Positions 1 to 64,000 of a DNA stretch of 64,000 bases are shown here, piece after piece. The DNA is from Podarcis muralis. Taxonomy: Eukaryota. The notes under the pieces are model-generated. The model did not search any database. It had not been told where the DNA came from and was given only the letters and a program-made list of their open reading frames with translations. A program made the translations under genes and the position numbers. The stretch lies in contig NC_135656.1 of assembly GCF_964188315.1 (NCBI RefSeq), positions 36,580,001-36,644,000 on the forward strand, read 5' to 3'. The first letter of the stretch is position 1. Every line of letters begins with the position of its first letter.

Positions 1-1882
1 CTGAAAAGCAAATGCAAACGCCTTCTTTGCTCAGACGTACTCCTTTCTATTGATTCTACACCCACTTTTTAAATGTAACGCTCGTATAATGTTTGTTGAT
101 CCTTGGATTTGTCGATGTTTGTGCAAAGTGAATTGTGTTCACGGCTGATGCATTTGAGAGGTGCTTGGCTAGTCAACCAGTTTGTGTGACCAGGGAGTAG
201 TCATAGTGCTCGGAGAGGCAGCGCTCTTTGGAAGACCTTGCCTGCTTCAGCTTTCACCTCTTTGCCTTGGCAAGCATCTGCTTGCTTCAAGACCACCAGG
301 TTCCACCGCAGGGGGCAAGATGATCGAAAGGCAATGGAGCATGCATATCCTGCGGCATCTGCTGTGTCAGGAGTAGCTGCAGCAGCCCTGACATCTGCCA
401 GAGAAGCTGTAAGAATAGAGAGAATTAGGGAATTGAGTGCAACATACCTGGGTGAGGTGAAGGACACACAAACACACACGTACACAGTAAAAGTACAGGG
501 AGCAACTCCAGTTTCAGACTCCCTTCTCCTAGTATAGTGACCAAGGGTGCTGTTTCTTCAGCACCACAAAATTTAGCCTTTTGTTGTGGACAGCTCCTTG
601 CTTGCAAGCACTGGTGTTGCTGAAGTCCCAGCTTCCCAGTGCATGTTCACATGGAGATCACTGTGCCATAGCCATACATGATGACTTGCACAGAGCTTGC
701 ATGCCTTTCCTACAGGGCCGTTCTCTGCATGTAGGAGATTATTCATCATGTTTGCAGTTGCCCTTAGGGCTGCTTCATATGTTAGTTTTCTGCACAGAGA
801 TACATCTCCTTGCGGTATATTTTAAAGCAGCCCTGAGATTTCTCTCAGTGGTTTTTATTATACTTTAGCTAAGTGAAATTTTATTTCTTTCCCATCTTGA
901 GGATGCCATAATGCTTTATCTTACTCTCACTCTCTCCCCACTCTTCTTCTTTCTGTCTCTGGGTCCTAGTGCCACACCTGCCAGCTTATATTTTTCTATG
1001 AAAGGTTTGCATCTTTCTTCCATCAATTATGAGCTCCTTGATAGTCAAGAAGATCTTGCAGGCTCTTTCCTGAGCAGGTATGCTCAAGGCAAGTCACAGC
1101 CTCAGTCACAGTTACTTAAGACCTCAACAGATGTAGAATAGCAACGTTCCATGATAAAGCATGAATCTTTATAATGGGGTGTGTGTCTCTGATTTCGATT
1201 AATCATTCAACTTGCCCTAAAGTTGGTTGCCTTGGAGGGATCTGGGGCTTGTCAGAGGGGAAGTTAGATTTGAGCAAGGAAGCCCAGGACAAAGCAGGGA
1301 TCACCGAAATACTTTGTTGAGCATCGGCAATCCAGGTGTAGAAAAACAAACAAACAAATCCCTCTGCAGACAAGCATCTTCTAAAAGCAAAAGTAAAGAT
1401 TCTGAGCTTACCAGGTAAGGAATATTTCCAGGATGAGGTGATAGGGGAAGGGAAAGCAAACACCAGAGTGGAAGAAGAGCGATAGAGAGTGCTCCATTAT
1501 AGATGACAGGTCAAACTTGTAATTGAATGCACACATTCAAACTTTAAAAAGTATTGCAAAGGTCTCTGGCTCTATTTGCCTACATCTGTTTGCCTGGCTC
1601 TATTTGCTCCAATGCCTGCAAATTTCATCCACTTCAGAAAAAAGCTCTCTTTTTACTTCCCAATATTGAAGGGGGAAAACAAAGGAGACTTGGACAGATC
1701 CTGAACTGAACAGGACAGCATACATAGTGTCTCAGGTGGGCTGTTTTCCAAAGCACCAAATCAGGCTCCAAACTAAACCATTTGGACAGTGAACCCCCCT
1801 AATACATACATTCCTTTTTTTTGCAAAATCATGCAAGCTGAAAGCCAATATGGAAATGTCGCTTTTCCCACTGCAAATACAG

Positions 1883-1884
<2 letters not shown>

Positions 1885-1920
<36 letters not shown>
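1885..1920. repeat. (GT)18 microsatellite
   Basis: Read directly from the sequence. Confidence 0.98.
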
Positions 1921-1922
<2 letters not shown>

Positions 1923-2010
1923 CCAATTCTGATTGGGATCATTGTTGGGTCAAAAGGCTAAAGCTCCCATATCCTTCTTCCATAGCCACAATCAATTTCA
2001 GTCTCTGCGT

Positions 2011-2268
2011 GCCAGTGTGGTGTAGTGGTTAAGAGCAGTAGTCTCGTAATCTGGGGAACCGGGTTTGCGTCTCCGCTCCTCCACATGCAGCTGCTGGGTG
2101 ACCTTGGGCCAGTCACACTTCTTTGAAGTCTCTCAGCCCCACTCACCTCACAGAGTGTTTGTTGTGGGGGAGGAAGGGAAAGGAGAATGTTAGCCGCTTT
2201 GAGACTCCTTAAAGGGAGTGAAAGGCGGGATATCAAATCCAAACTCTTCTTCTTCTTCTTCTTCTTCT
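2011..2268 (+). mobile_element. Squam3-type (MIR/Ther1-derived, CORE) SINE
   Basis: tRNA-like head gccagtgtggtgtagtggttaagag, CORE-like tgggtgaccttgggccagtcac, and a (TCT)n tail. A near-identical copy is at 22791. Confidence 0.8.
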
Positions 2269-3153
2269 TTGTGTTGGCTATATATTTTTTCTAAAGTAAA
2301 ATAAAAATCCATGCAAGGCTAAATTACATGGCTCATGTCATGTCTAGTTTGGTCCAGAGTCCCGTGTTAGTGTGTATAAACAAGTTATCATGCTTAACTG
2401 TGTAAATCCTCTACCTATCTATTTAGAAATAAGTACCTCTAGGTAAGAGTGCCTAGGATTACAGCATTAATTACCCAAAGGCCACAGATATAATTGGCTT
2501 CCCAACACATTGCTTTCTTTCCTTCCAATGAAGCATAATAGAAAGCTTTGTTTGGTGACTGAAATCATGGCCATCATGATCCACCCAAGGTTTTGCTGTG
2601 CAAATCCCACTGAAAAGGAAGACCAGCCCGCAAGACTACAGTTCAGTGGGGATTGCGCAGAAGAGATCCCCTGTGAGTTGTGTTCCAGGTTCTTTTCAAT
2701 ATCTAAACTTCCATTGCAGGGGGAAAGGAATAATAACTAAAAAGATTTTTTAAAGCCCTTCTCCTGCCCAGCGGTAATGAAAACATACCCATCTATAATG
2801 TAAAAGCCTATTGGCACTGCTTAGAGCCCTGACTTTTCTTATTTATATGGAAATATGGAAGGAATGCATGTTCATGTTGAGATGTGTAGTCAAAGTCTCC
2901 TATTAATTATGTTTCAATTTAGCCAGAGTCAGGGGAGAGGTGAGGTGTAGTACTGGGAAAACAGTGTCTGAAGCCCTTGGCATGGCTCACCAGTTATAAC
3001 GGCCATTGTTATGTATACACGACTATATTTTATTATAACTATATTCCTTCTCTAGAGAAGTGGTGGTGGTGGGAGTTTTGAAGATTTCCATTGTGGAAGT
3101 GGGTGTTTAATATCAGACAGTGTCTGAGATGGATAGCTTAGTATCTCCTAGGA

Positions 3154-3504
3154 CAGGGGTCTGCAACCCGTGGCTCCGGAGCCACATTTGGCTCTTTTAC
3201 ACCTTTGCCGCGGCTCCGGGGCGGATACTAGTGAGGGGAGGAGGTGCATTGTGCGCCCCAACACTCCCCACTGTGGCAGGCGCTGTACTGGCTGTGACGT
3301 CGCATGGGGGCGGTGCGTGCGTTAGTCACGCACCGTCCCGACGTCACCTTCCCACCCGCTGTCAGATCGGACATTAAGGTAAGAAACAATATATGCAGTG
3401 TTATATTTGTTTTAAATGTGGCAATGGTTTTGCGGCTCCCAGTTTTTTTTTCTTTGGAAACGGGTCCAAGTGGCTCTTTTTGTCTTAAAGGTTGCAGACC
3501 CCTG
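3154..3504. mobile_element. hAT non-autonomous DNA transposon, 351 bp
   Basis: Perfect 15-bp TIR caggggtctgcaacc/ggttgcagacccctg and perfect 8-bp TSD tcctagga (3146-3153, 3505-3512). Confidence 0.92.
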
Positions 3505-4698
3505 TCCTAGGATATGATGGATATGGATTCTTCAAAGGCCCTGGGGGGGGGGTGGCTTGAATGCTGGCCAATGCTTTATGTTCCCCAGCGAACATATATG
3601 CAAATGCTATTCAGACTCCACTGAGTCTGTGCTTGTAGTGGGAAGCCAGAATTGGAGAGAAACCTTTATTGACAGATATGTCAATTCCTACTAACACGGG
3701 ATGAGCTCCCTTCCGCCACACCCCATTGAAGATCAGAGTTGTCTACTCTCCATTGCTGAGCATGTGATTTTTGTTCTATCAACTCACTAGTAGTCAGGGA
3801 AGACTTCTTCAGTGGCCATGGCTAATGGTGGCTGCTGAGGTACCATCTGCTGGGTCAACAACAGTAATGCTGTTTCGGCAGGAAGTAGCACAAGATGATG
3901 AGGTGACAGCTTCTCCTTCTTTGTTGTTGTTGTCGTCATCAGCCAAATAAAACTGAGCAGGAATGAGCAATTTGTATTGATCCCACTGGAGGGCAAGGAA
4001 AGGGCAGCAAATAGATTAGCTGGATAGATGGAGCGTAACCCACATAATCGGCACTGTTCGCCGAGGGCTCAAGTCTGCTTCATTTGGCCATTTGCAAGGG
4101 AACAGATTCATTGTTGGTATGTTTCAGTGATGCTCGGCTGTAGATTAGCACTGCATCTACAGCAGTTGCAAAATGCCAATTTTTAAAGCAGGCCTGCAAG
4201 CTGATTCACAAACATTTACAGGTGTGAATCAATGTTGCTGGCATAAAGGCCCCTCAGCCTTTGATTCACGCTTCCTCTCTGCTTTATCACAGTTACTAAA
4301 CAGGCTGATCTCTCCATGTAGTTAAAGGAATATAAAATCACTGGTGGCAAAATTCAGAAGGCTCTGAGAGCATGAATACCTCCCTTCTTCCCCCTTCCCC
4401 CACCTCATCCAAACACCCACCATAGATTAACATCCAAAATTGCTTCTTTCCTTGCTTCTACGCAAAGCTGTTATGGTAACAGGTTAGAACAGGAAGTCGA
4501 CCGAGATACAAATTATCCTCAGAAGGTAAAACTACTTTGTCAAGTAGCTCAGCTGACCAGCCACTGATTGCTGATTGTTTGCTGTGTAAATGCATGCTTC
4601 CTTTCCCTGCAAATATTTCTGAGGATTACCCTCCAGGCTCAACGTTCTCCGTTAGGGAGCATTTTGTCAAAATGGAAATGGGAGCAGAAATTGCCAGT

Positions 4699-5090
4699 TG
4701 TCAGAGACTGGTGGGCCTCTGATGGGTGTGTGGCCAAGGCAGGGGGCCAGGGGATTGACCCGGAAGAGGGTGCCAGTGATTTATGGGGTTTGGCACCACC
4801 CATGAGGCAGGAGCCGGGTGCATTGAAGAAGGATCAGAGCAGTCTGAGATGGATGTGTAGGAACCAAAGGAAGAGACTTAGGTGAGGGACAGGCCAGTCT
4901 CCCTGCCATCCCCTGCTCTGCTGCCTCCTAGAGCCAGGAGGGGTTTGAAGAGGGAACAGCAGCAACAGCTTCCATGTAGAAGAAACCTCAGGTTGCATGT
5001 GTACATATGAGGGTACATATGCCAGAGGGCTCAATGTTGCTGTAACTGCTACATAGGGCATGGGACTGGGAACAGCTGCTGAGATGCTAG

Positions 5091-5138
<48 letters not shown>

Positions 5139-5223
5139 CAGCTTAGGAGCTGCTGTAAATGTGTGCTTTTGACCCATTGCTATTAAACGTGTGCCTTCCT
5201 TGGCTGAGAGAGTGCTCAGGACA
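4699..5223 (+). mobile_element. Solo LTR, 525 bp
   Basis: tgtc...gaca termini, 5-bp TSD ccagt (4694-4698, 5224-5228), attaaa at 5182, and an internal (GT)n. Confidence 0.65.
5093..5136. repeat. (GT)n microsatellite inside the solo LTR
   Basis: Read directly from the sequence. Confidence 0.98.
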
Positions 5224-6761
5224 CCAGTATTTGCCTACTCATCCCATGTCTGGAACAGAAATAAATCTAGCAACTACAACAGGTATTCACTGTTGTGGTT
5301 GCAAATGACATGTAATGGATTAGGCCCCCCTTCCCCAATTTGCATTGCATTTTCCTTTGCATTGAAGTGAAGGGGGTGGGATAACGTAATGCTAATGTAA
5401 TTCACATAATTCACATATTTAATTATTTATTATATGAATTACATAATTTTACCTTGGCAGGCAGCAAGATGAATAGTGTAGAACTGCAGTGAAACAGAAA
5501 CAGTGCTGCAGACAATGGAATACAGGCTGGAAAGGAACGTGCCTTCTGACACCTCTATTCCTTGCTGTGGTGCCAAATGTGCGTTCTGCTTCTGTCTCCT
5601 AGCCAGCTCTGTTTCACCCCTTCCTTAAATTACTTCTCCTTCCCCATGCCTTGACTTGGAGAAGTTGCTTCTGCTACGTGGTGGGAGGAGAAAGTATGGA
5701 ATGAAGCAGAAAAGTGACATGATGCAAAGAAGAGACTAAGGGGCGGGCTGAGGTGAATAAATTAATGGCCGTGCCTTAAGGGAGATTTTAGGAAATTAAA
5801 ATTTCACACATTGCTGCACAGGTTGCATTATCTTTCTCTGGAATTTGGAAGTGTTGGGTAGGGACCAGAGCAGTTGTCAATGTGCTAGCAGTGTTAAGTC
5901 AGCTTGGGAGGAATTTGGTTGTGGTGGTGATAAGGTGACCCTCAGACACATTTAACCCATGATTAGTAAGCCACAACCACATGGAAGTTTTGCGCTCCGT
6001 GTTTTGTCACAAAGTAGGAGGTGGAGGAAACAATACATGGAAAGGGAAGGCACCAAGTTCTATATGATGTTGCACATTAATTTCTCCTACAAGCTCTTCC
6101 CATCTAAGATGGGATTTGTCCCATATATCATGGCACCAATCCTGATCCCCATCCCCAGCAGCTGTTATTTTGGGGGTGAGGGGACTAGACAGATGCATTT
6201 AGGGTTATGCCTTGTTTGGCCCTTATTCTCTGAACACTTGACCAGCAGAAAGGGCTCAGATTTTGGTGAATCTCTGCAGGAAGCAGATTCTAAAGCCAAA
6301 AGGCAGCTACTCAAAGTGCTTTTCTTTGTGTTCTTCCATTCTGATGGTTCAGAGATAGTAGACCTAGGAGAATGGTGGAACACAGGGCTGTGTGCAGACT
6401 CTTGGGGCCAAACTAGATATGTTCAATGAGTGTTCATTTAGCATGTCAGTCTTTAATTTTTTTTTAAAAAGACAGCAGCTGGAATGGGAGGGGTGGGGCA
6501 CGTTTTCCCCCTGCGGAGTGGTCCCAACTAAAATCACCCCAAGTTGAAATTCCTTCTGGGAAGGAGGCCGCAATGGATGTTATAGCAGCTGTGTGTGTAT
6601 GTGATTTTCATTGAGAGTGTGGCATACTAGAAAAGGCTTAACCCCAGCCTAGCCCTTGTGCACAGCAGTTCCCTGATCATTTCTCCACTTCCCACATGAC
6701 TCAGTTTACCCAACGAGAAGACATTCCAAATGCAGTGCGAGATAATGATAATGTGTATTAT

Positions 6762-6953
6762 AACACAGGAAGCTACCTTATATTGCACCAGACCATTGGT
6801 CCTTCAGGCTCAGTGTTGTCTTCACTGAGTGACATCAGTTCTTCAGGGCTTCAGGCAGGGGGCCTCTCCCAACCCTACCTGGAGATGACGGGGACTGAAC
6901 TGGAGACCTTTTCATGCAAAGCATACTCTACCCTGGGGCAATTGCCCTTCCCC
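6762..6953 (-). mobile_element. Squam2-type tRNA-derived SINE
   Basis: Reverse complement of head gggaaggg...tgctttgcatgaaaaggtc and body caggtagggttgggagag...gaccaatggtct. Similar to the copies at 14360 and 19031. Confidence 0.7.
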
Positions 6954-7074
6954 AAGTGCTGTTTCCTGCACATCTAGTCTTAATGAGTGGTGTGTAGCTG
7001 AAGATGGTGCACTTGTAGTCATGGTGGTTTACCCTTAGTTGGACTCCCTGCAGATGGGTGGGAGTTGAGATCTA

Positions 7075-7312
7075 CAGTGGTACCTCTAGATATGAACGGG
7101 ATCTGTTCCGGAGCCCCGTTTGCATCTAGAGGTAAACGTATGTAGCGGCGGCACGTCTGCGCACGTGCATGTCGCTTTTCGCTGCTTCTGTGCATGTGCG
7201 TGACGTCATTTTGAGCGTCTGCACATGCGCAAGCAGCAAAACCCAGAAGTAACGCGTGGAGCGCAACTCGAATGCACTCAACTTGAAGCAAATTTAACCT
7301 GAGGTATGACTG
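7075..7312. mobile_element. Tigger/pogo-like (Tc1/mariner) MITE, family distinct from the others in the window
   Basis: TA|cagtggtacctc...gaggtatgactg|TA, i.e. a TA duplication with imperfect TIRs and a CpG-rich interior. Confidence 0.75.
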
Positions 7313-9009
7313 TAGTCTGGCTTCACCCAGACCACTCACATCTGTAGCCAATAAAGTTGTGGCCTTTTTGAACCCATAAACCAAATCTATTTGTCTGTGT
7401 GTTTCTTATCCACTAGGGAACTGAATGTCATGTGGCCTTGGCTTGCAAGTGGTCAGTGTTGGCTAAGAACTTGCCAGGATCACAGAGTGCTGCTAATTGC
7501 CTCTGCAAATGGTCAAGGACAGATCAAGGTGATGGAAAGCTTCAAGTCAAAAGAATGAGGATACTGCTTAACTATTTTTAGCGTCTCTCCCACATTGCTG
7601 TTGGCATACCTGTGAAAAGCTGACAGCAGGTGAAGAGGCCAGCAGGCTCAGTGATCAAGGGATAAATGGACAGGGATGAATGATAGGCATTATCATTGTG
7701 AAGACTGGAGAGCAAGACCCCTGTTAAATCTGATGGCACCTGAAGGCATCTCATTTTCCCTTTAGATGCTGCCCTTTGCTTTAAGTATCTGTAGAACATG
7801 TCATGCAAGCAGGCAGGCAGGATACATTTATATGACTGGCCTGTCAAAGCAATGTTATCATAATGGCAGGTGAGAGAGTTCCCCCTGCCCCATACTCTTT
7901 TGGAGGTGTCTTGCTCTCCCTATGGAATTTTGATGGTTTACTGAGCTAGGGTGAGACTGAGATAACGGCCTCTGTTAATGAGTGGCACCTCCATTCTAGT
8001 GATGCTCCTTTCTCATCCCAGCCCTTGAGCTACAGGATAATCCGTTAATGGCTACTGTTTGCTAAAATTAGGTTAGGTCACTGTGGAGGAGGCACTGCCA
8101 GTCATTTGAGCACTGCAGCCTCTTTTCAAGATTCTTAAAGTAGACTCAATCCTCTGTATCAAGGGGTGGCCAATCATTTTCTACCCAAGTGCCACATACA
8201 AAGTTGGAAAAGCTTCCTCAAGTTACATGGTGTGTGTGCACATACAAACTTGCCACATATACAGCTTACAGAACCCCACACCAATAGAGTTTATACTTAC
8301 AAGCCAGGTTTATGTCCTGCCTGTGGTGGACAAATAACTATGAGTCATGGCATGTTGTCAATCACTCTTAACTAGTTCATGAACTCTAATTCATGATACA
8401 TTGACAGTGAGGGAAGTGAAAATCTAACTTGGCTGGATGGAATACTTGGGACAGGAAGATCTGCATCATTGTGAAATCTGGGCGATAGTTCATGAAAGTT
8501 ATAGGTAACAAGAGAGGAGAGAGAGGGAGAGGGAGAGGTTGCAGCTCTTTTTAACAAATGAAGATGAGCACCTGGATTTTTGCATCATTGAACTATGTGC
8601 TTTTCAGACTTTTTGCTTTCAGGAAACTTTTTCTGCATTGTGTTGTCTGCCAAGGAACTGTTACATGTCTTCCTCAAAAACCCACTGCATTGCATCAGGC
8701 TTGCTGGTGGCTTGAAGGATTGGAAACTTGGGTTAATGGTGGAGGGCCAAGGACAATGCCAATTAAGCAAGGATTAAGGCACCTCTGGCAGAGGGGAACC
8801 TGGGAAAACAATACAGGCTTAAAACAGAATTGATGATGTGGACGAAAATATGGGGATAGAGTAACAAGCAGAGGGTAGATATCTCACTGGCTATTACTGT
8901 GATAGCTAGATGGAACTCCCATTTTAGCAACATATAACTTTTTAATATCAGATGTTTTGGACAAACAAGAAGGTGGGGACATTCCTTTGTGTTCTTGCTT
9001 GTAAGTTTC

Positions 9010-9115
9010 CAGGAGCTCCCGGCTGGTCACAGCTGGAAACAGATTGCTGGATTTTATAGACCTTGATCTAAATGGACCCAGCAGGGCTGCTCTGACGAGA
9101 CGCAAACAATGTTGC
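9010..9115 (+). mobile_element. Old CR1-type/SINE 3' end fragment
   Basis: ggctggtcacagctggaaacagattgctgga...gacccagcagggctgct resembles recalled reptile CR1-type 3' ends. A reverse-oriented relative lies near 59430-59520. Confidence 0.35.
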
Positions 9116-9738
9116 TCACACAAACTTTGAGTTTCCATCCTGCTGTAAATAAGAAGCACGGTAGCCAGTTGATGTAGCAGATGCAATTGCCTCTTCAAGA
9201 AAATAGTGGATTTTTGTGGATGATTTTCTGAGCTAGCTGTAATTGCGGAGGTGGGATGGAACTCCTAGTACACCAACTTTTTTTGTGCAATAATGAATTC
9301 AGCTGGTATTCTTTGTGGACTCAAGCAATAACTCCATCTCTGAACAAACTCCCTTCTTTCTGTTAAAGCAGCTTGCTATTACAGGACAAGTAAACAAGAA
9401 TATTTCCCTGTAATAGAAACAAAAGCAAGCCACCCATGCTAAGAACAACAGTGAAATATTGTGTAATTACATTGTAAATGTCAGTGGGGATGGTTTGATG
9501 CCTATGCATTGTTTTGATTAAGCAGGAGGAGGACAGGCTCCCTGTCAGTGTCTTGGTTTTGAACTATAGTAGCAAAACAGCTTAGAGGTAGTTTGGCTTT
9601 TTTTTTTTTGCACGCAGAAGATCCCAAGTAGCTTCTCACTTAAAGGGTCAGGTAGCAGCAGTGAGAAAGACTACCTGAGAAGATAAAGAGCCATGCACAG
9701 TCAGAGTAGACAATATTGGGCTTAATGGACTAATTCTA

Positions 9739-10950
9739 TTTTTTTTTAAATAAATTTTTTATTAGTTTTCCAAACACATAATAAAAACAAACAATACACA
9801 ATACACAAACATACAAACATATAAACATGTATAATTTCATAATCTTATTTTCATGCACCTTGCTTCCCGGACTTCCCCATACCTCCCCTTTTCTGCATCC
9901 TTGTTTTATATTTCTTCAGCAACTCCTCCAATTAACTAATTATTCAATTCACTTTCATTTAGGTTCTTTTTTAACTTATTGATTACAGCTGCACTTCTCT
10001 ATTTCCTAATTCCTTAACATCTTAACACTCCTCAATTTTACAGCAATTTTTAAGATATATTTTAAATTTCTTCCAGTCTTCTTCCACTATCTCTTTCCCC
10101 TGGTCACGGATTCTGCCAGTCATCTCTGCCAGTCCCATGTAGTCAATCACCTTCGTCTGCCATTCTTCCAGCGTGGGTAGTTCTTGTGTCTTCCAATACT
10201 TTGCTAAAAGAATCCTTGCTGCTGTAGTAGCATACATAAAAAACGTTCTATCCTTCCTTGACACCAATTGGCCAACCATGCCCAGGAGAAAAGCCTCAGG
10301 TTTCTTAGGAAAGGTCCATTTAAGGACTTTCTTAATTTCATTATAGATCATTTCCCCAAAGGCTTTAATCTTCGGGCAGGTCCACCAAAGGTGATAAAAG
10401 GTACCTTCAGTCTCATTACATTTCCAGCATTTGTTATTGGGCAAATGGTAAATTTTTGCAAGCTTGACTGGGGTCATGTAAATCATTTTCATAATGTTTT
10501 CTCTTAAGGCATTACATGCCGTAAACTTAACACCGGTGGTCCATAACTGTTCCCAGTCAGCAAACATGATGTCATGACCGATATCTTGTGCCCATTTAAT
10601 CATGGCTGATTTCACCGTTTCATCCTGTGTATTCCATTTCAACAGCAAATTATACATTCTTGACAAATTCTTAGTATTGGGTTCTAACAATTCTGTTTCT
10701 AGTTTTGACCTCTCCATCTGGAAGCCAATTTTCCTGTCCTGTTTAAACACCTCCATTATTTGATGACAATGAAGCCAGTCTCGTACCTTAAACTTCAATT
10801 TTTCATAGCTCTGTAGTTTGATTTTTCCCTCATCTTGCTCTAAAATTTCCCAGTATTTTGGCCATTTAGACTCCATATTAAGTTTTTTCACTTCTTTGGC
10901 TTCCATTGGCGATAACCACCTGGGAGTTTTACTTTCCAGTAGATCTTTAT
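9739..10950 (-). mobile_element. 5'-truncated L1-clade LINE, 1212 bp
   Basis: Perfect 17-bp TSD ttaatggactaattcta (9722-9738, 10951-10967), short poly(A) (T run 9739-9747 on +), and an ORF2 C-terminus. Confidence 0.93.
10022..10906 (-). pseudogene. L1 ORF2 C-terminal remnant (294 aa from the first Met; the frame stays open to the truncation point)
   Basis: CCHC knuckle CWKC-x8-H-x4-C (CWKCNETEGTFYHLWWTC) and motifs HLWWTCP and AARILLAKYWK typical of vertebrate L1 ORF2 C-termini. No endonuclease or RT core. Confidence 0.88.
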
Positions 10951-13494
10951 TTAATGGACTAATTCTAAGCAGGTATAAGGCACCTTCCTATGTGCCTAAC
11001 ATGGATGGAGAGCTCTCATGTAAAAGGTAGGAAACCAGACAGAAGAAATGTGAAATCCTTGGATAACTGCTCAGGTTCCCATCTCATTTAATTATACTGC
11101 TCCTGTGAGTAGGTCACTCATATGGGCTAATAGATCCACAGGCAATTTGGAGAGAGGGAGGGCACAATATATGAACAGGGTTAGAGAATGGCTTTGCATG
11201 TTTTGAAAAGTGGCAAAAGTAGCTATGCTGAAGGGATGTGAACTAAGTACATGTTTCAATTTGCACCCTGATTTGATGCTTTGGAAAATGACCCACCTTG
11301 GTCCAAGGCATGTTGTAAATGGCCCGATTCAGCTTGGAGACTGTTTTAAGTTCTCTTTCCTTCCCCCTGATTCACAATCAGAAAATTAAAAAAGGGCTAT
11401 CATTTTTAAAACTTTTGACAGAAGCTGGTGAAATTTGCAAGCGTACTATCCTTTCCATAGTGGATAAAGCCTGTCAAATGATAGGCAAATAGGATTAGGC
11501 GCTTTTGTACTGGGCTCATTTTAAAGTGTGTTTTTTTAGTTTTTGCTTTTGAAAAGAGAAAGAACCCATAACTAAAACAATAATGGGTATTTGATAAAAT
11601 GTGTAGGCAATGTCATTCCTTCTGAGGGCATGAATCTGAGCCATTCAGAAGGCTGAGCTGCAGTGGCTTTCCCAAAGGGCTGTTGTTACAGTTTTGTGGT
11701 GGTAGAAAAGGAATAACTTAACTGCCATAGAGTCTTGTGGGTAATAATTTATGTGGGATATGCCCATGGATAAGAACCCTGTCAGAAAGCAGACAAATAG
11801 GTCCAGGGGCTTTTTAAAGGTACCTTTAAAATGAATGCAGGGAACTAACAGGGCCTCATTTTCTGGTAACATAATTCCTTCCTTTTATGAACTTGACCTG
11901 TAATTCACAATGGAGCTCTCCCAATCTGGTGTTTGTTCTGCTTTTCCCCATCACCCCACCCTGGCATTATAGTAAGGTCAAAGACAAGGCAAAGTGAGGC
12001 AGCTGCCTCAGGCAGAATATTGTAGCGGATGGCAGAAGTTCTCCCTCCCGACATGATTCCCCCGAGTCCTCAAAGCTAGCCTGCTGCCCTGAGGTACAAT
12101 GGAGGATACCGTTTCCACTGGTAAAGTAAGATTCAATTTCAAATCTGTTTGGACTCTGTGTGTGAAATGCGGGTGGGCAAAACACGATTTTATCTTTCAC
12201 CTCAGGCCACAAAATTTACTGAGATGCCCCTGCTTTCCCTTTCATCAGATGCTTGTGTGTAGGATTTTTCTTTTAAAAAAATGGATCACCGAGGTATCAG
12301 AAAGCACTTCAGGGGTCCTGCTTTGACTGGTGTCACCTCACTAATTATTCTTCACCTCTGACAAACTCAAAATCTCTCTGAGGCATTCCACTTTGCCTGG
12401 GAATTTGGCGTTTTCCTGCAACCAGTGCACATCACTAATATGAAGGTGACTTGTTCTTCTACTTTTTGTATGTCCAAATATCATGGAAAGGGAAAAGATG
12501 CACACCTCCTTGTGTCAATCATTTGGAAGTTCTTCAGCTCACCACAGGGAAACTGGGCATCCCTTGCACCCCTGTTGATTAGCTAGAAGTATGGAAAGAA
12601 GGTGTGCCGATCACTCTCCCAGCTTTTTCACAGCTTCGCATAATGTGTCATGCCACTCAGAGAAAAGGTCAGTGCTTGCAGCACTCATGCGGTTATCTCA
12701 TTTCTGAAATGAAGGCAAGGAGCGGCCTCTTTAAAAGATCTGCCTTTGGAGGGAGGGTCCATTAACACCCTGCAAAGCTTAAAATAATAACTGGCTATGG
12801 ATCCTTTTCAAGCTACAGAGGTCTGTTGGGATTAGAAAGGTGGCTGTTCTTCCTTCTCCTCCCTTCATTACCAGATGAGTTGTTTTCTTCCTCTGAAGCA
12901 TCAAAGATGGCCACAATTAGCAATGGCGTGGAATTAATAGGTGGAATGAACTTCTGCTAAAGAGCTATCCATATTTCAAAGAGGCTCAGAAGACGCATTT
13001 TTCATTGGAATAGGCTGCTGATGCTGCAGTTTGGAATGATTCTCCACCCATGTTAAATTAGATTGATTAGAGACCTATCTTAGAAATTTTCACCTTCCCC
13101 CAGAGTGCTTGGCCAGTCGTATCTGCCTGTGTTTTGCAATCACATTGTCCCATTCAAAGACAAACAGCATTTTACAAACATGGAGTTTGTAAGCCACAGT
13201 GGTGTAATAATTCGCTTTCTAGATGAAATAACTGGTGGTTTCTGTGCAAAACAGACAGTGGTGGAGGGGTGGAGTTCCCATCAGTAGGATGTACAATACA
13301 GTACCATCCTGAATCTCCACTTGGAGATTCAGAACCCAAGAATAACCAAGCTGTGTGCTGGTAGTAAAGATAGCTTGTTGTGGTGATGGATGGTTGGATG
13401 GATGTAAAAGACCCAGGTTTCAATATTCTCTTAATCATGAAGTTCACTGGATGGTCTTGAGCAACTTATTTTTTTCTCAGTGCAACCCACCCTA

Positions 13495-13851
13495 GGTAAA
13501 GGGACCCCTGACTGTTAGGTCCAGTCACAGACGACTCTGGGGCTGCAGCGCTCAACTTGCTTTACTGGCCGAAGGAGCCAGCATTTGTCCGCAGACAGCT
13601 TCCGGGTCATGTGGCCAGCATGACTAAGCTGCTTTTGGCGAACCAGAGCAGCGCACCAAAATGCTGTTTACCTTCCCGCTGGAGCAGTACCTATTTATCT
13701 ACTTGCACTTTGATGTGCTTTCGAACTGCTAGGTTGGCAGGAGCAGGGACCGAGCAACGGGAGCTCACCCCATCGTGAGGATTGAACCGCTGACCTTCTG
13801 ATCTGCAAGCCCTAGGCTCTTTGGTTTAGACCATAGCGCCACCCGCATCCC
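13495..13851 (-). mobile_element. Sauria SINE (Squam1), full length
   Basis: Matches the other in-window copies. TSD tgcaacccacccta/tgcaatccacccta (13481-13494, 13853-13866). Confidence 0.92.
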
Positions 13852-14359
13852 TTGCAATCCACCCTACAGGGTTGTTTTTGTCAAAAAATGAGGTCCCTTG
13901 AGGAAGGGCAACATGGACATGCGATGCGCTGAAATGAAGATCCCAGGCAACCAGGAAATTGTGCAGTAGCTGAGATCAAGAGCTGAGATATTGGTCTGGT
14001 GCTGGTCAGAGCCACTCATAGGCCTGCTCTGGCTCTGCCCATCCTCCTTACATGAGCAGAACCCTGGATATCAGTGGGCATTTTCCTGCAGCCTCATTGT
14101 ACAGTTTCACTGGGAACTGCTTTATGAGACAGGGATGCTTCCGGAGGCCAGCAGGTTTGGAGGCAGGTAGCCTTTCTGCTTCCCATATGGAACTGGGAGC
14201 TGCTAGTATCTCTCCTCTACCATACACCTGCTACTTTTCAGTGTTGAAAGTTGAATGCTGCTAATCTCCCCACCCCAAGGTTCACTGGATGGATATCTTC
14301 GGGTAGTGTCTGATGCTTGCTTTAAAAAGGAAATATATGTCATATTTTATTTTTGTATT

Positions 14360-14549
14360 GGAACATGCAAATCTATCTTATACCGAGTCTGTCCATTGGT
14401 GCATCTAGCTCAGTATTGTCTACTCTGATTGGCTGCAGCTCTCCAGGATTTCAGACAGGAGGCCTCTCCCAGCACTACCAGGGGATGCTGGGGATTGAAT
14501 TTGGGAACATCTGCAGATGCTCTAACATGGAGCTAGGAACAGATTCCCC
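14360..14549 (-). mobile_element. Squam2-type SINE
   Basis: ccattggtgcatctagctcagtattgtctactctgattggctgcagctctccagg, homologous to the copies at 6762 and 19031. Confidence 0.7.
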
Positions 14550-16248
14550 ATGGGACCTGAAGTCGTGCAAATTACAATATCAGTTCCTCCATTAACAGGC
14601 TGATTATATGCATGGTGCATGTAAGCTTTTCCTATTATCTCCTCATGGTACACTATATGTTGAAGTGTCTGAATTAATCTGTTATAGGAAATGTTGAGTG
14701 CTGAGAATTTTGTCTCAGCAGAGCGGATTCAGATAAGAGGAGATTTGGGTTCTTTCCCACCCTACTTCTCTTCTTCCCTGAGAAAAATGCCACATATTTC
14801 AATAAAGCATTGGGTTCTGGAGTTGTCTCCATCCAGTTTTTCTTTCATCCTATTACTTCTAATTACTTAGCTCTGTGCCTCTCTGCAGCTTCATAAGTAG
14901 CTGCCTCAAACCTCCTCCGTGTTTGCTGCCGCATCTCCTGAGATAGTGAGAGGTGATTGATTATGGTCATTATTTCAAAGTACCATATGAAAATCTCTGC
15001 CCTATTCATTAATTGTCTTAAAGAGCAGCTGCCTTTCATGGGGGGAAAGCTGTCATTCTTCAGCAAACTCCAATTAATTTCATGCATGGTTTTTACTTGT
15101 ATTTTCTTGCCTACCCATGTTTATTATCCATATTCATTAGGAGATTTCCCCCCTAACCCAGCTTAATTAGTGGTGCTCTCTCAGATGTCTACTTTTGCTT
15201 TTGATTTCTCCATTATTGTATCTTCTCATTTAAAATTGGGCCATTTCTAGCCAATGCTCTTTCTACATGGGTGAGGTCATGCCATAGGCCAGGTAGAATC
15301 TCTCTGGGGAAATCTGTGTGCATGTTGTTCACATCCGTACCCTTGAGGTCTTGGTGTGGTCTCTTCATTCACTGTGTAGGATCTGCCAGGGTCACACCCA
15401 TCTACCTGGTTACATGCAGGTGGAAGATGCTCCAGACCAGGTGTGACAGGAAGTTCTCCTGGCTGGAGCAACATTTCCCTGTGTGTCCATTCTCTGGACA
15501 AACAGGAAATGTTGTATTTGACTGCTTCAGTGATGTTACATCCCACACTAACTGGGGTAGGAAAAGCTCCCCCCCCATCTCTCTCTCTCTCTCTCAGCCC
15601 CATATCCCACCCTCACTGTCTCTTTACTAATTTTCAGTTAACTGAGCTCTCGTTCTGCAGGTGTCCAGAAATCGGCTCTCGGTTTAGGACAACTTAATTC
15701 TAGCTTCAGCATAATATCAAAGACTTGCATCAAATTATGCAATCAGCAACAGCAAACTTTCTGAAAGATGCCATAATAATTGTTGCCAAATTTGTCATAG
15801 ATCTCTTGTTATTCTTCATAAGCCCCTGGGGGGAAATACAGAGAGAGAGAATGAGAGCGAGCGAGCGAGTGAGCACAGAGAATTCCTGCAAGAGAAAAGC
15901 TGCACCTCTCTGCTGGGAACGGCAGGTGATAATGTGGTCCACCTCCACCACCCCCAGTCTCTAGCATGGAAAATGATCCATGAAAGGAAAAAAATTGAGC
16001 AAAAGGATGGAGTCAGGTTTTTGTTTTTTTAAACATTTCCTTTTGGTATAATTTTATTTAAAGGAACAAATCAATTTTCTGACTATGCAGTGCAACGTGG
16101 GTGATTTGCTATAGCAAGCAAGATTGTCTTTGGGGAAAAGACAAAAGCCTAAATTTACAGGATTTTAGGAAGCAAGCATAGAGGTTTGGTTGCCCCTGTT
16201 TCTGTGGCTGGAAGAGATGTGCTTGGTGTTTTCTTGCACAGTATAAGT

Positions 16249-16499
16249 CAGGGGTCAGCAAACTTTTTCAGCAGGGGGCTGGTCCACTGTCCCTCAGACA
16301 ATGTGGGGGGCTGGACTATATTTAGAAAAAAAATATATGAACGAATTCCTATGCCCCACAAATAACCCAGAGATGCATTTTAAATAAAAGGACACCTTCT
16401 ACTCATGTAAAAACACGCTGATTCCCGGGCCATCCGCGGGCCAGATTTAGAAAGCGACTGGCCGGATCTGGCCCCCGGGCCTTAGTTTGCCTACCCATA
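16249..16499. mobile_element. hAT non-autonomous DNA transposon, 251 bp
   Basis: caggggtcagcaaact...agtttgcctacccata termini and perfect 8-bp TSD gtataagt (16241-16248, 16500-16507). Confidence 0.85.
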
Positions 16500-17454
16500 G
16501 TATAAGTGTAAGGCCTGGCCATGGATTCAAGTTTTATGGGTCCTTGAGTGTGTCAGTGTGACTTAGGGCTGAATCAAAATCTTCTTTCCTCCATTTCAGT
16601 TTGCCCTTCACAAGCAGTGACATGAGGGGTACAACTGGGTGTTTTGTTGGGGACAAGCTGGGGTCTTGCAACAGCTGCTGCTGCTGCTAGAGGCTGCCAT
16701 TTTATTTCCCATAAGTACTATGGGAACTAGGCTATATCATTCCCAGGGGGCTTCATGAGGAGTGGGGTGGTGGAGGCAACCCAGCGCCAAAAGTTCTTTG
16801 GGGTCAGTTTCAGTACTGCTCACCTCACCAATTTTGTGCTGAAAAGTCTAACAAAAGAACTTTAAGTTCAACTTAACCCTTGACCCTAAGAGCAGTCAGC
16901 AAGGAGATACTCTTCCATTTCTGCTCCTGTGACAAAATTACTTTCCTTGCCCCTCCACTCCCTATGTGAGACTTTTCCCAGAGCCTGAACCCTCAGTCCA
17001 GCAAGTCCATATCTAGTGTGAGTCGAGGAGGGTCTCCTTTATCATCCAAGCCCCTGGAGATGAGTTATGAATGGACAGGCCCATTAAAAACTGCTCTGTC
17101 CAAGTGTCAAACAGGGTTGATATTAAAGCCATCTCAACCCACTGTTGTGTATATTTAAGTCTTCAAAATTTGGCATGAAAAACACAGAGGTAAAAAATAA
17201 ATAAAGGTGTTTACAAGGTCATTTAAGGGTTGCGGCACAGCCTCTGTTTCTGTAAAAGATATTATTTCCTTCAAACTTTTTAAAACAGGTGGACACCGTG
17301 GAGCAGCTGTTGAGGGGGGTGCTCTTTGCCACCCCACACAATACAGCAATGCAATGCAAGACAGCAAATTCCCCTCAAAGCCACAGGATAGGATGACATT
17401 CCATCACTCTCAGGGGGATTTGTACATAGAAATAATGGCTGCCTCTGTGTAGAC

Positions 17455-17681
17455 CCATGGCTCCCAGCATGGGGCACATGCCATACGGGGGGGGGGCAAT
17501 TTGTTTTTTAAGGGGGGGCAATTCGAGAATGAGTTATTAACAATGAATGGCCTTTTAGACTTCCTCCACGTGAAAAGGAGTTCACTTTTTGAATAATAAG
17601 AATTATATGTCATGGGGGGGGGCATCAGGATTTTAGAAATGCTTAGGTGGGGCATGGTCAAAAAAAGGTTGGGAACCAGTG
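17455..17681. mobile_element. hAT non-autonomous DNA transposon, 227 bp
   Basis: ccatggctccca...tgggaaccagtg termini and TSD gtgtagac/gtgtaggc. A second copy of the family is at 36520. Confidence 0.8.
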
Positions 17682-19030
17682 GTGTAGGCCATACTTCCTG
17701 TACTGCTTTCAAAGCACAATGCAGTCTTTTTCTGGCTTCTGGTTTACACCATCATAGCAGGCTAAATTTTCTCCATGAGAATCCATTCCCGTGTACACAG
17801 TCATGTGAGTCAGACAAATGCCAATCCCTCTTTGCAACTATTTCTGTGCAGTGCTATACATTATTGCGGAAATCACTGCAGAATTTTGGACATGTACCAC
17901 ATGTTCACTGGTACTTTGTCCAGTAGTTGTGACTGTGTGCGCAAAGACACCCGAGCGAAGAAATTTAGTATGAGAATCCGTCTTTCCTTACACTTCATCA
18001 ATACCAACTGATATTTTGAACACATATCAAAACATGATAACAACATGCAGTAGACTTCATTATGAGGCATTCCCATATGGGTAAATCCAATGAATGGGCC
18101 AGACACACTTGCTAAGCAAATGCAGGAGAGGCAAGGAGCCTTTCTGAAATAGAATTTAAGGCAGATGCCCTTCCCATAGCAGGACATTTACAAATGGTCC
18201 ATGCATGTTATCCAACTGGAATGTGGAAAATTTAACAAGAATCTTCCTTCTAATTTGCATTGCGCAAATCTCCTCAACCAATTAGACACCAATTTTCCGG
18301 GGAATGTTCAGCTCGGCTTTTATGGTGTTCATTCATTAGTTTAATAACTCACTTGCAGCATTTTTATGGTGCTCCCTGGTGTCTGTGCCCTTCTTCCATT
18401 CAGACTCCCCGCCTTCCTCTTCTCCTTAGTCAGCCCCTTTTCTGAATTTCTTCATAATCTCAGAGTCCTCACTAAAGCCCACAGCAGAAATTTTGGCAGA
18501 TCTGAAACTTTAATAAAATACAGTGTCGGGGGTCACCCTCAATTACTCAGCTGCAAGTTGATTCTGTTTCCATGGACTTTTTTGAATGTTCTGCCTGCTG
18601 GGGACTATTATTCTCATTCCCCAATACCTGGGAACGGGTCCAGATTTGGTGGTTATAATATAGACACAAAAGGAGGCAGCAAAGAAGCAGTGGCTGCGCT
18701 TAGCCCTTCAGGCGAGCAGTCACTTTTTAGCTGGATGCATGTTTATTGTATAATTAATAGCTGCTTGCTTGCTCGCTCTCCCTCTGTAATCCAGCACAGA
18801 GCACAGTGCCAATTCCAGTCTCCAAAGTGCTTTCCAAAAAAGGTGTGGCTACAGGAATGGATTATTCAAATCCTCTGGGCTTTTTTCTGTGTTTGAATGC
18901 TCTGGTTCTGAACACAAAATAACAAAATTGCCAAAAGCAAATTGGAACTTGGTGATAGCCTCAAAGGAGCAGTATTATGGGTTCTCCCAGGGTAGGAGGA
19001 GCACATGGAAATGAGATGATGAGCAACTCA

Positions 19031-19215
19031 TAGGAACTGAGTTAGACCTATTGGTCCACGGTCCACCTAGCTCCATATTGTCTACACTGACTAGCAGTGG
19101 CTTCCCAGGGTATCAGGCAAGGGTCACTCTCACTCTTACCTGGAGATGTGAGGACTGAACCCGGGACCTTCTTTATGCAAAGCAAATGCTCAGCCATTGA
19201 GCTATGGCCCTTCTC
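19031..19215 (-). mobile_element. Squam2-type SINE
   Basis: Reverse tRNA-like head (ctttatgcaaagcaaatgctcagccattgagctatggcccttc) plus a body homologous to 6762. Confidence 0.7.
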
Positions 19216-19964
19216 AACTCCATCACCTTTTGATCATAGGCGTGCTCCATCCTGTTGCATTCTGTCCTGTCCTGTCTCATTGTGTACATTTTCTACACAT
19301 TTTTTACATAAAATACACACTTTTAAATGCATCCAGCCACAATCCTCTATTTGTTACTCACTGTCTGACTTACATCCATAAGATGCACATTTTCTAGTCA
19401 TCTTTTGTACAACATTTACAATGTTTTGCACACTTTTTGCACACCAAAAGTCCTTTGCCAAATCTGAAGAAGCATGGCATCTGATTGGGAGTTGTGTTCA
19501 AATGCACAAAGCAAGTTTGGAAGCATTGGGTTGGGTGGAATTGCAGCGAGAAGCAGCCCAAGCATATTCCCCCTCCCTCAATCTCTAGGAGTATCCTGTG
19601 GGCAATGATGCTAGTGTATCTAACTACTTCATTGCTTTGAGAACAGGATGAAATGCTTTGCTCCATGCTCTGCAAAGGAAGCAAGGACTCAGCCTCTCTC
19701 GGTCTCCAAAAAGCTCTCCAAGGATAGCTCTGGTATCTGTTTTCAATGCCAATGATTTAGATGGCTCAGGTTTGACTTGCACAGTAACTACAAGGGGTGG
19801 TGGTCTCTTCTTTTTCCCTTTATTTTTAAGGGCCAGTGGGGAACTGGCCTTCCCTCTTCCAGCCACTGCAATGAATGAGAGCACACCCATGAACTGGAAG
19901 TCCTGACTTGATTCTTGGTTGGGTTTTTCAGTTGAAGGCTACAGGCAACTGCCTCTTTATATAA

Positions 19965-20143
19965 CACACCCTCCAATATGTTGAAGCCGGAAGCTGGGAC
20001 ATGCATCTTCCCAGCTGCGCTCCTGCACAAGTCACGGGACCCATGTGAGGTTGCAATCTTGTGCATTTGGGGGTGCCATGCTGAGCACATGGTGCCCCCC
20101 AAAACAGGATGTCCCAATTTAATCAGGGCAATTGAGGGGTATG
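19965..20143. mobile_element. Non-autonomous DNA-transposon-like element with CATACCCTCCAA-type termini
   Basis: cacaccctccaa / ttgaggggtatg inverted ends. The same terminus cataccctccaacattt occurs at 40402. Confidence 0.5.
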
Positions 20144-20589
20144 ATATAGGTGTCACATATTATGAATCTAAGTAGCAACCATATAACTACCCCCAAATTA
20201 TAACTGGTATAGAATTGATAAGTTTGTTGTATCAATCTGATCATGGAATACTTGCGTTTATGGGATTGATATGGCTCTAAAAATCTCTATGGAGAAAAGA
20301 GAGGTGCTTGCATTCATGGAGGTGGACAGGACCGTTTCACTCTGCCCTGAATCCTATTCCACAAGGGTTTAGGGTAGGAGCAGGTGAGCAGGTAAGGAGA
20401 GAAGAGGTGAGGTGTAGATGCAGTGCAGTGTTCAGAGTAGTGTAGTGTTGGACCCGGTTCAGATCGCAAGAAGCTCCCTGGGTGACCTTGGACCAGTGAC
20501 TACCTTTGCGAGAATAAGAACATAGTCTACTTTACAAGCTTGTCATAAGCATAAAAGGGGTATGGTTGAGCATGGAGAACTATGTATAC

Positions 20590-20726
20590 CCGTGTCCTTC
20601 AACCTTGGGTCCTCAGATGTTGTTGGACTACAACTCCTATCATCCCTTACCATTGACTAAGCTGACTGGAGATGGATGGGAGTTGCAGTCCAACAACACC
20701 TAGGGACGCAAGGTTGAGGAACACCG
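20590..20726. mobile_element. Palindromic hAT MITE, older copy
   Basis: Arms aaccttg...ggactacaactcc / gggagttgcagtcc...caaggtt, with the same core as 48291 and 60068. Confidence 0.7.
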
Positions 20727-21382
20727 ATGTACAGCAGCTTGAGCTCCTTGGAGTAAAGGTGAAATATGAATGTAATAATGCTTTCTTCTGCAGCCATCCG
20801 CCATTGCTCCTGCCTCCCCCCCCCCCCACCTCTGTGCCTTGACCGCGTCTGAGAAATGTAGTGTTTGTATATGCAAGTACATGCCTGGCATGGAGTGAAT
20901 TATTTTGCTATTGAGAGTGCGTATTTTGTGCAGTTCCAACCACCGTGTTCATTTCTTTCAGCAGTTATTGTTTATATAACATACAAAAAGTTCTACCTGG
21001 GATTCAGATAATTTAATGGTGTCACTTCTGCATCATACATCACTGCCATATGCCAGCTAAAGAGAGTCTGGAGCAGAAAGTGAATGTGTGATTTTACAAA
21101 TGATGTATGAACAAGGACATAGCCTGGAGCAGGTCTTTGCAATGCTGAGAGCTGCAAGTTGCTAGTGTCCCTTGGGGAAGTTCTACTGGTAATGGGTTTG
21201 TGTTGTATATATACTGGAAATACAATATATTAAAGCCCACATAAGCACAACGTGGTGGCCTGTTCTCCATGCAAGTCTCCGAGGATTGGTGCTTGCTTGT
21301 CTTTCCCAGCAAACGAAACTGCTCTGATTAACCTTGAAGTTAGAGAATATGAGAAATCTTCCATCTCGAAGCTGATTTATGG

Positions 21383-21595
21383 CAGAGGTGGGCAACATGC
21401 GGCCTGCAGGCTGTGCATTGCCTGTAAGGCACATTTTGTGACCTACGTATCGACTAGATACCAAACCACTTGGGACAGCAATCTGGTTGGGTGTGAGCAA
21501 CTCCCTTTAAGTTTCCATAAGTTCAAAATGAAGGTTGTGGTTTTTTTTGCCTTAGCATGTAACATTGCTGGATGGTATACACCTCCCCACCCCTA
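21383..21595. mobile_element. Degenerate hAT non-autonomous element
   Basis: cagaggtgggcaacatgcggcctgcaggc left end and ccccacccct right end. TSD not clear. Confidence 0.45.
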
Positions 21596-22159
21596 ATAGG
21601 GAGCGAGGCATCAAAATGATGTTTGGTATGAAAATATGTGTGAGAACACAGACAAGGAACCTTTGGTTGTAGGACTCCTAGCATCCCTGGTCATTGGCCA
21701 CGCTGGCCAGGGCTGATAGGAGTTGGAGTCTAACAACACCTGGAGGGCCACCAGTCCCCAATCCTTGTGGCAGAAGATACTTGAGTTTAACTGTGAATTG
21801 AGTTGTATTTCTCCTCCATCCCTATGAACAGATTGCATATGAAAGGGAATAGAACATACTTGGTTGGGAACACCAGGAGTAGACTTGGGTCTTTCTTATT
21901 TCAGCAGTGTCCTGTGGGAAGCCAAAATTCAGAGCCCACTACCCACCTCTCAACTTATTTCCTGCTCAATTCACTACATCATAGCTGAGGCACTCTGTGG
22001 CGCTCCCTAGGCTCAGTGCCCAGTGCAGCGGAACCAGCCACGCTGCCCTAAATTCGCCTCTGGAAGCACTGCCGTATATGTAGCATATTGAGGCCAGGGT
22101 GTAAAGTGGGTTGATTTTCACACCTCTCTTCTTTTACTTCATTAATTGTATGCAACTCT

Positions 22160-22690
22160 TTGAAGGTGACCCGGAAACTGCAATTAATCCAGAATGTGGC
22201 AGCTAGACTGGTGACTGGGAGTGGCCGCTGGGACCACATAACACCGGTCCTGAGAGATCTGCATTGGCTCCCAGCACATTTCCGAGCACAATTCAGAGTG
22301 TTGGTGCTGACCTTTAAAGCCCTAAACGGCCTCGGTCCTGTATACCTGAAAGAGAGTCTCCACCCCCATCGTTCAGCCCGGACACTGAGGTCCAGCACCA
22401 AGGGCCTTCTGGCGGATCCCTCATTGCAAGAAGTGAGGTTACAGGGAACCAGACAGAGGGCCTTCTCGGTAGTGGCACCCGCCCTGTGGAACACCCTCCC
22501 ATCAGATGTCAAGGAAATAAGCAGCTATCTTATTTTTAAAAGACATCTGAAGGCAGCCCTGTTTAGAGAAGTTTTTAATATTTAATGCTGTATTGTTTTT
22601 AACACTCGATTGGGAGCCTCCCAGAGTGGCTGGGGAAACTCAGCCAGATGGGTGGGGTATAAATAAATTAATCATCATCATCATCATCAT
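22160..22690 (+). mobile_element. L2-clade LINE 3' end (ORF2 tail, 3' UTR, (CAT)n tail)
   Basis: Translation KLQLIQNVAARLVTG...HITPVLRDLHWLP...RAFSVVAPALWNTLP...FKRHLK is the characteristic L2 ORF2 tail. Confidence 0.9.
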
Positions 22691-22790
22691 TTGGCTTCAT
22701 TTGGTTTGAATTTGGCCTGCTTCACTTTATTTAGTTTCCAGATAATTAGGTCACATCAAGCAGTGTGGAGGGATAGAGAGAGAAAAATCT

Positions 22791-23033
22791 ACCAGTGTGG
22801 TATAGTGGTTAAGAGCAGTAGTCTCGTAATCTGGGGAACCGGGTTCACGTCTCCGCTCCTCCACATGCAGTGTGACCTTGGGCCAGTCACACTTGTTTGA
22901 AGTCTCTCAGTCCCACTCACCTCACAGAGTGTTTGTTGTGGGGGAGGAAGGGAAAGGAGATTGTTAGCCACTTTGAGACTCCTTAGAGTAGTGATAAAGT
23001 GGGATATCAAATCCAAACTCTTCTTCTTCTTCT
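22791..23033 (+). mobile_element. Squam3-type SINE
   Basis: Near-identical to 2011-2268, with a (TCT)n tail. Confidence 0.8.
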
Positions 23034-23749
23034 GATGGTATACACACCCCTGAGGCATCTGAGTGACAAGAGGTCTACCTAAAACAAAATCTCTTACATC
23101 TTACCAGCTCATCCTTGGGCAGTGCTAGAGCTGCTGGCTCCTCATGAGGTTTACTGCCAAGGTATGTGATGCTGAAGCTGTCAGGGCTTCCTCAGCACAT
23201 CTCTAAGATGCTTTGGCAAGGCAGAACAGGGAACCGTTTTTTTAACAAACCCAAGGCTTGAAGCCAGAGTGGAAGAGGACTAGGTAGTGAGGCAGAATAC
23301 CTGCATGGAAGAATGAAATGGAATCTGGCAGTTAAATAGTTAATTATGTTTCATATTGTGGTGTATGGCATCCTGATTCCATATGGGGGAGCAACAGTGC
23401 CTTCAGGAGCAGCTGGAAATACAGAAATTAAGGAGGTGACTTCCGCCCACCCCATTTGCTTGTTTATAAAGTGATAGGGGAAAGTCACCTGCTTAATTTT
23501 TGCACATCAGGCTGCTCTTAAAGGCACTGGAGCAGAGCTCACAAATAAGTTGGCAACCCTAGCAAAACCTCTCTACCCAGGAAAAGTGACAATGTAAACA
23601 AAAACAGGGCTGTTATCCCTGGTGAGTGGAGTTCAGCTTTGTAGTGAATTGCCTTCTACATGAATCAAAATAGTTAGTGAGAAGGTTTAGCTGAATGATT
23701 CCACAAGTCTCTATTTATGATAGGATAGCCAAGATTCTTACTGATTCTT

Positions 23750-23940
23750 ACTGTTCGACAGTGGAATTTGCTGCCAAGGAGTGTGGTGGAGTCTCCTTCT
23801 TTGGAGGTCTTTAAGCAGAGGCTTGACAACCATATGTCAGGAGTGCTCTGATGGTGTTTCCTGCTTGGCAGGGGGTTGGACTCGATGGCCCTTGTGGTCT
23901 CTTCCAACTCTATGATTCTATGATTCTATGATTCTATGAT
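23750..23940 (+). mobile_element. CR1 LINE 3' end
   Basis: gtggagtctccttctttggagg...gggggttggactcgatggcc...cttccaactc followed by the (ATTCTATG)n octamer tail. Confidence 0.88.
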
Positions 23941-24924
23941 AGGGTTCCTGTGCTTCATGGAGGAAATACACAAATCCAATGATATTCTTATACCACTGTT
24001 TGATTATTCCAGTGTGGTTCATACCAGAGCAAGTACATTTCAAATGCAATCAACACATTAAAATACATCAAAATCCATGATATACTTCCTTGCCATTGTA
24101 TATGTACTCCAAGACAATTGTAACTTGGTGAATGTTTGCTTTGCTTGTCAGGTAGCTGTTAATGGCACAGGAGTCTTCCCAGGGCGGGGAAACAGCAACT
24201 GGTGTTCAGGGTCATGTAGATAACAACCTAGAGATTCGAAATGCCTCTGAATATTGATTCAATAAGCAAGTTGTAAGATGCACATGTTCGCCATAAAGTT
24301 GTCAGTGTTATGAGGATAGAATAAAACTGTGGACTGAATGAGATTCTTTCCTAATCCTGAAGTATTGGGATATCCAGAAATTCAGTTCCTGGTTGCAGAT
24401 CTGTGTTTTGTGCTACAAAATATGTGTCACATAACTGTGTCAGTTTGCTTTTCAGCAGGCTCTAACCCCTGCTGCTGTGTAAATGAAAATGTGTGGTACC
24501 TTCTTTAAAAGGAGTCTATGACAGCGGAATGATAAGTTTAACGAGTATTAGCATTATGCAATAGGAACTAATTCTCTGCCCTCTAACCTCATCATAAGGT
24601 CTCTTGTGCATTATCAAAAGACAGAAAATAAAAGGCAATAGGTGTAGCTTCAGGGTGACTCACCAGGTCACCCCAGTGTTTAAAGGGCAGGGTTTTGTTT
24701 TTTAAAAATGGTAGAGTCAGCATAAAATGGTAGGGTCAGCATTTTTTTTAAAAAGCGGGGTCAGCATAAAACATGGCAGATGACACCTTATCTTCATGCA
24801 ATGTAGTGCCTGAGTGTATCGGTGCATTTACTCCCAACTCACCCTTGAGTTAATGGGAACTGATATTCAACCATTGTGCTAAAGGCTCTTAGTACAGACA
24901 CATTATGTGATGGAAGCTGATAAC

Positions 24925-25020
24925 CTCTACAATGCACTCCACAGCATGTTTACTCAGAGGTAACTCCCAGGGAATTCAATGGGACTTACACCGAGGTGCA
25001 TGTACACTGGGATTGCAGCC
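24925..25020. repeat. Ancient palindromic reptile repeat
   Basis: gtttactcagaggtaactcccagggaattcaatgggacttacaccgag...gattgcagc. Weaker relatives near 27715 and 43995. Confidence 0.4.
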
Positions 25021-25065
25021 TAAATGGTAGATATACTGAATCATTTATATTATTTATGTTGTGAA

Positions 25066-25119
25066 AATAGAATAGAATAGAATAGAATAGAATAGAATAG
25101 AATAGAATAGAATAGAATA
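25066..25119. repeat. (AATAG)10+ pentanucleotide repeat
   Basis: Read directly from the sequence. Confidence 0.98.
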
Positions 25120-25195
25120 TACAATATTATATATAGCACTAGACATACTCAGAGTAAACCTGTTGAAGTTAATCAACGTGAACAGGGATTTTTTA

Positions 25196-25379
25196 TAGTG
25201 GTACCTCGGGTTAAGAACTTAATTCATTCTGGAGGCCTGATCTTAACCTGAAACTGTTCTTAACCTGAGGTACCGCACGATTTCTGTTCTCGTCCAGAAG
25301 CAAAGTTCTTAACCCAAGGTACTGTTTCTGGGTTAGCAGAGTCTGTAACCTGAAGCATCTGTAACCTGAGGTACCACTG
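25196..25379 (+). mobile_element. Tigger/pogo-like MITE, internally deleted
   Basis: TA|tagtggtacctc...gaggtaccactg|TA, same family as 31334, 40467 and 49478. Confidence 0.85.
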
Positions 25380-25620
25380 TACTCATTTGGACCACGCACA
25401 CCCCAAGTGCACAAAAGTGTCACTTAGCTGGATGCAGCCTGCTGGAAAGTATTACGTTATTCAAGCAATACTGCACACCCCACTATGATCCTTTTCACTA
25501 TAAAATCAATTATTGCCTTTCGACTTCACACACCTGTCTGAACGCTTTTCTGCTGCCTCCTGAGGACCACTGCAGAATGTCCTTACCATCCTTTCCTCTT
25601 GCTTTTTTGTTTGGCTGCAG

Positions 25621-25765
25621 TGATGGGTGCTCTGGAGTCCAGAGGGGTGCTGCGGAAGATGAGTGACATGCTGGAGATGATGGTGAAGAGGATGGATGTG
25701 CTAGCCAGGCTGGAGAATAGCACGGACTTCCGGAAAGGGGAGGAGACACATTTCCCTATGGACAG
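25621..25765 (+). CDS. MGAT5B: MGAT5B internal coding exon (about exon 3), 145 nt, phase 1 in / phase 2 out
   Basis: Acceptor tttggctgcag| and donor |gttagt. Encodes (V)MGALESRGVLRKMSDMLEMMVKRMDVLARLENSTDFRKGEETHFPMD(R), matching the recalled human VMGGPESRGVLRKMSDLLELMVKRMDALARLENSS. Confidence 0.95.
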
Positions 25766-27414
25766 GTTAGTAGTACCAGTAGATATGAAACATTGGCCTG
25801 AAGCATTCATTGATACAGGTTCCTCTTTTCCTGGATCCAAGAAGTGGGTGAGACCCAGATCTGCATATGGAGTTCATATGGACTTATTACTCCAGCTGTT
25901 GCATGCTCCGATTCCTCAGCTCTTTGATTCTGATGGCATATTATGGGTTCAGGAATATAGCTTAATTCAGGAGTGGTCAATTTGTGGCCCTACTGGCGTT
26001 CTTGGGCTACAACTTCCACAATCTCTTACTGTTGGCTGTTCTTGTTGGGGCTAATGGGAGCTGGAGGCAGTGGCATGTGGTGAAATTTTTCAAAGGAGAA
26101 CAGTTAGGGCCAGAGCCACCTGCTTGCGAGGGTGGGGCAGGGAGGGTCACAGAAGTGAACATCTCACCTCCCTCCTTAAACCAGACAGAAGCTTCCTGGG
26201 CTTTGGGAAGGAGGCAGGAGAGCTCTTGGACCCATTAGAGCATTGTGCCTCCCTCTCTAAGCCGGGCAGAAGCTTTCCGGGCTTTGGGAAGGAGGTTCCA
26301 GGGGAACATTTAGGGGATTAGCCTAGTCCCTCTAGTCCACTGACTGCACACCGCTGGCTAGAGGCCAATAACACCTGGAAGACCATCGATTCCCTGTCCC
26401 TGGCTTAAATTGTTAGATGGGTTGCTATTTTTTAACTGGAGAACCAGACATTACCTTCATGGTTAATGGTCCACCCTGCTTAGCAAGCAAGGTTTCAGTA
26501 TTGCTCCCTGCAAGTGATGGAGAAGGGCCAAGAGCACTGGTGAGTGGTGCAACAGCTACTGTATCATTAATGTTAATTGTAAGGTCTATTTCTCCAGTGG
26601 GCAACTCTCTTCAATAGCACTAGGTTTTCAATTGTGGGTTTTCCTATTGCCATTTAGTATTAGAGAGTGGAGGGTTTTGAGCTTCAATCACAGGCTTGAT
26701 CTTGAGCAATCCAGTTAAATAAATTATTTATCCGGGGGAATCTGATCCAAGAATCAGCAGCGGACTGTGTGGGTAGGGAGGTAAATACCCTTTAATAAGT
26801 TACTATCAAACAGCATCTCCATAAGGAATGGAATCAGAAATTCTGTAGGCACCATAAAATGACTAATTACCTCCACATAAATGATTGGTTTTAAAATAAT
26901 GACTGGAAGTGCAACTCAGTTTTTACTAAGGCTAACAACGTCAGTTAATTTGTATGATGGATTGACTGCGTGTTTTGAAATGTAGAGCTTTTAATTTGAT
27001 TTCAACTTGATCTAGCTCTTGAGAGTGTGCATGGTTAGTTTCTGATGACTGTGCAATTGTTAACAATGGAAACAACATTTTTTAAAGAACAAAAAAGTTG
27101 GGCACTGTCATGGAACAAAGTTAATATCCAAAGTAATTAACACCACAATCATCTAGTAACAAACAAACAAACTCCCTCCCCTCTCTTTCTCGCTCATTAT
27201 CCACTTCAAAGTATTTTGTGTATTCAGACAATAAATTTCCCTTGCTTACTTAGGCTGTGAACAAACAGTGGCTCCAATCTGAAGAAAGTTAGTTGGGCTG
27301 AAGTGACCTCAATAAAATTAATGGGTCTTTCTTTTTTCACAACTATCCTGTCATACTCAATTTCACTGGAATTTAAATGAAGCAAAAACCTTTCCAGGTG
27401 GGAGGTCAACAGGC

Positions 27415-27573
27415 CAGTGGCAGACTTTGGGCTCTCAAATTTTAGCCTGTGAAATGCTAGAATATGGCACCCCGTGTCTCTTATGCTCCACTCTACATCG
27501 TTGTTGCAGCGCCCCCTGCAGCTCTGGTACCTGGTGCTGCTGAACTGGCCATGCTACCCTAAAACTGCCTCTG
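27415..27573. mobile_element. Degenerate hAT-like element with CAGTGGC-type termini
   Basis: cagtggcagactt / aaaactgcctctg, flanked by aacaggc/aataggc. Confidence 0.45.
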
Positions 27574-28034
27574 AATAGGCTTTCAGAGACTTAGAGGTGA
27601 TACTCATGCTAATTTCCTGTCTTTCCAAGGTCTCAGGTGATACAGATTTTGCAGGTTTTTGTAGCTCTTCAAGCCTCACTCTGGAATAACTCAAACCAGC
27701 CAGGATGACAACACAATCCTGTGCAAGTCTAATAAGACGTAAACCCCACTGGAATCATTCCCTGGTAAAAGTGTATGGAATTGCTCCTGAATGTGCATAT
27801 TATATGCAGAATATCAAATGCTCTTGCTGTCGGCTATAGAATATAGGTTAGGAATGACTGAAGGTCAAATATTAATACAATCAATCACCAAATAGATATT
27901 AAATAACATGCATAGTCTATCAAATATTGGAAGTCAAAATTGACTTCAGGCGTTGAGACATTGAATATTTAGCAGCTATTGGACATCAATAACGTATGAG
28001 AAGGTTTTATGAAGTTAATGCATTTTGGTTGTAG

Positions 28035-28061
<27 letters not shown>
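28035..28061. repeat. (CA)n microsatellite
   Basis: Read directly from the sequence. Confidence 0.97.
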
Positions 28062-28065
<4 letters not shown>

Positions 28066-28554
28066 AGTGCTGAAAATTGCATTGCTGTATGATACAATAC
28101 AGCACCATTGAGAGCTCCAAAGGTGCTAAGCCGCTTTTTATCTGGACTATGCAGCTGAAATCGATGGTGGTGCCCAGTCTTGCTCCTTCCCAATTATCTT
28201 ATTTTCTTTTCCCTGCAGGGGTTGTAGTACAGAGAGATATCTGCACACCATTACTTCTTCTAAGCCCCAATAAGAAGCAAAGGACTTAATAAGCCCCTGG
28301 TCTTTGGCTTCATTCCAGTTCAATGGTCCAAGCCTGCTTTTGAAAGAGAGAGCTGCCAATTTCCTCTATAATGCAGCAGCAATCTGCTTTGAAGTTAAGC
28401 TTTGATTAAGTTAGTAGCAAATAACTGGGTGGCAGAGTATTCAGTTGACTGCAGGTTTGCTTTGGCAAATTCTTCTCCTCCTCCTCCTCACCCCACTAGC
28501 CACACTTTTCTCCATCTGAAAGCTTGTTGGCCCCTAGATCAAAGGTCTCCTTGG

Positions 28555-28773
28555 CAGGGGCGCCAGCTCTGGGGGCAGAGGAACTTTAGACCCCCAAAGT
28601 TTTAAGGAGGAGCTCAGCCCTCTCAATATCCAGCAGCAATCTCACAATGTCATGCAACATCACGTGTTGGACGTCACGATGTCGTGCTTGTGACGTCATG
28701 ATGTTGTGTGATATCAGGGTGCTGTGCATGTGACGTCAGCCCTCTCAATCATGAGTGCAAGCCAGCACCAACA
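28555..28773. mobile_element. Degenerate hAT-like element with a CpG/CRE-rich interior
   Basis: caggggcgccagct left end, flanks ctccttgg/ctccctgg, right end decayed. Confidence 0.45.
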
Positions 28774-28934
28774 CTCCCTGGCATGATTTTTTTTCTCTTC
28801 TAATCTTTGAAAGGGATACAGACATTCAGGCCACCAGAAATGTTATGACCTGTAAATGGGTTAAGTGAGTTATCTATATGAGAAGTCAAAGCTAGCTCAG
28901 GATAATCATATAGGGCACTTCATACAGTGGTAGA

Positions 28935-29284
28935 GGGACGCAGGTGGTGCTGTGGGTTAAACCACAGAGCCTAGGACTTGCCCATCAGAAGGTCAGCAGT
29001 TTGAATCCCCACGATGGGGTGAGCTCCCGTTGCTCAGTCCCTGCTCCTGCCAACCTAGCAGTTTGAAAGCATGAAGTGCAAGTAGATAAATAGGCACCGG
29101 TCCAGTGGGAAGGTAAACGGCGTTTCTGTGCGCTGCTCTGGTTTGCCAGAAGTGGCGTAGTCATGCTGGCCACATGACCCAGAAGCTGTACGCCAGCTCC
29201 CTCAGCCAATAAAGCGAGATGAGCACCGGAACCCTAGAGTCGGTCACGACTGGACCTAATGGTCAGGGGTCCCTTTACCCTTTT
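28935..29284 (+). mobile_element. Sauria SINE, full length
   Basis: gggacgcaggtggtgctgtgggttaaaccacagagcc...ggtcaggggtccctttacc, with TSD atacagtggtaga (28922-28934, 29285-29297). Confidence 0.93.
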
Positions 29285-30129
29285 ATACAGTGGTAGAGAG
29301 ACAAATGAAGTGGCATATTCAAATTCACAGATCACGTAGATTTGTGGAAAAATAGGGTGTTTATTTCCATCTCTAAACTCAGATGCACTTGACCAAATAG
29401 TAACAATAATAATCTTGAAGTAAATGCAGGCATTTGAAACCTCTGGATTTATTAGTTAAATGGTTTTCAGCTGATTTGAAACAAGTTTGCTTTGTTACAA
29501 AGGCATTACAGAACGGCTATGAACATTTTTAAAATTCTCAAGGATGTAAGGGACTATTAGGGTGCAAGGCCTAGAAACAGATGGGGCTGGATGCTGTTGG
29601 CAGGATTTTCAGTTTATTGATCAACTGCTCGAGTGGGTGCACGGATGTTTGTTTGCTTGTTTGCGAAATTTCTATACTGCTTTTCAGTTGGGTGTCTGAA
29701 AGTGGGGTGCCAAGCCAGTCAAATAAAATTAATTAAAATCCATGACCACGTTTAAACAGCAAAAATCAATATATAAAACATTGAAACAGCCAAGAACATC
29801 AGAAAAAGAAATGGCAGACAACAAAGCTTACTCCCAAATGCTGTTTGTGTGAAAGGATGGCATGTGAATGTGTAAGAACAGCTGCTTGATATTCCCAAGT
29901 CATGGGTTCAGGATCCAGTGGGATCTAGCCTGCTGCCTATGATGGCTATCTAGGGAGAGCAGCTCCTTACCTACATGCTATGGATACGCCTGTATGCAAA
30001 GTGCATAAGGAATCCAGGGTATTCTTCAGGTCTCTTCTGACAAATAGTTTCACTGAATTTGGCACTTCTCCCAGAAATCGGATGTCTTTGTTTTCTTTGT
30101 TACCTTTTTATCCTAGATAACTGGAGTTC

Positions 30130-30812
30130 AGGGTAAGGAGAGACGAATATGCCAACTTTGGTTTTCCTCAGTTTCTCATTTTTCCAATCTTAAATTCATT
30201 TCTCCATGTTTCTGCAGCAATCCTCAGTTCTTTTTTAAAAAGCTCACCATGAAAATTCAGCAGCAATTTAGTGTGAATTTCTCTGAAGAAGCTCACTTTG
30301 GTATATAGTTGTGACTAATGTACCCAGTGCTCCCCGCCCCCCCAGGGGGTACTCAAGGGTAAGGAAAACTACATGAAGGTCTTCTATCGCTGGTATATAA
30401 CTGAAACTGAAACTGAAACTTTATACTGTGATTTTACTTTAAGAAAGCATTTCTGTTGTTAAAAACCAATAAAGATGTATTGGGTGGGAGGGGGGAAGGG
30501 TACGCAGTAGAGGCACCTCTTTTTGTTGTTGTTTAAAAGTGTGGCACTTACCGTAACAACTTCATGGTGACTACCAGAACCTATTTTTCTAGAAGAAAAG
30601 CACTGAACATACCATAATATTTTTGTATATTATCTTCACGAATATATGCAGTTATATGCACACTTTCCCCTGATAAACACCTTTTTTTTTGAACACATTG
30701 GTTTTGTTTGAGAACTGCATTCTAAAATCTGAAATGCGAAGGTGGCTGTGTTTCAGTTCACATATTGGTTTGAGACGTTTGAATTAGGTAGTTTCTCATT
30801 CAAATATACTGC
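30130..30812 (-). mobile_element. Squamate interspersed repeat (unclassified, DNA-transposon-like), split by the insert at 30325
   Basis: Shares ctacctaattc...aaacacagcca with 43730-43870 in the opposite orientation. Confidence 0.5.
30325..30605. mobile_element. hAT-type non-autonomous element, 281 bp, nested
   Basis: cagtgct...agcactg termini and 8-bp TSD aatgtacc/aacatacc. Confidence 0.75.
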
Positions 30813-30814
30813 CC

Positions 30815-30920
30815 CCCTCCCCATTTTATCCTCACTTCAACCCTGTAAAGTAGGTTGGCTTAGATGTTGACTGGACCAAGGTCACCCAGGGAGCTTCTTG
30901 ACTGAGTGGGAATTTGACAG
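30815..30920 (-). mobile_element. MIR/Squam3-like CORE SINE fragment
   Basis: cattttatcctcac...aaccctgtaaagtagg...ccaaggtcacccag. Confidence 0.55.
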
Positions 30921-31021
30921 TTGCATTTGTGGCTTATTATGCCCGTCACGATGTAATAACAAGTAGGAATGTCTTGTTACCAGAGCAGAAACCACTGCAC
31001 CTGCTACCACAGTGCTCCCTT

Positions 31022-31245
31022 CAGTGGCGGAGCTTCATGCTCTGGCACCGGGGGGCGGAGAGCAGGCGGGGGCAGGGCTGGCACACATCGTGAGGGTGTG
31101 GTGTGCTGCCCACAAAGGCGTGGCACACGTCCTGGGGGCATGGCACCCAGAGCGGGTGGGAGGGGCAGCCGTGATGGCACCCCACTGGGATCGTGCTGCC
31201 GGGGGCAGTGCGCCCCCCCCCCACATTCCTCTTCCTCTGCCAGTA
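31022..31245. mobile_element. GC-rich hAT-like non-autonomous element, 224 bp
   Basis: cagtggcggag / ctctgccagta termini and perfect 8-bp TSD gctccctt (31014-31021, 31246-31253). Confidence 0.8.
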
Positions 31246-31333
31246 GCTCCCTTAGCTTAATTGAACCCTGCTGCAGGAGAGAAAGGCCACATTTGTGCTG
31301 CCTAGACAAAATGGCTGCTTAGTGTTTCTAAAA

Positions 31334-31575
31334 CAGTGGTACCTTGGGTTAAGTACTTAATTCGTTCCGGAGGCCCGTTCTTAACCTGAAACTGTTCTTA
31401 ACCTGAAGCACCACTTTAGCTAATGGGGCGTCCTGCTGCCGCCGCATCGCCGGAGCATGATTTCTGTTCTCATCCTGAAGCAAAGTTCTTAACCTGAAGC
31501 ACGATTTCTGGGTTAGCGGAGTCTGTAATCTGAAGCGTATGTAACCTGAAGTGTATGTAACCCGAGGTACCACTG
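31334..31575 (+). mobile_element. Tigger/pogo-like MITE
   Basis: cagtggtacc...ggtaccactg|TA with 16-bp subterminal repeats. Confidence 0.9.
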
Positions 31576-31886
31576 TACTGCTTGGGATAAATGCAGATAC
31601 ACTTGTTACTTATAAGCCAGAAGAAAAGAAGAAGAGCTGACCCCTTGATTCCCTGATTAATTCTAGGCCAGGAGTGCTCTAGGGAAGTGCCTCCAACACA
31701 GGATGCATCTTTCTGCTCACCTGAACAACGCTCAGTTAAGTGGTGATAGCTAAAGGAATATCTGTTTGGACAGATAGTTCTCCCTGTTCTCCTCTCTCAT
31801 CTGCCCTTGGTAATTAATGCCCAGTCTTGGCAGTGTTGATCCCAAATTGGAAAATAGCTAAGCCTTATAGGAAACATTCCAGCTCT

Positions 31887-31888
<2 letters not shown>

Positions 31889-31933
<45 letters not shown>
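31889..31933. repeat. (AG)n microsatellite
   Basis: Read directly from the sequence. Confidence 0.98.
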
Positions 31934-31936
<3 letters not shown>

Positions 31937-32893
31937 CAGTCTTCCCATGATGGGGCTTTGTGTCAGACACTGCCCATCCTAAGGAAATGCTGTCGATGTC
32001 CTTTAATGTCAAGAGAGAAGCACCCTGTCTTTTTAGCCCAGTAATTAAGTCTTAGGACCAGCTCTGCAAATTAATGTAATGCTTGAGCCAAAGTGGAATA
32101 GTCAAATTCTCTTGTAGTTCCTTTTGCCTAAATTGCTTGTTCTGCCAATGCATTCCTCTTTCTGTGTTTAAGGTACTTCGTTGGCAAACATTCTAGTCTG
32201 GTATGATGCAATTAAAAAGCAAGAGCAACCCTGAGTGCCTACATGTTCTATAAAAAGCCATAGTGAGGATGGCTGACGGTCAGGAACGATGGGAGCTGCA
32301 GTCCAGTCATCACTGGATGGCACCACATCCCCCACCTGCGCTCTATAAACATTGCTGGCCAGAGTAGAAGAGGGGACTGGGAAATTGGAATGACTCTATT
32401 CCAAAAGCAAGAGGAGAACCCACCCACAGTCTACCCTCTTAAGCCATTAGGAGGGACTCTCTGCCTTTGGATCGGGGGGGGGGGGAGATAGGATATAAGT
32501 GGCTGGTGGCAAATACCAAGAAAAACCTAGAGGAAGTCCCAATGTGCATTAACCCATGTAAAAGAGGGTGGGGCAAAGTGTCAAACTCCTGTAGACAACT
32601 GGTTCATGACCAGGGAAAGAGGAGTCATGAACCCAGCCTCCTGATTCCCAGAACCAGAGCTCTGCCATTACACAGAGTGCCAGGTTTCCAGGGACAATAC
32701 TTGCCAGGTGGTGCAAAGCTACTATCCTGAATTGAATTCATACTCCTGAACCTAGTTCCTGCTTTGAGTTTCTGGTCAAGGCATCCTAGTGACTTGGAGT
32801 TGCAGTGGCTTGGAACAGATCTCCACTTCAGGACTAGATGGAGGACTGTTCAGCTCTTTCCTAGGCTTTGTCAGTCAAGCTCGCTTGCTCTTT

Positions 32894-33152
32894 CAGTGTG
32901 TACCTCTGGTTACAGGTGCTTCAGGTTACAGATGCTTCAGGTTACATACGCTTCAGATTACAGACTCCACTAACCCAGAAATAGTACCTCGGGTTAAGAA
33001 CTTTGCTTCAGGATGAGAACAGAAATCATGCTCTGGTGGCACGGCGGCAGCGGGAGGCCCCATTAGCTAAAGTGGTGCTTCAGGTTAAGAACAGTTTCAG
33101 GTTAAGAACGGACCTCCAGAATGAATTAAGGTCTTGACCCGAGGTACCACTG
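32894..33152 (-). mobile_element. Tigger/pogo-like MITE
   Basis: Reverse-oriented copy of the 31334 family. Confidence 0.88.
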
Positions 33153-34400
33153 TATTGCTGTTTTTTTGGTAGGCTGGGTGATGTGAGTTTACCCTCACCC
33201 ACGGTATATAGTTATTTGGACATATATATATATAGTTATGTGGGACATAAATAAGACAGCTTTGCCGTGTGTGTGTGTGTGCATGCGCATATGTATGACA
33301 TATTCCATCCTTGCTGTGATTTAACTTCTCTTTCACCTCTCCCGTTCCCCGGAACCAGGAGAACTGAGACTGGCAAGCACTTTTTAATTCTTCAGATGTT
33401 TAGGTGCAAGCAGATGCAATAAAAAGGTGTTAATTTCAAGGCAAACCTCATTTGAGGTTTCTAATTAATAGCACTGGCATGTTGTTTTCTTGTTCGGGGC
33501 TTCTGGAACACACCATCTGCAGCACCACTTTTATCCAAATTGTTTTTTTGAAGAAGTCTCTGCTACTTAAACGCAGATCCCAAATCAAATTAGAAGAGCT
33601 CGCTTTCAACACCCCTTCATGAAGAAGAATGAGAATGGAACCTCTAGGTGTTCCGTAGAGTGCCTGGGCAATCCATCACTTCGCTCAGATGCAGCTACTT
33701 CTTCCTGGGTGGAAACATGACAGCAATCCCCAGGCAACAGCAGCAACAGGGCACAGCAGGGGCTTCTGGGCCAGTGAGTGGTGAAGAATGGCTGCTGTTG
33801 CATCAAAATGAGGAGAGGGAGCTAGAGTAGAGACAGCATGTCCCCGTTCATTCATTATCCATGCTGAAATCGCGACAGGATGTCAGGGGTAGTTGGCAGC
33901 GGACTACAATGACTTCAGAAGCTGCCAACAGTGCTAGAGTTTGGCCCCGACAAAGATTCCCAAATAGATGCATCTAGAGCCGCCACATTGTTTCCTTGGT
34001 CCTGTGCCTTTAACAGCATAAAATTGCAAGGGAAGCTTTTCTTGGCACAGAGATAAAGCGAAGAATAATGCTTAGTTCACTTGTTTAATTTCTGCAGGTC
34101 AGACACAGTAGAAGAGCTGCATATAAAAGGAAGGGAAAGTGGCGATCCTGTGCTTGCCACGTTCATGGAAGAATTAGTAATTGTGTGGGTTTTTGTAAAA
34201 CGTATGCAGGCATTTCAGGGCAGGGGGATGAACCATGACATATGAAGGAAGGGGGATTTACTTCTTAGCCCCCACTATAGTTCCAATGCAGAATGGGGCC
34301 CCCACATGTGTAATTGGCAATGGGAGAGAAGCTTTTGTTGTCACTGGCCTCTTTCAAGGTTCTGCAGCTCCTTGAAAGCTCTGAGCACAGGTCTCTATTA

Positions 34401-34631
34401 CAGTGGTACCTCAGGTTACATACGCTTCAGGTTACATACGCTTCAGCTTACAGAGTCTGCTAACCCAGAAATAGTACCTCGGGTTAAGAACTTTGGTTCA
34501 GGATGAGAACAGAAATCGTGCTCCGGCAGCAGGAGGCCCCATTAGCTAAAGTGGTGCTTCAGGTTAAGAACAGTTTCAGGTTAAGAATGGACCTCCGGAA
34601 TGAATTAAGTACTTAACCCAAGGTACCACTG
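34401..34631 (-). mobile_element. Tigger/pogo-like MITE
   Basis: TA|cagtggtacctc...aggtaccactg|TA. Confidence 0.9.
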
Positions 34632-35753
34632 TAGTCTGTTGCTGTTGTTTTGTTTTATTTTTTAAAATGACAAAGTAATATACTTCTCTGTACCTGAGGA
34701 GTTCTCTGAGTCCAGCCTTATTTGATTCCCAAACTGAAAACCAAATTTGGCTATTCTAAGTGGTTATCAGAGATGATGATGATGCTTTGATACACATTAT
34801 AGTCACTTAGGGTTCATCCACATCCCGGTTGTCCCATGTCCGTTGCCTGTTTTTAATTTTTTGAAATGTTGGTCACATAAACCACACACCTTATATTAGG
34901 ATCATGACTGCTTCATATTTTATTTTCCCCACACAGCAATTAATATCAGTATGACAGAGGAATGAATGTGTGATTTTGCTGTGGCATATGAAGTGCCATT
35001 CTCCCATGAGTACACATCTCAGGAGCCGATGAGTCTCCATGAATGAGATGTTTAAGTGCGGAACTTCCCTTTGTAGTGTTAAAAGTTAAAGTGAATTGCA
35101 TTCAAGAGTTTTAAGTCAAGTACCATATAGTTTAATTGATGGGTGGACCGGAGCCACATAGAGATTTTCTGCTTCCATGGAACTGCACTGACATTATTGA
35201 TTCCCAGCCTAGATTATGTCCCAAAGTAGGTTATACTTCACAACATCTGAACATTATTCATCAATCATGCACACGATGCAAAAGTATATGCATAAATCCT
35301 CACATATAAAAATCTTCATTCTCCAAACATCCCTGGCAGAGATATTGCTTCTATTTCTAATTTACATATTGCAGCATGCCACCTCAATCTCTGAGCGGTG
35401 CGAGATTCCAGGGGTTACAGATGCTTAGCCAGGGTTCAATTTCCTTCAGAATGAGGGACAGCAGAGGCTGTGGTGTCTTTATGAACCTAGGTGGAGGAGA
35501 GGGGAAATTGTTCTGTCTGGCAAGCTGAAATGCTTGTGCTGACAGAAAGATCTTAACATACATTGAGTTCCCCCTGAGAAACCTCTGGGTAAGGCCAAAC
35601 CTCAGTTCATTGATCCACAACACTTTTTTACAAGATGCACTATTAACGTTTCATGTTAAAAATAATTTGGGGCTTCATCTTGAAAATTATTGCGGGATTG
35701 TTGTTTTTTCATACTTACGATGGTTCCTTAATTTCCCACTAAACCTCACTTTC

Positions 35754-35806
35754 TCCTTCCTTCCTTCCTTCCTTCCTTCCTTCCTTCCTTCCTTCCTTCC
35801 TTCCTT
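35754..35806. repeat. (TTCC)n tetranucleotide repeat
   Basis: Read directly from the sequence. Confidence 0.98.
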
Positions 35807-36380
35807 TTCCCTGAGAGCTAATTCCTCGGCATTTCTTCCCCTTTGTTCTTTTCTGGCACTAAATTTCAATGCACTGGAGAGTCCATTTATCATGGGAAGC
35901 TTCTCTCTGCATTAACATTTGGTGACAAACTGTTGACTGCGGACATTTGGAGCCAAGGGTTGTCATACTATCTCAGACCATTTACAGATGAAAGCCGTGG
36001 CACAGGGAGTTCTGCACATCCAGAAATGCTGAGAGCAAACTATGCCGGGGGAGATGGGAGGGAGGGACAAGTGTGCCAGACTTGGGCTAGTTTTACCTAT
36101 GGCTGGTTATTCTGGAAGGAAAATAAATGGAAGGCGACTTCTTCTTTTTAAATGTGCCTCTTATGTGAAATAGGGGAGTTAAGCTTATTCGTGGTTGTTT
36201 CTGTGATGGAGCAGTTTTTACAAAGATAAGGTTACAGAATTCCTGGCATTTGGGAATAGAGATGAGAAGGCCTGACAGAAAACCAGAAAAATGAGGATGG
36301 GGGTTGCAGAAGAATGGGGTGTGTGTGTCCCCACTCCACATTTTCTGGTTTCCCCCCAGACCTTCACATCTCTAAACCAG

Positions 36381-36508
36381 GAATGGTGACGCTGTGGTCC
36401 TCCAGCTGGTGATAGACTCCAGTTCTCACTGGAGAATGGTCAATGGTCAAGGAAGATGGGAGGTTTTGGTCCAAGAACATCTGAAAGGTCAGAGGTTCCC
36501 CATCCCTG
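36381..36508. mobile_element. Old palindromic hAT MITE
   Basis: Degenerate gtggtcctccagctg...catctgaaaggtcagaggttccccatccctg. Confidence 0.45.
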
Positions 36509-36519
36509 ATGGTCTAGAC

Positions 36520-36705
36520 CCATGGTTCCCAACGTGGGGCACACGTCCCACAGGGGAGCAATTAGATTCTTAAGGGGGGCAATTTGAGAATGAGTTATTA
36601 ACAATGAATGGCCTTTTAGGCTTCCTCCACGTGAACAGGAGTTCATTTTTTGAATAAAAAGAATTATACGTCATGGGAGGGAGGGCATCAAGTCCTATAG
36701 CCATG
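36520..36705. mobile_element. hAT non-autonomous element of the 17455 family, right end missing
   Basis: gtctagac|ccatggttcccaac, with an interior (gagaatgagttattaacaatgaatggccttttag) shared with 17455. Confidence 0.75.
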
Positions 36706-38035
36706 CCAAGAGTGTCTCTAATTCAGGCCCCGCCCTTACAAGAAAAGTTAAAAAATATTCATGGTGCATGTGACGTGTGTGGACTTCTGTCCAGCATGTT
36801 ATGTGCTGCAATTAATTGTGAGAAGGGTACTTTCCACCCAGAAAGCTCCCTACAGGGAATAATAGTAGGAATGACTTTGTCTAGTCTGGAGAAAAAAACA
36901 AGCAACAGGTGGACAGGCAGGCAAGTATGGACACTGAAATCAACTCAAGGAACAAGTTGCTCAGACTCAGGAGCCAGAGCAGAGAATTCACCAGATAGAT
37001 GCCTATTGGCTCTCTTGTGTCACCTGACAAGAGCTGAACTAGAAGCAACATCAAACGCTGCTTTGAAACCACTCTTCACTGCCTGGTTAGGAAGGCAATT
37101 GATGCACCTTATATAAAGAGACATTTGAGACCCATGAATGAATGATACTTTATAATAGTTCAATTCCAACACATCCCTCACATTCTGTCTTTAAAAATAC
37201 CTATTTTCTACCATTTGTATTTGTCACACATTGAAGTCACTGCTTTTGACAGCGAGCTGCTAAGAATACCAGATTACACTGAGAATGTATTTAGAGTTTG
37301 TGCTGTGGAGACAATGCACAAAGCAGAAAGAGATTCATCTTTTAGTAATGCCCATTTTGTAAGAGGCAATAAAGATACAGCATCCGGTAAAGAGATAAAC
37401 ATGCTATAACTAAGCTGGAGTGGCAAAATTGGAGACAAGAGACAAAGCAGGGGGAATGGGGAATTAAATTAATGTGTGCACTTTTTTTAAAAAAAAAGAT
37501 ATATAAAAAAGAGTCAACTCCCAGTCACCTCATACTGAAAATGAGCTGCCTTGGGGAAAGATATATCTTACAGGGAGTTTTTGAAGGATGATAAATACTG
37601 TAGTCAGTCTATTATAAACTGCGGTGTGAGCTGAATCTTAATCAAGACACAGAAATATAAATCTAAAAATAATAAAGGGAAAATCAATATTGATGCTCAG
37701 GAATAAAAGTACTATATTTTTGTTAGTAAACGTTTTTAAGGTCCCAGGGAAAAAATTATTTGAGAGAACCTACAGTAATTTACTTTAATTTCAATAGCTG
37801 GCAAGCTCCCAGAACGTTTGGGTGGAATTTATACCATTGCCACAAAACAAGCTTATATATAAACAAACAGCATTTATTACTTCACTGCTGGTAGCCTACC
37901 GAGGCACCAGAAAAATGTGCTAGCAGACTGGGAATGCACCAATGGCAGCATTTCTGTGAACTCTACTTAATACCATGGTATCATTTGATTATTAGGAAAA
38001 CACAGTACAACCTACAGACAGGGACTGTATACTTA

Positions 38036-38039
<4 letters not shown>

Positions 38040-38093
<54 letters not shown>

Positions 38094-38094
38094 A
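38040..38094. repeat. Compound (CT)n(CA)n microsatellite
   Basis: Read directly from the sequence. Confidence 0.97.
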
Positions 38095-38699
38095 TTACAT
38101 TAATAATAATAATTTATTCTTTTTCCAATAAAAGATTCTCAAAGCCGCTTACAAAGATGTAAAATACAAAAATGCCATAAAAACAAACAGGGAACAATGA
38201 ACAATAATCCCAGGGTCATGGGTTTGGGACTAGATGACCTGTGGCATACCTTTCAGCTCTATGTTTTTATACATAGTGCCAAAAGTGTTCCTCCACCAAC
38301 AGCACAACAAGGAGGCTTTTCCACTAGGGCTACTGGGACACAGCCCTCCCAATAAGAATGTTAGGCAATTTTTAACCACCCATCCCAAAAAACCCCACCC
38401 TCAAAGCCACATACTCTTTCCTGTCCCCCACACTTTTTACACTTCCATGAACTGAAAGAGGCTTGTAGAGACATTTCTGTCAAACTCTGGGTTCTCTGGC
38501 CAATCAGCTCTCTACAGATCTGTAGAGAGGCGCTTAAAAGCAGCCACTCTTAATATTCAAAAGTCTGCTGAGAGACCTATGGGGAGGGATCTCTTTGCCT
38601 TAGTCATACTCTTGGATTACGTGAGTGACTTAATTTCTATATGAGATGTATGGAGTGAAAATCATGTCAGAAAATCACACTTGTTCCCTCTTATAGGAA

Positions 38700-38844
38700 A
38701 GCTCTTTCCCGGTTGTCTCCCTCTTCTATCTCTGACCACTCTTCATCATCCCACCACCAATCTCCTGGCTCTGAGTTTTCTTCCCTTGAGAGTTCCCCAG
38801 CCGGTTCTTCCCACCATTCCTCTATGTCCAGCTGGTCCATGGCA
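38700..38844 (-). mobile_element. LTR-like fragment
   Basis: Minus strand starts tgccatgga and continues purine-rich (gaggaatggtgggaagaaccggctggggaa...gagtggtcagag), resembling a recalled lacertid LTR family. The other end was not found. Confidence 0.45.
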
Positions 38845-40466
38845 TCAGGTTTCCCCATCTTTGTTCAGCTAACCAGTTTTGTTTTGAAGGGGAAATGGCT
38901 GGGACAGCATTTAAGTCTTTCCCACCACCACCACCACCTGAACAGAAATTTGCCCTGAAAGTGTGCTCATTTTAAAATGTGCTTAACATGACATGTAGCT
39001 TGGCCCTTGGTGTAAGATCAAATTTCAACAATCATATATGTCCCCTGTCTACGTAGCCCCCTTATCTGCTCCCCCCATGTGCCCCCCATTAAACAATTTG
39101 AAAGGGCTGAATAGGTTCTGAAATTGAAACTCACTCTAAATTGTGTTCAGTCATTTGTCTTAAAATATCACTTTTCGATAGTTATGTGACAAAGATGCAA
39201 AGAGGCATGACAGAGACTATCTGTGCCATTATCTTACTCCGATATAGCTTACGGGAGTGTAATATTCCATGAGCTTTCTTGGGCTCAAACTCTGAAGTCT
39301 GTTTCCACAGAAACGTCCATAGCACATTTCACAGAAATTCTTGCGGAACAGCTAATGTGACACAACGTCCTCATTTGGAAGAAATGAAAGGAGCATTTGA
39401 GAGTGCGATAGCCAAACACTCATTTCTAAGTTAATACTTTTTGATAAAAGAGCAGCTGACAGTTAATGGAACTGGTAAAAACTCTCTGTGAGTAATAGAC
39501 CCAATTGCCATCTGTAGTAAAATGCAGCCTTTTATTTGAGCTGTGGCAATTTTGTACCAGCTGGGAATCTTGACCATTAGGCCTCATTAGAAGTATAGCC
39601 CATTTTCCAGCTAAAAAGTCCCCCCAGAAGCCAATTCTGATTTCATCTGAATTAGCACTGATCATCAGAATACTAATAGGAAAGTTCATCTCCACTTAAC
39701 TAGCTTGTTCAAGTGGCTTGCAGCGGAATACAAAGTCCTCATAATTTTCAAGAGATTATCCAAGAATGGAAGAGAAAAACAAAACAAATAGAAGACTGAA
39801 CTGCAATAAGATTGGAGGCCTCTGGTGGCCCCACTGCAAGAAGTGTGGCGCTTCTGGTGGCCAGCTGCTCTACACAGCAGCTTATTCTTGCAGATGTTTG
39901 TCTGGCCTCTTTTTCCTATAGCTGTCCAAATCCCTCAAAGCCAAACATTTAGCACTGTGCCTATGAAAGAAAAGGAACATGTTTCAAATAGGCATGCGAG
40001 CAGTGGGGTTTTTGGAGTGTACAGAATAATCCTAACAAGGGGCTGAGGAGAGATGCAGAAAGGCAGATTCACCGTCACATTCAGGGCCCTGTCAGCTCAA
40101 CCTGGCCAGAAGGTTGGGGGGGCGGGTTTATTTGGGTGGTTTCCACTATATTCCTGCTGTGGAATCACTCCCCCTGCACACACACCTGGTTCAGAAGCTG
40201 TCAGCACCCTGCAGCATTCTGTTTTGGGGGCTTTCCACTGATTAGTGCTAGTGGTTGTTTATTACCCACCTGCGTAAAAGCAAACAAACTGGCCACACCC
40301 CTCTTTGCTTGCAGAAGGTGACAGAGAGGTGTGCCATTGCACACACCTTCAACATGGAAGGGGGGGGGGATACAATTGCTGCCTTACTCTGAAGTATGCA
40401 TGCATACCCTCCAACATTTCTCTGATGAAAATGGGGACATACCATTCCATAATGAAAATTTTACTA

Positions 40467-40708
40467 CAGTGGTACCTCGGGTTAAGTACTTAATTCATTC
40501 CGGAGGTCTGTTCTTAACCTGAAACTGTTCTTAACCTGAAGCACCACTTTAACTAATGGGGCCTCCTGCAGCCGCTGTGCCGCCGAAGCCTGATTTCTGT
40601 TCTTATCCTGAAACAAAGTTCTTAACCTGAAGCACTATTTCTGGGTTAGCGGAGTGTGTAACCTGAAGCGTATGTAACCTGAAGCGTATGTAACCCGAGG
40701 TACCACTG
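40467..40708 (+). mobile_element. Tigger/pogo-like MITE
   Basis: TA|cagtggtacctcggg...cccgaggtaccactg|TA, perfect TIR. Confidence 0.92.
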
Positions 40709-42392
40709 TATTTATACCCCACACACCTTACTATTTATACCCCACTCTGGGCAGCTTCCAACACATATAAAAACATAATAAAACAGTAAACATTTTTTTA
40801 AAAATTCACTATACAGGATTGCCTTCCGACGGCTCGGGGGTCGGATATGCAGCTTTAGAATGAGCAGGGCTTTCACACTAAAGAGCTTGGGGTTGTTGTT
40901 TCACATGGCCCTTTTCTTGGGCCATGTTGTGCAACACCCCATGTTATTTGAATTTGTTTCTTAACTGATGGACTGGCAGGATGTTAATAATACTAATAAT
41001 TTACAGCAAAACCCTCTACATATCTCAGCTTTAAATCCCTTTGGGTTTGATGGGGCTAACACCCAGGCAAATGGGCAAAGAACTGCATCTTTAATTGCTT
41101 GCCAGATATAATTTACACCTTTCATAATCTTCCCTTGGAACAGCTCTAATATCCCAGTGGAGTCTTGCCCCATGATTTTAAATAGATTGGTGTCTTTTTT
41201 AAAAAGTTCAGGATATGTAGTTGTCCCGTCCCCCCCCCCCCTTGGTAGCACGAGGGGCCAATGCTGGGAGTCATAAACCATCTTGAAGGGGGGGGGGGAG
41301 AGAATGTGGATCGGTTACTGCCAGAGTGTGGCCTTTAAATCAAGAGCTGGAGCCAGGAAGGTTCATAAAACCAGAAGCAGGATATTTTTTTTAGCCTTGA
41401 GAATTGAGGTACTTTAAATTCCAGCCTTCAGGTTCAGTGATCTGTTGAAGAACAAACATAACGCTTAAATAGAAGGGACCTGAAATCAGGACACATTTTC
41501 CTGCTGAGTTAACCCAGGACAGACCTCCTAAAGTTTTGCTCATTTGTAATGACATTTCCCTGTATTTTAACATTCCAGAAAGAGAAAAGGCTTGCAATCA
41601 TAATGCTGCGGGAGACAGGATCTGCTGCAATATTCACCTTCAGATACATCAATAGGAGTAGCAAAAGTAATACATTTTAATAGAAAATCTCAACAACATA
41701 ACCTTGATTTCATTCTAATTGCCCTGTTGACCTGTTTCTCATGTATCAGGCTTCCCCAGCCGCGTACCCTAAATTGGACTACAGTTCTTGCCAGCCCCAG
41801 CCAGTGTGGCCATGGATCAGGAATGGTGGGAACTGTAGCCAAGAACATCTGGAGGTGATCACTTTGAGGAAGGCTGCCATGCATCTGGTCTAAGGTCTTC
41901 CCCTTGCTAAACAAATGTAGATCAAGTTCAGTCCCAGCGTTTTACCCACTACAGCTCACTGCATCCCATATGCCAGGTATGAGGAGCCATTGGCCTTCCA
42001 GATTCAACTTCCAACCATCCCTTTGAGTCCTTTACAGCAACTCTCTCCTTCTCACCAAGAGTGTTTTGCACATTACACTTCAGCAGGCCCAGAATTGATA
42101 CTGAAGGTATGCTCAACAGGGGCTTTAGCTGACCCTGGTTCTCTAAAGAACACTACTTTTGATTGACACTGCTTGGGTTACCCTGCATAATGGCCTGTGT
42201 TGGCAATGCTGAGGACTGTTGTTTGTTTGAAGAACTGTCAGAGAACAGGTCTCTTTTTCAAGTTTAGTTTTAGGAGAGGGGCCCATAATAAGAGAATGCA
42301 GGGGCCCAGAAATTGCCTATCAACAGCAAACTGAGCTCACAGTCTTCCCCATTGTGGTGAGATGTATTGAATTATTATTTAAAATATAGAAC

Positions 42393-42394
<2 letters not shown>

Positions 42395-42436
<42 letters not shown>
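42395..42436. repeat. (AC)n microsatellite
   Basis: Read directly from the sequence. Confidence 0.98.
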
Positions 42437-42437
<1 letters not shown>

Positions 42438-42929
42438 AGATATACCTTTTTGGTGATGCATCCGTGGTCACCCTGGCCTGGCAAAATTCAGCATTTGACA
42501 CTACATCAGAAAAGGCAAAGGAAAAGTGAAAATTTCCTATTATTTTCATTGAGGTCTCATAAGCAACCTAAGCACACACTTGGATCACACGTTTGGAATC
42601 ACAACTATGCTTTCTAAAAAAATGCATCTGCCACATGGGAGATGGCTTGAAACATTTCTGAATGCAACTCAGCTCCTTCTGCACTCAAGACAGCTGCGAT
42701 GAACATATCAGTTGAAGGGCAAGGGCTGCAGAGTAATAGAGTTTTGAATTGCATTATTGCCCCGCCCCAACCCTTTAGATTCTACAGATAATAAGTGCAA
42801 GCCATTCAGTTGTCTTTGTCCTCTTTGTTCCTGAGAACAAAATGGACCCCCTGCTCTGCCTTCAGTAATGCAGGACTGGAGAAAGGAGAAGAGTAGCCTG
42901 CAGCTTCTGCTCCTGGGTGTAAGATGGAC

Positions 42930-43095
42930 TCCATTATTACTAATAATTTAGCACACAACACAATCCACAAAGTGCTTTGCAATTGCTCAGCACTTTCCCC
43001 GTCAAAGCCGCTCTCTGAAGTAGCCAATTACTGGCCCTGCTTCCACAAATGGAGGAGCGAAAAACTGAGAGGTAGCTATTTGCCCAGGGAAACAA
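42930..43095 (-). mobile_element. MIR/Ther1-like SINE, old
   Basis: aagtgctttgca...ccctgcttccacaaatggaggagcgaaaaactgagaggtagctatttgcccaggg resembles the reverse MIR core. Confidence 0.45.
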
Positions 43096-43729
43096 TAGTT
43101 GAGTTGTTGTGGTTTCTTTAAAATCCTTATTTCCATAGTGCGAGGCTGGCATTTTAGACACCGGACCACACTGGCTCCTTATACTTACTCTGACGATAAC
43201 AAGCATAACTTCAAGCCCATCCACCTCCATCCACACCACTGCACTAACTTTTCCCTGATGTGTTATATGTGATTTATGCAGGACCCCATTCTGTCCACAA
43301 GCATAAGACTCTTTGATTTTAATGAGGTGCTCTATAGAAAGGAGATGGCCAGCCTTTCAGCATTCGAGCCGATTTACCTTTGGGAGTTGGGCAGGTGCAG
43401 GTGGTGCTTTTCAGGTCCCTACAGCATAAGCTTTGCATCAAAGTTCCCTCATCTGCACAATTGTTAATGGTACAGGGACCCTAAAGTTTACAGTCTGGCC
43501 ATCCTTGCTATAGAGGATGAGTCTTCTTCCTGGTGGCCTAAGCATTTCAAATGCAAAAAGGCTTATGCAACAGAAGTCTTTCCCTTTAATGATCGACTTG
43601 TTCAGCCCATTCTTTAATCCAAAGGAACTGCATAGCATGCATGTAGCAAAAGCAACATACTGAAACACTTTGGTGAATTAGAACGATGGACAGGCAGAAA
43701 AGTCTTTCCAGCAGGAAAGCTGCAGGCAG

Positions 43730-43870
43730 AACTGAGATTGGGAAGAAATTTGATTCAGATTGCACATAAAAGCAAACCTACCTAATTCGCCCTTTCTGGA
43801 ACGGTACCAGAACCAAAACACAGCCATTCTTTGAAATTCACATTTCTCCAAAGGGTTGAAAATGTGAGTC
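43730..43870 (+). mobile_element. Fragment of the 30130 repeat family
   Basis: aaacctacctaattcg...aaaacacagccattctttgaaattcac. Confidence 0.5.
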
Positions 43871-45010
43871 CTATTTCTGGGCTGGTAAAGAATGGAGCTG
43901 TTAAGCACTTGATTGAATTTTTAAGAAAACCCTACAGCTCACATATGCATTGCTGAACAGGCTCCATCCCATCATTTCAGAATGACTGACAGTGCAGCCC
44001 TATGTGCGTCTACACAGAACTAAGTCCATTTGAGTCCAGTGGGACTCCTAGAGCTGAAGCCTTAATTATACAAATTAACAATTATCTTAATTATTCTCCT
44101 CCTTCCCGGAGTTGTGGCCATCATAGAGCAGCAGCTAGCTGTTGTTATCTGAGATTACATGAGTAAAAAAAAAATATGGTTGGTTTCTTGACAGTTAGAA
44201 CATCTTCTTTGTGGAGATTGCTCAGTCATTACATTTGCCAAGATCGGTGTGCTATTTATTCAAAGATTAGATCTACTCTGGCAACACTGAAATGCAGAGC
44301 AGAAATGTCACCTGGCTGCTCTTTAATTATGAAGGAAGCATCCACCCCCTATTCGCCCGCTGAGAATGATAGATGCTGTTAAGTTCTCAAAGTATTCTTT
44401 TGTGCTGTTTAAACACTAAAAAGGCCTGTGCCACCTGAAAAGACCAACAAATATATTGCAGCCTGAGTTTTGTCAGCCAAAGCCACTTTAGCAGAGGCAA
44501 TAATAATACTTCTCTTTTTGTAAGTGAAGCCAAGAGACCGAGTAATGCAAGGGACAGCAGAAGGAGGTGAACTGAGCACAAATGAATGCAAGACTCAGCG
44601 AAACCATAAGATCGTGTTTATTGTGACCCACTCCCAACCGGTTGTGCTTGTAAGCCCCTGAAGAGGCCAACTGCATGCTGTACAAAGCCAACCAAGATCT
44701 CTAAACCTACTAAAGGACATCTTGGATATAATACAAGCTCTAGAAATGAGGTTTCTCCTTTCCATCTCCCACTCTGCTCTTTGGCGCTTTTCTTTTTTAA
44801 ATCTGGATTTATTTTCAGGTGGAATGAAGGAGATTTGGTAGTCTTTTTATTCATTTTTCAGCATTTTGCCTTAAGCAAGACTCCAAACTCCCAATAACCT
44901 TTGGAATGAATCAAGGACAGGCTGTTTGCTCAGGTTTCCAATGAGATACAAGTGTGACTGCTTTCTTCCCTGGGAGGTGTAAGAATCTGAATGTCATCAT
45001 TGTACGAGAA

Positions 45011-45382
45011 CAGGGATTGGGAACCTCAGGCTACGGGGGACAATTGCAGCTTTCTGGGCCTTTCTGTCTGATCGTTGGAACTCTCCTCATCCTATACCCC
45101 ATACTCAGCCCCACAACCTCTCCTGAGGCCACATCCTTGATGGGTCCTCCTTTGCCCCCTCCCCGAGTGCTTTTGCCTGGCTGGAATATGTCCTTGAACT
45201 CAGATAATGCTTCATGCTTGCCTGGCTGTTGGAACTAGCCTACTGTACAAAGGTAGCATTGACATCAATTACTCCACCCACTTTTTGCCTCTGGCCTCGC
45301 CCACTACTGGCATGTGTGACCCCCGAAAGGTTGCCCAGATAGCAATGTGACCCACAGCCTGATAAATGTTTCCATATCCCTG
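45011..45382. mobile_element. Old hAT non-autonomous element
   Basis: cagggattgggaacct...atatccctg termini and degenerate 8-bp flanks tacgagaa/cagtagaa. Confidence 0.55.
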
Positions 45383-45974
45383 CAGTAGAATGAGGTAGTG
45401 GAAGCTAAGCTGGCCCCTTCTTTATAGCAATGGATCTTTGCCAATTGATTATACCAGTAGTGGATCTGTCCAAGCTTCCTTCATGCAGATGCCTTTCATT
45501 ACTGCCGCAAATGGTTGTGGGTTGTTGTTTTTTGGCAGTTTAAAAACTTGGCAGGTGTAATTTCACTCCTTAGTTTATATTCCTAAAATGACTAAGAATC
45601 TCTTGGCAAGGTAATGTCCTTGGAAGTTAAAGTAAGGTTGGTGTTTTTTAATTACAAAAAAAAATGATAATGCAAGAGCTTCAGTTCCCAGACAGAAGAC
45701 ATGCCTACACTAGTTGTCTTTTACAGCTGAGCTTATATACGTGGCATCTGTAATGCACATCCAACCTGCTGAATCTACGCTGTAAGAAAAGGCTTCAATT
45801 TCAGAGAGAGTCAACTCTCCTTAGCCGTTCTTGGGGGATGGGGGTGGTGGCAAGTGGGGCCATTTCATACATTACAGAGGCAAACAGGGGTTTTAGTTAT
45901 TTAAATATCATCACCACCACCACCACCACCACCACTGATTTATTAATTGCCTTCTAAACAATCTCAAACTGATT

Positions 45975-46369
45975 TACTACTACTACTACTACTGCTACTA
46001 CTACTAATTTATTATTTATATCCTGCCCATCTGGCTGAGTTTGCCCAGCCACTCTGGGCAGCTTCCAATAGAGTGTTAAAAACAATACAGCATTAAATAT
46101 TAAAAACTTCCCTAAACAGGGCTGCCTTCAGATGTCTTTTAAAAATAATATAGCTGCTTATTTCCTTCAAATCTGATGGGAGGGCATTCCACAGGGCAGG
46201 TGCCACTACTGAGAAGGCCCTCTATCTGGTTCCCTGTAACCTCACTTCTCGCAATGAGGGAACCGCCAGAAGGCCCTCGGTGCTGGATCTCAGTGTCCGG
46301 GCTGAACGATGGGGGTGGAGACGCTCCTTCAGGTATACAGGACCGAGGCCGTTCAGGGCTTTAAAGGTC
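45975..46369 (-). mobile_element. L2 LINE 3' end, same family as 22160 and 63617
   Basis: Reverse complement of the 22160 element, with a (CTA)n tail on +. Confidence 0.88.
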
Positions 46370-46610
46370 CTAATTGAAAACTGTTAAAAACACCAAAAAA
46401 AAAAACACCAACTGTATTTAAAACAAAACCCTACCAAGTGGACACTCATGGAAAAGACCCACTGGGAAAGCCTGTAGGAACAAAAATGTCTCCACATGTT
46501 TCTGGAAAGGGCAGGTAGTGGGTGCCTGTCATACTTTGACAGGAATGCTATTCCATAGATCAGGGGCAGCCACACTGAAAGCTCTGCTCTAAGTTACTGT
46601 GCAGCAAGCT
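46370..46610 (-). mobile_element. Older L2 3' fragment
   Basis: gaaagcctgtaggaacaaaaatgtctcc...ctattccatagatcaggggcagccacactgaaagctct, a degenerate L2 ORF2 end. Confidence 0.45.
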
Positions 46611-46771
46611 TCTGAGATCTTTGGTACTTGCAAGAGAAACATTCCCACAGACCACAGCAATCTACTGGGTGTATAAGGGTCTCCAATAGAGCCCCCTCAA
46701 GGGAGCTTCAAAGATCACATCACACAACAGCCCTTATAGAAGATCAGATCAGATTCCAGAAAGGGGGCGTA

Positions 46772-46788
46772 TGTGTGTGTGTATGTGT

Positions 46789-46822
<34 letters not shown>
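46772..46822. repeat. Interrupted (GT)n microsatellite
   Basis: Read directly from the sequence. Confidence 0.96.
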
Positions 46823-46824
<2 letters not shown>

Positions 46825-47092
46825 CAGTCTTTGCCTTTGGCACAGTTCTGCTGTTCCCTCAGTTTAAGGCTCTTGTTGCAAATGTTTTGAGGAAGTGCTG
46901 TGGGAGTTTTTGTCCATCATTCTCTCCCATGACATCCCTCTGGCTGCCAGAATGGCTGTCTTTGGCGATTGGCGCTGCAATTTCAAAGCACTGTTGTTTT
47001 GGGACAGAGGGACCTCTTCCTTCTTTCTGACAAGTCTGGATGCCTAACAAGAATGAATCAAAGTTTATATCTCTTTTTCACTTATTCTTCAG

Positions 47093-47205
47093 GTACCACC
47101 CAGCAGTTGGCTTGATGGAGAGGATCCAGGCGATTGCTCAGAACGTCTCGGACATTGCAATGAAGGTGGATCAGATTCTTCGCAACAGCCTCCTAAACGG
47201 AAAAT
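47093..47205 (+). CDS. MGAT5B: MGAT5B internal coding exon (about exon 4), 113 nt
   Basis: Acceptor cttattcttcag| and donor |gtaaga. Encodes (R)YHPAVGLMERIQAIAQNVSDIAMKVDQILRNSLLNGK, against human GLMERIQAIAQNVSDIAVKVDQILRHSL. Phase fits both neighbours. Confidence 0.95.
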
Positions 47206-47502
47206 GTAAGAAAACCGGCAGGCTCACCAAAAAGGATGATCTGAGAGTGTGACATCTGCTTATATATTTTTATCGAAATGTTCCTGGGTACCATTGTATA
47301 CATGTGTACAAGTTACAGTTTGTTTCACTTAGAGTAGGGGAAAATAGCAATCTGGCAAGAAACCAGGGCTTAGAATCGAGGAATATTTGATTTATTACAA
47401 GAGAGAGAAATATTGATCGCTATGCAGGCCATTACATTCAATTGGACTAGCAATGTGTGGGTTAAATGAAAGGAGAGGATAGCTAGGACAACAGAGATAG
47501 CA

Positions 47503-47841
47503 GGGTAAAGGTAAAGGGACCCCTGACCATTAGGTCCAGTTGCGGCTGATTCTGGGGTTGCAGCGCTCATCTCGCTCTATAGGCCGAGGGAGCCGGCATA
47601 CAGCTTCCGGGTCATGTGGCCAGCATGACTAAGCCGCTTCTGGTGAACCAGAGCAGCGCACAGAAACACCATTTACCTTCCCACTGGAGTGGTACCTATT
47701 CATCTACTTGCACTTTGATGTGCTTTCAAACTGCTAGGTTGGCAGGAGCAGGGACCGAGCAACGGGAGCTCACCGCATCACAGGGATTCGAACTGCCGAC
47801 CTTCTGATTGGCAAGTCCTAGGCTCTGTGGTTTAACCCACA
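47503..47841 (-). mobile_element. Sauria SINE, slightly 5'-truncated
   Basis: ggtaaaggtaaagggacccctgacc...ggctctgtggtttaacccaca. Confidence 0.92.
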
Positions 47842-48290
47842 CCAAATCCAGTGAAGGAAATGGCAATAGAAGTCAAGCAGACATGCAGTGAAGTTAGCCA
47901 GTTTGGAGCTGGAGGTTAGAATCAAACAGGGTTGGCTGGGAGCAGCCTGGGTCTTGGCAGAATGAGGATAATAGAAATATAGAAGTAAGAGCTGGAAAAG
48001 AAAAATAGAGTGTGGATGGTGTATGAGAAGAGAGGGAGGGAGAGGAAAAGGTTTCTTTGGTGGGAGATGCTTGCGGAACTACTTGGGTGGTCAGTTGTAG
48101 GAAGCGGGGGGCTAGCAGAGCAGTACAAGGTTTCCCCAAGCAGAGGCTGCATGTTCCTTTAGGTCCCTAACTAAACATATGGCATAATCGCAGAAATGGA
48201 AATGAGGTGTGGGACACTGGGAAGGAGGTGATAGGAAGAGGAGTGAAACTGATGTAGGGATGGGGCAATTTGGAGTGGAACAGTCTAGTC

Positions 48291-48426
48291 CAGGCATAGG
48301 CAAACTCAGCCCTCCAGATGTTTTGGGACTACAACTCCCATCATCCTTGACCACTGGTCCTGTTAGCTAGGGGTGATGGGAGTTGTAGTCCCAAAACATC
48401 TGGAGGGCTGAGTTTGCCTGTGTCTG
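48291..48426. mobile_element. Palindromic hAT MITE, 136 bp
   Basis: caggcataggcaaactc...gagtttgcctgtgtctg, inserted after gtctagtc; near-perfect hairpin. Confidence 0.85.
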
Positions 48427-49477
48427 GTCGATGAGAAGACCCACAAGGACTAGAAGAAGCCCAAGGACTGGAAATGCAAATTCTTACAGGTTCTGAAAGA
48501 GTTTATCTAGAACAAAGGGGCAGAGAACTGATCTAGAGAAGAGTACTTAGAGAAAATCCAAAAGTTTGTATCAGTTGGATTCAAGCCTCCTACTACAAGG
48601 AGTGAAGGCAAAGGTATGTGGAGTGCAAATGGAGTAGTGGGTGTAGATACCTGCTGCCGGATCCTGAGTTATGCCAATGCATGCTAATGTTTCTCCTGGT
48701 GTATTTAGGCATGCAGCGTCCTTTATTACGGCAGCCCTACTGTCCAACCAGTAAGCTGTGGCTCTTTGCACAATGCAATTGTGCAACAAAGAAGACAAAA
48801 CAAAATCAAGCCAAACTGGAAAGTACAAAATATCAAGTTGGGATGAACAAAATGCGAACAAATGCAGAGCTTGAAGTTATGCAGACACTTAATCCATAAA
48901 ACACATCGTATAACCACACAGATTAAAAGCAACAACCTATAAGCCACTTCAAAATAAATCCTCACAATAATCGGCTACATACCTGCCAGGTGGGGGATTA
49001 TCAAGAGGACAAGAAGGATGGTTCCACTGAGCCATCTGGCAGCAAAATGAATAATCGCTCAACACTGGAAAGTCTGGGCTTCTCCAGGCACAGAAAATGG
49101 GGTGAAAGACCACCTGTAACTAGCAGCCCATGGGAAACTTCTACTCTGTGAACTAGATAAAAAGCCAAGCTTCCCAGGGATTTGGAGTGTATTTTTGGAA
49201 CTCTTCCCTGAGTAATACCCACAACTGGAAGCAGTGGGAGGCATGTTGCAGTGATGGAAACTTCCATAACTTAATAGATCTTAATCTGTGACAAGAGCAG
49301 ACACTCATTTATCCCAACCCTTATCTCCTTATCTGAGCATGCAATCATGAGCACCATATAACATGCTAACTCACTGAATGTCAGAGATGAAAATGCTGTA
49401 GCTGGAGAAAAAAAAAAGAGAGGAATAAGATTGGAGGAAGGGAAGCTGGGAGAGGGGAGAGCGAGTCGGGGACTGTA

Positions 49478-49719
49478 CAGTGGTACCTCAGGTTAAGTAC
49501 TTAATTCGTTCCGGAGGTCCGTTCTTAACCTGAAACTGTTCTTAACCTGAAACACCACTTTAGCTAATGGGGCCTCCTGCTGCTGCTGCGCCGCCAGAGC
49601 ACGATTTCTATTCTCATCCTGAAGCAAAGTTCTTAACCTGAAGCACTATTTCTGGTTTAGCGGAGTCTGTAACCTGAAGCGTATGTAACGTGAAGCGTAT
49701 GTAACCTGAGGTACCACTG
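49478..49719 (+). mobile_element. Tigger/pogo-like MITE
   Basis: TA|cagtggtacctcaggtt...aacctgaggtaccactg|TA. Confidence 0.92.
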
Positions 49720-49776
49720 TACTGTTCTATTGCAATAATGTGAAAACCCCAATGAACTATGGATAACAAATGCAAT

Positions 49777-49807
49777 TCTCTCTCTCCTTCTCTCTCTCTC
49801 TCTCTCT

Positions 49808-49839
<32 letters not shown>
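49777..49839. repeat. Compound (CT)n(CA)n microsatellite
   Basis: Read directly from the sequence. Confidence 0.97.
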
Positions 49840-49840
<1 letters not shown>

Positions 49841-50712
49841 AGCATATAAAACAAACAACCACTGGTGGCCTTCTTAGGGTAATCAGTATGAGTAACTTCC
49901 TTCATAACATGTATTCATGTATAACCGATAACCATATGCATTTGACTGTTTCTGTCTTCCTCAGCGGTCTATTGTAATTTTAATAGTACCAATAACTCTT
50001 CCGTAACCCCTGGGGTACATATAAGTGTAAACCAATCCTTTCAGTCATACTCCTTGTTAGCCTTTAGGTGAATTTTTGTTTGCGGTGCTATCTTTTTTGC
50101 AGAGGAAATTGGCATGTGGGCATATAAATAAGCCTCTTAATGTGTGGTCTGCTTTGCCCTGGTAAAGAATACTATACAGTATTCAGTATTAAGTGGAGAC
50201 ACCACTGACTGCTTAGTGATCCACGGTATTTGGCAAATTGGCCTGAAAAGCATGATGACATTTCTTTCAAAACAAATGTGCAGGATGTGAATTGGGACTA
50301 AAGATAGATACCTTTATCCTTGGGACATCAAAGGAAGCCAGCTGTGCAGATTGCACAGGCTGGCCTCATCCACTGCTGTTCTCAATCAGCTGTATGGATG
50401 TGAAACATGACATGTGTCTGTACCATAGGGATCAGAGGCAGCCCAGTGGATTCAGGGCAATTTGCACATGACCTCAGAATCTTTTCCTTTCATCCTCAGC
50501 CTGCTTCTAACATCCTTTATTCCGATATGTCTGAAATTGAGAACAGAAATGGACAAAGCCATTTGGCTCCACCCTGGAAAAAGTTGGGCAGGACTGAAGT
50601 TGAAATTCTGTCCATCAAATCTGTCATTTTTGTGAGTAGGGCTCCTTCCAGAATGGGAGCTTTGTGCACACTTTAAAGGACATTTGAAACATATTCTTTC
50701 CCCTTCAAAGAA

Positions 50713-50715
<3 letters not shown>

Positions 50716-50754
<39 letters not shown>
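50716..50754. repeat. (TG)n microsatellite
   Basis: Read directly from the sequence. Confidence 0.98.
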
Positions 50755-50759
<5 letters not shown>

Positions 50760-53446
50760 TTTTATTAAGGTTTTTTGTGTTACAAAGCAAACAGATGAGC
50801 CGAGAGAGGTACATATATTGTCTCCACTTTCAATTATGCTAGGCAATAGAATGAAAGAACAATACCCACCATCCCTCTCTCCCGTCTCCCCCCATCTCCT
50901 CGTCCCTAACTGCAAGATGTCTATGACAAAAGTGTCTCTCACCAAACAGAAACGATCTTGTTATTGTAGTTAAGCCCTCACAGAGTTATGGTTCCCCAAA
51001 ACTCTATGACTTAATCTACAGTGCCCAGAGTTCTTTGAGGGGGGCTACATGTGCTTCATATGTGCTTTAAAGGTATAGTATGTATGCAGCCTCAGAAGGT
51101 TTGTCAGTCTCTGGTTGATTGCCCTTGATATATGCTACACCCGGCAAAAGGTTCCTTCACAGAGGAAGAGGCATTGTCTGGTTCTGCTCTGATCCTAACA
51201 GGAAGCTAGGGAGCATAACATGGACAGAAAAAGGTTATATATCCCCTGCCCCTCTCCATTGCCCCTCACCTCATCTAGACAGGTTAGCTGATCTTGTGTC
51301 AAAATTTACATGGCCCAGTCCTCTGCTTGAAAGGCTGTCAAAGTGAGGCTTTATAGTTATTTGTTTGTGGTGTTTCAGAGATGCCAGCTTCTCCAGCTTA
51401 TTGCAATGCCCAGACATCACATACACGACATTGTGAGGAGCCAGGGGGTGGAGCCAAACACCCTCTGAAAATTGAGGGTGCCCGGCTCCCTCAAAAATTA
51501 AGTTGGGGAAACTGCCTTGGCCCCTAAGAGTCAGCGCCTATGTGGTGTTTGTGCCTCAGCATTTAACCAAGAAAAAAGCAGTAGAAAGTCCCTTCCCATA
51601 GGCTCACATTCTAAGAAGACATGGAACATGAGGGAAAAGGAATGGGAGGAAGGAGGGGAAAGCAATCTCCAGCACAAGTCCTGCCCAGTTCAGTCCTATT
51701 TAAAGAAGGGAGAACAGGGGCCTCGAAATTGCCCATCAACAGTTAATACTTTTGGTAGCACATAGGTCACCTGGCCACAATCTCCCCCATTATGGCGAGA
51801 TGTATGGTGTTTCCCTTTAAATTATAGCAATTATTTCTAAATTTTCCCCATGCCATATAAAATCAGCATATGCAAATGTAACGCAAACCTCTATCCCTTT
51901 TGTCTACCTTTCTTGGTGGTGTGTTTCCTCTTTTCTGGCAATGCCGAAATGATCAGCCTAAAATGGGTCATTGGGCTTCATGCGCACACATTTGTAGGCA
52001 ATGTTTTGAGACTTGGTATCTTCATTACATTTGTAGGTAATTGTTTGAGACCTGGTATTTGTTGTGTTTTCCAAATGCACAAGCAAACTGCACCTGACCA
52101 TTCCTGTTGCAGAAAGCAAGCACCCTCAGATACCGTGTTTGTCACATGCAGGGCTGGGAGGGTTAACTTTCTGCCCATGTCCCTGTCTTGGTTGCATTCT
52201 CTCTAGCAGCTTTCTCTAAAAGTGCTCCCGACCATTTATTTTCCCTCATACATCATAAGATAAACAACCGATGGCATCGTTCCACTGCTGCCCCTCTCCT
52301 GCACTACAAGAAGTGAGCTGTACCTCTCCTCATCTTTCTTCCTACCACATCGTTAAAAACAGGTGAAACTGATTCATTGGGATTTGCACATTCAGTTCTC
52401 TTCGGCAGCTTAGGGAAGGAGTTGGGGAGGGTGTGGGGAGAGAGAAGAACTCTTTAATGCTGGCCTCTCATGACTCTTCGGGAAAGGAAGAGTTAATGTC
52501 TGCAAAGCACTTGGTGAGCTGAGCACACCATACATCATTAGCAGAAAAGCTAACAGCCAGAGAACTGCAACGCTGGTACCTAAGTCAGCAGCAGTAGCAG
52601 CACACTGCAGGGAAGAAATGTGTTCCTATGGCAGCGCACATCCATTGTGGGGGCGCTTGTCTGCACTTCCCACTTCAACACCCCTTCTTGGCGTGTGACA
52701 CAACTAACACCCACCCCCTTTTCCAGTGGGTTAATGTGCTAAGAAGGGGATTACTGAGGAAATCACTTTAATCATGCAACAATGATGTGTTTGTTTCCTA
52801 CTAATCCACCAGAGAAAATAATCCCCAACAGACACCATTAAAAATGCTTGCCTTGAATCCCACGAGGACCCATAAACCTCTCCTTTGAAAGCTTGATTTA
52901 TCCACCTTTTTGTGTTTGTTTCCCGTCTTCCCCATTGCTCACAACTCTCCCCTTTCTCCTGCTGCAGGATGGGTTTTGAAGCTAACTTTAATGATGCTAT
53001 GATTTTACCTGGGGGCAAAGATTCCCATGTAGTCTGCCATTCTTGTTTGCCATGGCTGGCTTTTAAAAAATTAAATAAGTTGGAAGCTGACACGGAAGTG
53101 GGCAATTGTTGTAGAATGGCTGCAGAGCTCCGTTATTAGCCTATGGGTTATCAAGCCAGAGGACTAGCAATAGTCGCAAGCTGGGCCTTACACCAGAGCT
53201 TCATTTGCACACGCACACACACATGGAACTAGCACTGGAGGCAAGTTAAAAATGGGTGCTCCCTTTTTAAACATTTACACTACTAAAATTCAAAGTTCTT
53301 TAAGTGGTCTCTGTGAAGTCCCATAGCATGGCCACCCTGACTGCCGCCTGAGAGACATCATTGAAAATGTCTCTTCCTTTCTTGGTCCTTTAGGAGCGTT
53401 GCCATTTCCTCTCCCCTTAGTTTTGTCCAATGCCTAGTTTAGCATT

Positions 53447-53795
53447 AAAGGTAAAGGGGCCCCTGACCAATAGGTCCAGTCGTGGCCGACTCTGGGGTTG
53501 CGGTACTCATCTCGCTTTATTGGCCGAGGGAGCCGGCGTATAGCTTCTGGGTCATGTGGCCAGCATGACTAAGCCGCTTCTGGTGAACCAGAGCAGCACA
53601 CGGAAATGTTGTTTACCTTCCTGCTGGAGCACTACCTATTTATCTACTTGCACTGGTGTGCTTTTGAACTGCTAGGTTGGCAGGAGCAGGGACCGAGCAA
53701 CGGGAGCTCACCCCGTCGCGGGGATTCGAACCGCCGACCTTCTGATCGGCAAGTCCTAGGCTCTGTGGTTTAACCCACAGCGCCACCCGTGTCCC
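53447..53795 (-). mobile_element. Sauria SINE, full length
   Basis: aaaggtaaagggg...ccacagcgccacccgtgtccc, with degenerate flanks ctagtttagcatt/ttagtatagtatt. Confidence 0.93.
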
Positions 53796-53854
53796 TTAGT
53801 ATAGTATTAGGTTTTCTCTATTAACAATGTGTCTTACCTTCATTTACGTCAGCA

Positions 53855-53992
53855 GTAGGGAGCTGGTGCCCCCCCCCCCCAGATGTTGGACTGCAGCTTC
53901 TCTCAGCCCGTGTCAGAACAGCCAAGCATCAGGAATGCTGGGAGTTGTCCTCCAACAACATCTGGCCGGAAGCAACAGGTTCCCCATTCCTG
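53855..53992. mobile_element. Old palindromic hAT MITE
   Basis: cagatgttggactgcagct...gctgggagttgtcctccaacaacatctgg...caggttccccattcctg. Confidence 0.5.
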
Positions 53993-55089
53993 TTCAACTT
54001 CTTGGACAGTCACTTGGTTGATTTCCGTTCAGCCTACAAATGAAACCTTCCGTACCTTTAAAAAAATGTATTCATGGCCTTAGACTCAGTAATATACTGC
54101 CTGGAATTCCAGCTGAGTCACTTTCTTCTTATATAGATATACTAGCAATTCTGATTGCATTTACTGAATGCAAGAAATATTTTGGGGTGGGGTGTTAAAA
54201 AGAAAATCTGGTGTTTTTAATGATTAAACGGTTCAACTTGCAGTGCTTTGAATGTTTTACAAATACTGTCTGATGATGCACTTGTAGCTCTCACTGTTAC
54301 CCCCAGGACTCTTTCTTTTGAAAGATTTTTGTAAGTGGGGGCAACTTTTGCTCTGAGGCTGGCTGCCTCACCTTCTTCCCGATATCTTTGGACTGTAGGG
54401 CGGCCGCTTGTTTTAAGCTGTGCCCCCCGCTAGTCCTCTCAGTTGCTTTGTAGCCACTTCTGCTGCTCTGTGTGTCATATCAAAGGCATGCTCAAGGACT
54501 AAACCAATCTCTCATGCAAACCTGGATCTCTGCCTGCCTGATCTCATGCCACACACTACGCAGTTTTTAGTGATTCACTCAGCTCCCCAAATGCACAAGT
54601 TTGTGCCAACAGCTTGAAAGCAATCGCTATTTCATCCACTATCCATGCTTTCTCTTTCGTTCCGAGTTCTAATAAAGAATCTGCACCTTTCATGCTTAAT
54701 ATTTCTTCTGAGTGTGCTTCAGATTCAATATTTCAAATCCAGACATGGCCATTTATTATTTGCATTGTCATCAAACTGAAAAGTATTAAATACCTCTCTT
54801 GCTTATTCACCTGCCTTATGAATAAATAGTGTTGGATAAAATCTCTCACCTATTTCAATTGACCCACTTGCAATGCAGTGCTGTACAACTCAAATCCTTG
54901 TCTGCATCTTCTTGAGTCGTCGCAGCATTTCCTTCCCATAGCATAATTCTTAGAGATTTTCTCTTGTCCATTTTTTTTTGGGGGGGGGGAGGGGCATTCA
55001 GTTTTACCGTGTTTAAACAAGGCCTAAGTTCATGAAAGGATCATTTCTCATTTGCCATCGTCTCCATCTTCCTTCTATCCCCCTATTGC

Positions 55090-55220
55090 AGGGATGAGTG
55101 ACCTGTAGCCCTCCAGTTCTTGTTGGACTCCAACTCCCTTTATCCCAAGCCAGCAATAGTCACCAGTGGTCAAGGAAGATGGCAGCTGAAGTTCAACAAC
55201 ATTCAGAGGCCCACAGGTCC
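55090..55220. mobile_element. Old palindromic hAT MITE
   Basis: cagggatgagtgacctgtagccctccag...ggactccaactccc...cacaggtcccccaccct. Confidence 0.5.
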
Positions 55221-55319
55221 CCCACCCTCAGCTCGACTGCCTGCCCTATGTAGGCTCCTCAGGGCAGGGACCTGTCTTTTAGTTGTAAAGTGCTGTGCAC
55301 ATTAAGGGTGCTATATAAA

Positions 55320-55666
55320 CAGGTCTGGCCCAAGACATTTTGGCCCCTGAGGTGAACCACAAAATCCCCTGTTTCTGGCCAGGGAAGAAGGGGTGAGTGT
55401 CCATCTACATTGGGAATAAAGGGGAACTAAAGATCTACACTGGGAACAAGGGTGGGAGGAGATCAGCAACACATTCTTTTCACCAAAAGGCTGCTGTAAA
55501 TGTGTTTTGGCTGCCAAGGAGGCGGCAAATCCAGCCTCCAAGGAGTGGGCTGCAGCTGTTGCTGCCATTGCAGTGGCGATGGCAGCAGGCAATGCATTTT
55601 TTGGAGACCAGATCTGCTGTCCCTGTGGATCCTGCCTTACCTTGCCTTATGGGTGGGTCAGCCCTG
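55320..55666. mobile_element. hAT (Tip100/MER45-like) non-autonomous element, 347 bp
   Basis: caggtctggccc / gggtcagccctg termini and TSD tatataaa/tagataaa. Confidence 0.7.
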
Positions 55667-57702
55667 TAGATAAAATAAAAACGTTTTACCTCCTCCTGAC
55701 ACTGTGTAATGTTTGCTGCTGAACATTCTGTAGGATGATGCAATAGGAAGCTGAAGTGAGGACAACACCCATGTTGAAAATGAAGCTTTCGCCTTCCTGG
55801 ATCAAAGACTAAATCTTTTGAAATTGCAAATGGATTTCATTATGATGATTAATGTGGCAGATACAAGAGCATTTTATGACCGGTTGTCTCACTGTGCTCT
55901 CCTGCTGTGACCCTAAAGTATTAAATATTGACTCTCTTGCTCATCTTTCTTTGTCCAGCTGTGGCTCAATGTGCCAAATGGCTTTTTCTGCCACCTCTCT
56001 CCCTGACACCCAAAAAGGTCCAAAGGAGTCAATAAAATATTGCCTGTTCCTGTTCTAATATCAATGTTTAATGTTTGTCTTTAATCTGCAGCTATGGTTC
56101 CTAATGAAGAATTGGGGTACCAAAGGACTTTGTTTAACTTTAAGGGCATGAATAATTGCATAGGCTTCTGCAATTTGTTCTTGAAAACAAATGGAGCCTG
56201 TTATAAATAGTTTATAGCACCCTCACTGGCCAGCTCCTTTTAGCTTCCCCCATGTATGAATAATGGATTATTATCCCAAACTGGGCTTGGCCAGTGCTAC
56301 AGATTAAGTGCCTAGGCGGTAGCAGCTCCCTTTTTTTTAAACTCCAGGTCATCTGGCTCCAGGGCTGGCACCAGGGGTCAGCATCATTGGACAACTGTTA
56401 AAGCCCAACCCTCACTCAAGGTCCCTCTGCCAACCCCTGGAGCCTCCTGGTTCTGCTGCTCCTTCCTTTGTTGTTGCTGCCTGTTCACTTGGTCCATTCC
56501 CTGGTCTGTACACCACCGATACAATGGTCTCTAGAACGTTGTTCATTGGGGAATGGATACCCCTGTCCCACAGGGATGTTGTGGATATACAGCCTGAAGA
56601 TGAATAATGGCCTTCTGGTTCCTGGGGGTTAAAACACGAGTAAGCAAGTTTTTACTCGAACTGTTGGGCATGGTGTTGGGGTGTTTATTTCAAAGACAGA
56701 ACTCCATGCTTTACTTCTGAGCTTCTCTGAAAGGCCTTTGTGCCTGTAGGTGTTGCTATTGTTTGTCTCATTAGATGGCTCTGCACTTGACTGATTGCCT
56801 GCACAATTTTCTGCCGCAATTTGAAAATGTCTATATTTTGAAGGGCTTTCATGTGCTCCTTTAGAGTCACGCACATGCCTCATTAGGCACAATTTTTTTG
56901 GGGGGGGGCATTGACCGGAGGCAAAATGCTGGCCAACCATTAGCATGCACTGTAATCTGAGAAGAAATGTAAGACCATACAATAGAGCCACGCCAAGAAA
57001 CACTTTTTTTTAAACTTCCATTTTGCTTTCGTTATCATAGGAAATTGAAGTGTAGCATATATATGATTATTATTTTTTTCAACTGCCCCCTTCCAATATC
57101 ATCATTCCTTGGTTAGGTTCTGAACAATCGATAGAAGTATGCAAAAGCTGCTTCCAACTTCCAACAATGAGGCTGTATTGATTTCCTGTATTGATTGCTT
57201 TTTGTAAACTGCTTAGAGACTTCTGTTGAAATAGGAAGTGGCATATAAATTAGCAGTTTAATAAAAAGGTGTCTTATTGCTAACCATACTCAACGTTAAC
57301 CCCAACATCAAAGCGAATGATAAATACTGTAGAAAAAAATGCCTTGAGAAATAGTCTTGACTTTCTGCATGCGCCAGCATTTAAGCAGTCAGTCTAAAGG
57401 TGAGTTCCTAATTTGCTAGAATAGGAGGCTATTTGCACATAATGTTCTTTAGGGAAGGTTGGGATTGCCAGTCCTTGGATTCTGGTGCCTGGATAGGATC
57501 TAAGATGGGGTGTTTTGTGGGACAGAGGGAGGAGAGACAGGACCCAGGTTCATGGAACTGGAGCCCAGATTGAATAATGTGAGCACTACACTATTCCTTT
57601 AAAACAGAAAAGAAAAGAAAGCTGGCATTCTTAGCAAGCTCCCTTTGGTACCAGAATCTGAGCTCCGAACTAACCACTCCCATGTGTGTTTGTACTCAAC
57701 AG

Positions 57703-57776
57703 CGATAGAAGGCAGACGGGACCAGTGTGAGGTGCCCAGGGATCCCAAATACCCCGACTGCTCTGGGAAAGTGGAG
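57703..57776 (+). CDS. MGAT5B: MGAT5B internal coding exon (about exon 5), 74 nt
   Basis: Acceptor tactcaacag| and donor |gtgagt. Encodes (S)IEGRRDQCEVPRDPKYPDCSGKVE, against human SEGRRDQCEAPSDPKFPDCSGKVE. Confidence 0.95.
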
Positions 57777-58021
57777 GTGAGTAAAGTAGATTCAGATTTG
57801 TGCTCCGAACAGAAAAAAGGTAGAAATGAAAGCAATGTGTCTCTTTGGATGACAGTTAAAAAGATGGAATCTTTTTTGTTCACACACTGTTCCAGCAAGC
57901 ACTGCAGCAGTAAACTAAATTATTGCAATGTGAGAAAACATCTTTTCAATGCATTTTTCTTTTTTCCCCAAATTAGAAAGGAATATAAGTGGGATATAAA
58001 AGGCATGGGTAGTGTTTCAGA

Positions 58022-58377
58022 GGGATGTGGGTGGCGCTGTGGGTTAAACCACAGAGCCTAGGACTTGCCGATCAGAAGGTAGGCGGTTCGAATCCTTGCA
58101 ACGGGGTGAGCTCCCATTGTTCGGTCCCTGCTCCTGCCAACCTAGCAGTTCGAAAGCACGTCAAAGTGCAAGTAGATAAATAGGTACCGCTCTGGCAGGA
58201 AGGTAAACGGCGTTTCATTGCGCTGCTCTGGTTCTCCATAAGTGGCTTATTCATGTTGGCCACATGACCCGGAAGCTGTATGCTGGCTCCCTCAGCCAAT
58301 AAAGCGAGATGAGCGCCGCAACCCCAGAGTTGGTCACGACTGGACCTAATGGTCAGGGGTCCCTTTACCTTTACTTT
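58022..58377 (+). mobile_element. Sauria SINE, full length
   Basis: TSD tagtgtttcaga (58010-58021, 58378-58389) and an (accttt)n-type tail. Confidence 0.94.
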
Positions 58378-59027
58378 TAGTGTTTCAGAGATCACCTGGG
58401 GAAATGAACAGCAATAGTTAAGTCAAGTTTTCCATGAGCCAGAGTTGGACCAGTGGGTGTCCTGCCCCACCAAGAATAAGGATTTTTTCCACCTCAACAA
58501 AATTCAAGCACACAAACATTGACTTCTTGGTTTAGTGATACCACAAAATGGTATCTTATTCCTTAGAAGAGGGAGATTTCTTGTTGAGAACAAATCAGGA
58601 GCAGCTGGTGCCGCCTGCCCTCAAGTGATTCTGCTCCAAACTGACAACACCCACCTGACCTGTCCAGCTCTGCTTCCCACTCAAGTACCCCGCTGGCTCA
58701 GGGTGGACTTTTCAAGATCCATGTCTCCCTTACTATGCTTAATCAGTCCTGAAGTCCCCCTTTAGCTACTATGGCTGTGAATATAGTGCTCAGAGAGGGT
58801 AAGGGACAACTTAAGGGAGTTACTGTTTATTGCAACAAGAGACTGTACTCATTATAAGCAGGCAGAAGCTTGCAAACTTATAAATAACTGTTCTTATTTA
58901 ATGTCCTTTTTGGACACTAAGAAGCCATTGAAATAACTTCATTTTTTTGAAGCCATCCTGGAAATGTGGCAGGCCCACTTAGTGTGGAGGGCTGGCTATG
59001 GCCCTGGAGGTCAACTCTGAACTTTAA

Positions 59028-59397
59028 GGGGTGTGAGTGGCGCTGTGGTCTAAACCACTGAGCCTAGGGCTTGTCGATCGGAATGTCAGTGGTTCGAATC
59101 CCCATGACGGGGTGAGCTCCCGTTGCTCAGTCCCTGGTCCTGCCAACCTAGCAGTTCGAAAGCATGTTAAAGTGCAAGTAGATAAATAGGTACCACTCCG
59201 GCGGGAAGGTGAACGGCGTTTCCGTGCGCTGCTCTGGTTTTGCCAGAAGCGGCTTAGTCATGCTGGCCACATGCCCTGGAAAAACTGTCTGTGGACAAAC
59301 GTCGGTTCCCTCAGCCAGTAAAGCTAGATGAGCTTCGCAACCCCAGAGTTGTTCGTGACTGGATTTAACTGTCAGAGGTCCTTGTCCATTACCTTTT
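59028..59397 (+). mobile_element. Sauria SINE, different subfamily
   Basis: gtggcgctgtggtctaaaccactgagcctagggcttg...gagatgagc...ccccagagt. Confidence 0.88.
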
Positions 59398-59519
59398 TAT
59401 TCCCCTAGATTTTATATATTGCCCCACCACCAGATAAGAACAGAGGAAGATCAAGGCCCATCTAGTCTAGAATCCTCTTCTCATACAGGGATCTGATTGG
59501 CTACTGGGACCTGACTGCA

Positions 59520-59645
59520 ACAGTGCTCTTCCCGCTTGAGATGGTGAGATTCAACTCCCATCATCCCTGACTATTGGCCATAGTGGCTGGGCTGATGGGA
59601 GTTGGAGTCCAGCAGCATCTGGAGGGCACCAGCTTGAGGAAGGCC
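59520..59645. mobile_element. Old palindromic hAT MITE
   Basis: tcaactcccatcatccctgactattggcca...gctgatgggagttggagtccagcagcatctggaggg. Confidence 0.55.
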
Positions 59646-59913
59646 TCCCTATGGGGTAGCTGCAACCATAGCCCTAATGTGTCAATTAGTGCTGTGCTGA
59701 ACCTTCTCAGAGATTTAATGTTGATCATTTGAAGGAGGAGGGTGAGGGCAAAATGAAGATACCCCCCCCAAAAAAAGGTAGGGTGGGTAGAACTTCATTA
59801 GTTTCAAGGGACCAGATTTGTTGAGGTGGATGAGTAGATTGTACTTTTCTTACATGAGGTGGCCAGGGTGTGTCTCTTTTCAGATCAAACATTTTTGGAA
59901 AGCCCTAAATTCA

Positions 59914-59965
59914 GGGAAAGAAGACCTTGTTGAGCTTGACTCTAGTCTAGAGACATGAGAGGTGT
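59914..59965 (+). rRNA. Non-functional 28S rRNA fragment (start of domain V)
   Basis: gggaaagaagaccttgttgagcttgactctagtct matches the recalled vertebrate 28S at 34/35. After a 10-nt gap (GGCACGGTGA), agagacatgagaggtgt matches 17/17. Confidence 0.9.
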
Positions 59966-60247
59966 TGTGGACTCTCCTTCTTTGGAGGCTTTTAAGCAGA
60001 GGTTGGATGGCCATCTGTCATGGATGCTTTAGCTGAGATTCCTGCATTGCAGGGGGTTGGACTAGAGCAGTGTTTCCCAACCTTGTGCCTCCAGCTGTTT
60101 TTGGACTACAATTCCCATCATCCCTTGCCACTGGTCTTGCTAGTCAGGGATGATGGGAGTTGTAGTTCAAAAACAGCTGGAGGCACAAGGTTGGGAAACA
60201 CTGGACTAGAGGACCCTTGGGGTCCCTTCCAACTCGACAATTCTATG
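59962..60247 (+). mobile_element. CR1 LINE 3' end, interrupted by a MITE
   Basis: gtggactctccttctttggagg...gggggttggactaga...ggtcccttccaactc...attctatga, homologous to 23750-23940. Confidence 0.88.
60068..60203. mobile_element. Palindromic hAT MITE, 136 bp, nested in CR1
   Basis: Perfect TIR cagtgtttcccaaccttgtgcctccagctg and perfect 8-bp TSD gactagag (60060-60067, 60204-60211). Confidence 0.93.
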
Positions 60248-61454
60248 AAATATTCACTGAGAGAGTGAGGATGCACACCTTCTTTGTGTGAAGTCTGAGC
60301 AACTAGGTTGCCCTGCCTTGCATGATTCATGGACTAATGTAGCATTTATATCTCTGTTAATTATTCATATGCAACAAAATGCAAAGGAAGCACCAATGGA
60401 TTTATTGTCTTGCTTGTTTTTAATCTCAAGCGTTATCTCTGCCCTGGGGAACAAGCAAAGTGTTGTAACCTGATGCTGGTTTTGAGTACCACATTCTGCT
60501 TAGAGCAGCACATTGTCTTGACTTGAACACATCTCGGGCATTTGATTGGCCGGTGCAATTGTGTGCAGCTCTGTATCTGCACCGACCCGTTTAGCTTAAC
60601 AGTAAGATTAACATGAAGTCATTCCCCGCACTGCACCCCTTCAGCTGTTATTTCAGCCTGCATGCCCCTCAACCAGCTACTTGACAAAACAAATTAACTG
60701 CCAGATTAACAAGACACAACCGTTGCATTACTCAGATTGTCCCAGCTACATAGCGGTCATTTTCTCCCATCCTCTTCCATGGCGGGGTTAAATTTTAAGT
60801 GTAATTTAATTGCTGGAGGCAGTAATTCGATCTCCTGTCTGGATGATTGGTGTGTTTTACATATCGGGAGTGGAGGGCTGTCTCCTGAGTGGCTTCGTTT
60901 GTGTAGTTAAGTTTGGAAGAGGCTGGCACCAGCAATTACGGAGGATGATAGATCTACATGGAGAACTGGAAGCCTGGGCTATTGCCTTGCATGCAAAATC
61001 ACCTTGTGAGAGAACCTCACTAAATTTTTTTCTCTTTAGCACAGATATCAGCCTTTCTGAACCCGGTGGCCTCCATAAGTTTTTGACCACAACCTCCATC
61101 AGTGGAGTCATTTCCAGAATATCAGGAGGGAGGCTAGCTCTGCTTTTCTAGGGGAAAGAATACATGTGTTAGCTTTGCTCTGTGAGGCAAAACCACTGCA
61201 GATAAGGATCAGGCATTTTCTACACTTATCAGCAAGCTTGCTTTTGTTCTGGCAAATTTCATCTGAAGTGCTGTGATATTATTTATTTCCTCCACAACCT
61301 GTGCTGATCAGTGATAACAGACCTCAGTGATAAGCAAAATAAGCTTTGTGAGATCTAAGCTAACGGATAAAATGTAAGCTCCTTGACAGGATCTCCTATC
61401 CATTTTTAGATAAAAGCTTTAGATGAGTTCTCTGGGTAATAAAAATTCTATTCT

Positions 61455-61531
61455 ATTTAAAGAGGTGAACCTCCCTGAGACCTCCAGGTATAGAGCAGTA
61501 TATAAATAATGATAATAATAATAATAATAAT
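61455..61531 (+). mobile_element. L2-type 3' tail remnant with (AAT)n
   Basis: cctccctgagacctccaggtatagagcagtatataaat followed by aataataat. Confidence 0.45.
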
Positions 61532-62301
61532 GTAAGTTTTTTAAATCATTTTCTTAGGGCTGCTTTGCATGTCATTTTACTTATATACAGTATAAGAAGG
61601 GGAAGAAAATGTGTGGTATACCATTGTGTATTAGCCTACACATACATGTATACAGCCTTTATGTAATTTTTTATGAAAGTATGCTCTACAAATATATCAA
61701 TAAATATACATATTTCAGATCTTTATCCTTTTCGGCAATGATTTTGTCCCTTAGATTGGTGCCACCAGCAAATCTTACCAGAATTTCCTATTCTTTACTT
61801 ACTCATTATTGTTTTCACAGTTTCTACTGAACAAAATTAGCTCCCACAACAGGAGGTTTTGTTTGTTATGTATTTAATGTTCTCCTTTTGTATTTTTATG
61901 CCGTAAACCACCTGTGGTTTTTAATAATTTTTTTAAAAAATAATCAAATAAAAAGTTCAGGAGCTGTTTTGTTGACTACACCTCCCTAGTCTGAAAGTCT
62001 GTCTTTTCACTGCATCCTTTTGATTTCTTTCCTTTAACAGGATCTCCGTCTGCCATATAAATACCTTTGTAACAACTTCTTCCAGTTAAGCCAATAATTT
62101 GCCAATTCTCATGCATCATATCCCTTGATAAAGTCCAAAGAAACGAGCTCAGCCTCTAGAAATGTTAGCCTCTTCTCAGTGTAAATCCCAGCCTCAACCT
62201 GATGAGCTCTTGATATCATTTGTTGCATTCGGAAGCTCCACTGTTGGTTACATCTTTGTGTAAAGGCTCACCTAACCAATACCCCTCCCTTTGCCTTTCA
62301 G

Positions 62302-62472
62302 TGGATGAGAGCCAGGTGGACATCAGACCCCTGCTATGCATTCTTCGGTGTGGACGGCACAGAGTGCTCGTTCCTCATCTACCTCAGCGAAGTCGAGTGG
62401 TTTTGCCCCGTGCTGCCTTGGCGAAATCAGACAGCGGCTGCATCTTCCACCGTGCCACCACCCAGAGCGCAG
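62302..62472 (+). CDS. MGAT5B: MGAT5B internal coding exon (about exon 6), 171 nt, phase 0
   Basis: Acceptor ttgcctttcag| and donor |gtgaag. Encodes WMRARWTSDPCYAFFGVDGTECSFLIYLSEVEWFCPVLPWRNQTAAASSTVPPPRAQ, nearly identical to the recalled human exon over the first 45 aa. Confidence 0.96.
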
Positions 62473-62550
62473 GTGAAGCTTGTAGGCCTTGAATCATGCC
62501 AGTCAAGTTACATCCTCACTTATTTGACAAAGGTTGTTTTTGTCTGAAAC

Positions 62551-62828
62551 AGTGCTCCTGTCTTTCGGTCCCAGCTCCTGCCCACCTAGCAGTTCGAAAG
62601 CACCCTTAAGTGCAAGTAGATAAATAGGTACCGCTTTATAGCGGGAAGGTAAACGGCGTTTCCGTGTGCTGCGCTGGTGCTGGCTCGCCAGAGCAGCTTC
62701 GTCACACTGGCCACGTGACCCAGAAGTGTCTCCGGACAGCGCTGGCCCCTGGCCTCTTAAGTGAGATGGGTGCACAACCCTAGAGTCGGACACGACTGGC
62801 CCGTACAGGCAGGGGTACCTTTACATTT
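62551..62828 (+). mobile_element. Sauria SINE, 5'-truncated, third subfamily
   Basis: ggtcccagctcctgcccacctagcagttcgaaagc...agtcggacacgactgg...cctttac. Confidence 0.88.
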
Positions 62829-62920
62829 TATATCATAGTTAATTTTCAAGATGGCACTGAACATATTGGCTGCCCCTTGGTGACTGAATTTGTTCGCTCC
62901 AATCATGAGGCATCTTCAGC

Positions 62921-63193
62921 CAGGGCCGTAACTAGGGGGGGTGAGGTGGGCCCCCACCAGGGCGCAGGCAAGAGGGGGAGGTGCAAAATCAGCTAAAATA
63001 TGTCCATAAATATATCTATAAAATAAAAATATCGATTATTTCCCCATAAGAAAAGGTTTTAAATAGAGGGTGAATTGAATGGGTGGAGAAGGGGTTGTAG
63101 GAGAGGTGGAAAGAAGAACTAATTTGCCCGTGGGAAGGGGGCACAATCTGGAAGGTTCTGCCAGGGGCACAAGATCACCTAGCTACGGCTCTG
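62921..63193. mobile_element. hAT (Tip100/MER45-like) non-autonomous element, 273 bp
   Basis: cagggccgtaactagg / cctagctacggctctg (14/16) and perfect TSD tcttcagc (62913-62920, 63194-63201). Confidence 0.85.
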
Positions 63194-63343
63194 TCTTCAG
63201 CCCTGTTCAAATGGAGAAGAGAAAGGAAGCATACTTTGCCCATGTAACCTACATGCACCGTAGGATCTCCTTGCTCAGACAGCCATTGCAAGGGTCACCC
63301 TGGACCTTGTGTTAACAGGAAAAGTCTGTTGTTGTTTCCCTAG

Positions 63344-63508
63344 GCGTCTTTTCAGAGAGACCTCTCCTACCTCCTGGAGTTGATTGGCAGTGGCAAAGAG
63401 TCTTTGATCTTCATGAAGAAAAGGATTCGGCATTTGGCCACGCAGTGGCTGAGGGCTTCACATAAACTGGAGCAGAAGCTAGAAGACAAAAAGAGAGATC
63501 AGAAACAG
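63344..63508 (+). CDS. MGAT5B: MGAT5B internal coding exon (about exon 7), 165 nt, phase 0; absent from the ORF track
   Basis: Acceptor gtttccctag| and donor |gtacaa. Encodes ASFQRDLSYLLELIGSGKESLIFMKKRIRHLATQWLRASHKLEQKLEDKKRDQKQ, against human AVFRSNLSHLLDLMGSGKESLIFMKKR...RDQKQ. Confidence 0.93.
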
Positions 63509-63616
63509 GTACAAAATTCAATCTGCTGCTTGTGAACCAACTTGTTATTTGTGGGTATGGTGGACTCACAGCAAGACTGAGGGCCGTTTCCAGCTGAAGC
63601 GTCCCATCAGTACAAA

Positions 63617-64000
63617 GACCATATAACACTGGTCCTGAGAGACCTGCATTGGCTCCCAGTACATTTCCAAGCACAATTCAAAGTGTTGGTGCTGACCTTT
63701 AAGGCCCTAAGTGGCCTCTGTTCTGTATACCTGAAGGAGCATCTCCACCCCCATCATTCAGCCCGAACACTGAGGTCCAGCGCTGAGGGCCTTCTGGCAG
63801 TTCCCTCACTGTGAGAAGTGAGGTTACAGGGAACCAGGCAGAGGGCCTTCTCGGTAATGGCGCCTGCCCTGTGGAACGCCCTCCCATCAGATGTCAAGGA
63901 AATAAGCAACTATCTTACTTTTAAAAGACATCTGAAGGCAGCCCTGTTTAGGGAAGTTTTAAATGTTTAATGCTGCATTGTGTTTTTAACATTCGGTTGG
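63617..64000 (+). mobile_element. L2 LINE 3' fragment, running off the window end
   Basis: Homologous to 22210-22610. Confidence 0.88.

What the first reader, a model, noticed from the sequence alone, without database searches (positions are those of the whole stretch)
59905..60260. 28S rRNA-CR1 chimeric retro-insertion, later hit by a hAT MITE
Seen: 52 nt of 28S rRNA (34/35 plus 17/17 around a 10-nt deletion) joins in the same orientation, without spacer, to a 5'-truncated CR1 3' end. The junction gtgt is shared by the 28S and by the window's other CR1 copy (23781). attca occurs on both outer flanks. The MITE inside has a perfect 8-bp TSD, giving three datable layers. Established: LINE reverse transcriptases switch templates to cellular RNAs (U6-L1, 5S-L1 chimeras), and 28S-derived SINEs (SINE28) exist in mammals. 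I know of no described 28S-CR1 family in squamates. Inference: either a one-off microhomology-aided template switch by CR1, or a member of an undescribed 28S-headed, CR1-tailed SINE family.
Basis: partly seen in the sequence, partly recalled or inferred. Interest (0 to 1): 0.75.

Follow-up and report, generated by a model that had tools for sequence, protein, structure and literature searches.

The report
Ribosomal RNA piece fused to CR1
A lizard jumping gene (CR1) was inserted with a 52-base piece of large-subunit ribosomal RNA fused to its front, most likely because its copying enzyme hopped between RNAs; this kind of accident is known, but not yet reported for this partner and host, and nothing shows it became a family.

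Summary
At 59914-59965 lie 52 nt of eukaryotic LSU (28S) rRNA. Against the Rfam consensus they match 34/35, then 14/17 across a 10-nt gap. They join without spacer and in the same orientation to a 5'-truncated CR1 3' end. That end holds the last 22 ORF2 codons, a two-hairpin 3' UTR and one ATTCTATG octamer. Similarity to the window's other CR1 tail starts exactly at the shared GTGT. A 136-bp palindromic MITE with a perfect 8-bp TSD later split the CR1 hairpin.

The best reading is one target-primed reverse transcription event. CR1 reverse transcriptase switched from CR1 RNA to 28S rRNA at a 4-nt microhomology.

Metagenome scans were blank. The window holds one copy.

28S/LINE-1 chimeras were catalogued in primates in 2026, and CR1 template switching has been proposed for bird SINEs. 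I found no paper on 28S-CR1 in squamates. This scan's unchecked notes list other chimeras in this genome (L1-18S, EIF2S3-CR1) but no second 28S-CR1.

Verdict: a new member of a known kind, of modest interest.

The parts
59907..59913 (+). Possible 5' copy of the target-site duplication (AAATTCA; exact 5-mer ATTCA at 59909-59913)
   Evidence: Read directly. The 5-mer recurs at 60252-60256. My estimate of the chance of such a match is about 2%, so the evidence is weak. The Rfam alignment already starts at 59912, so the last two bases may belong to the rRNA piece.
59914..59965 (+). 28S (LSU) rRNA-derived fragment of 52 nt, with a clean 10-nt internal deletion between 59948 and 59949
   Evidence: Rfam LSU_rRNA_eukarya, model positions from 2398, E 0.005. 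The match to the consensus is 34/35 then 14/17 around the gap. The stretch is unique in the window, with 0 of 100 shuffles matching.
59962..59965 (+). GTGT junction microhomology, shared by the 28S sequence and the CR1 ORF2 sequence
   Evidence: The blastn alignment to the other CR1 copy begins here (query 58 = 59962 aligned to 23781). GTGT is also the end of the 28S match.
59964..60032 (+). Last 22 codons of CR1 ORF2 plus the stop codon (VVDSPSLEAFKQRLDGHLSWML*)
   Evidence: Translated. It parallels the tail ...RSVVESPSLEVFKQRLDNHMSGVL* of the copy at 23744-23851.
60033..60067 (+). CR1 3' UTR, first part: the small hairpin and the 5' arm of the large hairpin (the putative reverse-transcriptase binding site)
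   Evidence: Folds. The same two-hairpin layout is seen in the copy at 23851-23925.
60060..60067 (.). Left copy of the 8-bp TSD of the MITE (GACTAGAG)
   Evidence: identical 8/8 to 60204-60211.
60068..60203 (.). 136-bp palindromic MITE, hAT-like by its 8-bp TSD, inserted into the CR1 hairpin
   Evidence: 36-bp perfect TIR and arms of about 58 bp. Folding energy -117.1 kcal/mol, z -18.2. Rfam mir-5408-like on both strands at 55.5 and 47.6 bits, below the gathering score of 90.
60204..60211 (.). Right copy of the 8-bp TSD of the MITE (GACTAGAG)
60212..60247 (+). CR1 3' UTR, second part: the 3' arm of the large hairpin and one terminal ATTCTATG octamer (60240-60247)
   Evidence: The octamer fits the AUUCURUG motif described for amniote CR1 (PMC5729268).
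60248..60256 (+). Possible 3' copy of the target-site duplication (AAATATTCA)
   Evidence: Read directly. It matches the 5' copy apart from a 2-nt indel.
23744..23925 (+). The window's other 5'-truncated CR1 3' end, used as the comparison copy (a different subfamily)
   Evidence: 74.8% identity over 143 nt, with ATTCTATG repeated about three and a half times at its end.

Best explanation
This is one chimeric retro-insertion made by the CR1 machinery. Target-primed reverse transcription began on a CR1 RNA at its 3' octamer and hairpin. It copied about 185 nt: the 3' UTR and the last 22 ORF2 codons. The reverse transcriptase then left the CR1 RNA at ...GUGU. The nascent cDNA end re-annealed to the same four bases in a 28S rRNA molecule or fragment. 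Synthesis went on for about 52 nt of rRNA before the cDNA was joined to the upstream target end.

The 10-nt gap inside the rRNA part is either a second short jump on the same template or a later deletion. Afterwards a hAT-like MITE inserted into the CR1 hairpin.

Shown: the parts, their order and orientation, the exact breakpoint and the MITE layer. Inferred: the template switch, the single-event origin and the one-off status.
For: -
- CR1 similarity begins exactly at the GTGT that also ends the rRNA match. There is no spacer and no A-tract.
- A junction overlap of 4 nt or more is expected by chance in about 0.4% of blunt joins (my estimate). This favours annealing-guided switching.
- The CR1 3' terminus is complete. 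It has two hairpins and an ATTCTATG octamer, as in the other copy and as described for amniote CR1 (PMC5729268). So the insertion could start by normal TPRT.
- CR1 recognises its own 3' end, which is given as the reason it does not retrocopy other RNAs (PMC5470649). A cellular RNA can therefore ride along only at the 5' side of a CR1 tail, and that is the layout seen here.
- There are precedents. 18 sense-biased 28S/LINE-1 chimeras of 50-482 nt are catalogued (PMC13174262). CR1-RT template switching has been proposed for PittSINE. SINEU heads are attributed to template switching (PMC4494074). Double jumps are reported in Magnaporthe (PMC2104539).
- A short direct repeat flanks the whole chimera.
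- Only one copy is present in 64 kb.
Against:
- The TSD is weak.
- The CR1 sequence at the breakpoint is inferred from a copy that is only 75% identical, so the 4-nt overlap rests on a conserved Ser-Val-Val codon stretch, not on the true source element.
- The 10-nt deletion has no microhomology and does not correspond to a skipped hairpin in the Rfam structure line, so it needs a separate event.
- Copy number in the genome is unknown.
Confidence: 0.6

Rival explanations
1. It is a member of an undescribed non-autonomous family with a 28S head and a CR1 tail. One route would be a truncated CR1 copy sitting inside an rDNA unit, co-transcribed with 28S rRNA and then re-mobilised by CR1 in trans.
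For: - The tail carries everything CR1 is thought to need: the hairpins and the octamer.
- The 10-nt deletion could be a diagnostic mark of the family.
- Kojima used a shared internal deletion as an argument that SINEU-3 is a true family.
- rRNA-derived SINEs exist: SINE28.
Against: - There is one copy in the window.
- No exact junction or deletion 24-mer was found in metagenome contigs, though lizard DNA is hardly expected there.
- This scan's notes on 732 windows of the genome list no second 28S piece.
- The internal 52-nt rRNA piece has no known promoter.
- The primate 28S/L1 chimeras are reported as separate insertion loci, not as a family.
Confidence: 0.09
2. The two RNAs were ligated before reverse transcription. 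A cleaved 28S fragment was joined to a 5'-OH CR1 RNA fragment, as has been proposed for U6/L1 chimeras. Ordinary CR1 TPRT then copied the ligated RNA.
For: - Law & Burns name RNA ligation alongside template switching for sense-oriented 28S/L1 chimeras, and they note 28S-derived small RNAs as possible sources.
- The final layout would be the same.
Against: Ligation needs no homology, yet the junction shows a 4-nt overlap at exactly the point where both similarities end. The chance of that is roughly 0.4%.
Confidence: 0.12
3. There were two independent events: an rRNA retropseudogene or a fragment captured at a break, and an unrelated CR1 insertion that landed exactly beside it, in either order.
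For: - Tailless 5'-truncated 28S retropseudogenes exist in mammals (PMC5322556).
- According to the same paper, lizards have several active LINE systems.
Against: - It requires base-exact abutment in the same orientation with an overlap, and no A-tail or TSD of its own around the 52-nt piece.
- The probability of an exact landing is of the order of one over the local target size.
Confidence: 0.06
4. It is an assembly artefact: a mis-join of rDNA-derived and repeat reads.
For: No read evidence could be obtained for the junction.
Against: - The piece carries a deletion and a substitution not expected of true rDNA.
- It lies inside otherwise ordinary unique sequence.
- Contigs of 18 runs from 5 studies hold 54-88% of the sampled words of the 1.6-kb stretch around it. 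That figure is not specific to the junction.
Confidence: 0.03

Closest known systems
[quoted passage not shown]
   Same: - A fragment of 28S rRNA sits directly 5' of a 5'-truncated LINE 3' part, mostly in sense orientation.
- The fragment size is within their range of 50-482 nt.
- The proposed mechanism is template switching or RNA ligation during TPRT.
- By my own estimate of numbering (untested), this piece lies inside their frequently used region 3636-4115.
   Different: - The LINE is CR1, which is the stringent type recognised through a hairpin and an octamer, not the poly(A) of L1.
- The host is a lizard.
- The fragment is at the short end of their range and carries an internal 10-nt deletion.
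- The TSD is short and weak, not the 9-19 bp TSDs they report for the tRNA/LINE-1 chimeras they checked.
U6/L1 and other snRNA/5S-L1 chimeric retrogenes (Buzdin-type, as cited in PMC4494074 and PMC4476161)
   Same: The cellular RNA is at the 5' side and the LINE 3' end at the 3' side, made in one insertion.
   Different: Those usually carry the full-length small RNA, whereas here it is an internal piece of a long rRNA. The LINE clade also differs.
CR1-tailed SINEs born by template switching (TguSINE1/PittSINE in passerines, PMC5729268); SINEU of crocodilians (PMC4494074), for head acquisition only
   Same: - The passerine SINEs have a CR1-derived tail with a hairpin and an AUUCURUG microsatellite.
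- In all of them the head was acquired from a cellular RNA by a proposed template switch.
   Different: - Those are proven multi-copy families whose heads (tRNA, snRNA) carry or borrow promoters.
- Here there is a single known copy with a promoterless rRNA piece.
- No LINE partner was found for the SINEU-1 tail.
SINE28 (Longo et al. 2015, PMC4994717)
   Same: It is a mobile sequence derived from 28S rRNA.
   Different: SINE28 derives from the 3' end of 28S, is transcribed by Pol III and occurs in mammals (I take its mobilisation by L1 from memory). This piece is internal (Rfam model 2398-2460 of 3401) and is fused to CR1.

Membership tests
LINE template-switch chimeric retrocopy | A cellular-RNA copy lies 5' of a 5'-truncated LINE 3' end, in the same orientation | tested here: met
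   the rRNA piece at 59914-59965 and the CR1 tail from 59962, both on the + strand.
LINE template-switch chimeric retrocopy | Direct fusion without a spacer or poly(A), often with short junction homology | tested here: met
   The GTGT overlap at 59962-59965 is the end of the Rfam match and the start of the CR1 alignment.
LINE template-switch chimeric retrocopy | An intact LINE 3' terminus, so that TPRT could start on the LINE RNA | tested here: met
   The restored UTR folds into two hairpins followed by ATTCTATG. The motif is as described in PMC5729268.
LINE template-switch chimeric retrocopy | One pair of target-site duplications around the whole chimera | tested here: inconclusive
   Only ATTCA is exact, extendable to AAAT..TCA with an indel. 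The chance of this is about 2% on my estimate. In the literature I read, direct repeats at such insertions are qualified by 'if present', so CR1 need not leave a clear TSD.
LINE template-switch chimeric retrocopy | Both parts arrive together (an orthologous empty site lacks both) | not testable with these tools
Look-ups of flanking ORFs found no contigs.
SINE family (28S head, CR1 tail) | Many copies at different loci sharing the same head-tail junction | not testable with these tools
   There is one copy in the window. Metagenome scans were blank but uninformative. No lizard genome can be searched here.
SINE family (28S head, CR1 tail) | A promoter of its own, or a defined transcribed master copy | not tested
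   I saw no A/B boxes by eye in the 52-nt head. No expression data were obtained.
SINE28 | [quoted passage not shown] | tested here: not met
   The Rfam match is to model positions 2398-2460 of 3401. SINE28 is from the 3' end.
CR1 LINE 3' end | An ORF2 C-terminus followed by a short UTR with a hairpin and an ATTCTRTG microsatellite | tested here: met
   the motif is from PMC5729268. No RT domain is present in either copy, so the clade assignment rests on the tail alone.
hAT-type MITE | Terminal inverted repeats and an 8-bp TSD | tested here: met
   A 36-bp perfect TIR and an 8/8 TSD.
hAT-type MITE | Ends matching those of an autonomous hAT transposon | not tested
   The only support is my recollection that CAGTG... 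ends resemble hAT-Charlie elements. No transposon library is available here.

The most novel reading that the evidence does not exclude
The locus is one copy of an undescribed squamate retroposon family whose head is an internal, 10-nt-deleted piece of 28S rRNA and whose tail is a CR1 3' end. It might be seeded by a CR1 fragment lodged in an rDNA unit and transcribed with it by Pol I. That would be an rRNA-headed SINE driven by a stringent-type LINE.
Probability: 0.08. Interest if true: 0.6.

Novelty: new member of a known kind. Interest (0 to 1): 0.3.

Why it matters
CR1 is thought to recognise only its own 3' end, which is the usual explanation for the scarcity of retrocopies of cellular RNAs where CR1 dominates. 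Chimeras like this one show the remaining route by which cellular RNA can still be written into such genomes: a template switch after initiation on CR1 RNA. They also record at base resolution where the enzyme switched. Template switching is the same step proposed for the birth of the CR1-tailed passerine SINE PittSINE. One locus adds an example from a new LINE clade and host to the 28S/L1 catalogue of 2026. A genome-wide count of such junctions would give the switching rate and preferred sites of CR1 reverse transcriptase. As a single copy it has no evident effect on the host.

Tried and rejected
- **Read laying.** I laid four runs on 59700-60420 to measure copy number across the junction and to look for empty alleles. 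Two local calls on the window spanned them by reference only: the ORF listing without translations and the repeat finder.
- **Metagenome scans.** Exact 24-mer scans for the junction and for the deletion point gave 0 hits.
- **Flanking ORFs as anchors.** I used flanking and overlapping chance ORFs to fetch the locus from other assemblies. None is on record.
- **Vertebrate 28S reference.** I did not scan collections for 28S itself, because hits could be human contamination.
- **Pfam on three larger ORFs** of the window found no family, so I could not confirm a host-gene exon to fetch orthologous introns. I dropped the route through a full-length host protein, because the gene probably exceeds the 100-kb limit and the protein searches are costly.
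- **Rejected readings.** I rejected hairpin skipping as the cause of the 10-nt deletion: the deleted bases lie on the 5' strands of two long-range helices in the Rfam structure line. I rejected R2/R4-type rDNA targeting or 5' transduction: the rRNA abuts an internal CR1 position, not an element end.

Full report
**What is there**

Reading 59600-60600 gives the following order on the + strand:
- unique flank;
- a 52-nt rRNA-like piece (59914-59965);
- a CR1 3' end in two parts (59962-60067 and 60212-60247), split by a 136-bp palindromic element (60068-60203) that is bounded by the 8-bp repeat GACTAGAG;
- flank.

**The rRNA piece**

A whole-region Rfam search did not list it. A search of 59880-60000 matched LSU_rRNA_eukarya from model position 2398 of 3401 (19.2 bits, E 0.005). 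From that alignment, 59914-59948 agree with the consensus at 34 of 35 positions. If 10 consensus positions are skipped, 59949-59965 agree at 14 of 17, and the three differences fall on positions the model writes in lower case.

I estimate the chance of such a second block next to the first at below 1e-4. My memory of that sequence agrees, but no tool gave me a vertebrate reference and a paper search for the continuation found nothing.

The 46-nt stretch across the deletion occurs once in the window and in none of 100 shuffles. The deleted bases lie on the 5' strands of two different helices in the Rfam structure line. The deletion is therefore not a skipped hairpin, and it has no microhomology.

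**The CR1 piece**

blastn of the element against the window found one relative, the 5'-truncated CR1 tail at 23781-23923 (74.8% over 143 nt). The alignment starts exactly at the GTGT of both.

In frame, 59964-60032 read VVDSPSLEAFKQRLDGHLSWML-stop. The other copy reads ...RSVVESPSLEVFKQRLDNHMSGVL-stop. With the MITE and one TSD copy removed, the UTR folds into a small and a large hairpin like the other copy, followed by one ATTCTATG. A hairpin plus an AUUCURUG microsatellite is the described hallmark of amniote CR1 tails (PMC5729268).

Upstream of GTGT the two loci share nothing, so the breakpoint is defined to within four bases.

**The MITE**

The MITE has 36 bp of perfect terminal inverted repeat and arms of about 58 bp. 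It folds at -117 kcal/mol with z -18. It resembles Rfam mir-5408 on both strands below threshold. Its 8-bp TSD is perfect. It interrupts the large CR1 hairpin, so it came later. A related, degenerate hairpin lies at 59539-59620.

**How it most likely arose**

CR1 is held to recognise its own 3' end, which is why it does not retrocopy other RNAs (PMC5470649). A cellular RNA can therefore enter only after initiation on CR1 RNA.

The layout fits a template switch. It has a complete CR1 terminus, truncation inside ORF2, a sense rRNA piece fused at the truncation point with a 4-nt overlap, and no A-tract. The cDNA ending in the complement of GUGU re-annealed to GUGU in 28S rRNA and was extended by about 52 nt.

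A blunt join would show an overlap of 4 nt or more in about 0.4% of cases (my estimate). That favours switching over prior RNA ligation, the alternative named by Law & Burns.

The deletion is either a second jump or a later loss. Double jumps have a precedent in Magnaporthe (PMC2104539).

ATTCA, or AAAT..TCA with a 2-nt indel, flanks the whole chimera. This is weak support for one event. The Rfam alignment also takes in the last two of those bases.

**What could not be tested**

Runs holding the locus exist. Contigs of 18 runs from 5 studies and a second species label hold 54-88% of the sampled words, and raw-read runs are listed as well.

Two local calls spanned them by reference only (34, 39).

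The earlier metagenome scans for the junction and for the deletion point were blank. Look-ups of flanking ORFs found no contigs.

Copy number in the genome, the orthologous empty site and read support for the junction therefore remain open.

**Comparison with what is known**

- 28S rRNA/LINE-1 chimeras: 18 loci, 50-482 nt, 83% in sense orientation. They were reported in a 2025 preprint and published in 2026.
- SINE28 comes from the 3' end of 28S, which this piece does not.
- CR1-driven template switching has been proposed for PittSINE, and template switching for the heads of SINEU.
- Four literature searches found nothing on 28S-CR1 chimeras or 28S-headed SINEs in squamates.
- Unchecked notes of this scan mention an L1-18S chimera and an EIF2S3-CR1 chimera in the same genome, which one note calls a wall lizard. 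They list no second 28S piece in 732 windows.

**Verdict**

It is a clean, base-resolved example of a known kind of accident with a new LINE partner and host. I put a single-event chimera at about 0.85 and a template-switch one-off at about 0.6. The family reading stays possible at under 0.1 and is easy to test with a genome BLAST.

Noticed in passing
window 59539-59620: A second, degenerate hairpin element sits 290 bp upstream. It is related to the core of the MITE (81% over 26-37 nt; Rfam mir-5408-like at 34.7 bits, below threshold). The locus has therefore been hit at least twice by this MITE group.
   Followed up: partly
window 23744-23925: A 5'-truncated CR1 3' end of another subfamily, with about 3.5 ATTCTATG octamers at its end and a short direct repeat (gattcttact twice) at its 5' border.
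   Followed up: partly
window 10022-10906 (- strand): A 294-aa ORF with a Cys/His-rich motif near its end. It looks to me like an L1 ORF2 C-terminus. Pfam gave no hit.
   Followed up: partly
window 22160-22585 (+ strand): A 141-aa ORF (…LHWLP…FKALNGLGP.YL…) that looks like the C-terminal part of a LINE ORF2. Pfam gave no hit.
   Followed up: partly
window 25599-26054 (+ strand): A 151-aa ORF whose first part might be a host-gene exon. Pfam gave no hit, so this is unconfirmed. If it is an exon, the chimera lies in an intron in sense orientation.
   Followed up: partly
window 38223-38262: A short stretch resembling a LINE tail (…GGGACTAGATGACC…), preceded by an A-rich region and a (CA)n run at 38080. 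It is too degenerate to classify.
   Followed up: no
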